Positions 1-52,539 are shown, counted from the first letter of the stretch. The stretch: 52,539 bases of DNA from Gemmatimonadota bacterium (GCA_031372565.1 JANMLN010000077.1:1-52539), one strand, 5' to 3'. Numbers and translations: made by a program. The notes: a model not told the origin generated them from the letters alone.

Positions 1-160
1 CCACCCTCGCGGGCCCCCCCCGCCATCCCAACGCCCCCGACGCGGCGGGGCGCCCCCCCACCCCCCGCGCCACCGCGCCGCCCCCCCGCCCGACGGCGCG
101 TCTTTCGTAATCCCCCGCTGGGTCGTACGTTTGCCCCACTCCAGCCCGGGGCTTTGTGCC

Positions 161-883
161 ATGCTTGTGATTGCCGCGTGCCGCCCGCTGGCGGCCGCCC
201 TCGTTCTTGCCGCCACCGTCTCTGCCTGTGCCGCAACCGTGAGCAACGGAACGCCATCACCCGCCGAGGGAGTCGCCGCGCCGTCGGGCGCGTGGCGACC
301 GCTCATCACCGGCTCCACGGCGGCCTGGCGGGGCTACAAGATGGCCGTGCTGCCTGAGGGCTGGACCGTCGCCGACGGTGTGCTTTCCAAGCAGAAGCCC
401 GTCGAGGACATCGTCTCGACCGAGCAGTTCGGCGACTTCGAACTTGAGCTCGAGTGGCGCATCAGCGACGGCGGCAACAGCGGCATCTTCTACCGCGGCA
501 CCGAGGACGAGAAGAAGATCTACTGGACCGCGCCCGAGTATCAGCTGCTCGACGACATCAAGGCGTCGGACAACAAGACGCGGCTGACCTGCGCGGGCGC
601 CGCGTATGGACTGTACCCGTCGCCCGCCGGCAACCTCAGGCCCGTGGGCGAGTGGAACCAGACGCGCATCGTCGCCAAGGGGCCCCACGTCGAGCACTGG
701 CTCAACGGGGTCAAGTTGCTCGAGTACGAGCTGCAAAGCGCCGACTGGGAAGCCAAGGTCAAGAGCAGCAAGTTCATCGCCTGGCCGCGCTACGGACGCC
801 TCGTACGCGGCCATCTCGCGCTGCAAGGCGATCATGAGGGCGCACTCGCCTTCCGCAACATCCGCATTCGGGAGCTCCCGTGA
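161..883 (+). CDS. DUF1080 (3-keto-disaccharide hydrolase family) lipoprotein
   Basis: Motifs [47 protein letters not shown]; lipobox-like VSAC; ATG at 161 preferred over TTG at 131. Confidence 0.9.
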
Positions 884-2103
884 GCAGCACACGCGTCAAG
901 CTGTCGGTCATGATGTTCCTCCAGTACTTCGTGTGGGGGAGCTGGTTCGTGACCATGGGCACCTATCTCGGCCGGACGCTGCACTTCACCGATCCGCAGG
1001 TCGGGCTCGCCTACGGCGCGACGGCCATTGCGGCGCTCGTGTCGCCCTTCTTCGTGGGCATGGTCGCCGACCGGTTCTTAGCCAGCGAGAAGCTGCTGGC
1101 CGCGTTGCACTGTACGGGCGCCGCGCTGATGTTCCTGCTCTCGAAGCAGACCGAATTCGGCAGCTTCTACCCGCTGCTGATCGCGTATGCGTTGTGCTAC
1201 ATGCCGACGCTCTCGCTCACGAACTCGATCTCGTTCCATCACATCACCGATCCGGCCAAGGAATTTCCGCTCATCCGCGTGCTCGGCACCATCGGGTGGA
1301 TCGCGGCGGGCACGCTGGTGGGCAAGGTGCTCAAGGCGGATGCGCTCGCGTTGCCGATGCAGCTGGCGGCGGGCGGGTCGATCCTGCTCGGCCTCTTCGC
1401 GGTCACGCTGCCGCACACGCCGCCCAAGGCGGCAGGCACGCCGTTCAGCGTGCGTGATGCGCTGGGGCTCGACGCGCTGGCGCTGCTCAAGCGCCCCGAC
1501 TTCCTGGTCTTCGTGCTGGGCAGCTTCCTGCTCTGCATCCCGCTCCAGTTCTACTACACCTTCGCCAACCCGTTCCTGAACGAGATCGGCGCTCCGGAGC
1601 CGGCGTTCATCCAGACGTTCGGACAGTGGTCGGAGATCGGCTTCATGCTGATCCTGCCCTGGTGCCTGCGCAACGTCGGCATCAAGGGGATCATGCTGGT
1701 CGGCATGCTGGCCTGGGCCGTGCGCTACTTCGCGTTCGGTGCCGGCGATGCGCACGGCGGCATGTGGCTCATCTACGCCGGCATCCTGCTGCACGGTGTG
1801 TGCTACGACTTCTTCTTCGTGGCAGGACAGATCTACACGGATCAGCGGGCGGGCGAGAAGGTGCGTGCGGCCGCGCAAGGCATGATCAACTTCGTGACCA
1901 ATGGCGTGGGGTACTTCATCGGTGCGTTCGTCTCCGGCACCGTGGTGAACCGGTACGCCACCGTGAGTGCGGGCGCCGCCACCACACATGACTGGACGCG
2001 CATCTGGCCGATTCCGGCCATCGGCGCGCTGGTGGTGTTCGCGGTGTTCTTCCTGAGTTTCCGCCCGCGCGCCGAGGACAATCGCGCGCCCGTGGCGCCC
2101 TGA
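880..2103 (+). CDS. MFS nucleoside:H+ symporter family permease (NupG/YegT-like)
   Basis: [44 protein letters not shown] motifs; about 12 hydrophobic segments; GTGA overlap with upstream gene. Confidence 0.9.
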
Positions 2104-2128
2104 CCCGTATGCCCCTGAGGAGCACGCC

Positions 2129-3466
2129 ATGACGGACCGCCCGCTCTCGCGCCGCAACTTCGTCGGTGACATCATGGTCGCCGGTGCGGCCTTCTCGATC
2201 GTGCCGCGCCATGTGCTGGGCCGCGGCTTTCGCGCACCCAGCGACACGCTCAACGTTGCCTGCATCGGCGTGGGCGGCATGGGCGGCAGCGATGTGCGCG
2301 GCATGAGCGAGCACAACCTCGTCGCCTTTGCCGACGTGGACTGGGTCAGCGCAGAACGATCGTTCCTGGCATATCCCAAGGCCAAGCGGTACAAGGACTG
2401 GCGCGAGATGCTCGACAAGGAGCAGAAGTCGATCGACGCCGTGACCGTCAGCACCCCCGATCACACGCACGCGGCCGCCGGCATGGCCGCCCTCAAGCTC
2501 GGCAAGCACACCTACGTCCAGAAGCCGCTCGCGCGGACACTGGGCGAGATCCGTGCGCTGAAGGCCGAGGCCGCGCGTCGCCCGAAGCAGGCCACGCAGA
2601 TGGGCAATCAGGGACATGCCGGCGAGGGCATTCGACAGATCCGCGAGTGGGTCGAGGCTGGCGCCATCGGGACGGTGCGCGAAGTGCGGTGCTGGACCAA
2701 CCGGCCGATCTGGCCGCAGGGCATGCGCCGCCCGACCGACGCGCACAATGTGCCGCCCACGCTCGACTGGAACCTCTGGCTCGGACCGGTGGCCGACCGA
2801 CCGTACCATCCGTCGTACGCACCGTTCAACTGGCGCGGCTGGTGGGACTTCGGGACCGGCGCCATGGGCGACATGGCCTGTCACATCATGGACGCCGCGT
2901 TCTGGGTGAACGACCTGCGCTATCCCACGCGCATCGTGCCGGAGAGCACCACGCTGTTCGCCGAAACGGCCCCCAAGGCGTCGCGCATCACGTACGAGTT
3001 CGCCGCGCGCAACGGTCGACCGCCGCTCCTGGTCACCTGGCGCGACGGGTCGATCTATCCGCCTCGGCCGCAGGACTGGCCCGATGCCAAGGCGTGGCCG
3101 TTCGACGACAGCGGACAGCTCTGGATCGGCGACAAGGGGACGCTCATTGCCGGCACCTACGGCGAGAACCCGCGCCTGTCGAACGATGAGGCGCACAAGG
3201 CACTGCTCGCCAACAAGCCCGCCGAGAAGTACCCGCGCGTGCGGGGGGTGTACGGGGAGTGGATTGATGCGATCAAGGGTGGCACGCAGCCCGGGTCAAG
3301 CTTCGCCAGCTACGCCGGGCCCCTGACGGAGATGATTGCGCTCGGGAACCTCGCCGTCCGGACGGGACGAACGCTCGAGCTCGATCCGGAATCCGGCGCG
3401 ATCACGAACACCACGGTGCCGTCGGAGTTCATCATGCCGACGTATCGGCCGGGCTGGGCGTTGTAG
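2129..3466 (+). CDS. Gfo/Idh/MocA family oxidoreductase, Tat-exported
   Basis: SRRNF Tat motif, IGVGGMG, STPDHTH, YVQKP, FGTGAMGDMACH; GAGGAG RBS. Confidence 0.92.
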   Translation: MTDRPLSRRNFVGDIMVAGAAFSIVPRHVLGRGFRAPSDTLNVACIGVGGMGGSDVRGMSEHNLVAFADVDWVSAERSFLAYPKAKRYKDWREMLDKEQKSIDAVTVSTPDHTHAAAGMAALKLGKHTYVQKPLARTLGEIRALKAEAARRPKQATQMGNQGHAGEGIRQIREWVEAGAIGTVREVRCWTNRPIWPQGMRRPTDAHNVPPTLDWNLWLGPVADRPYHPSYAPFNWRGWWDFGTGAMGDMACHIMDAAFWVNDLRYPTRIVPESTTLFAETAPKASRITYEFAARNGRPPLLVTWRDGSIYPPRPQDWPDAKAWPFDDSGQLWIGDKGTLIAGTYGENPRLSNDEAHKALLANKPAEKYPRVRGVYGEWIDAIKGGTQPGSSFASYAGPLTEMIALGNLAVRTGRTLELDPESGAITNTTVPSEFIMPTYRPGWAL

Positions 3467-3473
3467 TGTGAGC

Positions 3474-5402
3474 ATGCGGCACTCCGCGAAGCTGCGCGCC
3501 GTTGCGCTCGCCCCCCTCCTCAGCGAGCGGTTCAGCGTGGTGCGCGAGCTTGGCGGCAGTGCGGCGGCCACGGTGCTGCTGGCCATGGACCGGCACCTGG
3601 GACGCGAAGTCGCCGTCAAGGTGTTCGAGCCCGACACCGGGTCCGCCAGCCGACAGCGATTCGACCGCGAGATCCTGCTGACGTCGCGTCTGCGCCATCC
3701 GCTCGTCGTTCCGGTCATCGATCATGGCACCATCGCGAACCATCCGTTCTACGTGATGCCGTTCGTCGCCGACGAGACGCTCCGGGTCGCACTCCATCGC
3801 GCGGAGCGCTACGAGGTCGCGGAGGCGGTGCGCATCGCGCTGGACCTGACCGAGGCACTGGCGTTTGCGCACGCGGCGGGGGTCATTCATCGGGACGTGA
3901 AGCCGGAGAACGTGTTCACCGGTGTGTCGCACACGCAGCTCACCGACTTCGGCATTGCCACGGCCATCGGTTCGTCGGAGGGGATGCGGCTGACCGAGAG
4001 TGGCGTCGTGCACGGCACCGCGATGTACATGAGCCCCGAGCAGGCGATGGGCCGACACGACCTGGACGGCCGCTGCGACCTGTATGCGCTCGGGTGCGTG
4101 CTCTGGGAACTTCTGGCGGGTGCGCCGCCATATCGCCACCCCAACATCATGCAGTTGGTGTCGATGCACCTGCAGGCCCCGATTCCCGACTTGCTGGCAG
4201 TCGCTCCCGACGCGCCACGCGCACTGGTCAAGCTGATGATCATGCTGCTCGCCAAGTCGCGCGACGACCGACCCGCGACGGCCGCCGAGGTGCATGAGCA
4301 GTTGCTCGCGATCCGTCGCGAGGTGACGGGCCAGCTCTCGGTCCCGACCATGACACCCACGCCGCTCGGCGTCGACGCGGTGACGCCGGCGATGATGGCA
4401 ACGCGCCAGGGACGCAGCCTCCTCGCGCGGGGCCTGGCCGGCGGCGCCGGGGCGGTCGATGCATTGCGCGTGGCCCGCACCTACTTCGAACGTGCGCTGG
4501 CGCTGGACGACGATCACCAATCCGCGCGCCTGGGGCTGGCCGAGGTGATTCAGGCGCTGGGGGTCGCTGGCGTGGACAATCCCGAGCAGTCGCGCCGCGA
4601 GTCGGCGGCGCTGCGCATGAGCGTCGTCCAGCGCGCGAGCCCGTCGGCCGAGGTCCTCACCGTGTTGGCCGAGACGTTGCTCTACTGGGAAGACGACATC
4701 GCGGCGGCTGGACGAAACCTCGCGAGGGCGCTCGCCATCGATCCCCAGCATCCGGGCGCCCTGCGGCTGCACGGGATCTGGCTCAAGATGATGGGTCGGT
4801 CGGAAGAGGCGGCGCAGCACCTGCGTGCGGCCGTGCTCCTGCACCCGCGCGACGTCGACATGCATCTCGCATTGGCCGACGCGCTGAGTGCCCTCGGCCG
4901 CGACCTTGAAGCACTGCGCGAGCTGCAGATGGCGCGGCGTCCTGATCCGCGACATGCCGGCGCGCTGGAGCGGACCGCGCGCGCGGCACATCGCGTCGGG
5001 CTCGTGGCCCAGGCGATCGAGGCCTACCGGGGGTGGCTGATGCAGCGGGGACCCGCCACCCGCGTGGCCGCGTTCGATGCCGACGTGAAGTCGCGTGGTT
5101 GGACGGACGCACGACGAGCCGATCTCAAGCGCGAGCTCGACGGCCTGATGCGCCGTGCTGCGGCGGAAGATCCGTTCATGCCTCGGGGCTCGCACCGCCA
5201 GGTCGCGGATGATCTGGTCGTGGTCCTGGCCGACCTCGGCCTCTGGACCGAGGCGATGGATTGCCTGATCGAGGGCGCGCGACGCCGGCCGGCGCGACTG
5301 CGACTGGCGTTGACCGACCTTCCCATGGACCGACGCGGGCTCGCCAGCGACCCGCGCTACGCCCCACTGCTCCGCGACGCGGGGCTCGAGGAACTCACAT
5401 GA
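3474..5402 (+). CDS. Hanks-type Ser/Thr protein kinase with C-terminal TPR repeats
   Basis: VAVK, HRDVKPEN, DFG, GTAMYMSPEQ, DLYALG; TPR-like helices (ALAIDPQH, AVLLHPRD). Confidence 0.88.
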   Translation: MRHSAKLRAVALAPLLSERFSVVRELGGSAAATVLLAMDRHLGREVAVKVFEPDTGSASRQRFDREILLTSRLRHPLVVPVIDHGTIANHPFYVMPFVADETLRVALHRAERYEVAEAVRIALDLTEALAFAHAAGVIHRDVKPENVFTGVSHTQLTDFGIATAIGSSEGMRLTESGVVHGTAMYMSPEQAMGRHDLDGRCDLYALGCVLWELLAGAPPYRHPNIMQLVSMHLQAPIPDLLAVAPDAPRALVKLMIMLLAKSRDDRPATAAEVHEQLLAIRREVTGQLSVPTMTPTPLGVDAVTPAMMATRQGRSLLARGLAGGAGAVDALRVARTYFERALALDDDHQSARLGLAEVIQALGVAGVDNPEQSRRESAALRMSVVQRASPSAEVLTVLAETLLYWEDDIAAAGRNLARALAIDPQHPGALRLHGIWLKMMGRSEEAAQHLRAAVLLHPRDVDMHLALADALSALGRDLEALRELQMARRPDPRHAGALERTARAAHRVGLVAQAIEAYRGWLMQRGPATRVAAFDADVKSRGWTDARRADLKRELDGLMRRAAAEDPFMPRGSHRQVADDLVVVLADLGLWTEAMDCLIEGARRRPARLRLALTDLPMDRRGLASDPRYAPLLRDAGLEELT

Positions 5403-6037
5403 GCGTGCTGGTTGAAGCTGCGGTGGAGTCGTTCGGCCGGGCCTTCGACGCGCAGCAGAGTGGCTGCAAGCGCATCGAGCTGTGCGGGTCGTTGCACAAC
5501 GGCGGCGTGACGCCCAGCGCCGGGTTGATCGCACGATGCTCCCAGCGGCTGATCACCTCCGTGCACGTGCTCATCCGCCCGCGCACGGGAAGCTTTGTCT
5601 ACGACGAGGATGACGTCGGCATCATGATGAAGGACATCCTCGTGGCCAAGGAGCTCGATGCCGACGGCGTGATGATCGGCGCGTTGACCGCCGAGGGAGA
5701 CATCGACGTGGCGGTGATCTCGGAGCTGATGGCGGTGGCGACGCCGATGAAGGTGGGGTTTCATCGCGCGTTCGACGACGTGACGGATCAGGACGAGGCG
5801 CTGGAGTTGCTCGTCTCCCTGCAGCTCGATTCGATCCTCACGACCGGCGGCAAGCCGACGGCCATGGAGGGCGCGGCGCAGTTGGCGCACCTCGTGAACC
5901 GTGCGCACGACCGGATCACCATCATCGGTGCCGGGTCAGTGACGGCAGCGAACGCGGCGGCGCTGGTGAAGGCGACCGGGGTGAAGGAGTTGCATGCGTC
6001 GCGGTTTGAAGGGATCGCAGCGGCGGTGAACGGCTGA
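5399..6037 (+). CDS. cutC: Copper homeostasis protein CutC family
   Basis: RIELC, GGVTPS, HVLIRPR, FHRAFD, ILTTGG, ELHAS; ATGA overlap with kinase stop. Confidence 0.9.
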   Translation: MSVLVEAAVESFGRAFDAQQSGCKRIELCGSLHNGGVTPSAGLIARCSQRLITSVHVLIRPRTGSFVYDEDDVGIMMKDILVAKELDADGVMIGALTAEGDIDVAVISELMAVATPMKVGFHRAFDDVTDQDEALELLVSLQLDSILTTGGKPTAMEGAAQLAHLVNRAHDRITIIGAGSVTAANAAALVKATGVKELHASRFEGIAAAVNG

Positions 6038-6071
6038 GGCGACACGTCGCACGGGTCCGACCCGCACGTCG

Positions 6072-7199
6072 CTACCGCGCTGGCAGCGGCATGAGCGACG
6101 CTGCTGCACGTGGCGTCGCCGTCCGGTAGTCGAGCCCCAGCGCCGCCGCCACGCTCGCCGCGACCTGCCCCTGCGTCACCCGCGCCGTGGTGATCTCGCC
6201 CAGTTTCTGCGCGCGCGCGCCGAACGTCGCGATCCAGATCCGTTCGGCGCCATCCACGGTCCGCCCGTGATCGGTCCAGCGGTCGCCATCGCCGCGGCCG
6301 TGGTCGGTCGTCACGATGAAGGTGACGCCGTCCCTGTACGCAGGTATCGCCTTCATCGTGTTCCACAGCTCCTCGACGAAGCCGTCGACGCCGCGCGCCG
6401 ACCGCAGGTACAAGTCGTAGCGCTTCTCGTGCGCCCACTCGTCGGTCTCGCCGTAGCCCACGTAGAGCGCACGTGGCGCATGGCGCTTCACTTCAGCGAT
6501 GACGAGCGCCTGCATCTGCGCGTCGAACGACATCCCGTCGCCGAACGGCCGCGTCATCGTGGCGTACAGCCGCGCCAACGTCGGATCCCGGACATCGGCC
6601 GGCAGCGGGTCGAATGCGGCGTGCACCGGGAACGCGGCTCGACCCACATTGAAGATTCGCCGGAACGCGTCCCATGAGCCGAACGCGAGCACCCGGCCAG
6701 CGAACCCCGGCTGTGCATGGATCCAGTCGAAGACGGTCCGGTTCCGGTTCGGCGGATCCTCGTTGCTGTTGATGGTCGAATCGGGGAAGCCGGTGAGGAG
6801 CTCGTTGTAGCCCGGGTAGGAGAAGTTGCGCCCGTTGAGCACCACCGCCTCGGAACGAGCGGACGCATGGCCCCACACGCTGCCGTTGCGCTCGATCTGG
6901 CTCCAGAGGAATGGCCAGATGGCACGACGACGGGCGTCCGGTGTTGCCCGCCAGAAGTCGCGCTGCAGCGACGCCGTGTCAGCCACGCCACTCGCTGCGT
7001 TCATGCGAGCGGCGTCGGCGCCCGTGAACAGCTCCTGCCAGCGGAAGCCGTCGGTCACGATGAGCACGACCGCAGGCCCGCTCGACGTGCCGCTCGGTGG
7101 ACGCGGATGCTGTGCCTGCAGCGACGTCAATCCAGCGGCCGCCAGCAGCGCGACGCTGGCCAGTCGTGCGCCCAGACGCCGCGCCCATGGTGCGGCCAC
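6072..7199 (-). CDS. Alkaline-phosphatase-superfamily secreted protein (phosphoglyceromutase-like)
   Basis: LIVTDGFRWQE, FSYPGY, GETDEWAH, TTDHGRG metal and nucleophile motifs; signal peptide after GTG at 7199 (start uncertain). Confidence 0.8.
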   Translation of the reverse strand: MAAPWARRLGARLASVALLAAAGLTSLQAQHPRPPSGTSSGPAVVLIVTDGFRWQELFTGADAARMNAASGVADTASLQRDFWRATPDARRRAIWPFLWSQIERNGSVWGHASARSEAVVLNGRNFSYPGYNELLTGFPDSTINSNEDPPNRNRTVFDWIHAQPGFAGRVLAFGSWDAFRRIFNVGRAAFPVHAAFDPLPADVRDPTLARLYATMTRPFGDGMSFDAQMQALVIAEVKRHAPRALYVGYGETDEWAHEKRYDLYLRSARGVDGFVEELWNTMKAIPAYRDGVTFIVTTDHGRGDGDRWTDHGRTVDGAERIWIATFGARAQKLGEITTARVTQGQVAASVAAALGLDYRTATPRAAASLMPLPAR

Positions 7200-7207
7200 G
7201 CGCAGGA

Positions 7208-8449
7208 CTACCGCGGCTTCCACGTCCCCTTCGCAACCTGCGGCACGAACTTCTCGATGCCGCGCGGCGGGACCGCCAGCGTCTTGCCCTCCTCGGCGCT
7301 CTTGTACGCCGTCATGAGCATCTTGCACACCTCCACGCCATCGTCCCACGTCACCAGCGCCTTCTCGAGCCCCAGGAACGCCCGACAGAAGTGCCGATTC
7401 TCCCCGGTGTACCCGTACGCCGCGTACTCCTCCGGCACGACCGGCATGACGCCCTGCTCGGCGTTCTGCTTCTCCACGAGATCCTCGCCCGAGCGGCCGC
7501 GCACCTCCCGGCTGAAGAACAGCTGCAGACCGCTGTCGAGCGAGTTCCATCGCATCGAGTACTCGGGCCCGAGCAACTCGGCCGACAGCCGGAGCCCGGC
7601 ACCCACAAAGCTCCACGACGTCGTCGCCTCACCAATCACGGTCAGTCCATCGTCTGTCTCGAACTCGATCGCGACCGAGGCAAAGTCCTCGGAGGGGCGC
7701 TTCGCATAGTCGACCGCCGGTCCCATCGCCTTCTTGAGCTTGGCCACATACGCCGGGCGTGACCACTTGAGCGATGCGATCTGCCCGGTGATCCGCGTCG
7801 GGCGCACCGTGCTGAGCGGTTCGCCCGGCTTCGTCAGCAGGTGTTGCACCATGAGCGCCGAGTGACACATCATGTCGTTGAGCACGCCACCGCCCTGCAG
7901 GTTCCCCTGCCAGAACCACGGCATGTGCGGCCCCGCATGCTCTTCGGCAGCGCGAGCCAGGTACGGCCGACCCGTCGTGGCCGCGCCCCGCGCCCAGAGC
8001 AGGTTGCGGCCCGCCTCGACGTGCGGCGCGAACAGCTGATTCTCGAGGTATCCCGTGGGAATCCCGGCCGCCTTGACCAGTTTGTTGACCTTGATGGCCT
8101 CAGCCACGTTGCGCGCGAGCGGCTTCTCGCATGCGATCCCGAGCAATGGCGCGCGTCGCTCGCGTGCCACGCGGACAATCGTCTCGATATTCTCGATCCG
8201 CGCATGATTGGCGCCGCAGAGCCAGATCGCTTCGATGGCCGGGTCCAGCACCATCGCCTCGAGCGACCGGTAGGCGGTCGCATCGCCCACATCGAGCTCC
8301 TTGGCGAGCTTGGCCGCCTTCACGGCGTTCTTGTGATTGGGGCTCCAGATGCCGCGGACATCCGCCTCGCGGACGGCCACCATGGAGCGCAGGTGGAACT
8401 GCGCGTTGAATCCGGAGCCGACGAAGCCGATACCGAGGGTGCGGGCCAT
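7208..8449 (-). CDS. Gfo/Idh/MocA family oxidoreductase (cytoplasmic)
   Basis: GFVGSGF Rossmann motif, CEKPLA, GGGVLNDMMCH; ATG at 8449. Confidence 0.88.
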   Translation of the reverse strand: MARTLGIGFVGSGFNAQFHLRSMVAVREADVRGIWSPNHKNAVKAAKLAKELDVGDATAYRSLEAMVLDPAIEAIWLCGANHARIENIETIVRVARERRAPLLGIACEKPLARNVAEAIKVNKLVKAAGIPTGYLENQLFAPHVEAGRNLLWARGAATTGRPYLARAAEEHAGPHMPWFWQGNLQGGGVLNDMMCHSALMVQHLLTKPGEPLSTVRPTRITGQIASLKWSRPAYVAKLKKAMGPAVDYAKRPSEDFASVAIEFETDDGLTVIGEATTSWSFVGAGLRLSAELLGPEYSMRWNSLDSGLQLFFSREVRGRSGEDLVEKQNAEQGVMPVVPEEYAAYGYTGENRHFCRAFLGLEKALVTWDDGVEVCKMLMTAYKSAEEGKTLAVPPRGIEKFVPQVAKGTWKPR

Positions 8450-8463
8450 GGGAACGTGTGAGG

Positions 8464-9864
8464 TCAGGGGGTGACGGACGACCGGCGAGCGCCGATGAGG
8501 TACCACGATTCCTGCCGAGGATGAAAGAACTTCCACCCGTCGTTGGTGAGATAGGCGTCGTCTTCCATCATGACCGCAACGCCTTGGCCACCCCACTCCG
8601 GGACCGGTGTGGTGGTGTTCAGTTCGATCGAGATGTACGATCCGAGCCGCAGCGTCTTGGGGAGCTCGGCCGGATCACGCTGTGCAGAGCGGAAGTCGAT
8701 GCCGGCGCCGAGCCCGTGGCCCTGCACGCCGATCGGATGCGAGTAGATCATGGCCGTGATGCCGCGCGCCTTCATGTCGGCCATCGTCGAATCGTAGACC
8801 GATGCGGCCGTCCGGCCCGGGCGGGAGAAGCGCTGCATCATCACGTCCTGCAGCGTGTTCGTGTTCTTCATGGCCGCCTTGAGACCCGCTGGCACGTCCG
8901 TCTCTCCGGGGAGCAGCACATAGCCCATCTTCTGCCAGTCGGTATCGAAACCCATGGCCGTGATGCCGAAGTCGAGATGGATCACGTCACCGCGGCGGAT
9001 GACCGTGCTCTCGGCCGCCACGGCGAGGAAGCCACGCGAGGTCGCGTTGTTCGACGACTTGCGCTGCACGCGCATGTCGGGCTGGAACCAGGTGCGCACC
9101 CCGGCGGCCCACATGGCATCGTAGAGCCAGCGACGCACGTCGCCGACCGTGGACTTGTCCGGCGTGATCACCTCGTCGGACAGGGCGCGCTTGGTGATCT
9201 GGTCCGTGAGGCGCACCAGCGTCGTGTACGACGCGGCTTCGTCCGGCAGGCGCGTGTCGCAGTACTCCTCGATGAGTGACGCCGCGCTCACGATCCGGGC
9301 CTTCCCCTCGGGCCCCAGTGCATCGGCGATCAGCGTGTAGCTGTCGTGCGTGAGCGAGCGCTGCACGCCGCGGCGGCCGCCGATCGAGAGGCCGATCGTC
9401 GCGGGCTTGTGCTCGGCGACGAGCGCGGCAATGGTCTGCGCGGGCGGCTTGGGTTCGTTGCTCGACTCGAAGAAGCGCGCCGTGTTCTCCTCGGCGTAGC
9501 CCGTGATGGCCACCTTGCGCAGCCGATCGCCGGCATCGATGAAGACGAAGATGTCGCGGTTGCCGGTGTACGGGCGTGGCGGCGCAACGAGCTGCGTGAG
9601 CGGGTCGTCGTGAAACTCCTCGTTGACGACGATCCACATGGCGATCTTGTGGCGGCGCATCATGTCGAGCAGCATCGCGTGGCGCTGGACGAGCCATCCT
9701 TCACGAATGCGGATCTGCTCGGACCAGGTCGGAAGGACGATCTGGGCCTTGGCGCCGCTTGGCGCGACGGCTGGAGTGCGCCGTGCCACCGGTTGGGCGG
9801 CCGCAGTCGACGCGAGCGCCGCCGCACACGCGGCTGCGAGGAGGGAGCGCTGTATCATGATCAT
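8464..9864 (-). CDS. M24 family (Xaa-Pro) metallopeptidase, secreted
   Basis: Signal peptide; pita-bread metal ligands in LDFG..TDWQ, YSHPIG..GH, SIE, MMEDD. Confidence 0.85.
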
Positions 9865-12278
9865 TCGCCGTAGGGGATCCAGACGTTCTTGACTTGCACT
9901 GCTGCACGCAGGAACTCGCGCCCTTCGCCTTGCTCGATGCTGAACCAGTCACGAGCCTTGGCGTCGCAGAAGGTGCGCTTCATGTTGGCCGCGCTCGCCG
10001 CTTCGACCGCCTGCACGCCGCCCGCGTGGCCAAAGTACCAGAGGGCTTCGACGTCGTCGTGATCGGCCAGCACCTTGACCAGCGCGTCCTTGGCGCCGGT
10101 CACGATGTTGACGACGCCGGCCGGGACATCGCTCGTCTCGAGCACCTGATAGAAGTCGGTCGCGGCGAGCGGATGCGCCTCGCCCGGAATCGCGATGACC
10201 GTGTTGCCCATCGCGATGGCGGGCGCGACGCAGCTGATGAATCCGAGCAATGGTGCGACATCCGGGCAGCCGAGCCCCATGACGCCGATCGGTTCATGCA
10301 TGGCGAGCGCGACGCCACGAATGGGCACGTTGTGCACGGCGCCGTCGTGTTTGTCGGCCCAGGCGGCGTACGTGAAGAGGCGCTTGATGCTCGCGTCCAC
10401 TTCCTTGGTGCCCGCGCGCTTCGGTGCCCCCGTGAGTGCGGCAATGCGCCCGGCAAACTCGGAGCGGCGCGCCGACAGGTTCTCGGCCAGATAGTAGAGG
10501 ATCTGCGCCCGCGCGTGACCGGTCGACTTGCCCCACGCCTTCCACGCCGCGTGCGCTGCCTCGACGGCGTTGCGGATGTCCTTCCGGCTCCCCTCGCCGA
10601 CTTCGCCAAGCGGCGTTCCATCGGGCGCGTAGATGGCGCGACTGTACGTCGCGTCGGGCCGCGCCTGCTTGCCGCCGATGAACAGCTTGGGCGTCCGGTT
10701 GAGCGCGAGGCCGCCATCATCGTCGTGCGAAGCGAACGACTGCGTGGCGGGTGCGACCGGCGCGGCGCGTGTGGCTGGCGCGGTGATCACCGCGCGCCCC
10801 GCCGCGTGCGCCCATGCCGGCACCACGTACTCCCACATCCCCTCGCGTCCGCCCTCGCGTCCGAAGCCGCTCTCGCGATAGCCGCCGAAGCCCGCGGAGG
10901 CGTCGAACAGATTGGTGGCATTGATCCAGACCACACCAGCCTTGAGCTTCGGCGCAATGTCGAGCGCAAGGTTGATGTTCTCCGTCCAGAGCGTCGCCGC
11001 CAGCCCGTAGATCGTGTTGTTGGCGAGCGCGACCGACTCTTCCGGCGTGCGGAAGGTCATGGTCACCATGACGGGTCCGAAGATCTCGACCTGCGCGATC
11101 GTCGACGCGGGTTGCACGTCGGTGAAGAGGGTCGGCGGATGGAACCAGCCCTCGGCGGGCATTGCCCACGACGGCTGCCACATCGTGGCGCCTTCCTTGA
11201 CGCCCACGTCGCACAGTTCACGAATGCGCGCCAGCTGTACGGGTGCGACGATGGCGCCGATGTCCACCGTCTTGTCGAGCGGCTTGCCGACGCGCAACGA
11301 CTCCATGCGCGTGCGCAGCTTGCTCACCAGCCGTTCGGCGATCCCTTCCTGCACCAGCAGGCGCGAGCCCGCGCAGCAGACCTGCCCCTGGTTGAACCAG
11401 ATCGCATCGACGACGCCTTCGACCACGGCGTCGAGGTCGGCGTCTTCATAGACGATGAACGGCGACTTGCCACCCAGCTCGAGCGAGAGCTTCTTTCCCG
11501 AGCCGGCCGTCGCCTTGCGAATCGACCGGCCGACGTCCGTGGAGCCGGTGAACGCGATCTTGTCGACATCGGCGTGCGCCACGATGGCCTTGCCCGTGTC
11601 GCCATCACCGGTCACGACGTTCAGGACCCCGGCCGGCAGTCCTGCCAGACGCGCCAACTCGGCGAAGCACAGTGCCGAAATCGGCGTGAACTCCGCCGGC
11701 TTGAGCACGACCGTGTTTCCGGCTGCGAGCGCCGGGGCCACCTTCCACGCAAGCATCAGCAGCGGGAAGTTCCACGGAATCACCTGCCCGACGACGCCCA
11801 CGGGCTCGTGTCCCGCGAACTCGGTCTCGAACAGCTGCGCCCAGCCCGCGTGATGGTAGAAGTGGCGGGCGACGAGCGGAATGTCCAGGTCGCGCGCCTC
11901 GCGGATCGACTTGCCATTGTCGAGCGATTCGAGCACGGCCAGCAACCGCGCATGCTTCTGCACTTCGCGTGCGAGGGCATACAGGTGGCGCGCGCGCGCG
12001 TGTCCGCCGAGCGCTGACCACGCCGGAAAGGCTGCGCGCGCAGCGGCGACCGCGTCGTGCACGTCGGCGGCAGAACCCTGCGTGCACTGCGCCAACACGC
12101 CGCCGGTGGAGGGATCGTGCACATCGAACAGCGTACCCGCGGCGGTCCACGCGCCGTTGATGAAGTGCCCGAAGCGGCCGCCATGACGCGCGAGCCACGC
12201 CCGCGCCTCGGTGTCACTCTCTGGCGCGGGCCCGTAGGCCATGGTCTCGAAGATCTCGGCGACGGTCGCGGTAGCCAT
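9861..12278 (-). CDS. Two-domain aldehyde dehydrogenase (ALDH16-like)
   Basis: [30 protein letters not shown], followed by a second degenerate ALDH-like domain ending KNVWIPYGE. Confidence 0.92.
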
Positions 12279-12284
12279 CACGGG

Positions 12285-13289
12285 TCAGGGCAGCGGGTGG
12301 CGGTGCGCCGCGGCATAGCGGCCCGTCACGAACATCTCGAGCTGGCGCTCGATGTCGGTGAGCAGGGTCGAGGCGCCGAAGCGGAAGAGATCGGGGCGAA
12401 GCCAGCGATCGCCCAACTCTTCCTTCATGAGGATCAGGTACTCGAGCGCATTCTTGGCGCTGCGAATACCGCCGGCCGGCTTGAAGCCGATCGCGTAGCC
12501 GGTGCGTTCGTGATACTCGCGGATCATCCGCGCCATGACGAGCGCGTACGGCAGCGTCGCGTTGGCGGCTTCCTTGCCCGTGCTTGTCTTGATGAAGTCG
12601 GCCCCCGCCTGCATGGCGACCACGCTCGCGCGCGCCACGTTGGTGAGCGTGGCCAATTCACCGGTGGCGAGAATCGCCTTGAGGTGTGCATCTCCGCAGG
12701 CCTCGCGGAACGCCTTGACCTCCTCGTAGAGTGCGGCCCAGTTGCCCGTGAGCACGTGGGCGCGCGTGATGACGATGTCGATCTCCTTCGCGCCCGCGGC
12801 AACGGAGGCGTGAATCTCCTCGATGCGCTGCGGCAGCGGCGAGAGGCCGGCGGGGAAGCCCGTGCTCACGGCCGCAACGGGAATGCCGGTGCCCTTGAGC
12901 GCGTCGACGGCGGTGGCAACGAGCTGGTGATACACGCACACCGCACCGACCGTGATCTCGAGGCGGCGGACGCCGAGCGCATCGGACACGTCGTCGCGAA
13001 CGGGGCGGCGCGCCTTGGCGCACAACCGGCGCACGTTGCCCGGTGTGTCGTCGCCCGCGAGCGTGGTCAGGTCGATGCAGCTGATGGCCCGCAGCAACCA
13101 GGCGGCCTGCCACTGCTTCTTGACCGTGCGGCGCGTGCCGATCGTGCTCGCGCGTCGCTCGGCCGCCGAGCGGTTGACGCGGACGTTCAGGACCGCGTCC
13201 AGGTCGAGCGACATCCCGGGGTTCCGCACGACGTGGCCGACCGGCGGGGCCGGGCGCGGCGTCGACAGGACGAGGCGGGGGCGGGACAT
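12285..13289 (-). CDS. deoC: Deoxyribose-phosphate aldolase
   Basis: IDLTTL, EIDIVI, HLKAIL, GADFIKTSTGK, GFKPAGGI, FRFGAS. Confidence 0.95.
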   Translation of the reverse strand: MSRPRLVLSTPRPAPPVGHVVRNPGMSLDLDAVLNVRVNRSAAERRASTIGTRRTVKKQWQAAWLLRAISCIDLTTLAGDDTPGNVRRLCAKARRPVRDDVSDALGVRRLEITVGAVCVYHQLVATAVDALKGTGIPVAAVSTGFPAGLSPLPQRIEEIHASVAAGAKEIDIVITRAHVLTGNWAALYEEVKAFREACGDAHLKAILATGELATLTNVARASVVAMQAGADFIKTSTGKEAANATLPYALVMARMIREYHERTGYAIGFKPAGGIRSAKNALEYLILMKEELGDRWLRPDLFRFGASTLLTDIERQLEMFVTGRYAAAHRHPLP

Positions 13290-13372
13290 GCCTACACTAT
13301 AGTTGCGCGGTGCCTTGCCCGCGAGCGGTGCGCACGGCGCGCGTATCGTGCGGTGACCGCGGGCATCGCGCG

Positions 13373-14653
13373 CTACTTCTCAATGAACGCCTGCGCGACA
13401 AGCGCTGCGAAGGTTGCCGGCGCCGTTGCCCGCGAGGGCAGCAGTTGCATCATCCAGACGATCACGAGGCGATTGTCCGGATCCACCGAATACGTGGACC
13501 CGTAGGCGCCTCCCCAGCCGAACGAGCCGACGGACTGGTACGAGTCGAGCCGCTCGGTCGTCTCGAAGCCCAAGCCGAAGCCTCGGGCGCCATCGTCGCG
13601 GTAGCGCGTCCCGACCATGTTGGTGTGCATGAGCGCCACGCTACGCGGGCTGAGGATGCGCACACCGTCGAGCGCGCCACCACGGCGGATCGCCTCGAGG
13701 AAGCGCGCATAATCGCGGGCCGTGGAGGTGAGTCCGGCTCCCCCGGCGAAGCTGCGGCGGGGTCCGTCCACGTAATGACCTTGCCCGCGCGCGCCGTCGG
13801 GGGCGCGGACCGCCTTGCCGCCGGAGTCGGACATGTAGACGGTGGCGAGTCGTGCGCGGTCTGCCGGGTCGACAAAGAACTTCGTGTCGCGCATTCCGAG
13901 CGGACCGGTGATGCGCTCACGGATGAAGACGTCGAGGGGCTTCCCCGAGGCCTTCTCCACGACGCACCCGAGAATGTCGGTGTTGTAGCCGTAGACGAAG
14001 CGCTCCCCCGGTTGCGCGACGAACGGGAGCGTCCCGAGCCGCTCCATGGTGGCACACACGGGCTCGTCCTTGTCGGCGGTATACCAGCCCCATCCGGCGG
14101 ACGGGCCGAGGCCCTGGGCGGCGTACAGTGGCGCGACGAGCGGCTCCGTGCCGTACGAGATACCGGCCGTGTGCGTGAGCAGGTCGCGGATGGTGATGGC
14201 ACGCGTGGCAGGCACGAGGGTGCGACCCGTGTCGGCCTTCACCGCCACCATGGACTTGGCGAAGGTGGGGATGAAACGGCTGACCGGTGCGCCGAGTGTG
14301 AGCCGCCCCTCCTCGACGAGCATGAGGATGGCGGCGCTGGTGAGTGCCTTGGTCTGCGAGGCGATGCGAAACACGGCATCGCTGGTCATGCGGCGTCCCG
14401 ACTGCTTGTCGGCCCAGCCCACGGCGCGTTCGTAGACAGGCCTGCCGTCACGCAGGACGAGGAGAACGCCGCCGCCGATCTGTTCCTCGCGTACGGCGCG
14501 TTCGAGCGCGGAGTCGATGCGTGCGAGGCGGTCGCGTGATCCGGGGGGGCGGTCTGGAGCGTTCTGCGCGCGGGTCGGGAGGGGCGAAAGCAGGATCAGG
14601 AGCACGATAAAAAGCAGGTCCTTCGCTGCGCTCAGGACGACGTTGATTCTCAT
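13373..14653 (-). CDS. Serine hydrolase, beta-lactamase family, secreted
   Basis: FRIASQTK (SxxK), LLTHTAG, YGYNTD, FGWGGAYG; ATG at 14653 preceded by GGAGAG RBS. Confidence 0.9.
   Translation of the reverse strand: MRINVVLSAAKDLLFIVLLILLSPLPTRAQNAPDRPPGSRDRLARIDSALERAVREEQIGGGVLLVLRDGRPVYERAVGWADKQSGRRMTSDAVFRIASQTKALTSAAILMLVEEGRLTLGAPVSRFIPTFAKSMVAVKADTGRTLVPATRAITIRDLLTHTAGISYGTEPLVAPLYAAQGLGPSAGWGWYTADKDEPVCATMERLGTLPFVAQPGERFVYGYNTDILGCVVEKASGKPLDVFIRERITGPLGMRDTKFFVDPADRARLATVYMSDSGGKAVRAPDGARGQGHYVDGPRRSFAGGAGLTSTARDYARFLEAIRRGGALDGVRILSPRSVALMHTNMVGTRYRDDGARGFGLGFETTERLDSYQSVGSFGWGGAYGSTYSVDPDNRLVIVWMMQLLPSRATAPATFAALVAQAFIEK
14612..14641 (-). repeat. Single REP-like 30-bp repeat copy inside the serine hydrolase N-terminus
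   Basis: Reverse complement GTCGTCCTGAGCGCAGCGAAGGACCTGCTT matches the 40195 unit at 29/30 positions. Confidence 0.9.
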
Positions 14654-14902
14654 GAGTCTCTCCGGTTGAACGGATTCACGGTCTTGCCCACGGCGCGCCC
14701 TCTCCATGCACGGTACCTGATGCCCGGGATCCTGAACGTTCAGCCGACCATCCCCGAGCGGTCGTCGTCGGCGTACAGGGGCAATATCACGTCGGCAATG
14801 GACAATTGGCGGCCGGTGCGCCACAATCGAGGCGAAGATGCGGCCCGACACTCGAGGCCGCCAGCTTCCGGATCGAAACGGCGGCCAGCGCGCGGGGGGC
14901 AC

Positions 14903-16411
14903 ATGTTCGAAGACGCGGAACTGGGGCACAAGATCGACAAGGCGACGTTCGCCAAGCGCGAGGTGGAGCTGCGCGAGCAGCTGCTCGCGGCGCAGGTCGC
15001 GCTCGCCGAGCACAAGCACACGGCTGTCGCCGTCCTCATCAACGGGGTCGAGGCCGGGGGCAAGGGCGAATCGGTCGCCGCGCTCACCAGCTGGCTCGAT
15101 GCGCGTTTCGTCGAGGTCGAAGCCTACGACGCCCCGAACGATGAAGAGCGCGAGCGCGCCCCGATGTGGCGCTACTGGCGCATCCTCCCTCCACGCGGGC
15201 GCATCGCCATCTTCTTCGGCAACTGGTACACGCAGCCGATCGTCGAGCGCGTCCTCGGCAAGGGGAAGGGTCGGGATGCGGCATTCGAGCGCAGCCTCGA
15301 GGAGATCACCCGCTTCGAGGCGATGCTCGCAGCCGAGCAGGTGTTGCTGGTGAAAAGCTGGTTCCACCTGAGCAAGAAGGTCCAGAAGAAGCGCCTCACG
15401 CAGCTCGAGGCGAATCCGGAGACGCGCTGGCGCGTCACCAAGGAGGACTGGCGCCGCTTCAAGCGCTACGACGAGTTTCGTGCCATCTCGGAGCGCGCGC
15501 TCCGCCGCACCAGCACCGCCGGTGCCCCGTGGACGATCATCGATGGCACCGACGACGAGTACCGGAAGATCGTGCTCGGCGAGACGCTGCTGCGCGCGAT
15601 GAACGCGCGCGCGAGCGTGCCGGCCGAACGGCGCGATCCCGAGCGAAAGGCGGTCCAGCGGACGTCGATGCGTCCTGCGCCGGTGGATGGGAAGACAGTC
15701 CTCACCGAGTTGGACCTCACGCAGACGCTGTCCGACGCGAAGTACGAGAAGCAGCTCACCGCCCTCCAGTCGCGCCTCGCCCGCTTGACGCGACATCCCC
15801 ACTTCGCGGAGCGCGCGCTCGTGGTCGTCTTCGAGGGGAACGACGCGGCCGGAAAAGGGGGCACGATCCGGCGCGTGACCTCGGCGGTCGACCTGCGCCT
15901 GATGCGCGTGGTCTCCATCGCGGCACCATCGGACGAGGAGCGGGCGCAGCCGTATCTGTGGCGATTCTGGCGACAGCTCCCCCGGCGTGGTCGCATGACG
16001 ATCTTCGATCGCAGCTGGTATGGCCGGGTGCTGGTCGAGCGCGTCGAGGGCTACGCCGCCGATGCGGACTGGCGCCGCGCGTACGGCGAAATCAACGACT
16101 TCGAGATGGAGCTCACGCGCCACGGGACGATCGTCGTGAAATTCTGGTTGGCGATCAGCAAGGCCGAGCAGCTGACACGGTTCAAGGCGCGCGAGGCCGT
16201 GTCGTTCAAGCAGTTCAAGATCACCGACGACGACTGGCGCAACCGGAAGCGGTGGGACGCCTATGCCAATGCCGTGTGCGACATGGTGGAACGCACGAGT
16301 ACGGCCATCGCACCGTGGGTGTTGGTCGAGGCCAACGACAAGCGGTTCGCGCGCGTCAAGGTGCTGCGCACGCTGGTGGAGCGGCTGGAGGCCGAGTTGG
16401 GGCACGCCTAG
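14903..16411 (+). CDS. pap: Polyphosphate:AMP phosphotransferase (two-domain PPK2)
   Basis: MFEDAELGH N-terminus; two PPK2 domains (GVEAGGKG; FEGNDAAGKGG, FDRSWYGRVLVERVEG). Confidence 0.92.
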   Translation: MFEDAELGHKIDKATFAKREVELREQLLAAQVALAEHKHTAVAVLINGVEAGGKGESVAALTSWLDARFVEVEAYDAPNDEERERAPMWRYWRILPPRGRIAIFFGNWYTQPIVERVLGKGKGRDAAFERSLEEITRFEAMLAAEQVLLVKSWFHLSKKVQKKRLTQLEANPETRWRVTKEDWRRFKRYDEFRAISERALRRTSTAGAPWTIIDGTDDEYRKIVLGETLLRAMNARASVPAERRDPERKAVQRTSMRPAPVDGKTVLTELDLTQTLSDAKYEKQLTALQSRLARLTRHPHFAERALVVVFEGNDAAGKGGTIRRVTSAVDLRLMRVVSIAAPSDEERAQPYLWRFWRQLPRRGRMTIFDRSWYGRVLVERVEGYAADADWRRAYGEINDFEMELTRHGTIVVKFWLAISKAEQLTRFKAREAVSFKQFKITDDDWRNRKRWDAYANAVCDMVERTSTAIAPWVLVEANDKRFARVKVLRTLVERLEAELGHA

Positions 16412-16438
16412 CGCGCGCCTTCGCGCGCGCCCCACGCC

Positions 16439-17317
16439 CTACACGTCGCAGAGCTGTACGGCCTCGCGGAGCGACGTCAGGGGATCGCGCGTGGGCACGA
16501 ACTCGTGGGCCACGTAGCCCGTGTAGCCCGACTCCGCGATCGCGCGCATCACTGTGCGCCAGTTGAGCTCCTGCGTGTCATCGAGTTCATGCCGTCCGGG
16601 AACGCCGCCGGTATGGAAGTGACCGAAATACGGCGCCTGATCGCGAATCGTCCGGATCACGTCGCCTTCCATGATCTGCATGTGGTAGAGGTCGTTGAGG
16701 AGCTTGACCCGCGGCGAGCCGACCCCCTTCATCACCTCGACGCCGAACCAGGTGCGATCGCCATGGTAGTCCTTGTGGTCCACCTTGGAGTTGAGCAGTT
16801 CGACACAGACCGTGACTCCCGTCTCCTCGGCGAGCGGGGCGATGCGCTTCAAGCCGGCAATCGCGTTGGCGATGCCCTCCGCGTCCGACCGGCCGTCGCG
16901 GTTGCCGAACATCGCGATGATGTTCGGCACCCCCGCGGCCTTCGCACGCGGCAGCGTTGCCTCGAGCTCCTTGAGGAGCATCGCGTGATTGGCGGCGTTC
17001 GTGAAGCCGGTGCGGAGGAAGTCGCGCCGCTCCGTGGGGTAGCCCATGGAGCAGACGAGTCCCTCGCTCGCGACGACGCCCCAGTCGGCCGGCTGCAGCA
17101 GGTCGATCGCGGCGAGCCCCATGGCCTTGCTGGCGCGGCAGAACTCGGGCAGCGGAATCTTCTCGTAGCACCACCGCGAGACCGACTGCTTGATGCGGCC
17201 ACCGGCGGGCGCTGTCACCGTCACGGCTGAGTCGTACCGAAGCGGCACGCCACCCAAGGCCGCGCCCGCGGCTGCCGCAGCACCCGCACCGAGAAACTCA
17301 CGTCGCGTGGTCGTCAC
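16439..17317 (-). CDS. Hydroxypyruvate isomerase / xylose-isomerase-like TIM barrel protein, Tat signal
   Basis: TRREFL; ELLNSKVDH, DLYHMQIMEGD, HFHTGGVPGRHE, HEF. Confidence 0.88.
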   Translation of the reverse strand: MTTTRREFLGAGAAAAAGAALGGVPLRYDSAVTVTAPAGGRIKQSVSRWCYEKIPLPEFCRASKAMGLAAIDLLQPADWGVVASEGLVCSMGYPTERRDFLRTGFTNAANHAMLLKELEATLPRAKAAGVPNIIAMFGNRDGRSDAEGIANAIAGLKRIAPLAEETGVTVCVELLNSKVDHKDYHGDRTWFGVEVMKGVGSPRVKLLNDLYHMQIMEGDVIRTIRDQAPYFGHFHTGGVPGRHELDDTQELNWRTVMRAIAESGYTGYVAHEFVPTRDPLTSLREAVQLCDV

Positions 17318-17325
17318 GCCCGCCC

Positions 17326-18189
17326 TCAGAAGGTGAGTGTGCGCAGGTAGGCCGCACTCGCCTGGATCGAGAGGAGCGCATCGGGGGGATTGTCGTGCTC
17401 CACGTAGAAGTGCCGGATGCCGGCCTGCGCGCGCTTGGCGAAGATCTTGGCGAAGTTGATCTGTCCCTTGCCGACATCGCTCATGGCAAACGTCGGCGCC
17501 GGACCGGCGTCCTTCACGTGCACCAGCGAGAACCGTCCGGGATGCGCCGCGAAGTACGCGAGCGGGTCGCCGCCGGCGCGCGTCATCCAGTACAGGTCCA
17601 TCTCGAAGTCGACGCTGCTGCCCGCCGTCCGCTCGAGCATGATATCCAGACCGCGCGTGTCACCGATGCGCATGAGTTCCATGTCGTGGTTATGGAAGCC
17701 CAGGCGAATGTTGGCGCTCTTCGCGATGCTGGCGGCCTTGAGCAGCGAGTCCGCGACCGCCTTGTAGGCGTCCGCCGAGGCGCGATCCGCCTCGGGCAGC
17801 CAGGCGAGGACGAGCCACTGCTGGCCGATCGCCGCTGCCACCTCGACCGTCTTGGCGAAGTCGGGGCTCCGAAGATCGTTCATCGCGATGTGCGCGGACG
17901 GCGATGTCAGGCCGTTGGCCTTGAGTGCCGCGGTGATCTGTGCCGGCGTCCGACCGTAGTAGCCCGCAAACTCCACCTCCTTGTAGCCCGCCGCCGCGAC
18001 CTGCGCGAGCGTGCGCTCGACGGATTGCCCCATGAGGCCGCGGACGGTGTAGAGCTGCAGGCCGATGCGATCCAGCTGATCGGGCAGGATGGGCAGCGAG
18101 AAGCCTCGGAGCTCCTGCTTGGGCAGGAAGGCGGCGCCGCCGAGCAGCGTCGCGGCACCGCGCATGAAGTCACGTCGGGAAGTAGGCAT
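17326..18189 (-). CDS. Sugar phosphate isomerase/epimerase (TIM barrel), Tat signal
   Basis: SRRDFM; GLQLYTVR, FHNH, FEMDLYW, HVKD, VEHD. Confidence 0.88.
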   Translation of the reverse strand: MPTSRRDFMRGAATLLGGAAFLPKQELRGFSLPILPDQLDRIGLQLYTVRGLMGQSVERTLAQVAAAGYKEVEFAGYYGRTPAQITAALKANGLTSPSAHIAMNDLRSPDFAKTVEVAAAIGQQWLVLAWLPEADRASADAYKAVADSLLKAASIAKSANIRLGFHNHDMELMRIGDTRGLDIMLERTAGSSVDFEMDLYWMTRAGGDPLAYFAAHPGRFSLVHVKDAGPAPTFAMSDVGKGQINFAKIFAKRAQAGIRHFYVEHDNPPDALLSIQASAAYLRTLTF

Positions 18190-18234
18190 CCCCAAGGTTG
18201 TCGCGCGGGCCCGGCGGCGTCCAGAGGGGCCGGC

Positions 18235-18888
18235 TCAGCCTCCGCAGGTTGGGCGGCCGGCGGCGGCCTGCTCGAACATCGGGACCCACTCGGCGAGCGC
18301 CGCAGTCCCCTTGTCGTTCTCGTACCACTTGAGCCGTCCCCCGAACCGCTGATCGGCGGGGAGCGAGTCCTTGGGTGTCTTGAGCCAGGCGATCAGTGTG
18401 GACGGTCGCTCCACCCAGCACGCGATGACGCGATCCTGCGCATCAAGCACGACCACCGTGGGGGTGGCGGCGCGGCCGTCCGGCGTCCGGTGCGCCTCCA
18501 TGATCGAGCGCCCCGCCTTGGAGTCCACGACGCGCACGCCGATGTTCGGCGCGAGCTGCACGAGCCGCACGAGGTAGGGCATCGAGTTCATGGAGTCGCT
18601 GCACTCTTCCTCGGCCACGATCAGCACGCGGAGCGGCGTGGTGAGCGCGCGCATGCGCGCGGCGAGGGCGTCGGGGATCGCGCCCCACTCGTTCCGCTTT
18701 TCCCAGTCTGCCTTGCGGCTCTTGAACCGGCTGCTGAACTCGCCGAAGGTGATGCCATCTCGCCAGAGGGCGGACGGTGACGGCGTCGAATCGGCGACGG
18801 TCACGGCGGGCGACGCGCACGCCGGGCGCGCGCCGGGGAGCAGCGGGGCGCCCAAGGCGACCAGCACGAGATAGACAGGGAGCGACAT
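18235..18888 (-). CDS. Thioredoxin-like family protein, exported
   Basis: VLIVAEEECSDS single-Cys site, GRAATPT, WVERP. Confidence 0.75.
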   Translation of the reverse strand: MSLPVYLVLVALGAPLLPGARPACASPAVTVADSTPSPSALWRDGITFGEFSSRFKSRKADWEKRNEWGAIPDALAARMRALTTPLRVLIVAEEECSDSMNSMPYLVRLVQLAPNIGVRVVDSKAGRSIMEAHRTPDGRAATPTVVVLDAQDRVIACWVERPSTLIAWLKTPKDSLPADQRFGGRLKWYENDKGTAALAEWVPMFEQAAAGRPTCGG

Positions 18889-18921
18889 GGGTCGAAGTTA
18901 GCCGGGGACGATGGCGGGGGA

Positions 18922-19803
18922 TCAGCTGAAGGCTGGCGTCATCTGCCCAAGGATCAGCGTCACGTTGTCGGTCGCGCCGCGTTCCAGCACCAGATCGATG
19001 AGACCGCGTCCGATCGCTTCGGATGAGGCGTCCTTCGCCATCCAGCTGGCGATCTCGTCGTCACTCACGTGCTTGGTCAAGCCGTCGGTGCAGAGCAGCA
19101 TCCGGTCGTTCCGCTGCACATCGGTCACGAACGAGTCCGGGGCAAGTTCAGCGGCGCCCAGCGCGCTCCAGAGCACGTGATGGAGTCGCGAGTTCTCCAG
19201 CTCTTCGGGTGATCGCTTGCCGGTATCGACGAACATCTGCGCGACCGTCTGGTCCTTGGTGAGGCGTTCGAGCTGTCCGTCGCGCAAGCGGTAACACCGA
19301 CTGTCACCCACATGCACCAGGTGCGCGCGTGGCCAGACGATCGTCACCATGGTCAGCGTGGTGGCCATGCCGCGCGTGGCACCGTCCTTCTCGCCCGCCT
19401 CGCGCACGAGCAGGTGCGTGCGCTCGACGGCCTTGAGCATCTCGTCGACGAAGGCACGTTCGGACGCGGGCTCATCGCGCGCGTAATAGTCCATCGCCTC
19501 CGTCACGTACCGGGCGGCTGCCCGGAGCGCTGCCTGGCTGGCTTCGGCGCCGCCGACCCCGCCGCCCACGCCATCGGCGACCAGGAAGAGCATGCCCCGC
19601 CGGGCCGAGGTCATGAGCGCCGGATCGGAATCGTCGAGGGACGTCTCATGCACCACGAGCGCGTGGTGGAGGCTCGCGACCATGAACGAGTCCTGATTGT
19701 CTTCGCGGACCTTGCCGACGTGGCTCGTGCCAAACACGTCGATGTCCCGGCCGCGGGGACGGTGCGTGTCAGAAGACGGCGGGTTCGGCAGCGGGTCGGC
19801 CAT
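18922..19803 (-). CDS. PP2C-family Ser/Thr protein phosphatase
   Basis: GKVREDNQD, VADGVGG, MATT, HVGDSR, LLCTDGL, DNVT. Confidence 0.92.
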   Translation of the reverse strand: MADPLPNPPSSDTHRPRGRDIDVFGTSHVGKVREDNQDSFMVASLHHALVVHETSLDDSDPALMTSARRGMLFLVADGVGGGVGGAEASQAALRAAARYVTEAMDYYARDEPASERAFVDEMLKAVERTHLLVREAGEKDGATRGMATTLTMVTIVWPRAHLVHVGDSRCYRLRDGQLERLTKDQTVAQMFVDTGKRSPEELENSRLHHVLWSALGAAELAPDSFVTDVQRNDRMLLCTDGLTKHVSDDEIASWMAKDASSEAIGRGLIDLVLERGATDNVTLILGQMTPAFS

Positions 19804-19879
19804 GCGCGTCTCGCGGGTGGCGGGGGACTGTTCGCGAACATACCGCCCCCCCGCGTCGGGTGCTATCCTCCTCCGCTGC

Positions 19880-21463
19880 ATGACGTCTCCCGCCAACTCA
19901 CCGCCGCGCCCGATCGCCGCGCCACCCGTGGGCGGTCCACCGCGGTCGCCCGGCTACGACCTGCCGCACCGCGACAAGGTCGTGACCATGGCCGGGTCGT
20001 TGATCGGGCTCTTCCTAGCCGCACTGGACCAGACCGTGGTGGGCACGGCGGGGCCGGCGATCCAGCGGGATCTGCACATCGAACCCGCGCTCTATCCGTG
20101 GCTCACCACGGCCTACCTCGTCGCGACGACCGTGCTCGTACCGGTGTACGGCAAGTTGTCCGATCAGCTCGGCCGCAAGAGTGTGCTGCTGGCGGGGATC
20201 CTGCTCTTCCTGGGCGGGTCGATGCTCTGCGGTTTCGCCTACAGCACGTGGAGCCTGATCGCCTTCCGCGCGGTGCAGGGATTCGGCGCGGCGGCGCTCT
20301 ACACGAGTGCCTTCTCGGTGATTGCCGACCTGTATCCTCCGGCGGAGCGCGGCAGGTACCAGGGACTGTTCAGTGCCGTGTTCGGCGTGAGCAGTGTCGT
20401 TGGGCCGCTGCTGGGCGGCTTCATCACCGACCGGTTGAGCTGGCACTGGGTCTTCTTCGTCAATCTGCCCCTCGGCCTCCTCGCAATCGCGCTCATCTGG
20501 CGGCGCATGCCCAACATCACGCGGCGTGCCCCGGGCGATCCGCTCAGCGTTGACGTCCCGGGAGCGCTGCTGCTCATGGCGAGCATCGCGCCCTTCCTGG
20601 TTGCGCTCAGCTTCGGCCGGACGCACGTCGTACCGGGTGAAGCCGGCTTCCTCTGGTCGTCGCCGATCATCCTCGGCTTGTTCGCGCTCTCCGTGGTGTC
20701 GGGGGTGTTGTTCGTCAGGCAGGAGCGGCGCGCGAGGGAGCCGATCGTCGATTTCTCCCTGTTCGCCGACCCCACGTACGCGATCTGCAACGCGGGGTCG
20801 CTCATCCTCGGGTCGAGCTTTCTCGCGGGTCCGGTCTTCCTGCCGCTCTACCTCGTGAACGTGGTCGGCGTCAGCGCGACCAAGGCCGGCCTGGGCATGC
20901 TGCCGCTGACGTTCGGCATCGTCATCGGCGCTGCGGTGGGTGGGCGGCTCGGCGGAACCAGCGGGCGCTACAAGCCGATCCTCCTGGGCGCGCTCTGCGT
21001 CCTGCTGGCCGGTTTCCTGCTGATGGCGACCACGCTGTCGTCGGACAGCTCGCTCGCATCCGTCGCGGTGCGCATGGCGCTCGTGGGGCTCGGCATGGGC
21101 CCGACACTTCCGCTCTTCACGATGGCCATCCAGAACGCCGTGAGCATCCAGCAGATTGGCGTGGCCACCGCATCGGTCACCTTCGCGCGTGCCCTCGGGC
21201 AAGTGCTGGGCGTTGCGGTCATGGGATCGATTTTCGCCGGTGTGCTCGGGAGCGCTGCGGCCACGATCGGCGTCGAAGGCGGCATCTCCGCGGTCGGCGC
21301 ACTGGCCGCAACGCCCGCGGGTCGCGAGGCGATCACGCACGGCATCCGGTTGCTCTTCGGGTGTGGGCTGGTGATGGCCAGCATCGGTCTGGCGGTCTCG
21401 AGCCGGCTGCCCGACATCCGCCTCGCGAGCCGTTCGGCACCGCGACCCGTCGCGGCCGAGTAG
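19880..21463 (+). CDS. MDR/DHA2 family MFS efflux transporter
   Basis: LAALDQTVV, YGKLSDQLGRK, RAVQGFG, GPLLGGFITD..WHWVFFVNLP. Confidence 0.92.
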   Translation: MTSPANSPPRPIAAPPVGGPPRSPGYDLPHRDKVVTMAGSLIGLFLAALDQTVVGTAGPAIQRDLHIEPALYPWLTTAYLVATTVLVPVYGKLSDQLGRKSVLLAGILLFLGGSMLCGFAYSTWSLIAFRAVQGFGAAALYTSAFSVIADLYPPAERGRYQGLFSAVFGVSSVVGPLLGGFITDRLSWHWVFFVNLPLGLLAIALIWRRMPNITRRAPGDPLSVDVPGALLLMASIAPFLVALSFGRTHVVPGEAGFLWSSPIILGLFALSVVSGVLFVRQERRAREPIVDFSLFADPTYAICNAGSLILGSSFLAGPVFLPLYLVNVVGVSATKAGLGMLPLTFGIVIGAAVGGRLGGTSGRYKPILLGALCVLLAGFLLMATTLSSDSSLASVAVRMALVGLGMGPTLPLFTMAIQNAVSIQQIGVATASVTFARALGQVLGVAVMGSIFAGVLGSAAATIGVEGGISAVGALAATPAGREAITHGIRLLFGCGLVMASIGLAVSSRLPDIRLASRSAPRPVAAE

Positions 21464-21472
21464 GATCCGCCG

Positions 21473-22723
21473 ATGCGACGCCTCTGGAGCAACCTGACGT
21501 TCCGCGTGCTGCTCGCGGTGGCCATCGGCGTGGTCCTGGGCATCGCGGCGCCCGATACCGCCAAGGCGATGCGGCCGCTCGGCGACACGTTCATCAATCT
21601 GGTCCGGATGGTCATCGCGCCGGTGATCTTCCTGACCGTCGTGCTGGGCATCGCGCACATGCGCGACCTGAAGAAGGTCGGGCGCGTCGGCGGCAAGGCC
21701 TTCGTCTACTTCGAGGTCGTGACAACGGTCGCACTCGCGATCGGGTTGGTGATCGTGAATGTCACCAAGCCCGGCGCCGGCATCGACAAGACGGCGCTCG
21801 CCGGCGGCGACATCAGCAAGTACACGCAGGCGGGGCAGCAGCTCTCGATCGTCGAGTTCTTCACGCACATCGTGCCGTCGAGTGTCGTCGATGCGTTCGC
21901 CAAGGGTGACATCCTGCAGGTGGTGTTCTTTGCCGTGCTCTTTGGCGCGGCGGTCGCCACCATGGGTGACGCCGCCGACACGCTGGTCCGGCTGCTCGAC
22001 CAGCTGCTGCACGCGATGTTCAAGATCGTCGGCTTCATCATGGTCGTCGCCCCCATCGGCGCGTTCGGCGCCATGGCCTACACGGTCGGCAACTTCGGCC
22101 TCAAGACGCTGTTGCCACTCGGACGGTTGATGGTCGACGTGTATGCGACGATGGCCGTGTTCGTCTTCGTGGTGCTCGGCTTGATCGCCCGTGTGAGCGG
22201 CTTTTCGCTCTGGAAGTTGCTCGTGCACATCAAGGACGAGATCCTGCTGGTGCTCGGCACCTCGAGCTCGGAAGCGGCGTTGCCTCGCCTGATGGAGAAG
22301 CTGGAGAAGGCCGGCTGCTCCCGCTCGGTGGTCGGCCTCGTGGTGCCGGCCGGGTACTCGTTCAACCTCGACGGCACGAGCATCTACCTGTCGATGGCGG
22401 TGATCTTCCTGGCACAGGCCTTCGGCGTCGATCTGCCCATTCGCGAGCAGCTGTTCGTGCTCGGCGTCCTCATGATCACGAGCAAGGGGGCGGCAGGGGT
22501 GACCGGCTCGGGCTTCATCGTGCTGGCGAGCACGCTGGCGTCACTCAAGGTCGTGCCGCTCGAAGGGCTCGCACTGTTGCTTGGCGTCGACCGGTTCATG
22601 AGCGAGGCGCGCGCGATCACCAACCTCATCGGCAATGCCGTGGCCACGGTCGTGCTGTCGCGCCACGAGAACGCGTATGATGCCGAGGCCATGCGCGTGA
22701 TCGGCGGGCGTGCACGCAATTAG
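21473..22723 (+). CDS. dctA: C4-dicarboxylate / amino acid:cation symporter
   Basis: [50 protein letters not shown]. Confidence 0.9.
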
Positions 22724-22736
22724 TAACGTATAGCTA

Positions 22737-24002
22737 CTAACTAGCCACCGGGCGCTGGCTCCGGCGGACGATCGCCGGCGCTGCGTCCCCTGCGCGCAAC
22801 GTCAGCAGTGCCACTTCCGGCGGCGTGCCGAGGCGGAACGGGATTCCCCACCACGTCGTGCCGGGGTGGATGTACAGCAGCGATCCGTCGCGCACGTGCG
22901 ACCCCATCGCGTGCTCGAGAAATGGGCTCGCGAGGCACCACTCGAGGGCCGGAATCGCGAACTGTCCCCAGTGCGTGTGTCCCGAGAGCGTCAAGTGCAC
23001 GCGCTCGGCGGCCAGCGCCGGCCAGAGCACCGGGTTGTGCGCGAGCGCGAGCACGAACGCGGCCTCTGGAATCCCCGCAACCGTGGCCGGAATGTCCGGC
23101 GCACCACGCAACGAGCCCGCCCCGCGTCCTGCCGCGGGATCACCCGTGCCGGCCACCACAAACCGCGCCCCGGCGTGCTCGACGATCACGTGTTCGTTCA
23201 CCAGCACGCGCACCGGCAATGCGTCGAGCCGCGCGCGCACCTTCGGCCAGTTGGCGTAGATGTCGTGGTTGCCCGCAATGACGAAGACGCCGAGTGGTGC
23301 CGTCATGCCGCCCAGGCCGCGCGCAAAGTGCGTCACGTCTTCGTCGAAGTCGTCCACGAGGTCGCCCGTGACGGCAATCAGGTGCGGATCGGCGGTGTGC
23401 ACGGCGCGCGCGATGCTGGCAAGCCACGCGGCGCGTGTGTGGGGGCCCACGTGGACGTCGGATACCTGCACGATGCGGAGTCCATCGAGCGCCGCTGGCA
23501 GGTCAGGATGGTGGACATCGAGCTCCGTCACGACCAGCTGTCGGGAGCCCCAGTAGCCCGCGACCATGGCCACCAGGTACACGGCGGACGCCAACGCCAT
23601 CGCTACACGGCCCCAGTCGCCCGGCGTCTGCCACCCCAACCCGGCCAGCGCGCCGACCACGCCGAGGCTTGCCCCCGCGAGTCCCGCGAGCATCGCCAGC
23701 AAGAGCCAGAAGTGCGAGTACCACAGGAACCGGAACACGGTCAGCCGGAACAGCTTGCCCGGATAGATGCCCCGGGCGCGCGACACCATGAACGAGACGA
23801 GCGGCAGCACGGTGACGCCGAATGCCGCGCCCGCGACCGCGAGCCATCCGTTGGGGACCGCGGGGGCAACGAACAGGCCCACGACGCCCCAGCTGACCGC
23901 CAGCAGGGAGCAAAGGAGCGTGAGGAAGGCGAGGAGCCCGGGCGGTCGGCGCGCGGCGCCGCGCGTGCCAGCCGGCGGAAAGTCGGAAACGGGAGAGGGC
24001 AT
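22737..24002 (-). CDS. Membrane-anchored metallophosphoesterase (YkuE-like)
   Basis: N-terminal TM helices; SDVH, GDLVD, GNHD, LAHNP, SGHTH; start uncertain. Confidence 0.88.
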   Translation of the reverse strand: MPSPVSDFPPAGTRGAARRPPGLLAFLTLLCSLLAVSWGVVGLFVAPAVPNGWLAVAGAAFGVTVLPLVSFMVSRARGIYPGKLFRLTVFRFLWYSHFWLLLAMLAGLAGASLGVVGALAGLGWQTPGDWGRVAMALASAVYLVAMVAGYWGSRQLVVTELDVHHPDLPAALDGLRIVQVSDVHVGPHTRAAWLASIARAVHTADPHLIAVTGDLVDDFDEDVTHFARGLGGMTAPLGVFVIAGNHDIYANWPKVRARLDALPVRVLVNEHVIVEHAGARFVVAGTGDPAAGRGAGSLRGAPDIPATVAGIPEAAFVLALAHNPVLWPALAAERVHLTLSGHTHWGQFAIPALEWCLASPFLEHAMGSHVRDGSLLYIHPGTTWWGIPFRLGTPPEVALLTLRAGDAAPAIVRRSQRPVAS

Positions 24003-24066
24003 CGAGGGGGCCTCACTCGATCCTAACGGAGGGGCACGCATGTCGGACGCTGCGCGCACCAACGCA

Positions 24067-24102
24067 CAACGCCGCCTGAGCGGGCAGGCTCAGGCGGCGT
24101 TG
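24067..24102 (-). terminator. Stem-loop downstream of fasciclin gene
   Basis: CAACGCCGCCTGAGC-6 nt-GCTCAGGCGGCGTTG, perfect 15-bp stem 40 bp past the stop. Confidence 0.7.
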
Positions 24103-24142
24103 GTGCCAGCTGGAGAGCTGGAGAACAGCGTGGTGCGTGTGC

Positions 24143-24634
24143 TTACTTCTTGGTCGGCGGCATGATGACCGCGTCGATCACGTGGATGACGCCGTTCGAC
24201 GTGACGATGTCCGTCTTGACGATGTTCGCCTTGTCGATCGTGAGCCCCTTGCCAGCGGCGGCCACGGTGGCCTCGCCGCCCTGAACCGTCTTGACCTTGC
24301 CCGGCTTCACGTCGGCGGCCATCGCCTTGCCGGCGACCACGTGGTACGTGAGGATGGCGACGAGCTGGGCCTTGTTCTCCGGCTTGAGGAGGTTCTCGAC
24401 CGTGCCGGCCGGAAGCTTCTTGAACGCGTCATCGGTCGGGGCGAAGACGGTGTACGGGCCCTTGCCCTTGAGCGTCTCGATCAGGCCGGCGGCCTTGAGG
24501 GCAGCGGCGAGCGTGTTGAACGAGCCAGCAGCAACCGCCGTCTCGACGATGTCCTTGGCCTGCGCCGCGACAACCGTCGGGGCGAGCGGAGCGACGAACG
24601 TGGTGGCGGCGAGCGCGAAAGCAAACAACTTCAT
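24143..24634 (-). CDS. Fasciclin (FAS1) domain protein, secreted
   Basis: Signal peptide; [27 protein letters not shown]. Confidence 0.93.
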
Positions 24635-24700
24635 TGTGGTAGTCCTTGCCCGGTCGGGCGAACTGGTGAGTACGAGCGACGAGTACCGTCGCGGGGAGTG

Positions 24701-24741
24701 AACTCGCGAGGCATCCGTCCGGTTCCAAGAATTTTTGGAAC
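24701..24741 (-). promoter_or_regulatory. Putative ECF promoter GGAACC-N16-AGTT overlapped by a GTTCCAA-N6-TTGGAAC palindrome
   Basis: Same spacing as the motifs upstream of osmC and msrP; palindrome at 24722-24741. Confidence 0.45.
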
Positions 24742-24913
24742 GATCCGGAGGCGCCTCACGAGGCCGTGACCTGCGGCCGATGACCGTCATCCTCCCGGCC
24801 CTCGGCCTCGCTGGAGCCTTCGCATCGTCCGGCATTCTGGATGCACCGCGGGCATACGGCCCCACGCCCCCCCCGAACCCGCTCGCGGGCGGTCATCGCT
24901 AGCATTCACCACC

Positions 24914-25549
24914 GTGACCGCCGCCACACGCTCTCCCGCTCAGCGGAACGCTGCCGCCGTCCGCTTCCTCAAGCGAGTCGATCCCACGCTCGGCGACTGG
25001 ATCGCTCGGGTCGGCCCGTGCTCGCTCGAGGCTGATGCCAACGGGACGCACTTCGATCACCTCGTCAGCTCCGTCATCTATCAGCAGCTCTCGGGAAAGG
25101 CGGCCTCCACGATCCACGACCGCTATCGCGCCCTGTTCGGTCGAGGGGGGCACGAGCCGGAGCGACTGCTCGCGCTCACCGACGAGCAACTCCGCGCCGC
25201 GGGCCTCTCGCGCGCCAAGGCGGCCTCGATCCGCGACCTCGCCACGCGCATTGTCGAGGGCCAGCTGCCGCTCCACGCGCTCGATCGCATGGCCGACGAG
25301 GAGGTGGTCACCTACCTGAGCGCAGTTCGTGGCATCGGCCGCTGGACGGCCCAGATGGTCCTCATGTTCCGGCTTGGCCGCCCCGACGTGGTCGCCGAAC
25401 GTGATCTCGGCATCCAGAAGGGGATCCGGAAGATCTATGGGCTGCGTACGCTTCCAAAGCCGGAGCGCGTACTCAAGATTTCAGCTGCGTGGGCTCCCCA
25501 CCGCACCATCGCCAGCTGGTACTGCTGGCGCGTTCTCGAACTGGACTGA
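24914..25549 (+). CDS. alkA: DNA-3-methyladenine glycosylase II (HhH-GPD)
   Basis: IYQQLSGKAA, GLSRAK, VRGIGRWTAQM, RPDV..DLG, WAPHRTIASWY. Confidence 0.88.
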   Translation: MTAATRSPAQRNAAAVRFLKRVDPTLGDWIARVGPCSLEADANGTHFDHLVSSVIYQQLSGKAASTIHDRYRALFGRGGHEPERLLALTDEQLRAAGLSRAKAASIRDLATRIVEGQLPLHALDRMADEEVVTYLSAVRGIGRWTAQMVLMFRLGRPDVVAERDLGIQKGIRKIYGLRTLPKPERVLKISAAWAPHRTIASWYCWRVLELD

Positions 25550-25550
25550 C

Positions 25551-26123
25551 GTGACGGCCGATTGGGCGCTCGAAGGGCATGTGCATCGTGGCTGCGGCGG
25601 GCGCTACGCCCGTCGTGCGGAGCACATCACGATCAAGGTGAGCGGGATGGCCGCGACCGTCGAACGGTCGCTCTTCCGCTGCGACAGCTGCGGCGACGAT
25701 CAGTACACCGTGGAGCAGCGCGAAGCCGCTGAACAGGCGGCCGTGGAGTCGATTCGTGGCTACTACGAGCTGCTCACGCCCAAGGAGATCCGCCGCTTCC
25801 GTGAGTCGACGCTGCTCACGCCGGAGCAGTTCGGGCAGTTGCTGTGGGGCACCCCGCGTGGTGTCGTGGAAGGGTGGGAGAAGGCGCGCTACGTCCAGAA
25901 CAAGCAGGCGGACGAGTTGATTCGCTCGCTGTTCGACCCGGAGGTGCTCAAGCTCCGTGCGTCCAAGGCCGGCGTCGTGCTCCCGCCGAAGCCCGATGAC
26001 CTGCAGATGGCGCTGGCGGGAGTGGTCGCGGACCCGTTCGCGCCCAGGCCCGAGCCGGTGGTCGATGCGGCGCACGCGCCTGAGGCCCCGATTGAGCGTG
26101 CGGACGCGCCAACGGAACCGTAG
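25551..26123 (+). CDS. MqsA-like Zn-ribbon + XRE HTH protein (orphan antitoxin-like regulator)
   Basis: HRGC...CDSC Zn ligands, LLTPKEIRRFR, ..GWEK..VQ..QAD.LIR pattern typical of MqsA; GTG 1 nt after alkA stop. Confidence 0.75.
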   Translation: MTADWALEGHVHRGCGGRYARRAEHITIKVSGMAATVERSLFRCDSCGDDQYTVEQREAAEQAAVESIRGYYELLTPKEIRRFRESTLLTPEQFGQLLWGTPRGVVEGWEKARYVQNKQADELIRSLFDPEVLKLRASKAGVVLPPKPDDLQMALAGVVADPFAPRPEPVVDAAHAPEAPIERADAPTEP

Positions 26124-26159
26124 GCGGTCCCGCTCGCTTGGTCCCACAGGTCCCATGCG

Positions 26160-27524
26160 ATGCCACTCTTTGTCAAACGCTCCCACTTCGCTCTCGACCG
26201 CGAGCAGCTGTTCGCGTGGCACGAGCGCGCCGGTGCCTTCGAACGGCTGAGCCCGCCGTGGGCGCCGGCGGTGGTGCTCGAGCGGCACGGCACGATCCAC
26301 GACGGCGACACGATCACCCTGCGTGCGCAGGCGGGCCCGATCGGGACGACGTGGCGGATGCGACACGAGGGCTTCGTCGCGGGGAGGCAGTTTCGCGACG
26401 TGATGCAGCGCGGCCCGTTTGCGCGCTGGGCCCACACGCACCGCGTCGACGATGCGCCGGATGGCGGGAGCATCCTGCACGACGAAGTGGACTGGGAACT
26501 CCCGTTCGCCCCGTTCGGCCGCTGGATAGCCGGTCGCTTCGCGACGGCCGAGCTGGCGCGCGTCTTTCGCTACAGGCACGCCCTCATGACCAATGACCTC
26601 GCGCGTCACGCGCTGCTCGGATCGCGCCCGCTGACCATCGCGGTCACGGGCGCGAGCGGCATGATCGGCACGGCACTCACCCACCTGCTCACCACGGGCG
26701 GACACACGGTGCGCGCGATTGGGCGCCGGGTGCACGCGCCAGGCGACATCGCGTGGGACCCGGCCCGCGGCGTGCTCGATCCGCGCGCGCTCGAGGGGGT
26801 CGATGCGGTCGTGCATCTGGCGGGGGCGTCGGTGGCCGACCGATGGACGCCTGAGCATCAGCGGGCCATTCGCGACAGTCGGGTGCAGGGCACAACACTG
26901 CTGGCGCGCACCCTCGCCCAGCTCGAGCGCAAGCCGGCCGTGCTCGTCAGCACCAGCGCGATCGGCATCTACGGCGACCGCGGCGACGCATGGCTCGACG
27001 AGACCAGCACCCCCGGTGTGGGCTTCCTCGCCGACGTTGCGCGCGTCTGGGAATCGAGCGCCGATCCCGCGATCGCGGCAGGCATTCGCGTGGTGCATCC
27101 GCGCATCGGTCTCGTGCTCACGCCACTCGGCGGGCTCCTGGGCAAGCTGCTCCCCATCTTCCGGCTCGGTGGCGGTGGCAAGATCGGTGCAGGCACGCAC
27201 TGGCAGAGCTGGATCACCATCGACGATGTGCTGGGTGCCATCTGCCTCGCGATCGGGACGCGCGACCTGCATGGCGCGGTGAATGTGGTGGCGCCGAATC
27301 CGGTCACGAACGCGGAGTTCACCGACACGCTGGCTCGGGTGCTTGCGCGTCCCGCCTTCATGACCGTGCCGGCGTTCGCCCTTCGATTCGCCTTCGGCGA
27401 CACGATGACCCGCGAGGTCTTTCTGGCCAGCCAGCGTGTGCGCCCCGCCGCGCTCACCGCCGCGGGATTCCGGTTCGATCACACGGAGCTTGAACCGGCG
27501 CTCCGGTATCTGCTCGGGCGCTAG
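26160..27524 (+). CDS. SRPBCC domain fused to TIGR01777 (YfcH-like) NAD-dependent epimerase
   Basis: FAWHERAGAFERL, GPFARWAHTH; TGASGMIG, HLAG, SRVQGT, SAIGIYG, SQRVRP. Confidence 0.9.
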   Translation: MPLFVKRSHFALDREQLFAWHERAGAFERLSPPWAPAVVLERHGTIHDGDTITLRAQAGPIGTTWRMRHEGFVAGRQFRDVMQRGPFARWAHTHRVDDAPDGGSILHDEVDWELPFAPFGRWIAGRFATAELARVFRYRHALMTNDLARHALLGSRPLTIAVTGASGMIGTALTHLLTTGGHTVRAIGRRVHAPGDIAWDPARGVLDPRALEGVDAVVHLAGASVADRWTPEHQRAIRDSRVQGTTLLARTLAQLERKPAVLVSTSAIGIYGDRGDAWLDETSTPGVGFLADVARVWESSADPAIAAGIRVVHPRIGLVLTPLGGLLGKLLPIFRLGGGGKIGAGTHWQSWITIDDVLGAICLAIGTRDLHGAVNVVAPNPVTNAEFTDTLARVLARPAFMTVPAFALRFAFGDTMTREVFLASQRVRPAALTAAGFRFDHTELEPALRYLLGR

Positions 27525-27700
27525 ATCGGGAACAAGGGAACCCTCGGTCGGTGGTTATGGTAGCCAGAGGCGACGCACGCGCCTCTGGGTCGCGTCTCGG
27601 TGCAGAACCGGCGCACCATGGGCGCTATCTTTCGCCTGCGCGCGCTGTGCGAGTATTCGCGTTGAGCGCCGGCCTTACTCTTGGTTCTGGAGCCCGTCCG

Positions 27701-28204
27701 ATGATCGCCCGGATCGCTGGTGCCGTCGTGGTTACCCTCGTCTTGTCCGGCGCACCTGTGCTGGTGCGGGCGCAGCAGCCGCGCCCCTCGCAGGCGCAGG
27801 TTGAGCGCATGAGTGGTCCGATGATCGGGCTGCGCGGATCGTACGACATCGACAATCGCCTCACCGGTTTCGGGGCGCAGGCCCGCTTTCCGATCGACTG
27901 GAACCTCCAGGTGGCGCCGAGCATCGACGCCTATGCCAGGTCAGGCTCGACGACCGTCCAGGGGAACTTCGATCTGATCGCCACCGGGCGCGGCGGCTGG
28001 TTCTACGTGGGTGGCGGGCTCGCCGTCATCAAGCCGTCATCCGGCGATGCACAGTTCGGGGCCAACATCTACCCGGGCATCGACCTGCCCGCCTTGCTCG
28101 ACACGCCGGTGCGCCCGTTCGTGGAAGCGCGCTGGACCTTCTGGAACGGCAATGCGCCGCTCCGCGTGGTGTTCGGTCTCAACTATCCCTTCGGCCAGCG
28201 ATGA
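27701..28204 (+). CDS. Small outer-membrane beta-barrel protein
   Basis: Signal peptide, alternating beta-strand pattern, FYVGGGL, PFVEARW, terminal GLNYPF. Confidence 0.7.
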   Translation: MIARIAGAVVVTLVLSGAPVLVRAQQPRPSQAQVERMSGPMIGLRGSYDIDNRLTGFGAQARFPIDWNLQVAPSIDAYARSGSTTVQGNFDLIATGRGGWFYVGGGLAVIKPSSGDAQFGANIYPGIDLPALLDTPVRPFVEARWTFWNGNAPLRVVFGLNYPFGQR

Positions 28205-28222
28205 GCCAACCATGATCCAGCC

Positions 28223-28852
28223 ATGAGCCACCGACCGAAGCGTGCGCGCGTCCACGCCGCTCCCGCGCCGGAGGCACCGGTACACGCGGGGCGCGTCTGG
28301 CTGCTGAGCGCCGCCACGCTGCTGTTGGTGTGGCTCGCCGGGTGTGGCGGCGAGAAAGGGCGCACCCCGGATCAGGCGGCCGCGTCCAGCACAGGCGCCG
28401 TTGCAACCCCCGCTGGCACCACGCCGCCGGTCGCAGTCGGTGACGCCGCATCGCCCCCCAACCTCCCCGGCGGCCCCTGTTACCTGCGCGAGGTCTGGGA
28501 TGAGTGCGGCCTGATCAAGCGCCTCGAGAACACGGGCTACGTGCCAAAGGTCGACGGGCGCGAGGCCGGGGCACTGGGCACGGTCTTCCATGCTCCGTAC
28601 GTCAAGCTCACGCTCGGGCGTGGCACGCTCCACGCCTTCATCTACCCCACGGCGGCGGCGGCCACGGCCGATCTCGCCAAGGCCGACACGGTCGGGCAGT
28701 CCGTCTGCCCGCCCGCCCGCACGGCCCGGTACGGCGGCTCCCTGCTCCACTCGGCCAACCTGATCGCCTTCCTCGAGGCCGACAACGAGAACACCTGCGT
28801 ACGGATCGGTGACCTTGTGACGGCCGGATTGCCGAAGCTGGAGCGCCGGTAG
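28223..28852 (+). CDS. Hypothetical lipoprotein
   Basis: Lipobox LAGC, Ala/Pro linker, high-GC codon usage. Confidence 0.65.
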   Translation: MSHRPKRARVHAAPAPEAPVHAGRVWLLSAATLLLVWLAGCGGEKGRTPDQAAASSTGAVATPAGTTPPVAVGDAASPPNLPGGPCYLREVWDECGLIKRLENTGYVPKVDGREAGALGTVFHAPYVKLTLGRGTLHAFIYPTAAAATADLAKADTVGQSVCPPARTARYGGSLLHSANLIAFLEADNENTCVRIGDLVTAGLPKLERR

Positions 28853-28914
28853 CACCGCATTAGGGTCCCGTAATGGTCGTGGCGCGCCGCCTGCGCACGC
28901 GACTAGCATGCTTC

Positions 28915-29424
28915 ATGCCTCTTGTCCCGCTCGACAAGCTCCCCAGCGATGCCAGAACCTGGGTGTTCGGTGCCACTCCTGCGCTTGACGAGGCCGCCTC
29001 GGCTCGTCTGCTCAAGGACGTCGACAAGCATCTCGCGGCTTGGAAGGCGCACGGGTCGCCGCTGACGGTCGGGCGTGCGCTTCTTGAGGGACGCTTCCTC
29101 ATCGTGGCCGTGGACCAGTCGACCGCGGGGGCGAGCGGCTGCTCGATCGACGGACTGTTCCGGATGCTGCAGCTCGCCGAGGCCGGCTACGGCGTCAGCC
29201 TCGTGGCGGGCGGGCGCGTCTTCTGGCGTGATCGGCAGGGCACGGTGCAGGGCGGCTCACGGGACGACTTCCGCGAAGCGGCAGCGATGGGGACCCTGAC
29301 GCGGGATTCGTCGGTGTTCGATACGACGGTCTCCACGCTCGGATCGCTCCGACAGGAGTTCGAACGGCCAGCCGCGCGCAGCTGGCACGCGCAGCTGTTG
29401 CAGAACGCGATCGTGGGTCGCTAG
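28915..29424 (+). CDS. Conserved hypothetical protein (W.AHG / SGCSID motifs)
   Basis: LP.DAR.WVF, WKAHG, ASGCSID, V.T...F..PA..SW pattern of a widespread uncharacterised family. Confidence 0.75.
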   Translation: MPLVPLDKLPSDARTWVFGATPALDEAASARLLKDVDKHLAAWKAHGSPLTVGRALLEGRFLIVAVDQSTAGASGCSIDGLFRMLQLAEAGYGVSLVAGGRVFWRDRQGTVQGGSRDDFREAAAMGTLTRDSSVFDTTVSTLGSLRQEFERPAARSWHAQLLQNAIVGR

Positions 29425-29429
29425 CGCGT

Positions 29430-30176
29430 TCAGCTCTTTCGCTGGGCGAGCACCACGATCCGCTCGCGCGACGACACCACCACGCCACCCGGCTGCTCCA
29501 CCGTCACCGCGAACATGACCGCGCGCCCGACGCGCAGCCGCGCCGCGATCGGCACCAGCACGTCGCCGCCGCCAGCTGGCACATTGAACACGCCACCGTC
29601 CACCGGATACTTCTCGTTCCGGTCCCGGTCGAAGATCCACAGCTGGTACTGCCACCGCGTCGGATCGTTGGCCTCGAGCCCGGCGAATCGCATCACGCCG
29701 CGTTGAGCGGCGTCGCTCCACACGACATCACCCGTGGCACCCCGCGCCGCCACATCGTTCGTGGCCGTCCACGCCAGACGCACGGCCACGCTGTCACGCT
29801 GCAGCACCTCGGCACGCAGTTCGCCCGCGGCCAGCGTGCGCGTGGTCGGCGCGGGGGTACGCGACGACACCAGCATCGCGATCCCGGCCGCTGCGGCCAC
29901 CATCCAGCCACCCCACGAGCGGTAGCGCGCGAGGTCGACCACCTCGTCGCGCGCATGGCCCGGCCGACGGACGGGCACGTCAACGCGCTCGACCGGCGCC
30001 GCTGCGGCACGCACGATCACCTCGCCCTTCGCGATCACTCGCGCGGCGAGCGCTGACGGCATCGCGTCCTCGGCGGTCAGCGCGCGCACCATCGCCGCCG
30101 TCAACTCGGCTTCGGCCTCGACGTCGCGCTGGCGGTCCACGGAGGCACTCGCGTCCTCCTCGCTTCCGTGCTTCAC
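29430..30176 (-). CDS. Anti-sigma factor, RskA-like
   Basis: Single TM (WGGWMVAAAAGIA), QYQLWIFD, PVDGGVF, FAVTVEQPGG; GTGA overlap with sigma stop. Confidence 0.85.
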   Translation of the reverse strand: MKHGSEEDASASVDRQRDVEAEAELTAAMVRALTAEDAMPSALAARVIAKGEVIVRAAAAPVERVDVPVRRPGHARDEVVDLARYRSWGGWMVAAAAGIAMLVSSRTPAPTTRTLAAGELRAEVLQRDSVAVRLAWTATNDVAARGATGDVVWSDAAQRGVMRFAGLEANDPTRWQYQLWIFDRDRNEKYPVDGGVFNVPAGGGDVLVPIAARLRVGRAVMFAVTVEQPGGVVVSSRERIVVLAQRKS

Positions 30177-30820
30177 AGATCGTCTCCTTGGGCCACCGCA
30201 TCGCGGGTGGCCAGTAGTGCCCGTACGCGCAGGATGCCGCGCCGGATGTGTGACTTGACCGTTCCGAGCGGCGTTCCCGTCACGCGCGCAATCTCTTCGT
30301 GGGTGTGGCCGTGCAGCAGCGAGAGCTCGAGCATGCGGCGCTGCGCCTCCGGCAACGACTTGAGCGCAAGGGTGGCCCGTTCGGCGCGCCAGGTCCGATC
30401 GAGATCGTGCTCCGACTCGTCGGCCATGTCGAAGTGCTCGGGCATCCCGTCGAGCTGGGGCTGCCGTTCGCGGCGACGCGCCCGATCGATCAGTCGCCGC
30501 CGCGACACCATGGCCACCCACCCGCTCTCGCTCATGCGCGAGGCATCGTAACGCGCGGCGGTCTTCCAGAGGTCCACGAAGATCTCCTGCACGGCATCCT
30601 CCGCGTCTGCCGTGTCCGGCGACCAGCGTCGCGCCAACGACCAGACCAGCGACCCGTACCGGGCCACGCACTCGCCAACGGCGCGCTCCTCGCCGGCCGC
30701 AATGCGCGGCAGCAGCGCCTGCAGCGCCGAACCCTCGGTCACCACGACAGGCTGCGCGCCCACGAGCGCGAGGTGGGCGCGCGTGCGATCGCTGTCCGAC
30801 GGCTGCTTCTGTTCACTCAT
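30173..30820 (-). CDS. ECF RNA polymerase sigma factor (SigK-like)
   Basis: DAEDAVQEIFVDLWKTAARYD, RRRLIDR, THEEIA...PLGTVKSHIRRG. Confidence 0.92.
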   Translation of the reverse strand: MSEQKQPSDSDRTRAHLALVGAQPVVVTEGSALQALLPRIAAGEERAVGECVARYGSLVWSLARRWSPDTADAEDAVQEIFVDLWKTAARYDASRMSESGWVAMVSRRRLIDRARRRERQPQLDGMPEHFDMADESEHDLDRTWRAERATLALKSLPEAQRRMLELSLLHGHTHEEIARVTGTPLGTVKSHIRRGILRVRALLATRDAVAQGDDL

Positions 30821-30887
30821 GCGTGCGGGTTCAATGACACTCACCGGCCTGCTCCTCCGTGGACCACGAACCTGCTGGCGGAAGAGC

Positions 30888-30916
30888 CTTCGCACGATGA
30901 GGAAATCCGGATGCAC
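30888..30916 (-). promoter_or_regulatory. Putative SigK-type promoter for the sigma/anti-sigma operon, GTGCATCC-N16-CGAAG
   Basis: Mirror of the plus-strand motif; identical 8-bp -35 box and 16-nt spacer. Confidence 0.7.
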
Positions 30917-30926
30917 GACGCGGGCG

Positions 30927-30955
30927 GTGCATCCGCGAGCGCGACCGCGGCGAAC
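30927..30955 (+). promoter_or_regulatory. Putative SigK-type promoter for the fasciclin gene, GTGCATCC-N16-CGAAC
   Basis: Ends about 50 bp upstream of ATG 31007; resembles the CATCC...CGAA SigK consensus. Confidence 0.7.
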
Positions 30956-31006
30956 ACCGGGACATCACGCTCGACTGCACGCTACTCACTCACACGGAGT
31001 CCGTCC

Positions 31007-31789
31007 ATGCGCTTTCGCCCCGTTGTCGCCGCGACCCTCGCACTCGCGGCAGCCATCACGCCAGCGGCCGCCCAACACGGCGCTCGTGGCGCGACCATTC
31101 CGCAGGTGGCGCGCACGGCCGGTCAGTTCGGCACGCTGCTGGCGGCAGTCGATGCCGCCGGACTCACCGAGACGCTGCTTGGTCGCGGGCCCTTCACGTT
31201 GTTCGCCCCGACCGACGAGGCCTTCAACCGTTTGCCGAATGGCACCGTGAAGGACTTGCTCAAGCCCGAGAACCGGGAGAAGCTGCGCACGATCCTCAAG
31301 TATCACGTCATCGCCGGCCGGGTGACGGCGGCACAGGCCAGCGCTGTTCGCTCGGCGGAGACGGTCGCGGGACAGAGCGTGCGCATCAGCGCCAACGGTG
31401 ACGACCTGCGCATCAACGACGCCACCGTCCGCATCGCCGACATCCCGGCCAGCAACGGGATCATCCATGTCATCGACCGCGTGCTCATTCCCGGCGACGC
31501 GCGCGCCAGCACGACCGGTACCCCCCTCGACGTGGTGGACTTGGCCATCGATCGCGGTGTCCCGTTCTTCAACAACGGCCAGGCTGATGTCACCGTGGCC
31601 CTCTACGAGGTCGCCACGACCGCGCTCATCTCGCCAACCAGCGGCGTCTCGGACGACGTGCGACAGACGCTCCGCAAGGGACTCGCCGACACCCGCGGCT
31701 CGGCGCGCGACCGCGCCTGGACGCTCCGCAACGGGCTCGATGACGCCCGGCGGGAGTTGCAGGCGCGCATGAGCGCAGCCAGCCGTTAG
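31007..31789 (+). CDS. Fasciclin domain protein with extra C-terminal helical domain
   Basis: Signal peptide; FTLFAPTDEAF, ILKYHVI, NGIIHVIDRV; C-terminal AIDRGVPFFN...RAWTLR; GGAG RBS. Confidence 0.9.
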   Translation: MRFRPVVAATLALAAAITPAAAQHGARGATIPQVARTAGQFGTLLAAVDAAGLTETLLGRGPFTLFAPTDEAFNRLPNGTVKDLLKPENREKLRTILKYHVIAGRVTAAQASAVRSAETVAGQSVRISANGDDLRINDATVRIADIPASNGIIHVIDRVLIPGDARASTTGTPLDVVDLAIDRGVPFFNNGQADVTVALYEVATTALISPTSGVSDDVRQTLRKGLADTRGSARDRAWTLRNGLDDARRELQARMSAASR

Positions 31790-32814
31790 CGCATCCACGC
31801 ATCCAGCCGCTCGGCGACGAATGCATCGTCGCCGAGTTCGGGGTACGCGGCGCACACCCGCGTGATCGCGTCGGCCTGCCCGGGCGACAACGTCTCCGCA
31901 GGATCGAGGCACCAGGTGCCGCCAAGGAGCCCTTGCCGGCGCAGCACCTCGTGAATGCCGGCGATGCACCCGCGAAAGTCGTTGGCCGCATCGAAGATCG
32001 CCGCGTTGGCATCGGTGAGGGCGGCCGCCCGCGCCAGCCATGCGGTGTCGGCGGCGGGGGTGTTCCCCATGGCGCGGATCTCGCGCAGCTGCGCCACGGC
32101 GCGTGATGTCCAGACGGCCCACTGTCCCAGCAGTCCGCCCACGATCCGGCGCGATCCGCGCGCCACGGGCACCGGGGTCAGCAAGTCGAGCAGGATGTTG
32201 TCGTCGTTGCCCGTGTAGAGCGCCACGTCATCGCGTCCGACATCGGCCACGGCGCGCACCACATCGAGGGTGCGATAGCGATTGAACGGCGCGATCTTGA
32301 TCGCCACCAGTGCGTCGATCGACGCGAGGGCTCGCCAGAACGCTTCGCCCAGGACGCGGCCGCCAACTGCGGGCTGCAGATAGAAGCCGACCAGTGGCAG
32401 CTCGTCGCTGACGGCGCGGCAGTGCGCGATCAACTGCGCATCAGTCGCGTCGGGCAGCGCCCCGAGCGAGAGCAGCACGGCATCGTAGCCATGCTCGCGC
32501 GCGAGCACTGTTTCGCGTACGGCCTGCCTCGTATCGCCCACGGCCCCCGCGATCAGCGCGCACGGCGCCGTCGCGTCGCGACGCACGGTGTCGGCCGCGA
32601 GCGCGAGCACGGTGGGCAGCATGTCATGCGCGCGCACCGCGAACTGCGTCGTGTGCACCCCGACGGCCACGCCGCCAACGCCGCTCGACAGGTAGTAGCG
32701 CGTGAGGGCGCGCTGGCGGCGTTCATCGAGGCGGCGCTCCTCCGTGAGCGCGAGCGGGTGTGCAGGAATCACGTGACCCGCGAGCAGGTGCGACCGGAGC
32801 TCCGCGATCTTCAT
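31786..32814 (-). CDS. Dihydrodipicolinate synthase (class I aldolase) family protein
   Basis: IPAHPLAL, GVHTTQF, GFYLQ, AIKIAPF, YTGNDD. Confidence 0.85.
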   Translation of the reverse strand: MKIAELRSHLLAGHVIPAHPLALTEERRLDERRQRALTRYYLSSGVGGVAVGVHTTQFAVRAHDMLPTVLALAADTVRRDATAPCALIAGAVGDTRQAVRETVLAREHGYDAVLLSLGALPDATDAQLIAHCRAVSDELPLVGFYLQPAVGGRVLGEAFWRALASIDALVAIKIAPFNRYRTLDVVRAVADVGRDDVALYTGNDDNILLDLLTPVPVARGSRRIVGGLLGQWAVWTSRAVAQLREIRAMGNTPAADTAWLARAAALTDANAAIFDAANDFRGCIAGIHEVLRRQGLLGGTWCLDPAETLSPGQADAITRVCAAYPELGDDAFVAERLDAWMR

Positions 32815-32841
32815 TCGGTCACCTCAGGCACGGGCGCACGC

Positions 32842-33900
32842 TCAGAACTGTCCGTCCCGCACTTCGAACCTCGTCGGCTTGGCCAGCAATGGCATCCGTC
32901 GTTCGAGCCAGTGTGCCACCCATTCGATCAGCACAGGCGCCGTGATACTCGGCGCGCCGAGCAGCGACTGCATGCGCGCGGTATCGGAGAGCAGCGCATC
33001 GGCACGCTCAGCTCCGCGGACGTCGGCCATGATCCCCATCCGTCCGCCGAATCGTTCGGCGAGATCGCGGACCGAGAGTCGCTCGGGGCCTGTCACGTTC
33101 ACGACGCACGGCGGTGCGCTCGCGTGCGCGAGCAGGCGGAGCGCCATCGCATTCGCGTCACCCTGCCAGATGACGTTCACCCAGCCCATCGTCACGTCGA
33201 CCGGCTCGCCGTCTCGCACGCGCCGTCCGATGTCGACCAGCACGCCATAGCGGAGGTCGACCGCGTAGTTGAGCCGCACGATCGCGCTCGGCGTGCCGCG
33301 GCGCAACGCCGCGTCCTCGAAGGCGCGCTCGCGCCCGAGGCAGCTCATGGCGTAATCGCCGACTGGAGCGCAGGCATCGGCTTCGCGGGAGAAGGGGCCG
33401 CTCGCGTTGGACAGCGCGTAGACGTTGCCCGTGCTGAACGCGACCCAGCGCGCATCGGGCCAGCGGTCGAGGCAGCGCGCCGGCAGCACGGCGTTGAGCG
33501 CCCACGCGCGCGACGGCGCGTCGCTCGTGCCGAACTTCTGTCCCGCCATGTAGACGATGTTCGGCGCGTCGGGGAGTGCGGCGAGTGCGCGTGCATCCTC
33601 GAGGTCCGCGGCGATGGTGATGACGCCGTCCGCGTCGAGCGCGGCGCGTGCGGTCGCGTCGTGCCAGCGCGCCACCGCGATCACGCGTCGGTCGTCACCC
33701 AGCGCATGGGCCGCACGCTTCGCCATGCGGGCCAGCGACGGCCCCATCTTGCCGCCAGCGCCGAGGATGAGAATGTCGCCGGGACAATCGCGCACCGCCC
33801 GCACGACCCCGTCGTCGGGCCGAGACAGTCGCTCTTCCAGCGCCGCGAGTTCGAGCGGCGGCGCCGCAGGCGAGTCAGGTCGAGGCGGGTTCGTTGCCAC
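32842..33900 (-). CDS. NAD-dependent epimerase/dehydratase family protein
   Basis: LGAGGKMG, YMAGQKFG, FSTGNVY, YAMSCLGRE, RLNYA; GTG start approximate. Confidence 0.85.
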   Translation of the reverse strand: MATNPPRPDSPAAPPLELAALEERLSRPDDGVVRAVRDCPGDILILGAGGKMGPSLARMAKRAAHALGDDRRVIAVARWHDATARAALDADGVITIAADLEDARALAALPDAPNIVYMAGQKFGTSDAPSRAWALNAVLPARCLDRWPDARWVAFSTGNVYALSNASGPFSREADACAPVGDYAMSCLGRERAFEDAALRRGTPSAIVRLNYAVDLRYGVLVDIGRRVRDGEPVDVTMGWVNVIWQGDANAMALRLLAHASAPPCVVNVTGPERLSVRDLAERFGGRMGIMADVRGAERADALLSDTARMQSLLGAPSITAPVLIEWVAHWLERRMPLLAKPTRFEVRDGQF

Positions 33901-34645
33901 CGACCTCGACGCCGAGCTCGCGGGCAATCGCCTGCCGACCGTCCTCGATTACGGCGCGGGTGCGCGCCTTGAGCGCGGGCAAGTCGGTGGAGGTGAGACC
34001 GACCGTTGCGATAGGCGCGAGCACGCGCGCCTTCGCGATCGCCGGCCGGAACTGGAAGCTCCCCTTGGCCATCGCCTGGCGCGTACCGGCAACTGCGATC
34101 GGGAGAATCGGCGCGCCGCTCTCGATGGCCAGCTTGAAGGCGCCGTCCTTGAACGGGAGCATCTCGCGCGTCCGGCTGCGCGTGCCCTCGGGAAAGGCCA
34201 TGATGCTCACCTTTCGCGCCAGCCGATCGCGCGCGGCCTCGATGGCGGCCATCGCTCCCGCACGATCGCCGCGCTTGACCGGAATGTCGAGCGACCCGCG
34301 CATCATCCAGCCCATGAACGGGATCTTGAAGATCGTGGTCTTGGCCATCCACTTCATCTCCCACGGAAACATGGAGATGAGGAACACATCGGCGTACGAC
34401 TCGTGATTGGACACCACCACGTAGGGCCGCCGAGGATCAGTCGGCCCCTGGCCCTCCACCGAGAACCGCCAGAGCGGATTGAGGCGGATCGCGGTAACCG
34501 CGATGAGGCGAAAGGCGCGTCCAGCCGCGTAACGCCCGCGGTCGAATGGAGCGGTTGCGACAAAGACCAGCGCCCAGACGGGGAACAGGACGATCACGAC
34601 CAGGACCGTCTCGAGCCACGCGAGGGCGCTCAGCAGCGTCTGCAT
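33875..34645 (-). CDS. 1-acyl-sn-glycerol-3-phosphate acyltransferase family protein
   Basis: NHESYAD (HxxxxD), FPEGTRS, PFKDGAF. Confidence 0.92.
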   Translation of the reverse strand: MQTLLSALAWLETVLVVIVLFPVWALVFVATAPFDRGRYAAGRAFRLIAVTAIRLNPLWRFSVEGQGPTDPRRPYVVVSNHESYADVFLISMFPWEMKWMAKTTIFKIPFMGWMMRGSLDIPVKRGDRAGAMAAIEAARDRLARKVSIMAFPEGTRSRTREMLPFKDGAFKLAIESGAPILPIAVAGTRQAMAKGSFQFRPAIAKARVLAPIATVGLTSTDLPALKARTRAVIEDGRQAIARELGVEVGGNEPAST

Positions 34646-34655
34646 CCGGGCGCGA

Positions 34656-34865
34656 TCAGACCGCGGCCGGTGGGTTCGTGCCGATGAAGCCGCTCTTCCG
34701 GTGGGCGTTGTCGCAGAACGGCTTGTTGGCCGAGTGGCCGCAGCGGCAGAGGAAGACGGCCTTGCCTGCGGTCGTCTCGATCGTGTTGCCGGCGTGATCC
34801 TTGAGGATGATGTCGCCATCGATCCGGATCGAGCCGTTCTCGCTGAGCGTGAGGGTCACGGACAT
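34656..34865 (-). CDS. CDGSH iron-sulfur domain protein
   Basis: LCRCGHSANKPFCDNAH. Confidence 0.9.
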   Translation of the reverse strand: MSVTLTLSENGSIRIDGDIILKDHAGNTIETTAGKAVFLCRCGHSANKPFCDNAHRKSGFIGTNPPAAV

Positions 34866-34897
34866 GGTGCGGGTTCTCGCGTGCTGGAAGGTTGGAA

Positions 34898-35332
34898 CTA
34901 CGCGCGGAGCGTGTCGGGGCGCCATCCCGTGATCGCCTTCTTCACGGCTTCGGCGTTGGCGAGCTGGCCGCCGAGGCAGCGCTCGACCAGCCCGGCCAAC
35001 TCGGCGTCGGGGGCGAAGCGCAGGCCGATGAGCTGCGAGAGCGTGAGTTCGGAGATCCGGCCCCGCATCGATTCGGGGAGCACCTCACGCAGGCGGGTCC
35101 GCTCTTCGAGGCGGATGAGGCGGTTCTGCACCGTGAGCGCCTGCGCGCGCGAGAGATATGCGACCGCCGCGAAGCCCACGGCGAACACCACGGCCCAGAT
35201 GCTGGTGAACGTGATCCCGTTCTTGAGCGACACGAGCGTCTTGATCAGGTTGATGAGCGCGATCGGCGTGGCGACATAGTGCCACAACGGGACCCACATC
35301 CGGTGGGAGGCGTACGTCTGCTGCTCGGCCAT
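34898..35332 (-). CDS. Small membrane protein (DUF6526-like)
   Basis: Q.YASH...PLWH, two TM helices, VQNRLIRLEE, QLIGLRFA.D.EL, WRPD.LR. Confidence 0.75.
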   Translation of the reverse strand: MAEQQTYASHRMWVPLWHYVATPIALINLIKTLVSLKNGITFTSIWAVVFAVGFAAVAYLSRAQALTVQNRLIRLEERTRLREVLPESMRGRISELTLSQLIGLRFAPDAELAGLVERCLGGQLANAEAVKKAITGWRPDTLRA

Positions 35333-35475
35333 CGGTCAAACCCTCACAGGATGAAAACGGGCAAGGCGCCGCCGGGCGGGAGCCCGGGGCGCCATGCACA
35401 AACTTCGCCGGAAACGGAGGGGAGCGCCAGCGGGATCAGCGCTTGAGCCAGATCATCACGATCGGCGGAACACGC

Positions 35476-36663
35476 TCACTTCCGCAGCCACACCACCACG
35501 ATCGCCGGAGACCGCGCCGCGTCGCAGTTGCACGCGGTCATCGTGCTTGGAAACCGGCTGCACGCCGTCGACGAGTTCTCGCTCCCGGCTGGAAACAGCT
35601 CCACCGATTCGACCTGATCCGCAAAGAGCGTCTGCAACACGGTGAAGTTGCTCCCGCCGCCGGGCGCAGCACGGCTCGCGGGGTTGGAGTTGCCACCACC
35701 TCCGCCAAAACCTCCGCCCCTCCCGGCCAATCCCAGCTGCACACCGGTGCCGGCATCCACCAGCGGCTGCTGTCCATCAATCAAGACGCAGGCAGCACCA
35801 GACAGATCGCGGGCGGCCATCACCCGCGCCTTCTGCCGGATCGCCCAGTCGAGCGGCGTCTTCTGCAAGTCAGCCAGGTCCTCGCGGCCAAGCAGCTCGC
35901 TCTGCGACCCGGCCATGCGCCGCCGCAACCCGAACTCGATCTGCGCGACGCTGTCCGCGGCCGACAGTCCACTCTGCGCAATGATGTCCACCTGCGACAG
36001 GTTGTACGGCAGCGGCGTGAGCGCGATCCCCAGGTTGCGCTCCAGCTGCTTGGCCATTTGCACCGAGCGCCGGACCTGCACGTATCCGAGCTTGCGCACC
36101 CGCAAGATGTACTTGCCTTCCGGAATATCGAGAAACAGGAACCGCCCGTCCGCGCGCGTGCGCATCCGCATGTCGGTGCCGTCAATCTCGACATCCGCCC
36201 CCTCGATCGGCCGGCCGCTCGTGTCCGTCACGAAGCCGTTGATCTCGTTGTACACCGAGGCCGTGACCACCACCGTGTCGAGTGTGCGCGTGAGCAGCGC
36301 GAGCTTCACCTGCACGTCCAGCTGCTGGCCCGCCACCACGTTCATCGTGAACGAGGCCGGGTCCCAGCCGAGCTTCCGGAACAACACCTCGTAGTCGCCG
36401 GGCGGAATTCCCTGCAACAGAAACGAGCCGTCGCCGCGCGACTTCACGCGCAGTGCCGTCGACATGACCACGACATCAACCCCCGACACGGGCTTGCCGT
36501 CGGGGCCGTTGACCACCCCTTTGAGCGCCCCGTACATCGGCGCCTTGGCCGTGTCGCCCTTGGCCTTCTCCTGTGCGCCCAGCACGCCGGCAGACAGCAC
36601 CACGCCAGCCACCACCACCACCACGAGCCGCACCGCTCGCATCACGTGCATGATCGCCCTCAT
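35476..36663 (-). CDS. Secreted protein with two carboxypeptidase-regulatory-like domains and a plug-like C-terminus
   Basis: Two repeats of G.V...G.P..G..V...DG.F....P.G.Y....RKLG; LDTVVVTA; VESVELF; start uncertain. Confidence 0.8.
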   Translation of the reverse strand: MRAIMHVMRAVRLVVVVVAGVVLSAGVLGAQEKAKGDTAKAPMYGALKGVVNGPDGKPVSGVDVVVMSTALRVKSRGDGSFLLQGIPPGDYEVLFRKLGWDPASFTMNVVAGQQLDVQVKLALLTRTLDTVVVTASVYNEINGFVTDTSGRPIEGADVEIDGTDMRMRTRADGRFLFLDIPEGKYILRVRKLGYVQVRRSVQMAKQLERNLGIALTPLPYNLSQVDIIAQSGLSAADSVAQIEFGLRRRMAGSQSELLGREDLADLQKTPLDWAIRQKARVMAARDLSGAACVLIDGQQPLVDAGTGVQLGLAGRGGGFGGGGGNSNPASRAAPGGGSNFTVLQTLFADQVESVELFPAGSENSSTACSRFPSTMTACNCDAARSPAIVVVWLRK

Positions 36664-36677
36664 CGGAGCGTCGTCCC

Positions 36678-37127
36678 TTACGCGGCTATCGCCTCCCGTG
36701 CGTGCCGCTTGAGTCGCTGCATCATCGCAGTGAGCCCGGATTCGCGCGCCGCCAATCCCATGCCCGCCATCACGCGCGGCACGAAGTCGGACGGAATCGC
36801 GAGGACGGTCGCCGGCGGTTCGCCATTGACGGCCCCGAGGAGAAGGCTCAGGAATGCGGCAATCGTGGGTGATTGCCGCGCATTGATGTCCACGTAGAAC
36901 CACAGTCTCCCCTCCCGGACCTCCGGAAAGAGGTCCACGCGTGTCTGGCACTCCGGGACGGTAAAGGCCGCTCGGTCGAGGGCCTGAAACCGCTCAGGCA
37001 ACGGCTCCAACTTGCGCGCGTAACCAAGCAACGCTTGCATCTTTTCCTCGCGCCCCATAGCAGAAAAACGCGCGAGCACCTTGGCGACGCTCGGAGGAAG
37101 CGGGACTTCCGTGTTCACTTCGGACAT
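36678..37127 (-). CDS. sufE: SufE family Fe-S cluster sulfur acceptor
   Basis: KMQALLGYARKL, VPECQT, R.SGL.AM..RLK. Confidence 0.8.
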   Translation of the reverse strand: MSEVNTEVPLPPSVAKVLARFSAMGREEKMQALLGYARKLEPLPERFQALDRAAFTVPECQTRVDLFPEVREGRLWFYVDINARQSPTIAAFLSLLLGAVNGEPPATVLAIPSDFVPRVMAGMGLAARESGLTAMMQRLKRHAREAIAA

Positions 37128-37260
37128 GACGACATAATACCAGCCCCCAGCCTCACGCGCGCCACGCACCTACCCCTATGGACGGGGCCGGGGCCACCCG
37201 CCATACTCGAAGGGAAGCGCTGCGTGGCACGACCCCCGTTCTGTCATCCGCGGCGCCCCA

Positions 37261-38277
37261 ATGGTTGCCTTGACCAACCCTGACGTGCATACACGCTGCC
37301 GGCCCGTTTGGTTGATCACGCTGGCCGGTCTCACCTTCGCCGCTGGCTGTCGCTCGAATTCCAGCGACACGATCGACGCGACCGGCACCCTCGAGATCAT
37401 CGAAGTCGACGTCGCCCCGTCATCCCCTGCCCGCGTCCAACGCGTCCTGGTCGACGAAGGTGCCAGCGTTCGCGTCGGCGACACGGTCGTCATCCTCTCC
37501 ACCGCGACGCTCAGCGCCAACCTCGACGAGGTCGAGGCGAGAGCCCGCAGCGCCGAGGCCATCCTCGCGGAAGTCCTCAAGGGATCGCGCGCCGAGGAGA
37601 TCAAGCGCGCCGAGTCCGATCTGGCCGCCGCACAATCCGATGTCACCCGCACCGCCGACGATCTCGCGCGCATCGCCTCCCTCGCCGCCCAGCAGAACGT
37701 GTCCGCGCAGCAGCTCAACGCCGCGCAGGCCGCGTCGCGCACCGCCCTCGCGCGGCGCGATGGCGCGCAGTCCGCCCTTTCGTTACTCCGCGAAGGCTCT
37801 CGCCCGGAGCGCATCGCGCAGGCGCGCGCCGAGGCCCAGCGCGCTCGCGCAGCGGCGGCGGCCGTTCGCGCCACAGCCAAGGACCTCGTGCTGCTGGCGC
37901 CAGTCAACGGTGTCGTCACGAGCCGCAACGCCGAGCCCGGCGAGATGCTCGGCGCGGGCCAAGCCGCCATCACGCTCGGCGAGACCAAGCGGCCGTGGGT
38001 GCGCGTGTACGTCAACCAGGGCGCGCTCCCGCGCATCACGGTCGGTGCATCGGTCGTCGGCCATCTCGACGACTATCCGGCGGTCGACTTCCCCGGCACG
38101 GTGATCGCGGTGGCCACCAAGGCCGAGTTCACGCCACGCGTGGCGCTCACCGAGAAGGAACGCGCCGATCTCCTCTTCGGCATCAAGGTCGAGTTCGCCG
38201 ACACGAGCGGTACCCTCAAGGCCGGACTGCCGATCACGGTGCGCATTGCCGGGCGCGCCGTCTCGGCGGCGCGCTGA
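37261..38277 (+). CDS. HlyD family efflux periplasmic adaptor (YbhG-like)
   Basis: Lipobox AAGC, VDEGASV..GD, coiled coil, APVNGVV, AEFTPR, LKAGLP. Confidence 0.9.
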   Translation: MVALTNPDVHTRCRPVWLITLAGLTFAAGCRSNSSDTIDATGTLEIIEVDVAPSSPARVQRVLVDEGASVRVGDTVVILSTATLSANLDEVEARARSAEAILAEVLKGSRAEEIKRAESDLAAAQSDVTRTADDLARIASLAAQQNVSAQQLNAAQAASRTALARRDGAQSALSLLREGSRPERIAQARAEAQRARAAAAAVRATAKDLVLLAPVNGVVTSRNAEPGEMLGAGQAAITLGETKRPWVRVYVNQGALPRITVGASVVGHLDDYPAVDFPGTVIAVATKAEFTPRVALTEKERADLLFGIKVEFADTSGTLKAGLPITVRIAGRAVSAAR

Positions 38278-38292
38278 GCACCCGGGCCGCGC

Positions 38293-39054
38293 ATGGCACT
38301 GCCCGCCATGGCCATCGCGGCCCCAGCCGTTCGCACCGTGCAGCTGCGCAAGGTCTTCGACGAGCTCGTCGCGGTCGACGCACTCGACCTCGAGATTCCG
38401 CGCGGCCAGGTCTTCGGGTTGCTCGGCCCCAACGGATCCGGCAAGACCACCACGATCCGCATGCTGTGCGGACTGATGCCGCCGACATCGGGCTCGGCGA
38501 CGGTGGTCGGCTTCGACGTGGCACACGACGCCGAGCGCATTCGCGAGAACATCGGCTACATGTCGCAGCGGTTCGGGCTGTACGACGATCTCACCGTCGC
38601 GGAGAACCTGCGCTTCTACGCGACCGTGTACGGATTGATCGGCACGGAGCGTGATGAGCGGCTCGCAGCGCACATGCACACCATGGGGCTCGACGCGCGG
38701 GCCCGACAGCTTGCGGGCACCTTGAGCGGCGGCTGGAAGCAGCGGCTCTCGCTGGCCTGTGCCACGGCCCACACACCGCAGATGCTCTTTCTCGACGAGC
38801 CGACGGCCGGTGTCGATCCGGCCGCACGTCGCGCCTTCTGGGAGTCGATCTACGTGCTCGCGCGCGGTGGCACCACGATTCTCGTGACCACGCACTACAT
38901 GGACGAAGCCGAGCGGTGTGAACGGCTCGCCTTTCTCTCGCGCGGGCACCTGATCGCGGTCGGCACGCCGCGCGAAGTCACCACGCAGTTCGGGACGAAG
39001 AACATCGAGGACGTGTTCATCGAGCTGCAGCGTCGCGACGAGGGGATCACGTGA
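38293..39054 (+). CDS. ABC transporter ATP-binding protein
   Basis: GPNGSGKT, LSGG, FLDEPTAGVD, TTHYMDEAE. Confidence 0.95.
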   Translation: MALPAMAIAAPAVRTVQLRKVFDELVAVDALDLEIPRGQVFGLLGPNGSGKTTTIRMLCGLMPPTSGSATVVGFDVAHDAERIRENIGYMSQRFGLYDDLTVAENLRFYATVYGLIGTERDERLAAHMHTMGLDARARQLAGTLSGGWKQRLSLACATAHTPQMLFLDEPTAGVDPAARRAFWESIYVLARGGTTILVTTHYMDEAERCERLAFLSRGHLIAVGTPREVTTQFGTKNIEDVFIELQRRDEGIT

Positions 39055-40193
39055 GCGCGCCACGCACGCGACGCGAGCGTGTCGCCCGATGGCGCGTCTG
39101 GCCGATGCTCTGGAAGGAGTTCATCCAGATGCGGCGCGATCGGCTGACGCTCGCCATGATCGTCGCCTTCCCGGCGCTGCAGCTCGCCCTCTTCGGCTAC
39201 GCGATCCAGACCGACATCCAGCATCAGCCGCTCGTCGTGCTCGACGAATCCCGCTCGAGCGAAAGCCGTGCGCTCGTGGCGACCTTCACCAACTCCGGGA
39301 GCTTCGACTTCGCCGGCGCGGTGCACTCGCGGCCCGAAGCGCAGGATGCGATCGAACGCGGACTCGCGAAGGCGGCGCTCGTGATCCCGCCGGGCTTCAT
39401 GCGCGACATCAAGCGCGGGCGCACGGCCGAGGCACAGGTGCTCGTGAACGCCGCCGACCCGCAGACGTCGGCGGCCGCGATGTCCGGCGCCCAGTTGGCG
39501 ACCCAGGCGCGTGCCGCACAACTGCTCGGCGCGGGGCGCGGGGTACAGCTTCCTGTGCAGGTGAGCGTGCGCCCGTGGTACAACCCGTCGCAACGGAGTG
39601 CGGTGTTCATCGTGCCAGGCGTCATCGGCATTCTGCTGACGCTGACCATGACACTGATCACCTCCACCGCGATCGTGCGCGAACGGGAACGCGGCACGCT
39701 GGAGCAGCTGATCGTGACGCCGATCGGCAAGACGAGCCTGATGCTGGGCAAGCTCGTGCCGTTCGTTGTCGTGGCCTACGTGCAGATGACGGTCGTGATC
39801 CTGTTGGGCAAGCTCGGCTTCAACATGCCGATTCAGGGGTCGTTGCCATTGCTGTACGCGGCCGCGTCGACCTTCATCCTGGCGAGCCTCGGCGTGGGGC
39901 TGCTCATCTCGACGCTCGCGCGCACGCAGGCGCAGGCGATGCAGCTGTCGTTCTTCTTCGTGATGCCCAACATCCTGCTGTCGGGCTACGTCTTTCCGCG
40001 CGAGGCGATGCCCATGCCCGCGCAGTGGGTCGGGCTGGCGCTGCCGTTGACGCACTTTCTCAAGGTCATCCGGCGTATCCTGCTCATGGGCACGGGACCC
40101 CAGCAGATCTGGCGCGAGTGGCTGATCATGGCGGCGATCGCGGCCGTGCTGGTGACGGTGAGCGTGCGCCGGTTCAGCAAGACGATCGAGTAA
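39051..40193 (+). CDS. ABC-2 type transporter permease (YbhR/S-like)
   Basis: KEFIQMRRD, WYNP, IVRERERGTLEQL..TP, LLSGYVFP. Confidence 0.93.
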   Translation: MSAPRTRRERVARWRVWPMLWKEFIQMRRDRLTLAMIVAFPALQLALFGYAIQTDIQHQPLVVLDESRSSESRALVATFTNSGSFDFAGAVHSRPEAQDAIERGLAKAALVIPPGFMRDIKRGRTAEAQVLVNAADPQTSAAAMSGAQLATQARAAQLLGAGRGVQLPVQVSVRPWYNPSQRSAVFIVPGVIGILLTLTMTLITSTAIVRERERGTLEQLIVTPIGKTSLMLGKLVPFVVVAYVQMTVVILLGKLGFNMPIQGSLPLLYAAASTFILASLGVGLLISTLARTQAQAMQLSFFFVMPNILLSGYVFPREAMPMPAQWVGLALPLTHFLKVIRRILLMGTGPQQIWREWLIMAAIAAVLVTVSVRRFSKTIE

Positions 40194-40194
40194 C

Positions 40195-40254
40195 GTCGTC
40201 CTGAGCGAAGCGAAGGACCTGCTTGTCGTCCTGAGCGAAGCGAAGGACCTGCTT
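40195..40254 (+). repeat. Two tandem REP-like 30-bp units
   Basis: GTCGTCCTGAGCGAAGCGAAGGACCTGCTT x2 with no spacer. Confidence 0.95.
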
Positions 40255-40292
40255 CTGCCGTTGCCTTCAAGTGCGTGACTCCCACCGCACGC

Positions 40293-40676
40293 TCAGCGCC
40301 TGGCCACCAGCTCGATCTCGACCCGCGCGCCGAGCGGCAGTCCGGCCACCGCGACGGTGGTGCGAGCCGGGTAGGGCGCCGCGAACCGCTCCTTGTACGC
40401 GCCGTTCATGGCGGCGAAGTCGGCCATGTCGGTGAGGTAGACGTTGCACTTGATCACGTGATCCATCGTGAGTCCTGCGTCTTCGACCACCGCCTGCAGG
40501 TTGTCGAACGCGCGGTGTGTCTGCGCGGCCACGTCGCCGTCAATCAGCGTGCCAATCGCGGGATCAATTGGCGTCTGCCCGGAGCAATAGAGCAGGTCGC
40601 CCGCCCAGACCGCGTGGGAGTACGGGCCAATGGCGGCGGGGCCGCGCGGGCTGACAACGTTGTCGCGAATGGTCAC
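40293..40676 (-). CDS. ridA: RidA / YjgF / UK114 family enamine deaminase
   Basis: AAIGPYS, SGQ, VYLTDMADFAAMN, YPART, LP.GARVEIE; GTG start with GGAG upstream. Confidence 0.88.
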   Translation of the reverse strand: MTIRDNVVSPRGPAAIGPYSHAVWAGDLLYCSGQTPIDPAIGTLIDGDVAAQTHRAFDNLQAVVEDAGLTMDHVIKCNVYLTDMADFAAMNGAYKERFAAPYPARTTVAVAGLPLGARVEIELVARR

Positions 40677-40694
40677 GGGAGCCCCGGTTGTATT

Positions 40695-40800
40695 GTCGTC
40701 CTGAGCAAAGCGAAGGACCTGCTTGAGCCTCTGTCGTCCTGAGCAAAGCGAAGGACCTGCTTGAGCGGCTGTCGTCCTGAGCAAAGCGAAGGACCTGCTT
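40695..40800 (+). repeat. Three REP-like 30-bp units with 8-nt linkers (38-bp period)
   Basis: GTCGTCCTGAGCAAAGCGAAGGACCTGCTT at 40695, 40733 and 40771; linkers GAGCCTCT and GAGCGGCT. Confidence 0.95.
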
Positions 40801-40955
40801 CTCGCTCTTCTCGCACATCTAGCGGATAACCTGCCCACCACCGCCCGCTCTAAATTACCCCCCCAGCAGCCCACCACCGCCACCTCTACCCGTATCACAC
40901 TCCTCGGCAGCGAGCGCCGCCCCCGCCCGCCCCCGCGATCCTCCCGTTCATTATC

Positions 40956-40982
40956 TGAACCGCGCTCCGCGCGATATCGTTA
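40956..40982 (+). promoter_or_regulatory. Putative ECF promoter TGAACC-N16-CGTTA for osmC
   Basis: 46 bp upstream of ATG; same -35 box and spacing as the msrP motif. Confidence 0.55.
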
Positions 40983-41028
40983 ACGCAGGCACACCACCAG
41001 GCACGTCACCATCACGGGAGACTCAACC

Positions 41029-41454
41029 ATGGCCGTTCGCAACGCAACCGCGCAGTGGGAAGGCAAGCTGCGCGACGGGAAGGGCAGCTTCGCCGGCGAG
41101 AGCGGCATGCTCTCTGGCGCCTTCGATTTCGGCACCCGCTTTGGCGTCACCAAGGGGACCAACCCGGAAGAAATGATCGGCGCCGCGCATGCCGCCTGCT
41201 TCTCCATGGCCCTCTCCGCCGGCCTCGAACGTGCGGGCTTCCCTCCAACCAAGGTCGAAACTGCGGCCAAGGTCACGATCGACAAGGTCGGCGAGAACTT
41301 CCGCATCACGAACATCGCCCTCACCACCCGCGCCTCGGTCCCCGGGATTGACGCCGCCGCCTTCGCCGCGGCAGCCGAGGCCACCAAGACCGGCTGCATC
41401 ATCTCCGCGGCACTCGCGAGCGTGCCGATCACCCTCGATGCGGCACTGGTGTAG
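41029..41454 (+). CDS. osmC: OsmC family peroxiredoxin
   Basis: WEG..DGKG, TRF....GTNPEEMIGAAHAACFSMAL, K.GC.IS.AL; GGGAG RBS. Confidence 0.95.
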   Translation: MAVRNATAQWEGKLRDGKGSFAGESGMLSGAFDFGTRFGVTKGTNPEEMIGAAHAACFSMALSAGLERAGFPPTKVETAAKVTIDKVGENFRITNIALTTRASVPGIDAAAFAAAAEATKTGCIISAALASVPITLDAALV

Positions 41455-41659
41455 GAGGGGTGAGGAGAGGGGGAGAAGTGCGGGGATGGGAGACACCGAG
41501 CACACCGAGACGCACAGAGAAAGACCAAGACATAAGCAACTTGCCAGCCAAAAGAGCCTCAGACGCCGTCAGTGGGCGCTCACGCCGGATTTCTCTGTGA
41601 ACCTCTGTGTGCTCGGTGTCTCCCATCCCCGCACTCCTCCGTGCCCTCCTCACCCCTCC
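41454..41659. repeat. 206-bp element with ~70-bp imperfect terminal inverted repeats (MITE/REPIN-like)
   Basis: Arms 41454-41522 and 41590-41659 share a perfect 29-bp core AGTGCGGGGATGGGAGACACCGAGCACAC and 14-bp outer ends. Confidence 0.85.
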
Positions 41660-41672
41660 AGCACCCCAAGAA

Positions 41673-41699
41673 TGAACCGAATCCCCCCCTCGTGCGTAT
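41673..41699 (+). promoter_or_regulatory. Putative ECF promoter TGAACC-N16-CGTAT for msrPQ
   Basis: 25 bp upstream of ATG 41725. Confidence 0.55.
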
Positions 41700-41724
41700 C
41701 TCACGAGACCCCAACTCCCCCCCC

Positions 41725-42645
41725 ATGCTGATCCGCTCCACCCCCGACATCCCGTCCTCGGAAATCACCCCCGAGGCAGCCTACCTGAACCGCCGCGACT
41801 TCCTCGGCCGTTCCGCCGGCGCCCTCGCGGCCGCCTCGATCGGTGGCGCGCTTGGCGCTGTGCTCCCCAGCCGCGCCAGCGCTCAGGGTGACGACGACAA
41901 GCTGACCCCGTACGAGGATGTCACCACGTACAACAACTTCTACGAGTTCGGCACCGACAAGGCCGACCCCGCAGAGACGTCCAAGGGGTTCAAGACCAAG
42001 CCGTGGACGGTCAAGGTGGACGGCCTCGTCAAGCGACCGGCGGACTATCAGCTCGAGGAGTTCATCAAGCCGCACAAGCTCGAAGACCGCACCTATCGCC
42101 ACCGCTGCGTGGAAGCGTGGAGCATGGTCATCCCGTGGCAGGGGATCCCGATGGCCAGCGTCATCAAGGCGCTCGAGCCGCTCCCGAGTGCCAAGTTCGT
42201 GCAGTTCCAGACACTGTTCGACCCGTCGCGGATGCCCGGCCAGCAGCGGCCCGTCCTGCAGTGGCCGTACACCGAAGGGCTCCGCATGGACGAGGCGATG
42301 CACCCTTTGGCCATGTTCGGCACCGGGCTCTACGGCAAGACACTCCTGCCGCAGAACGGCGCGCCGCTCCGCACCATCACGCCGTGGAAGTACGGCTTCA
42401 AGGCCACCAAGTCGATCGTGCGCATCACCTTCACCGACAAGATGCCGCGCACGGCCTGGAATATTGCCGCGCCCAACGAGTACGGCTTCTACGCCAACGT
42501 GAACCCCGAAGTCGATCACCCACGCTGGACGCAGGCCAAGGAGCGCCGCATCGGCGAGTTCCGCCGTCGCGCCACGCTCATGTTCAACGGGTATCCGCAG
42601 GTCGCGTCGCTCTACAGCGGCCTCGATCTGCGCACCAACTACTAG
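41725..42645 (+). CDS. msrP: Protein-methionine-sulfoxide reductase catalytic subunit
   Basis: [14 protein letters not shown] Tat, [53 protein letters not shown]. Confidence 0.96.
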
Positions 42646-42659
42646 AACTCTCGTAGATC

Positions 42660-43328
42660 GTGCCGTTCACACTGCCGCTCGCGCTGCCGGCCAAGGTCGC
42701 GGCGTTCCAACCGCCCAAGTGGACCCGCTGGCTGGTCCACGCCGGCTGCGCGCTCGTCGTCCTCGTCCCGGTCGGCGCACTCGCCTCGGATCTCTTCGGC
42801 GGCACGCGCCTGCTCGGTTCCAACCCGATCAAGGAGGGCGAGCACATCCTGGGCGAATGGACGCTCCGGATGCTCATGTTCACGCTGCTCGTGACCCCGA
42901 TCCGCCAGCTCACCGGGTGGAACTGGCTCCAGAAGTACCGCCGCATCTTCGGTGTCTGGGCGTTCGTGATCGGCTGCACCCACCTGCTCGCGTGGGCCGG
43001 CCTCGATGTCGAGTTCGACTGGGCCGATATCCAGAAGGACCTGACCAAGCGGTGGTACATCATGATCGGGATGGCCGGATGGCTGCTCATGGTGCCCCTC
43101 GTGGTCACGAGCACCTCCGGCATGGTCAAGCGGCTCGGCAAGAAGTGGGTGCCGCTCCATCGCCTCATCTACCCGACCGTGGTGCTCGGCTGCATCCACT
43201 TCTTCATGGCGCTCAAGAAGGACTACGAAGACGCGATCATCTTTACCGCGCTCTTTGCCGTGCTCTTCGCCTGGCGCATTTACATGAGCGTGCGCAAGCG
43301 CGCGGCCGCGCGGGCCGTGGCCGCGTGA
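42660..43328 (+). CDS. msrQ: Protein-methionine-sulfoxide reductase heme-binding subunit
   Basis: G.W.L..L..TL.VTP, RR.FG, H ligands, W..LHRLIY; directly follows msrP. Confidence 0.92.
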   Translation: MPFTLPLALPAKVAAFQPPKWTRWLVHAGCALVVLVPVGALASDLFGGTRLLGSNPIKEGEHILGEWTLRMLMFTLLVTPIRQLTGWNWLQKYRRIFGVWAFVIGCTHLLAWAGLDVEFDWADIQKDLTKRWYIMIGMAGWLLMVPLVVTSTSGMVKRLGKKWVPLHRLIYPTVVLGCIHFFMALKKDYEDAIIFTALFAVLFAWRIYMSVRKRAAARAVAA

Positions 43329-43741
43329 GGTACGACGAGGTGGCGGTGGGGCAGACAGCCGAGCTCGTACGCACGGTGACCGAGCACGACCTGCAGGCGT
43401 TCGCGGACGCGACGGGCGACACCAACCCGCTCCACCTCGACGAAGCGATCGCGGCGACCACGATGTACGAGGGGCGCATCGCGCACGGCATGCTGAGCGC
43501 CGGCTTCATCTCGGCGGTCATCGGGACCCAACTGCCCGGCTTCGGGTGCGCATACGTGTCGCAGTCACTGGCGTTCAAGCGGCCGGTGCGAATCGGCGAC
43601 ACGATCACGACGCGCTGCGAAGTGATCGAGCGGATCGTTGACGAGCGCCAGCTCCGGCTCAACACGACCTGCACCAACCAGAAGGGGAAGGTGGTCACCG
43701 AAGGGGAAGCGATCGTGTTGATGCCAGCCGAGATGGGATGA
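43325..43741 (+). CDS. MaoC family (R)-enoyl-CoA hydratase/dehydratase
   Basis: FADATGDTNPLH, IAHGML, LPG.G, F.RPV.IGD; GTGA overlap with msrQ. Confidence 0.9.
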   Translation: MRYDEVAVGQTAELVRTVTEHDLQAFADATGDTNPLHLDEAIAATTMYEGRIAHGMLSAGFISAVIGTQLPGFGCAYVSQSLAFKRPVRIGDTITTRCEVIERIVDERQLRLNTTCTNQKGKVVTEGEAIVLMPAEMG

Positions 43742-43784
43742 GACGTCCTGCGCGACCGCCGAGCGCTAGCTTGTGTGGACGCCC

Positions 43785-44966
43785 ATGCCTACTCATCGCT
43801 TCGACGCCTTCGCTGTCACCGCTCCCGGCCTCTCGCCTCTCTGTGCCGCGGAGCTGCGTGCCATCGGCATGCGCCCCACCAGTGAAGACCCCGCCGGCGT
43901 CGGTTTCAGCGCCGATGCCGCGCACCTCATCCGCGCCAACCTCTGGCTTCGCACGCCAAGCCGGGTGATTGTCCGGATCGCGCAGTTCAAGGCCACCACG
44001 TTCAAGGACCTGCAGCTCACCGCCGGCAACATCCAGTGGGAGCAGGTCATCCAGAAGGGGCAGGCCGTCGCACTGCGCGTGACCTGCAAGAAGTCGAAGC
44101 TCATCCATTCGGGCGCCGTGGCACAGCGCGTGGGCGACGCGATTACCGCCGCCACCGGCTCGGCCATTGTGCGCGCGACGGGCGTGGAGGACGCCGATGA
44201 TGACGATGGTGCCGAAGCGGCGCCCGCCGTACCACCGCAGCTGATCATCGTGCGCTTCGACCGGGACGTCTGCACCATCAGCGCCGACAGCTCGGGCGAA
44301 TTGCTGCACCGCCGTGGGTATCGCCAGATGCTCGCCAAGGCGCCGATGCGCGAAACCCTCGCCGCGGGCCTCCTGCTCTCGGCCGGCTACACCGGCGCGG
44401 AACCGCTCATCGATCCGATGTGCGGCAGTGGCACCATCGCGATCGAGGCGGCGCTGATCGCGCGCAACATCGCGCCGGGCCTCCATCGCTCCTTTGCCTG
44501 CACCACCTGGGGGCAGGTGGGCGCGACGGTCGATGCCGCCGAGCGCCAGCGGGCGCGTGGGCAGGTCAAGGCGGCGGCGAGCGCGCCGATCATCGGCACC
44601 GACCGGGACGCGGGGGCCATCGTGGCGTCCAACGCGAACGCGGAGCGCGCCGGCGTGGCCGCAGACATCCAGTTCGCCGTCCGGGCGCTCTCGGCGCTCG
44701 AGGCGCCCACGTCACCTGGCGGGCTGCTCGCCACCAACCCGCCGTATGGCGCACGAGTCGGCGCCACACGCGACCTGCGCGATCTCTACGCGCGCGTTGG
44801 CCAGGTTGCTCGCACGCTGCTGCCGGGCTGGCGCGTGGCGATGGTGAGTGCCGACCGCGAACTCGAACGCGCCACCGATCTGGCGCTCGAGGAGAAGGTC
44901 CGCACCTCCAACGGTGGGATCCCGGTGCGGTTCATGGTGGCCGCCGTGCCTGCGCTTTCGGACTGA
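43785..44966 (+). CDS. THUMP-domain class I SAM RNA methyltransferase (RlmL-like)
   Basis: ANLWLR, DSSG.LLHRRGYR, APMRETLAA, DPMCGSGT, TNPPYG. Confidence 0.9.
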   Translation: MPTHRFDAFAVTAPGLSPLCAAELRAIGMRPTSEDPAGVGFSADAAHLIRANLWLRTPSRVIVRIAQFKATTFKDLQLTAGNIQWEQVIQKGQAVALRVTCKKSKLIHSGAVAQRVGDAITAATGSAIVRATGVEDADDDDGAEAAPAVPPQLIIVRFDRDVCTISADSSGELLHRRGYRQMLAKAPMRETLAAGLLLSAGYTGAEPLIDPMCGSGTIAIEAALIARNIAPGLHRSFACTTWGQVGATVDAAERQRARGQVKAAASAPIIGTDRDAGAIVASNANAERAGVAADIQFAVRALSALEAPTSPGGLLATNPPYGARVGATRDLRDLYARVGQVARTLLPGWRVAMVSADRELERATDLALEEKVRTSNGGIPVRFMVAAVPALSD

Positions 44967-45002
44967 CATACACCGGGCGTGCGGCCGGTGTATGTCAGTC
45001 CG
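44959..45002. terminator. Perfect 18-bp stem-loop overlapping the methyltransferase stop codon
   Basis: CGGACTGACATACACCGG-8 nt-CCGGTGTATGTCAGTCCG; no U-tract, so terminator function is uncertain. Confidence 0.5.
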
Positions 45003-45055
45003 CATGACCGTCGCCTGATCGCTCGACAGAGACTCTTTGTCCGCTCCCGCCCCGC

Positions 45056-45580
45056 ATGCTCGACCTCTTCGGTACCTCGCACCCGCCGCATGACGTGCCG
45101 GCTCCCGTCGGCGCACCGCGTGTCGTGAGCGTCAATGTGTCGCCGGGCGGCGTCCCCAAACGTCCGGTGTCGCAGGCCTGGATTGGGACCAAGGGAGTCG
45201 AAGGCGACGCGCAGCGCGACCTGCGCTTCCACGGCGGACCGGAGCGCGCGGTGTGCCTGCTCGGCCTGGAGCTGATCGAGGCGCTGCGCGCCGAGGGCCA
45301 TTCGATCAGCCCTGGCAGTTCGGGCGAGAACCTGACGATCGCCGGGGTGGATTGGCGCGCACTGGTGCCCGGAGCGGTGCTCGAGGTCGGCGACGCGGAG
45401 CTCGAGATCGCGAGCTACACGGCCCCGTGCAAGACGATCAAGGGCTCGTTCGCAAAGGGTGACTTCAAGCGGCTGTCGCAGAAGGTGCACCCGGGGTGGA
45501 GCCGGTTGTACGCACGGGTGCTACGCGAGGGGTCCGTGAAGGCGGGCGATACGGTTCGGGTCGGGCGTGACTCGATGTGA
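45056..45580 (+). CDS. MOSC domain protein (YiiM-like)
   Basis: GGVPK, HGGPERAV, GENLT, PCKTI, YARVLREGSV..GD. Confidence 0.9.
   Translation: MLDLFGTSHPPHDVPAPVGAPRVVSVNVSPGGVPKRPVSQAWIGTKGVEGDAQRDLRFHGGPERAVCLLGLELIEALRAEGHSISPGSSGENLTIAGVDWRALVPGAVLEVGDAELEIASYTAPCKTIKGSFAKGDFKRLSQKVHPGWSRLYARVLREGSVKAGDTVRVGRDSM
45452..45580 (+). repeat. Copy A of 129-bp direct repeat (MOSC gene 3' end)
   Basis: Aligns to 49310-49437 with 13 differences by manual count. Confidence 0.92.
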
Positions 45581-45588
45581 GTACACAC

Positions 45589-45608
45589 GGGATAGGAATC
45601 TCGATCGG
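45589..45608 (-). other. oriIS-like terminus
   Basis: Minus strand CCGATCGAGATTCCTATCCC, 23 bp after the stop of the transposase tail; IS91/ISCR oriIS ends carry a TTCCTAT core. Confidence 0.6.
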
Positions 45609-45631
45609 GGTCGGTCGAGTATGCGGCGCAC

Positions 45632-45764
45632 TCATCGGGGAGTCGGGGCCTCGGCGAACGGGCGTGGAGCGCACGCGGGGCCCCCGCTCGCGGGGGCCCG
45701 CGTCGATGGCGGGCTCCGCGGCCCGGCGTGCACCTCACATGAGGCGCGGGTCCGCAGGTGGGTG
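45632..45764 (-). pseudogene. IS91/ISCR-like transposase, extreme C-terminal tail
   Basis: THLRTRA...GPRSPPSTRAP...PTPR*; continues the relic at 49069-49313, which ends LLTHLRTRA. Confidence 0.65.
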
Positions 45765-45891
45765 CGTGCTGTCGCGTGCGGGAAGTGCAGTGCCGCGATA
45801 GGTTCGACGCACGACCTACTGCGCGCGGCGGGTCGTCTGGGCCTCGTGCACGTTTCGCCGCCGCTGCCCACCCCTCACGCGTGAGGCTCCA

Positions 45892-46293
45892 GTGGCACAG
45901 ATCACCCGCCCCGTGCTCGTCATCTCCGGTCGCGGCGCGAATCGCCGACTCGACGTCACGCTCCACGTGGTGCTCGACGCCGATGACCGGCTGCCGACGG
46001 CGAAGCGCGGTGGCGCGTTGGCGGTGGCCGCCGAGATCCGGGAGCACGACCGCGGCGGTGCGTGGATTCGGCGGCCGATCTTCACGTTCGAGGATGTCAC
46101 GCTGCAGGGGGGTGACTTCAACGGCGATCGCATGACCGACGTCGCCTTGACCACGCGCCTCGCTCGTCGCGACCTGAATGAGGACCTCGTGGGGCGCGAC
46201 GAGGTCATCGCCCAGGTGTGGCTCATCGACCTGCGCGGTCGCCGTCCGCGCGAGATCGACAGCATGGCGTCGTGGCCCGTGCGGGTCGTCTAG
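45892..46293 (+). CDS. Hypothetical protein (cargo)
   Basis: GAGG 7 nt before GTG, protein-like composition, converges on a short hairpin with the next gene. Confidence 0.55.
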   Translation: MAQITRPVLVISGRGANRRLDVTLHVVLDADDRLPTAKRGGALAVAAEIREHDRGGAWIRRPIFTFEDVTLQGGDFNGDRMTDVALTTRLARRDLNEDLVGRDEVIAQVWLIDLRGRRPREIDSMASWPVRVV

Positions 46294-46309
46294 GAGTCGG
46301 CCTTGCTCC

Positions 46310-47870
46310 CTACGGTCCCACCTTCTTGCGGAGTTCGTCGAAGAAGTTGGTGATCACGAGCAGGGGCAGCGTGCCCGGGCGGTCCACGTGCTTGACCAGC
46401 AGGAACGGGTTGCCGTCGGACGCAGCGTCGAAGCCGAGGGCAGCGGGATAGGCGCCGTCGAAGAGCTTGTGTGGCTTCCCGACTTGGCCGGCGGCGAGGT
46501 CCACGTCCACGGCGAACACCGCGGTGCCGCGCCGGAATACCAGTTCGCGACCGCCTCGGGTCCAGCGCGGCCCCCAGTCCGCACTGTCGCCGGCCGTCAC
46601 CTGTATGACACCTGGCGTGCCGTCGGACCGGTACAAACGAACTGAGTTTCCCCCTGGCGCAGTCCCCGGGCCGACGACCGCGAGCCATCGCCCATCCGGG
46701 GAGAACACTCCCGCGCTCAGGAAGATGCTGGTATCGCCGATGGCCCGGCCCGGCCCCGATCCCGCGATTAGCGCCACGCGGACCCTGCTGCCGAAAATCC
46801 CCGGGCTGTAGTACGCGACTTCGGTGCCGTCAGGGGACAGCGACACCGGCAACTTGTCGGCAGTGTTCGAGACAACGGCCGTCGGTTTGCCGCTACCGTC
46901 AAGCGCCATACGGTAGATGTCGTACGAGGGCGTCTCGTTCGTAAAGACGACCTCGCGACCGTCCGGCGCCCACACGCCGTTTAAGGCGGAGGCCGTGGCG
47001 CGCGTGACCTGCGTCAGCAGCTCGCGCTGCAGGTCGTACATCCTCAGGTTGCGGACGGTGCCATCGGCGCCGACCGTGACGAGGATGCGACTCTGATCCG
47101 GCGACATGCGCGGCGTGCGAAACGCGCCCGTCGACGGAATCGCGGGCGACTCCTTGCCGTCTCGGGTCACCCATACCACCCGGGCGTCCACTGCATACTC
47201 CGACTGGCGCAGCACGGCCAGCGTGCCGTTGTCGGAGATCGAGATCGCGGCCATCCCCTCGCTTGGCTGGCTCACGACGTCGTCGAGCGCGAGCACCGGT
47301 GCGCACTCGGGGCGCAGCTTCACCGGATCGAACCGGACGGCGAACAGCGCGTTGCCCCGGACGAAGAGCACGTGTCCGGATCTCGCATAGATCGGGCGGA
47401 AGCCGTTCTCAGCGATGACGACGCGTCGGCGGCTCTCGAGCTCAATCGCCTCCACGCGCGACGCCGGGCGGCGATAGCTGGTGAAGAGCACCGCGCGGCC
47501 ACCCGGCAGTGCCATGGGCCCCCAGTGGCCGATCTCGCCCGTCGCGGTGTCGGGCGTGGTCAGCAACTCGACCGGACCGCCAGCGCTCGGCACCCGCGCG
47601 AGGCCGTTGTTCCGCCCCTGGCAGACGATGGAGTTTGCGTCCAGCCAATCGAGCCCGGGACCACACTGGCCCACCTCACTCGACGCGCCTCCCTCGATCG
47701 GGATCTTCCGAACGGACCCCGCCTGAAAGCACGCCAGCCACCGACCGTCCGGAGAAACCTTCACGGCCGCGTTCTTGACGCCGGGCAGCACGCTCGGCGC
47801 GAGCGAGGCCAAGTCGCGAATGTTCAGTCCGGCGCTTCCGCTCTGCATGACCTGGCGGCCATCGCGCGAG
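46310..47870 (-). pseudogene. 5'-truncated PD40/TolB-like beta-propeller region of a kinase-propeller protein
   Basis: Repeated SPDG/APDG blades; C-terminal LLVITNFFDELR; no kinase domain, signal peptide or convincing start; 5' boundary approximate. Confidence 0.7.
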
Positions 47871-48140
47871 TGCGAGTCGGCGGCGCCTGAGCTCCGCACG
47901 CAGCGCATGACCGACCTCTCACAGGAAGGGGCGGTTCCACGCGCCCAGCCTCACCGCAAAACCGGATCGCTTCCGTTGACTGGTCTCGACGCAGCGGTGC
48001 ATCGCCCGGTTTGCCGTGTCGCCGGTGACGAGGCGCGGACGGAACGCGGCGTACGTGCCGTCCGAGCGCACCGCAGTCTGGGCGATGGAAGGCCGTGGCC
48101 GTGGGATCGGCCGCATGCTGAACACCGCTGCGCTGGCCTG

Positions 48141-48160
48141 TTGTCGGTTCGGCTCGACAA
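48141..48160. promoter_or_regulatory. Putative enhancer-binding-protein site TTGTCG-N8-CGACAA
   Basis: Inverted repeat of TGT-N12-ACA type about 115 bp upstream of a sigma54 site. Confidence 0.5.
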
Positions 48161-48275
48161 GTGTTTGCGGTACGGGCGCCACACCGCATGTTTACCGCGT
48201 TGAGAGTCCCGCGGCGTGTACGGCACAAGTTGTTGCCCCAGTTGAGTTTATCCGGACCGGCCGCCGGAGAGATCA

Positions 48276-48291
48276 TGGCATGAATCGTGCG
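48276..48291 (+). promoter_or_regulatory. Sigma54 -24/-12 promoter
   Basis: TGGCATGAATCGTGCG: GG-N10-GC, about 50 bp upstream of the PEP-CTERM gene. Confidence 0.7.
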
Positions 48292-48341
48292 TTAAGATCT
48301 TCAACACGTTCCACCTAAACCTCTCGAGCACAAGGATTCGC

Positions 48342-48983
48342 ATGCGCAGCATTGTGTCGGCCGCAGCAACCGCCCTGCTTCTCGCCTCCGCCGCGACCTC
48401 GGCCAGCGCCCAGACGATCGACCAGCAGTCGGTCGGCGGCGTTGGCTCGGGCAACTACTTCGGCGCGTGGCAATCTTGGACCTCGCAGACTTTCCGCCCA
48501 AGCGCGACCACGATGGTGGGCGGCGGCTTCAACGTTGTCAACGTCAGCGGCCAGGTCGCATCGGGGACCTTCACGATTCAGCTGTGGGACAACGTCTCGA
48601 GCGCGCCCGGCGCGAACCTGCTGGCCTCGGGGAGTGTCGCGTACAACCTTGGGATCGGCGCCCGGTCGATGGTGGATGTGTTCTGGTCGTCCACTGCGGT
48701 CACGGCCGGTGCACAGTACTTCATGCAGGGGATCGCGAGCGGACCGGAGACGCTGTACTCCTCGCTCACTTTCAACGCGTATGCGAATGGCCAAGCCGGG
48801 TACAACTACTCCACCAACCCGACGGCCCCGGTCAGCTGCTGCGGTTCCGCGTACGACCTCGATTTCCAGACGTTCTCCGACGGCAGCAACGTCGTTCCGG
48901 AGCCCTCAAGCATCGTGCTGATGGCAAGCGGCCTGCTCGCTGTCGGTGGCGTGGCCCGCCGCCGCCGAAAGCTGTCGGCCTGA
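48342..48983 (+). CDS. PEP-CTERM sorting domain protein
   Basis: Signal peptide (ASAQ), VVPEPSS + TM helix + RRRRK; AAGGA RBS. Confidence 0.93.
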   Translation: MRSIVSAAATALLLASAATSASAQTIDQQSVGGVGSGNYFGAWQSWTSQTFRPSATTMVGGGFNVVNVSGQVASGTFTIQLWDNVSSAPGANLLASGSVAYNLGIGARSMVDVFWSSTAVTAGAQYFMQGIASGPETLYSSLTFNAYANGQAGYNYSTNPTAPVSCCGSAYDLDFQTFSDGSNVVPEPSSIVLMASGLLAVGGVARRRRKLSA

Positions 48984-49010
48984 TCGGTCGCACATCCTGA
49001 CACGGAGATC

Positions 49011-49048
49011 AAGCAGGGCCTGCCAGCTGGCAGGCCCTGCTTGCTTTT
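49011..49048 (+). terminator. Rho-independent terminator
   Basis: 32-bp perfect palindrome AAGCAGGGCCTGCCAG/CTGGCAGGCCCTGCTT followed by GCTTTT. Confidence 0.75.
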
Positions 49049-49068
49049 CGGTCGACGCTTGGCGGCCA

Positions 49069-49313
49069 GGCACGGGTCCGGAGGTGGGTGAGGAGCTGGT
49101 CGATCACCGACGCCAAGGTCATGAACGCGACGATGCGCATCGCGCCGTGGCAGGTCGGACACGCGAGCGGGTCGACCGTCTCGGTGCGATGGCGTCGGAC
49201 CGGTACGTCACGGCCTTCGCGGCTCGGTCGAAAGTCGGCCGCTCAGGCGCCACGGGATTCCGCGCGCAGTACCGGGCGAGCCGCGTCGCGCACGCGCGAT
49301 CCTCTGCAGGCAA
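49069..49313 (-). pseudogene. IS91/ISCR-like (Y2-type) transposase relic with frameshift and internal deletion
   Basis: TRLARYCARNPVA.ER.TFD.....VTYRSD, frameshift, then TETVDPLACPTCHGAMRIVAFMT..SVIDQLLTHLRTRA. Confidence 0.75.
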
Positions 49314-49437
49314 AGGGTGACTTCAGGCGGCTGTCGAAGAAGGCGCACCCGGGGTGAACCAGTTGTACGCACCGGTGCGACGCGAGGGGTCCGTGAAGGC
49401 GGGCGATACGCTTCGGATCGAGCGTGACTAGATGGGA
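49310..49437 (+). repeat. Copy B (degenerate) of MOSC gene 3' end
   Basis: About 90% identical to 45452-45580; TGG>TGA nonsense change and a 1-nt deletion. Confidence 0.92.
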
Positions 49438-49549
49438 CTGTATATCGGCACAAATACAGGCAGCGAAATTGTGTTTAACTATGTAAACGATTCATTGATC
49501 ACCGTTTATCAACAATTGACTTCAGCAAATTTATACGCATATTTGCCGA

Positions 49550-50809
49550 ATGATCCCCGCAGACTTCGAGCCGCTCTTCCCGGATCCGTGGGCGCGGGGA
49601 CTCGCTGACCTCGCCCTCGACTTCGAGCGCGAAGCCGCTGCACTCGGCGCCCTCCTCCACCCCGACGTCGCCGACCAGGTCGCCGACCTCCTCCGCTTCG
49701 CGAACAGCTACTTCTCGAACAGCATCGACGGGAACGACATCACGCCGGCCGGGATCGAGGCCGCCATGACGCACGACTGGGCCCACGACCCGCACCGACG
49801 CGCCTGTCAGGAACAGGCCCGCGCCCACGTCGAGATCGAGCGGACCGCGGACGAATGGCTCGACGATGAGGCCACGCTGAACCCGCTGTCGGCGGATACC
49901 CTCCTCGAGCTCCACCGCGCCCTCCACGAGAACGTCCCGCCGTCTGAACGCTGGGTCGGGCATCCCGGCGGGACGCGTCGCGAGCGGATCGTCCCCGGAG
50001 CACTCCGCACCTTCGACGCGCAGGTCGGCCAGCATCAACCGCCACCGGCCGCGTCGATTGCGCCGTTGCTCGCCCGCGCCGCCGAGGCGTACGAGCCTGC
50101 CCGCCTCACCGGCCTCGATCGCGCGATGGCCTTCGCCGCCAGCCATCACCGACTGCTCTGGGTCCACCCCTTCGCTGACGGCAATGGTCTCGTCATGCGC
50201 CTCGCGTCGCGCCTTTACGCACGGGCACTCGGTATCGGCGGCACCAGACTCTGGACCCCGGCCCGCGGCCTGGCGCGCGCACGCGATCGCTACACGGCCG
50301 CGCTCGCCGAGGCAGACGTCCCGCCTCGCAACGAACGCGACGATCTCGACGAACGCGACGATCGCAGCGCGCTCTCGCGCGAAGGGCTCACCAACTTCAC
50401 GCGCTTCTTTCTGACGACCTGCCTGAACGAAGTGCGCTTCATGCGCAGCGTGCTCGCGCCCGACACGCTCGCCGCTCGACTGGAGGACTACGTCAGTCGG
50501 CGCGCGGCCGACGTGCTCCCAGGCGCACATGCGCCGCTCAGCAAGGCCGCGTCTCCGCTGCTGCGCCACTGTCTGCTCGGCGGGCGCGTACGGCGCGGCG
50601 ACATCGCCGCCATCACGGGACGCTCACTGCGCGCCGTGAGCACGATCGTTGGCCAGCTCCTCGACGAGGGACTGCTCGTGACCGACTCACGAAAGGGGCC
50701 AGTCCGACTGGGGCTCCCGCTGCACGCGCTGCGCTATCTGCTGCCGGACGTGTATCCCGAAGGCGCCGATCAGTGGTCCGCCAGCACGCCGTCCGACCAC
50801 GCGGCGTAA
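49550..50809 (+). CDS. Fic family protein with C-terminal winged-HTH-like region
   Basis: NSYFSNSIDG, HHRLLWVHPFADGNGLVMR, W...RGLAR....Y, L...LLDEGLL. Confidence 0.9.
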   Translation: MIPADFEPLFPDPWARGLADLALDFEREAAALGALLHPDVADQVADLLRFANSYFSNSIDGNDITPAGIEAAMTHDWAHDPHRRACQEQARAHVEIERTADEWLDDEATLNPLSADTLLELHRALHENVPPSERWVGHPGGTRRERIVPGALRTFDAQVGQHQPPPAASIAPLLARAAEAYEPARLTGLDRAMAFAASHHRLLWVHPFADGNGLVMRLASRLYARALGIGGTRLWTPARGLARARDRYTAALAEADVPPRNERDDLDERDDRSALSREGLTNFTRFFLTTCLNEVRFMRSVLAPDTLAARLEDYVSRRAADVLPGAHAPLSKAASPLLRHCLLGGRVRRGDIAAITGRSLRAVSTIVGQLLDEGLLVTDSRKGPVRLGLPLHALRYLLPDVYPEGADQWSASTPSDHAA

Positions 50810-50819
50810 CACACGCGCA

Positions 50820-51000
50820 CTACCCCGCCAACTCGCGTGGCGCTTCCTTCGACCCGAACACACTCAACGTCAGCCCCACCACCACCACCGTGACCGCGCC
50901 GATCACGTTGTGCCACAGGAAGCTCACACTCGGCACCAACCAGCTCACGAGCCCGACGGCCGTCATCCCCGCGAGCAACCCGACGAAGGCGCCGGTCGAC
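50820..51000 (-). pseudogene. C-terminal fragment of a sodium:solute symporter-like protein
   Basis: TGAFVGLLAGM.AV......VSFLWHNVIGAV.VVVVG..LS, the last two TM helices only. Confidence 0.6.
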
Positions 51001-51002
51001 TT

Positions 51003-51158
51003 GGGTTCTCGCAGTTCGTCACGCTGTTCGTGACGCCGGTGTTCTGCTCGTACCTGGACGAACTGCAGCGCTGGTTCGCGCGGCGGAAGGCGGCGAAAGC
51101 AGTGCCGACGCCGCACGGGGCGATGGGCGGCGAGGGGTTGGCTCCCGCGAGGGACTAG
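51003..51158 (+). pseudogene. C-terminal fragment of an RND efflux permease (MdtB/C-like)
   Basis: FSQFVTLFVTPVF.SYLD.LQ is the RND TM12 signature. Confidence 0.7.
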
Positions 51159-51260
51159 CATTAGCGTGGAATGGTCGGGGATGGGCGATGCCGTTCGTTT
51201 CTGACGCCACTAGGACGAGTCCGGTCCGCATGCGGATCCGGTGATGTCATGGGTGCCGTC

Positions 51261-52130
51261 ATGCGCAGCTCTCCGTTGTCCGTCCGTGCAGCTGTCGTGC
51301 GGTTCGTGGTCGGATGCGCCGCTGCGGCCGTCCTCGCGAGCTGCGCGCTCCTCGCCGACAGTACGCTGCCGAATGGAAGCCTCCGCTTCACGCCGCCGCC
51401 CGCCTACGCGACGTGGTGGAGCCAGGTCGAGCAGTGTTCGGGGCGCACGGGCTCCTACGCCGCCGTCACGTGGTTCCAAGTCCCCGGCGCCGACCAATTC
51501 ACGGTCGACGGCGAGACCAGAAGCGGCGACTGGTCCTCGATCGGCAGCCGGGTGGTGCTCGCGGGGAACGCTGTCACGTCAGGCGGGCTCGTGCGCCACG
51601 AGATGTTGCACGCGCTCCTCGGCACCGGTGGACATCCGCGCTCGGCGTTCCTCGGCGCGTGCGCTGGTGTGGTCAACTGCTCGTCGCTCTGCGTCGCCGA
51701 GGCCGGGAGCGCACCACCGCCCGATCCGGCGTGGGTGACCGTTCCACCGGAATCGCTCCAAGTGGGCGCCACGGTCGCGCCCGTGCGGCCAAGTTCGGCC
51801 ATGAATGGCGGGGCGTTCGCGTTGACGGTCACGGTGACGAACGCGAGCAACCACGGCGTGGTTGTCGCGCTCCCACCGTCGGGCGATGCCGGCCCTCCGG
51901 GCTCGTTCAGCTGGGAGGCGAAGTATCAGGCGCTCACGGCTTGGTATGACGAGCGTGCGTGGGACTCGTCCGTGACATACTTCGCGCCGGGCGAGACGAA
52001 GCGGATGATCTTCGACTTCTTCGTCAACGGGCCGTCGGGATACAACGGCGTTCCACCGGGCGTGGTGAACTTCCGCTATCGCTTCGGCGAGACCTGGCAG
52101 GGTCCGCTCGCCGTCACACTCGACCCGTAG
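51261..52130 (+). CDS. Lipoprotein with HExxH zincin-like motif and Ig-like C-terminus
   Basis: Lipobox LASC; VRHEMLHALL...GH; beta-rich tail LTVTVTN...FAPGETK. Confidence 0.7.
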   Translation: MRSSPLSVRAAVVRFVVGCAAAAVLASCALLADSTLPNGSLRFTPPPAYATWWSQVEQCSGRTGSYAAVTWFQVPGADQFTVDGETRSGDWSSIGSRVVLAGNAVTSGGLVRHEMLHALLGTGGHPRSAFLGACAGVVNCSSLCVAEAGSAPPPDPAWVTVPPESLQVGATVAPVRPSSAMNGGAFALTVTVTNASNHGVVVALPPSGDAGPPGSFSWEAKYQALTAWYDERAWDSSVTYFAPGETKRMIFDFFVNGPSGYNGVPPGVVNFRYRFGETWQGPLAVTLDP

Positions 52131-52136
52131 CGCGCG

Positions 52137-52539
52137 TCAGCGTCGCGGCTCCTGCGCGCGCACGCGCCCCGTCGCCTCCGCCACCCGCTCCACGCACTTC
52201 GCGACCGTCCCGCTGCGCGCGCGCTGCGGCAGCACGAGCTCCGGATGATCGGGCTCCGCGGCCGCACGGCCGGCGCCCGGCGCATCCATCATGAGGTCCC
52301 CGCCACGCGAGATCACGGCGACCTCGAAGTGCTCGACGGCCTCGAGTAGACTGGTGAGTTCCACCCGGGTTTAGTGCGTCGTGACGCGGACGCCGCGTCG
52401 CTGAAGGCGGTCCGCCATCTCGCCGGCGACGCGACGGAGGAGGGTGGCACCCTTGCCATCATCGACCTCGATCGGGACGGCGTTCGCCATCACGGCGGCG
52501 ATGAAATTGGGGTTCGACCGCGAGCGGGGTTCTGGCGCC
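52137..52539 (-). pseudogene. Hypothetical protein interrupted by an in-frame TAA (5' end beyond window)
   Basis: Frame open from the window edge: ...MADRLQRRGVRVTTH*TRVELTSLLEAVEHFE...GGDLMMD; TAA at 52371-52373. Confidence 0.55.

Follow-up and report, generated by a model that had tools for sequence, protein, structure and literature searches.

Between a MOSC-domain gene and a Fic gene in a 52,539-nucleotide stretch of DNA from a Gemmatimonadota bacterium (GCA_031372565.1, JANMLN010000077.1:1-52539; the whole of this stretch is termed the window) lie pieces of a transposase gene and three further open reading frames, and the question this arrangement raises is whether it is a mobile element at work or what is left of one. 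A first-pass annotation had read it as a cargo-carrying rolling-circle element of the IS91/ISCR kind at the 3' end of the MOSC gene, and the six features that it listed are all present where it placed them. With coordinates counted from the first base of the window, the locus contains:

45056 to 45580, plus strand: MOSC-domain gene of 174 aa, intact; Pfam PF03473 matches at E 2e-22 along its whole profile (positions 1-120 of 120).
45452 to 45591, plus strand: repeat B, the MOSC 3' end and 11 further bases, the last 4 of which are ACGG immediately before the end of the insertion sequence (IS).
45592 to 45764, minus strand: 3' end of an IS91-family element, with an oriIS-like end and the transposase C-tail (THLRTRA...); top strand ...GATTCCTATCCC.
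45742 to 45764, plus strand: left 23-base direct repeat bordering the passengers, at the transposase codons THLRTRA.
45797 to 45807, plus strand: a degenerate sequence, GATAGGTTCGA, that may be a second oriIS-like start, 33 bases into the passengers.
45892 to 46293, plus strand: passenger 1, an orphan 133-aa ORF (hyp133) with a weak FG-GAP-like stretch (Pfam FG-GAP, E 0.051).
46310 to 47908, minus strand: passenger 2, a 5'-truncated Ser/Thr-kinase-propeller gene (Pfam PD40 and WD40-like matches).
48342 to 48983, plus strand: passenger 3, a complete PEP-CTERM protein gene, 213 aa (Pfam PF07589, E 1.3e-5).
49003 to 49050, plus strand: terminator-like site after the PEP-CTERM gene, a hairpin (24-base arms, 88% complementary) and then a T run.
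49068 to 49312, minus strand: transposase relic (tblastn E 2e-15 and 3e-16, blastn 88-89%, to own-genome copies).
49310 to 49448, plus strand: repeat B', a decayed copy of the MOSC 3' end, continuing into the native AT-rich Fic leader.
49550 to 50809, plus strand: Fic/DOC-family gene (Pfam Fic, E 4e-12), outside the element.

Comparison with G003, a genome of the same genus, shows that the 3.86 kb between MOSC and Fic was inserted, because there MOSC directly adjoins Fic, with RlmL, MOSC and Fic contiguous on one contig (C68); the empty MOSC site that had been suggested as a check in relatives does exist. MOSC orthologues adjoin RlmL in both G002 and G003, the stretch downstream of B' can be aligned with the MOSC-Fic spacer of G003, and by this comparison the Fic gene is the native right-hand neighbour of MOSC.

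The inserted DNA is recognisable by what remains of its transposase. The relic covers residues ~261-300 (with the Tyr motif RLARY) and ~384-420 (CPxCH...MRIVAF...THLRTRA) of a 453-aa reference, and with the C-tail counted residues ~261-300 and 384-453 of the 453 survive, the first ~260, including the zinc and HUH domains, being missing. Its further defects are a deletion between two VDPL-coding repeats, one or more frameshifts and an interruption of 3.3 kb. The relic peptides ...ATRLARYCARNPVA... and ...CPTCHGAMRIVAF... match own-genome IS91-like transposases with the tblastn values listed above, as does the C-tail (tblastn E 1e-9), and the relics match the intact transposase of the relative G007 at E 1.4e-9 and 2e-7. 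The relatives pass the IS91 models, whereas the relic ORFs alone have no Pfam match at E<=0.1, Y2_Tnp being their top match in a separate profile search at just E 0.12, and an own-genome scan for Y2_Tnp left the window unflagged. Own-genome copies match Y2_Tnp with a best E of 2.2e-28, and the intact relatives in G007 and G034 (453 and 452 aa) match Y2_Tnp (PF04986) at 1.4e-29 and 4e-28 and Zn_Tnp_IS91 (PF14319) at 1.5e-17 and 6e-18, these being their only Pfam domains; they also clear the 125-bit cut-off of NCBIfam NF033538 'IS91 family transposase', with 178 bits. With NF052416, the model for ISCR clade Ia, the score is 160 bits, below its cut-off of 925. RLARY aligns with RLCRY of ISCR1 and ISVsa3 (ISCR2), with L272, R274 and Y275 invariant, and when ISCR1, ISVsa3 and an ISCR-like IS91 family transposase are aligned with it the position four residues ahead of the Tyr holds R or K, which bears out the single ISCR-type tyrosine that had been proposed. 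Judged by these matches, the insertion is a decayed relic of a rolling-circle insertion sequence of IS91/ISCR type, as first annotated, from a lineage that is common in Gemmatimonadaceae-type genomes and has an ISCR-like Tyr motif in its transposase.

The oriIS-like end beside MOSC also stands. The MOSC stop codon occupies 45578-45580 and GGGATAGGAATC begins at 45589, which leaves a gap of 8 bases, and the left terminus of the element lies at ~45589-45592. Positions 45641-45764 and 45587-45628 are 85-86% identical to the 3' parts of same-genome IS91-like copies (blastn), this GATAGGAA... end is found at 10 own-genome places, beyond which the DNA is unrelated, and the same origin end lies 3' of the transposase in 3 relatives. 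The related transposase family terminates in TTCCTATCC, ~200-330 bp past the gene; among 30 loci from other genomes TTCCTAT[AC]C was found 182-334 bases past the end of the match in 17 and at 1617 bases in one, with an exact match absent in 12. The published oriIS of ISCR1 and ISCR27 end in ...CTTCCTATACC(C), according to excerpts of PMC13023784 and PMC8894482. The window copy has an 8-bp subterminal hairpin, and a consensus fold sought over 13 origin-end copies was not found. On the bottom strand ACGG precedes GATAGG in the window, most related copies have ACGG, AGGG or a similar tetranucleotide before the same end, well-preserved relatives have ACGG/AGGG (top strand CCGT/CCCT) next to flanks that then diverge, and in decayed own-genome copies the tetranucleotide varies. 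The left end is evidently a genuine origin end of the family, abutting the MOSC stop. The possible second origin-like start is oriented like the first, and the pattern GATAGG-N0-3-TTCRA, picked after the site had been seen, has this single match in the 52.5-kb window where 0.01 would be expected by chance.

At the other side the relic breaks at ~residue 261 and is joined straight to the MOSC' copy at 49309|49310. No terIS is present upstream of the transposase at the locus, an attempt to define one for the related transposase family gave none, and no inverted repeat pairing the two ends of the element was found. The element is evidently unable to move by itself, because its transposase is without the first ~260 residues and the terminator end is missing, and in this it is non-autonomous, as had been supposed.

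The duplication of the MOSC 3' end that had been described is also there, with 45452-45580, the last 129 bases of the gene, repeated at 49310-49437 (89.9% over 129 bases), but it seems to be longer by ~11 bases that run past the stop to the IS end and can be aligned weakly, giving ~139 bases in all. At 139 bases and 90% identity this flanking repeat is not a target duplication. The two copies have a perfect run of 31 bases in common, and B' has decayed relative to B by 12 substitutions, a 1-base deletion and an in-frame stop. None of the 12 substitutions falls in a third codon position, which is predicted by neither neutral decay nor the divergence of functional alleles and counts against the reading favoured below.

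The passenger DNA amounts to 3.3 kb (45765-49067) and lies between the transposase body and the C-tail, flanked by the 23-base direct repeats at 45742-45764 and 49068-49090 (21/23 identical), such that both transposase pieces can be read in one gene order, split by the passengers at the codons THLRTRA. The insertion sequence encloses passengers, but they sit inside the transposase gene and not beyond terIS as in classical ISCR capture, and no IS91 step explains the 23-base duplication; both points stand against the reading favoured below. Passenger 1 has GC by codon position of 0.75/0.47/0.88, typical of real genes in this genome, and no homologue was found in 150 family genomes or in a metagenome scan. 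Passenger 2 is a still open ORF of 532 codons from which the kinase domain is missing, and degenerate remnants of its linker may continue to ~48200. It is 80% identical in amino acids and 84% in nucleotides to residues 277-794 of a full-length kinase-propeller (at least 795 aa) that lies in a different gene context in G002 (contig C866), the 84% comparing with 70-81% for 10 syntenic segments, and the differences by codon position (84/62/137) are selection-like. Passenger 3 scores 25.1 bits with NCBIfam TIGR02595 (cut-off 16), its N-terminus is signal-peptide-like as read from the translation, and its homologues, found in 3 of 150 family genomes, are distant (<=39%). All three passenger ORFs are open, in contrast to the heavy decay of B' and of the transposase relic, and together with the selection-like propeller this would suit passengers that came in later or passengers under selection; it too stands against the reading favoured below.

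The explanation that we favour, with moderate confidence, is that the decayed IS91-type sequence between MOSC and Fic is, together with its passengers, the fossil of a gene capture of a kind already known and not a working mobile element. The route to it is proposed more tentatively, as one that is plausible but may well be mistaken. A truncated copy without terIS would have stood beside a MOSC 3' end in an earlier host or a sister chromosome, and replication from its origin end would have run through the element into the MOSC flank (one-ended transposition). The product would have closed as a circle at ...ACGG|GATAGG and recombined, by homology inside the MOSC 3' end, back into a chromosome, leaving the 139 bases twice, one copy intact and one now decayed. 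The passengers would have joined the element through at least one illegitimate or template-switch join, and such joins would account for the truncation of one passenger and for the 23-base duplication at the flanks. The duplication spans exactly from the broken side of the transposase to the origin end on the other side, an extent that fits the circle model, and entry of a circle by recombination at MOSC, in the way that ISCR1 enters at the 3'-CS, would be the likeliest route. As set out in an excerpt of PMC13023784, the duplicated 3'-CS that goes with ISCR1 in complex class 1 integrons is explained by a circle followed by homologous recombination, and the flanking duplication here agrees with that model, as had been suggested; one-ended transposition, the lack of a target duplication and a tetranucleotide beside oriIS belong to the IS91-family background given in PMC13181058.

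It is possible, although rather unlikely, that the locus was instead built up in place, with an IS91-family copy inserting 11 bases past the MOSC stop and decaying, and with the passengers and the duplication coming from later, separate events. Template switching or illegitimate recombination would have put unrelated DNA into the dead transposase gene and produced the 23-base duplication, the 139-base MOSC duplication and the loss of the 5' half of the transposase would come from a further, replication-based rearrangement, and the passengers would not have been carried by the IS at all. The contrast of intact passenger ORFs with decayed surroundings favours this, as do the short flanking duplications, which are typical of template-switch insertions. 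The passengers are also off the canonical ISCR position, with extra DNA between transposase body and origin end in just 1 of 18 other loci where an origin end was found (17 have none there), and the own genome has the look of a junkyard, its relic pieces forming 27 merged intervals on 14 contigs scattered beside unrelated genes. Stepwise assembly requires, however, three independent events with coinciding end points, since the duplication has its right end exactly at the origin end and its left end exactly at the transposase break, and the possible second origin-like motif, close to where the passenger block begins on the left, ties that block to an IS91-type end. That the element is still mobilisable, shuttling PEP-CTERM surface-protein genes with a transposase supplied in trans, is very improbable. 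In its favour are the well-preserved origin end, the intact transposases of the related family in relatives, and the finding that 3 of 25 own-genome PEP-CTERM signal segments have an IS91 relic piece at a distance of 77-151 bases (0.11 expected; permutation P 1.5e-4 with 3 counted, 0.005 counted as 2 loci); on one contig (C170) a ferritin-like gene and a gene for a PEP-CTERM lectin also interrupt a transposase. The two relic-adjacent PEP-CTERM proteins are alike, however, in the sorting signal alone, and in other genomes the surroundings (within ~6 kb, 727 kb in total) of 75 loci with related transposases gave no PEP-CTERM match to a home-made profile, where ~4 are expected at the density of the 4.44-Mb own genome, in which that profile finds 27.

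The idea of a unit moving surface-protein genes is further weakened by the composite being single-copy, with no second copy in the own genome or in 40 relatives, among which the propeller gene alone was met, in a different setting. That no donor, circle or second copy was seen also counts against the reading favoured above. The passenger DNA has no further match in the own genome, and two metagenome scans gave nothing. The genome-wide search for an intact transposase found none in the 96%-complete assembly, 13 of 13 own-genome matches being partial or broken, and terIS is lacking. That the contig is a chimera of the assembly, with IS and MOSC repeats as the joins, is hardly credible. The metagenome assembly is fragmented (201 contigs), Logan contigs break at every repeat, and independent contigs bridge one of four key junctions, a point against the favoured reading as well, with none among the pieces listed spanning MOSC|IS, passenger|relic or relic|MOSC' with at least 31 bases on both sides. 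The repeats, at 90% (139 bases) and 91% (23 bases) identity, are nevertheless too unlike to mislead an assembler, the tail|passenger junction is crossed without mismatch by contigs from three runs (X1, X2 and X3, all of one study, of which X1 may be the source), and depth is even over flanks and passengers in X1 (11, 9.2-9.4, 9.3) and X2 (6.6, 5.2-5.4, 4.7). On the fossil-capture reading the locus today carries two accessory genes that appear intact but is itself immobile, and it could be moved only if an intact relative supplied the transposase in trans.

Compared with known systems, the likeness to Helitrons holds as an analogy only, in the HUH rolling-circle chemistry, asymmetric ends, lack of a target duplication and captured gene fragments, which are here the truncated kinase-propeller and, next to relics in relatives, pieces of amidohydrolase, dehydrogenase and AMP-binding genes; the transposase here is of a bacterial IS91 lineage without a helicase domain, and no sign of repeated amplification of the captured fragments was seen. 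As to IS91, IS801 and IS1294, intact relatives pass the curated IS91 model, are of similar size (~1.8 kb), lack terminal inverted repeats and seem to have a conserved tetranucleotide abutting the origin end, with tandem origin ends and truncated derivatives common. IS91 proper has two tyrosines at its catalytic motif, where the family of the window relic has one. The tetranucleotide also differs, CTTG/GTTC beside oriIS according to PMC13181058 against CCGT/CCCT in the better-preserved copies here. The differences from ISCR1 lie in the transposase, which is 453 aa long against 513 because the three ISCR-type sequences aligned are longer by ~50 residues at one place, is ~30-35% identical to ISCR-type transposases and is far more decayed in the window; in the passengers, which lie between transposase body and origin end where those of ISCR1 follow the origin end, and which are an orphan ORF, a truncated kinase-propeller and a PEP-CTERM gene and not resistance genes; and in the host, an uncultured sediment bacterium. 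In complex class 1 integrons ISCR1 has lost its terIS and become fused to the 3'-CS, with passengers flanked by duplicated 3'-CS. The window element is similar in having no terminator end and a broken 5' side fused to host DNA, and its family is similar in the single-Tyr RLxRY motif and the HUH histidines, which align with those of ISCR1, and in an origin end ...TTCCTAT(A/C)CC a few hundred bases past the gene. The window element is also bracketed by a direct duplication of host DNA, as the model in the excerpt of PMC13023784 would expect of a circle from one-ended transposition that integrates by homology.

Every element of the first-pass annotation's description is present in the sequence, and as all the features it listed were located at the MOSC-Fic locus and the duplication could be aligned, that description is wholly borne out.

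Features of the MOSC-Fic locus (window positions)
43773-44966, plus strand: RlmL-like methyltransferase gene
45056-45580, plus strand: MOSC gene (Pfam E 2e-22)
from 45589: motif GGGATAGGAATC, after an 8-base spacer following the MOSC gene
up to 45764: IS91-like 3' end, matching the 3' ends of copies elsewhere in the source genome
45892-46293, plus strand: 133-codon ORF
46310-47908, minus strand: propeller ORF of 532 codons
48342-48983, plus strand: PEP-CTERM gene
49003-49050: hairpin after the PEP-CTERM gene
49068-49312: second stretch of transposase homology
49310-49437: copy of the MOSC 3' end, 90% identical
between the MOSC copy and the Fic-family gene: AT-rich leader, 36% GC
49550-50809, plus strand: Fic-family gene

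A near-perfect palindrome with 21-base arms (44959-45002) overlaps the RlmL stop codon and enters the RlmL-MOSC spacer, and from its sequence it looks like a terminator. The empty MOSC site anticipated in relatives was found in G003, a genome of the same genus, where the order RlmL-MOSC-Fic is uninterrupted, with a MOSC-Fic gap of ~145 bases and a spacer partly alignable with the window stretch after the decayed MOSC copy. The repeat copies in the window are spaced 3857 bases apart, and therefore 3857 bases have been added there.

The duplicated MOSC 3' end is 129 bases long by BLAST, and pairwise alignment extends it weakly across 11 post-stop bases, which suggests a duplication of ~139 bases in total that reaches the IS end. 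The left, intact copy (45452-45580) and the right, decayed copy (49310-49437) differ by 12 substitutions, 4, 8 and 0 of them at MOSC codon positions 1, 2 and 3, the chance of no position-3 change among the 12 being ~0.008; this pattern is not what neutral decay would give, nor what divergence between functional alleles would. Read on the opposite, transposase-sense strand the changes rank 3rd > 1st > 2nd, the pattern of a selected frame. The tetranucleotide GTTC, the classical IS801/IS1294 target and cleavage sequence, immediately precedes the duplicated segment within the MOSC gene (45448-45451), probably by chance, as 4 of the 256 tetranucleotides would qualify.

Pfam misses the short relic ORFs, with nothing at E<=0.1 on the raw ORFs, Y2_Tnp reaching only E 0.12 in a further scan and the window not flagged in a Y2_Tnp scan of the source genome, and for this reason the identity of the relics was shown through family members. 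Other copies in the source genome match Y2_Tnp (best E 2.2e-28), and it is to these copies that the relic peptides ...ATRLARYCARNPVA...YRSD (tblastn E 2e-15) and ...VDPLACPTCHGAMRIVAF...THLRTRA (tblastn E 3e-16) and the left piece THLRTRA...PPSTRAPAS (E 1e-9) align, in agreement with their earlier assignment to the IS91/ISCR type. The relatives' genomes G007 and G034 hold intact transposases of 453 and 452 aa with Y2_Tnp and Zn_Tnp_IS91; the 453-aa protein passes the NCBI curated 'IS91 family transposase' model (178 bits, cut-off 125) and lies below the ISCR clade Ia model (160, cut-off 925). By record titles almost all relatives of the transposase are in Gemmatimonadaceae or Gemmatimonadales assemblies, and comparison of copies gives an element size of ~1.8 kb. 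IS91 proper has two tyrosines at the position of the R/K-L-x-R-Y motif. When family transposases were aligned with ISCR1, ISVsa3 (ISCR2) and one ISCR-like transposase from plasmid records, the HUH histidines and an R/K-L-x-R-Y motif with one tyrosine were common to all, and it is in these features that the likeness to ISCR1 and ISVsa3 lies, as the first reading of the single tyrosine had proposed.

The family's origin end, GATAGGAA.TTC.ATCGGGGT..., has 10 occurrences in the source genome, each bordered by unrelated outside DNA, so that the predicted sharing of this end by other oriIS copies holds, and it is also found downstream of the transposase in 3 relatives. Among 30 loci from other genomes, TTCCTAT[AC]C lies 182-334 bases past the end of the transposase match in 17 and at 1617 bases in one, its exact form being absent from 12. 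In well-preserved copies the flanks diverge immediately after TTCCTATCCGT or TTCCTATCCCT. The published oriIS of ISCR1 (GTGGTTTATACTTCCTATACCC; PMC13023784) and of ISCR27 (GCGGTTGAACTTCCTATACC, 236 bases past the stop codon; PMC8894482) have an ending identical in kind to that of the family copies. Over 13 copies no shared hairpin was found at the origin end (RNAalifold, DNA parameters). It is through these relatives that the family transposase and origin end are recognised at the locus, whose descent and way of working are those of IS91/ISCR-type rolling-circle elements.

In the family, origin ends often stand in tandem and in one orientation, spaced by 15-325 bases or by a few kb (contig C104 of the source genome, 3798 and 4109; loci of other genomes, L064:7511 and 7601, L060:12406 and 12443, L051:5140, 5465 and 8159), which suggests insertion beside copies already in place or partial products made repeatedly. 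On two source-genome contigs (C4:49586 and C101:72892) an origin end that is orphan or truncated also lies within ~170-350 bases of a kinase-propeller gene, a proximity that may be chance because near-full-length matches to the kinase-propeller protein number at least 17 in the source genome.

Against the intact 453-aa reference of G007, the right transposase piece retains residues ~261-300 and 384-420 and the left piece ~414-453; the zinc-binding part, the HUH part and any terIS are gone from the window element. Between two VDPL-coding repeats ~85 residues have been lost and the frame shifts. This internal deletion falls between direct repeats coding (T/E)VDPL (49178-49193), and judging from that context it would be a microhomology deletion. 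The intact transposase gene that had been hoped for elsewhere in the source genome is not among its 13 matches, the best of which (contig C4) is short of ~60 residues, among them the CxxC region of the C-terminus, and two-to-four-way alignments of left ends gave no clean edge for a terIS boundary. The window element thus falls short on terIS, an intact transposase and evidence of repeated movement.

The two pieces have 23 bases in common (codons THLRTRA; 45742-45764 and 49068-49090, 21/23 identical), and this repeat immediately brackets 3303 bases of passenger DNA; as it comes from one transposase site and flanks the passengers, these lie within the transposase gene. The propeller ORF corresponds to two-thirds of a kinase-propeller gene, counted from the 3' end, and that gene is carried at full length (at least 795 aa) in a different context by the relative G002. 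At 84% nucleotide identity the segment 46317-47870 is above all 10 syntenic segments (70-81%), a modest hint that the propeller gene was acquired by transfer. Its 532-codon frame remains open, and substitutions against G002 by codon position (84/62/137) are selection-like. In G002 the gene is followed by an amidohydrolase, of which the source genome has no close orthologue (best 34%). The 133-codon ORF has codon-position GC like that of real genes and no relatives among 150 genomes of the family, the PEP-CTERM protein has distant relatives only, in 3 of the 150, and metagenome scans with each found no relative. A second motif like the start of the origin end, GATAGGTTCGA (45797-45807), lies 33 bases inside the passenger block and is the sole window match to a loose pattern, picked post hoc, for which 0.01 is expected. 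In relatives, IS91-like ends or relics lie beside partial genes (L051:5852-6607; L055:1961-2557 and 3269-4003), which by Pfam profile coverage are amidohydrolase, short-chain dehydrogenase and AMP-binding enzyme fragments and are reminiscent of captured gene fragments.

The first-pass annotation had allowed that the duplication might be a misassembly. Of the words sampled from the stretch, 72-99% are present in three sequencing runs, all from one study, and one of the runs is possibly the source of the assembly. Read support was judged on the run contigs alone, and contigs cannot prove absence. Those of all three runs cross the junction of transposase tail and passengers cleanly, with even depth over flanks and passengers, and the repeats in the window are too diverged for a misjoin; the MOSC-IS, passenger-relic and relic-MOSC copy junctions are unbridged, and an empty-site joint is absent, among the contig pieces listed. 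In one run (X2) a contig of depth 14 (genome 5-7) joins 49151 to 45588, running from transposase-internal sequence to the start of the origin end, and is probably a tandem or circular form of another IS copy in the community.

The proposal that the element moves surface-protein genes fared less well. The composite occurs once in the source genome and in none of 40 relatives. Of the 25 PEP-CTERM signal segments in the source genome, 3 have an IS91 relic piece 77-151 bases away (0.11 expected; P 1.5e-4, or 0.005 when counted as 2 loci). On contig C170 (L047, 1661-5286) three IS91 relic pieces are interleaved with a PEP-CTERM lectin, a ferritin-like and a second PEP-CTERM gene, and transposase residues ~62-122 and 206-226 are parted by 2.1 kb with two genes, the ferritin-like and the PEP-CTERM lectin gene; the source genome thereby has another transposase split around passengers. 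A profile built from the source genome's PEP-CTERM segments has 27 matches there and none in the 727 kb that surround 75 related transposase loci in other genomes, and the two PEP-CTERM proteins adjoining relics have nothing but the sorting signal in common; for these reasons no general PEP-CTERM link is accepted. It would be surprising if an IS91-family lineage in Gemmatimonadaceae-type bacteria as a rule took passengers between transposase and origin end and spread them as one-ended-transposition circles, homing by homology to the gene of excision and repairing it on insertion, with PEP-CTERM genes repeatedly picked up in the source genome. If true, such a lineage would parallel, in bacteria and outside resistance, the gene capture of ISCR1 and Helitrons.

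As to how the locus arose, the left copy of the duplication is bounded by the origin end and the right copy by the broken transposase, and as these bounds match the expected leftovers of a circle crossover, that route is proposed. A circle would have carried, in order, the MOSC 3' end, origin end, tail, passengers and relic, and one crossover within the MOSC 3' end would have integrated it, leaving that end duplicated; the 31-base perfect run which pairwise alignment finds in the two copies could support such recombination. One-ended transposition is proposed to yield such circles where terIS has been lost, as in ISCR1 with its duplicated 3'-CS (PMC13023784; IS91 background in PMC13181058). 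Whilst we infer this circle-and-crossover origin, stepwise build-up in place is a serious rival, because the passengers are outside the classical capture position, the 23-base duplication is without an IS91 explanation, and the passenger ORFs are intact, yet the MOSC copy and transposase have decayed, all of which weighs against a simple single-unit history.

At a relative of the G007 locus (L059:7251-8574) an otherwise intact transposase is broken at residue 416 by 1.3 kb, which starts with an extra TATCCCTCCTATCCCT, repeating the origin-end terminus, and the true end has two more TTCCTATCCCTC copies 34 bases apart. An insertion hot spot near residue 416, close to the split in the window, was considered and rejected; a histogram of 126 tblastn segment ends from 81 loci (L051-L131) and the source genome has no excess at 410-420, and the shared break is therefore taken as coincidence.

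The locus opens no new mechanism, and specialists might be puzzled only by its two nested duplications, of 23 and 139 bases, and by the unusual spread of substitutions in the decayed MOSC copy. It puts on record an IS91 lineage whose tyrosine motif and origin end are ISCR-like and which abounds in Gemmatimonadaceae-type assemblies; titles and abstract openings of the literature on IS91 in Gemmatimonad bacteria or with PEP-CTERM hold no prior description. IS91/ISCR elements are known chiefly from the resistance plasmids of clinical bacteria, and the locus is a natural example of their reshaping genomes beyond the clinic. The likeness to ISCR1 lies in the lost terminator end, the duplication of host DNA bracketing the unit and the passengers, an anatomy that here involves ordinary accessory genes of an uncultured bacterium from sediment.
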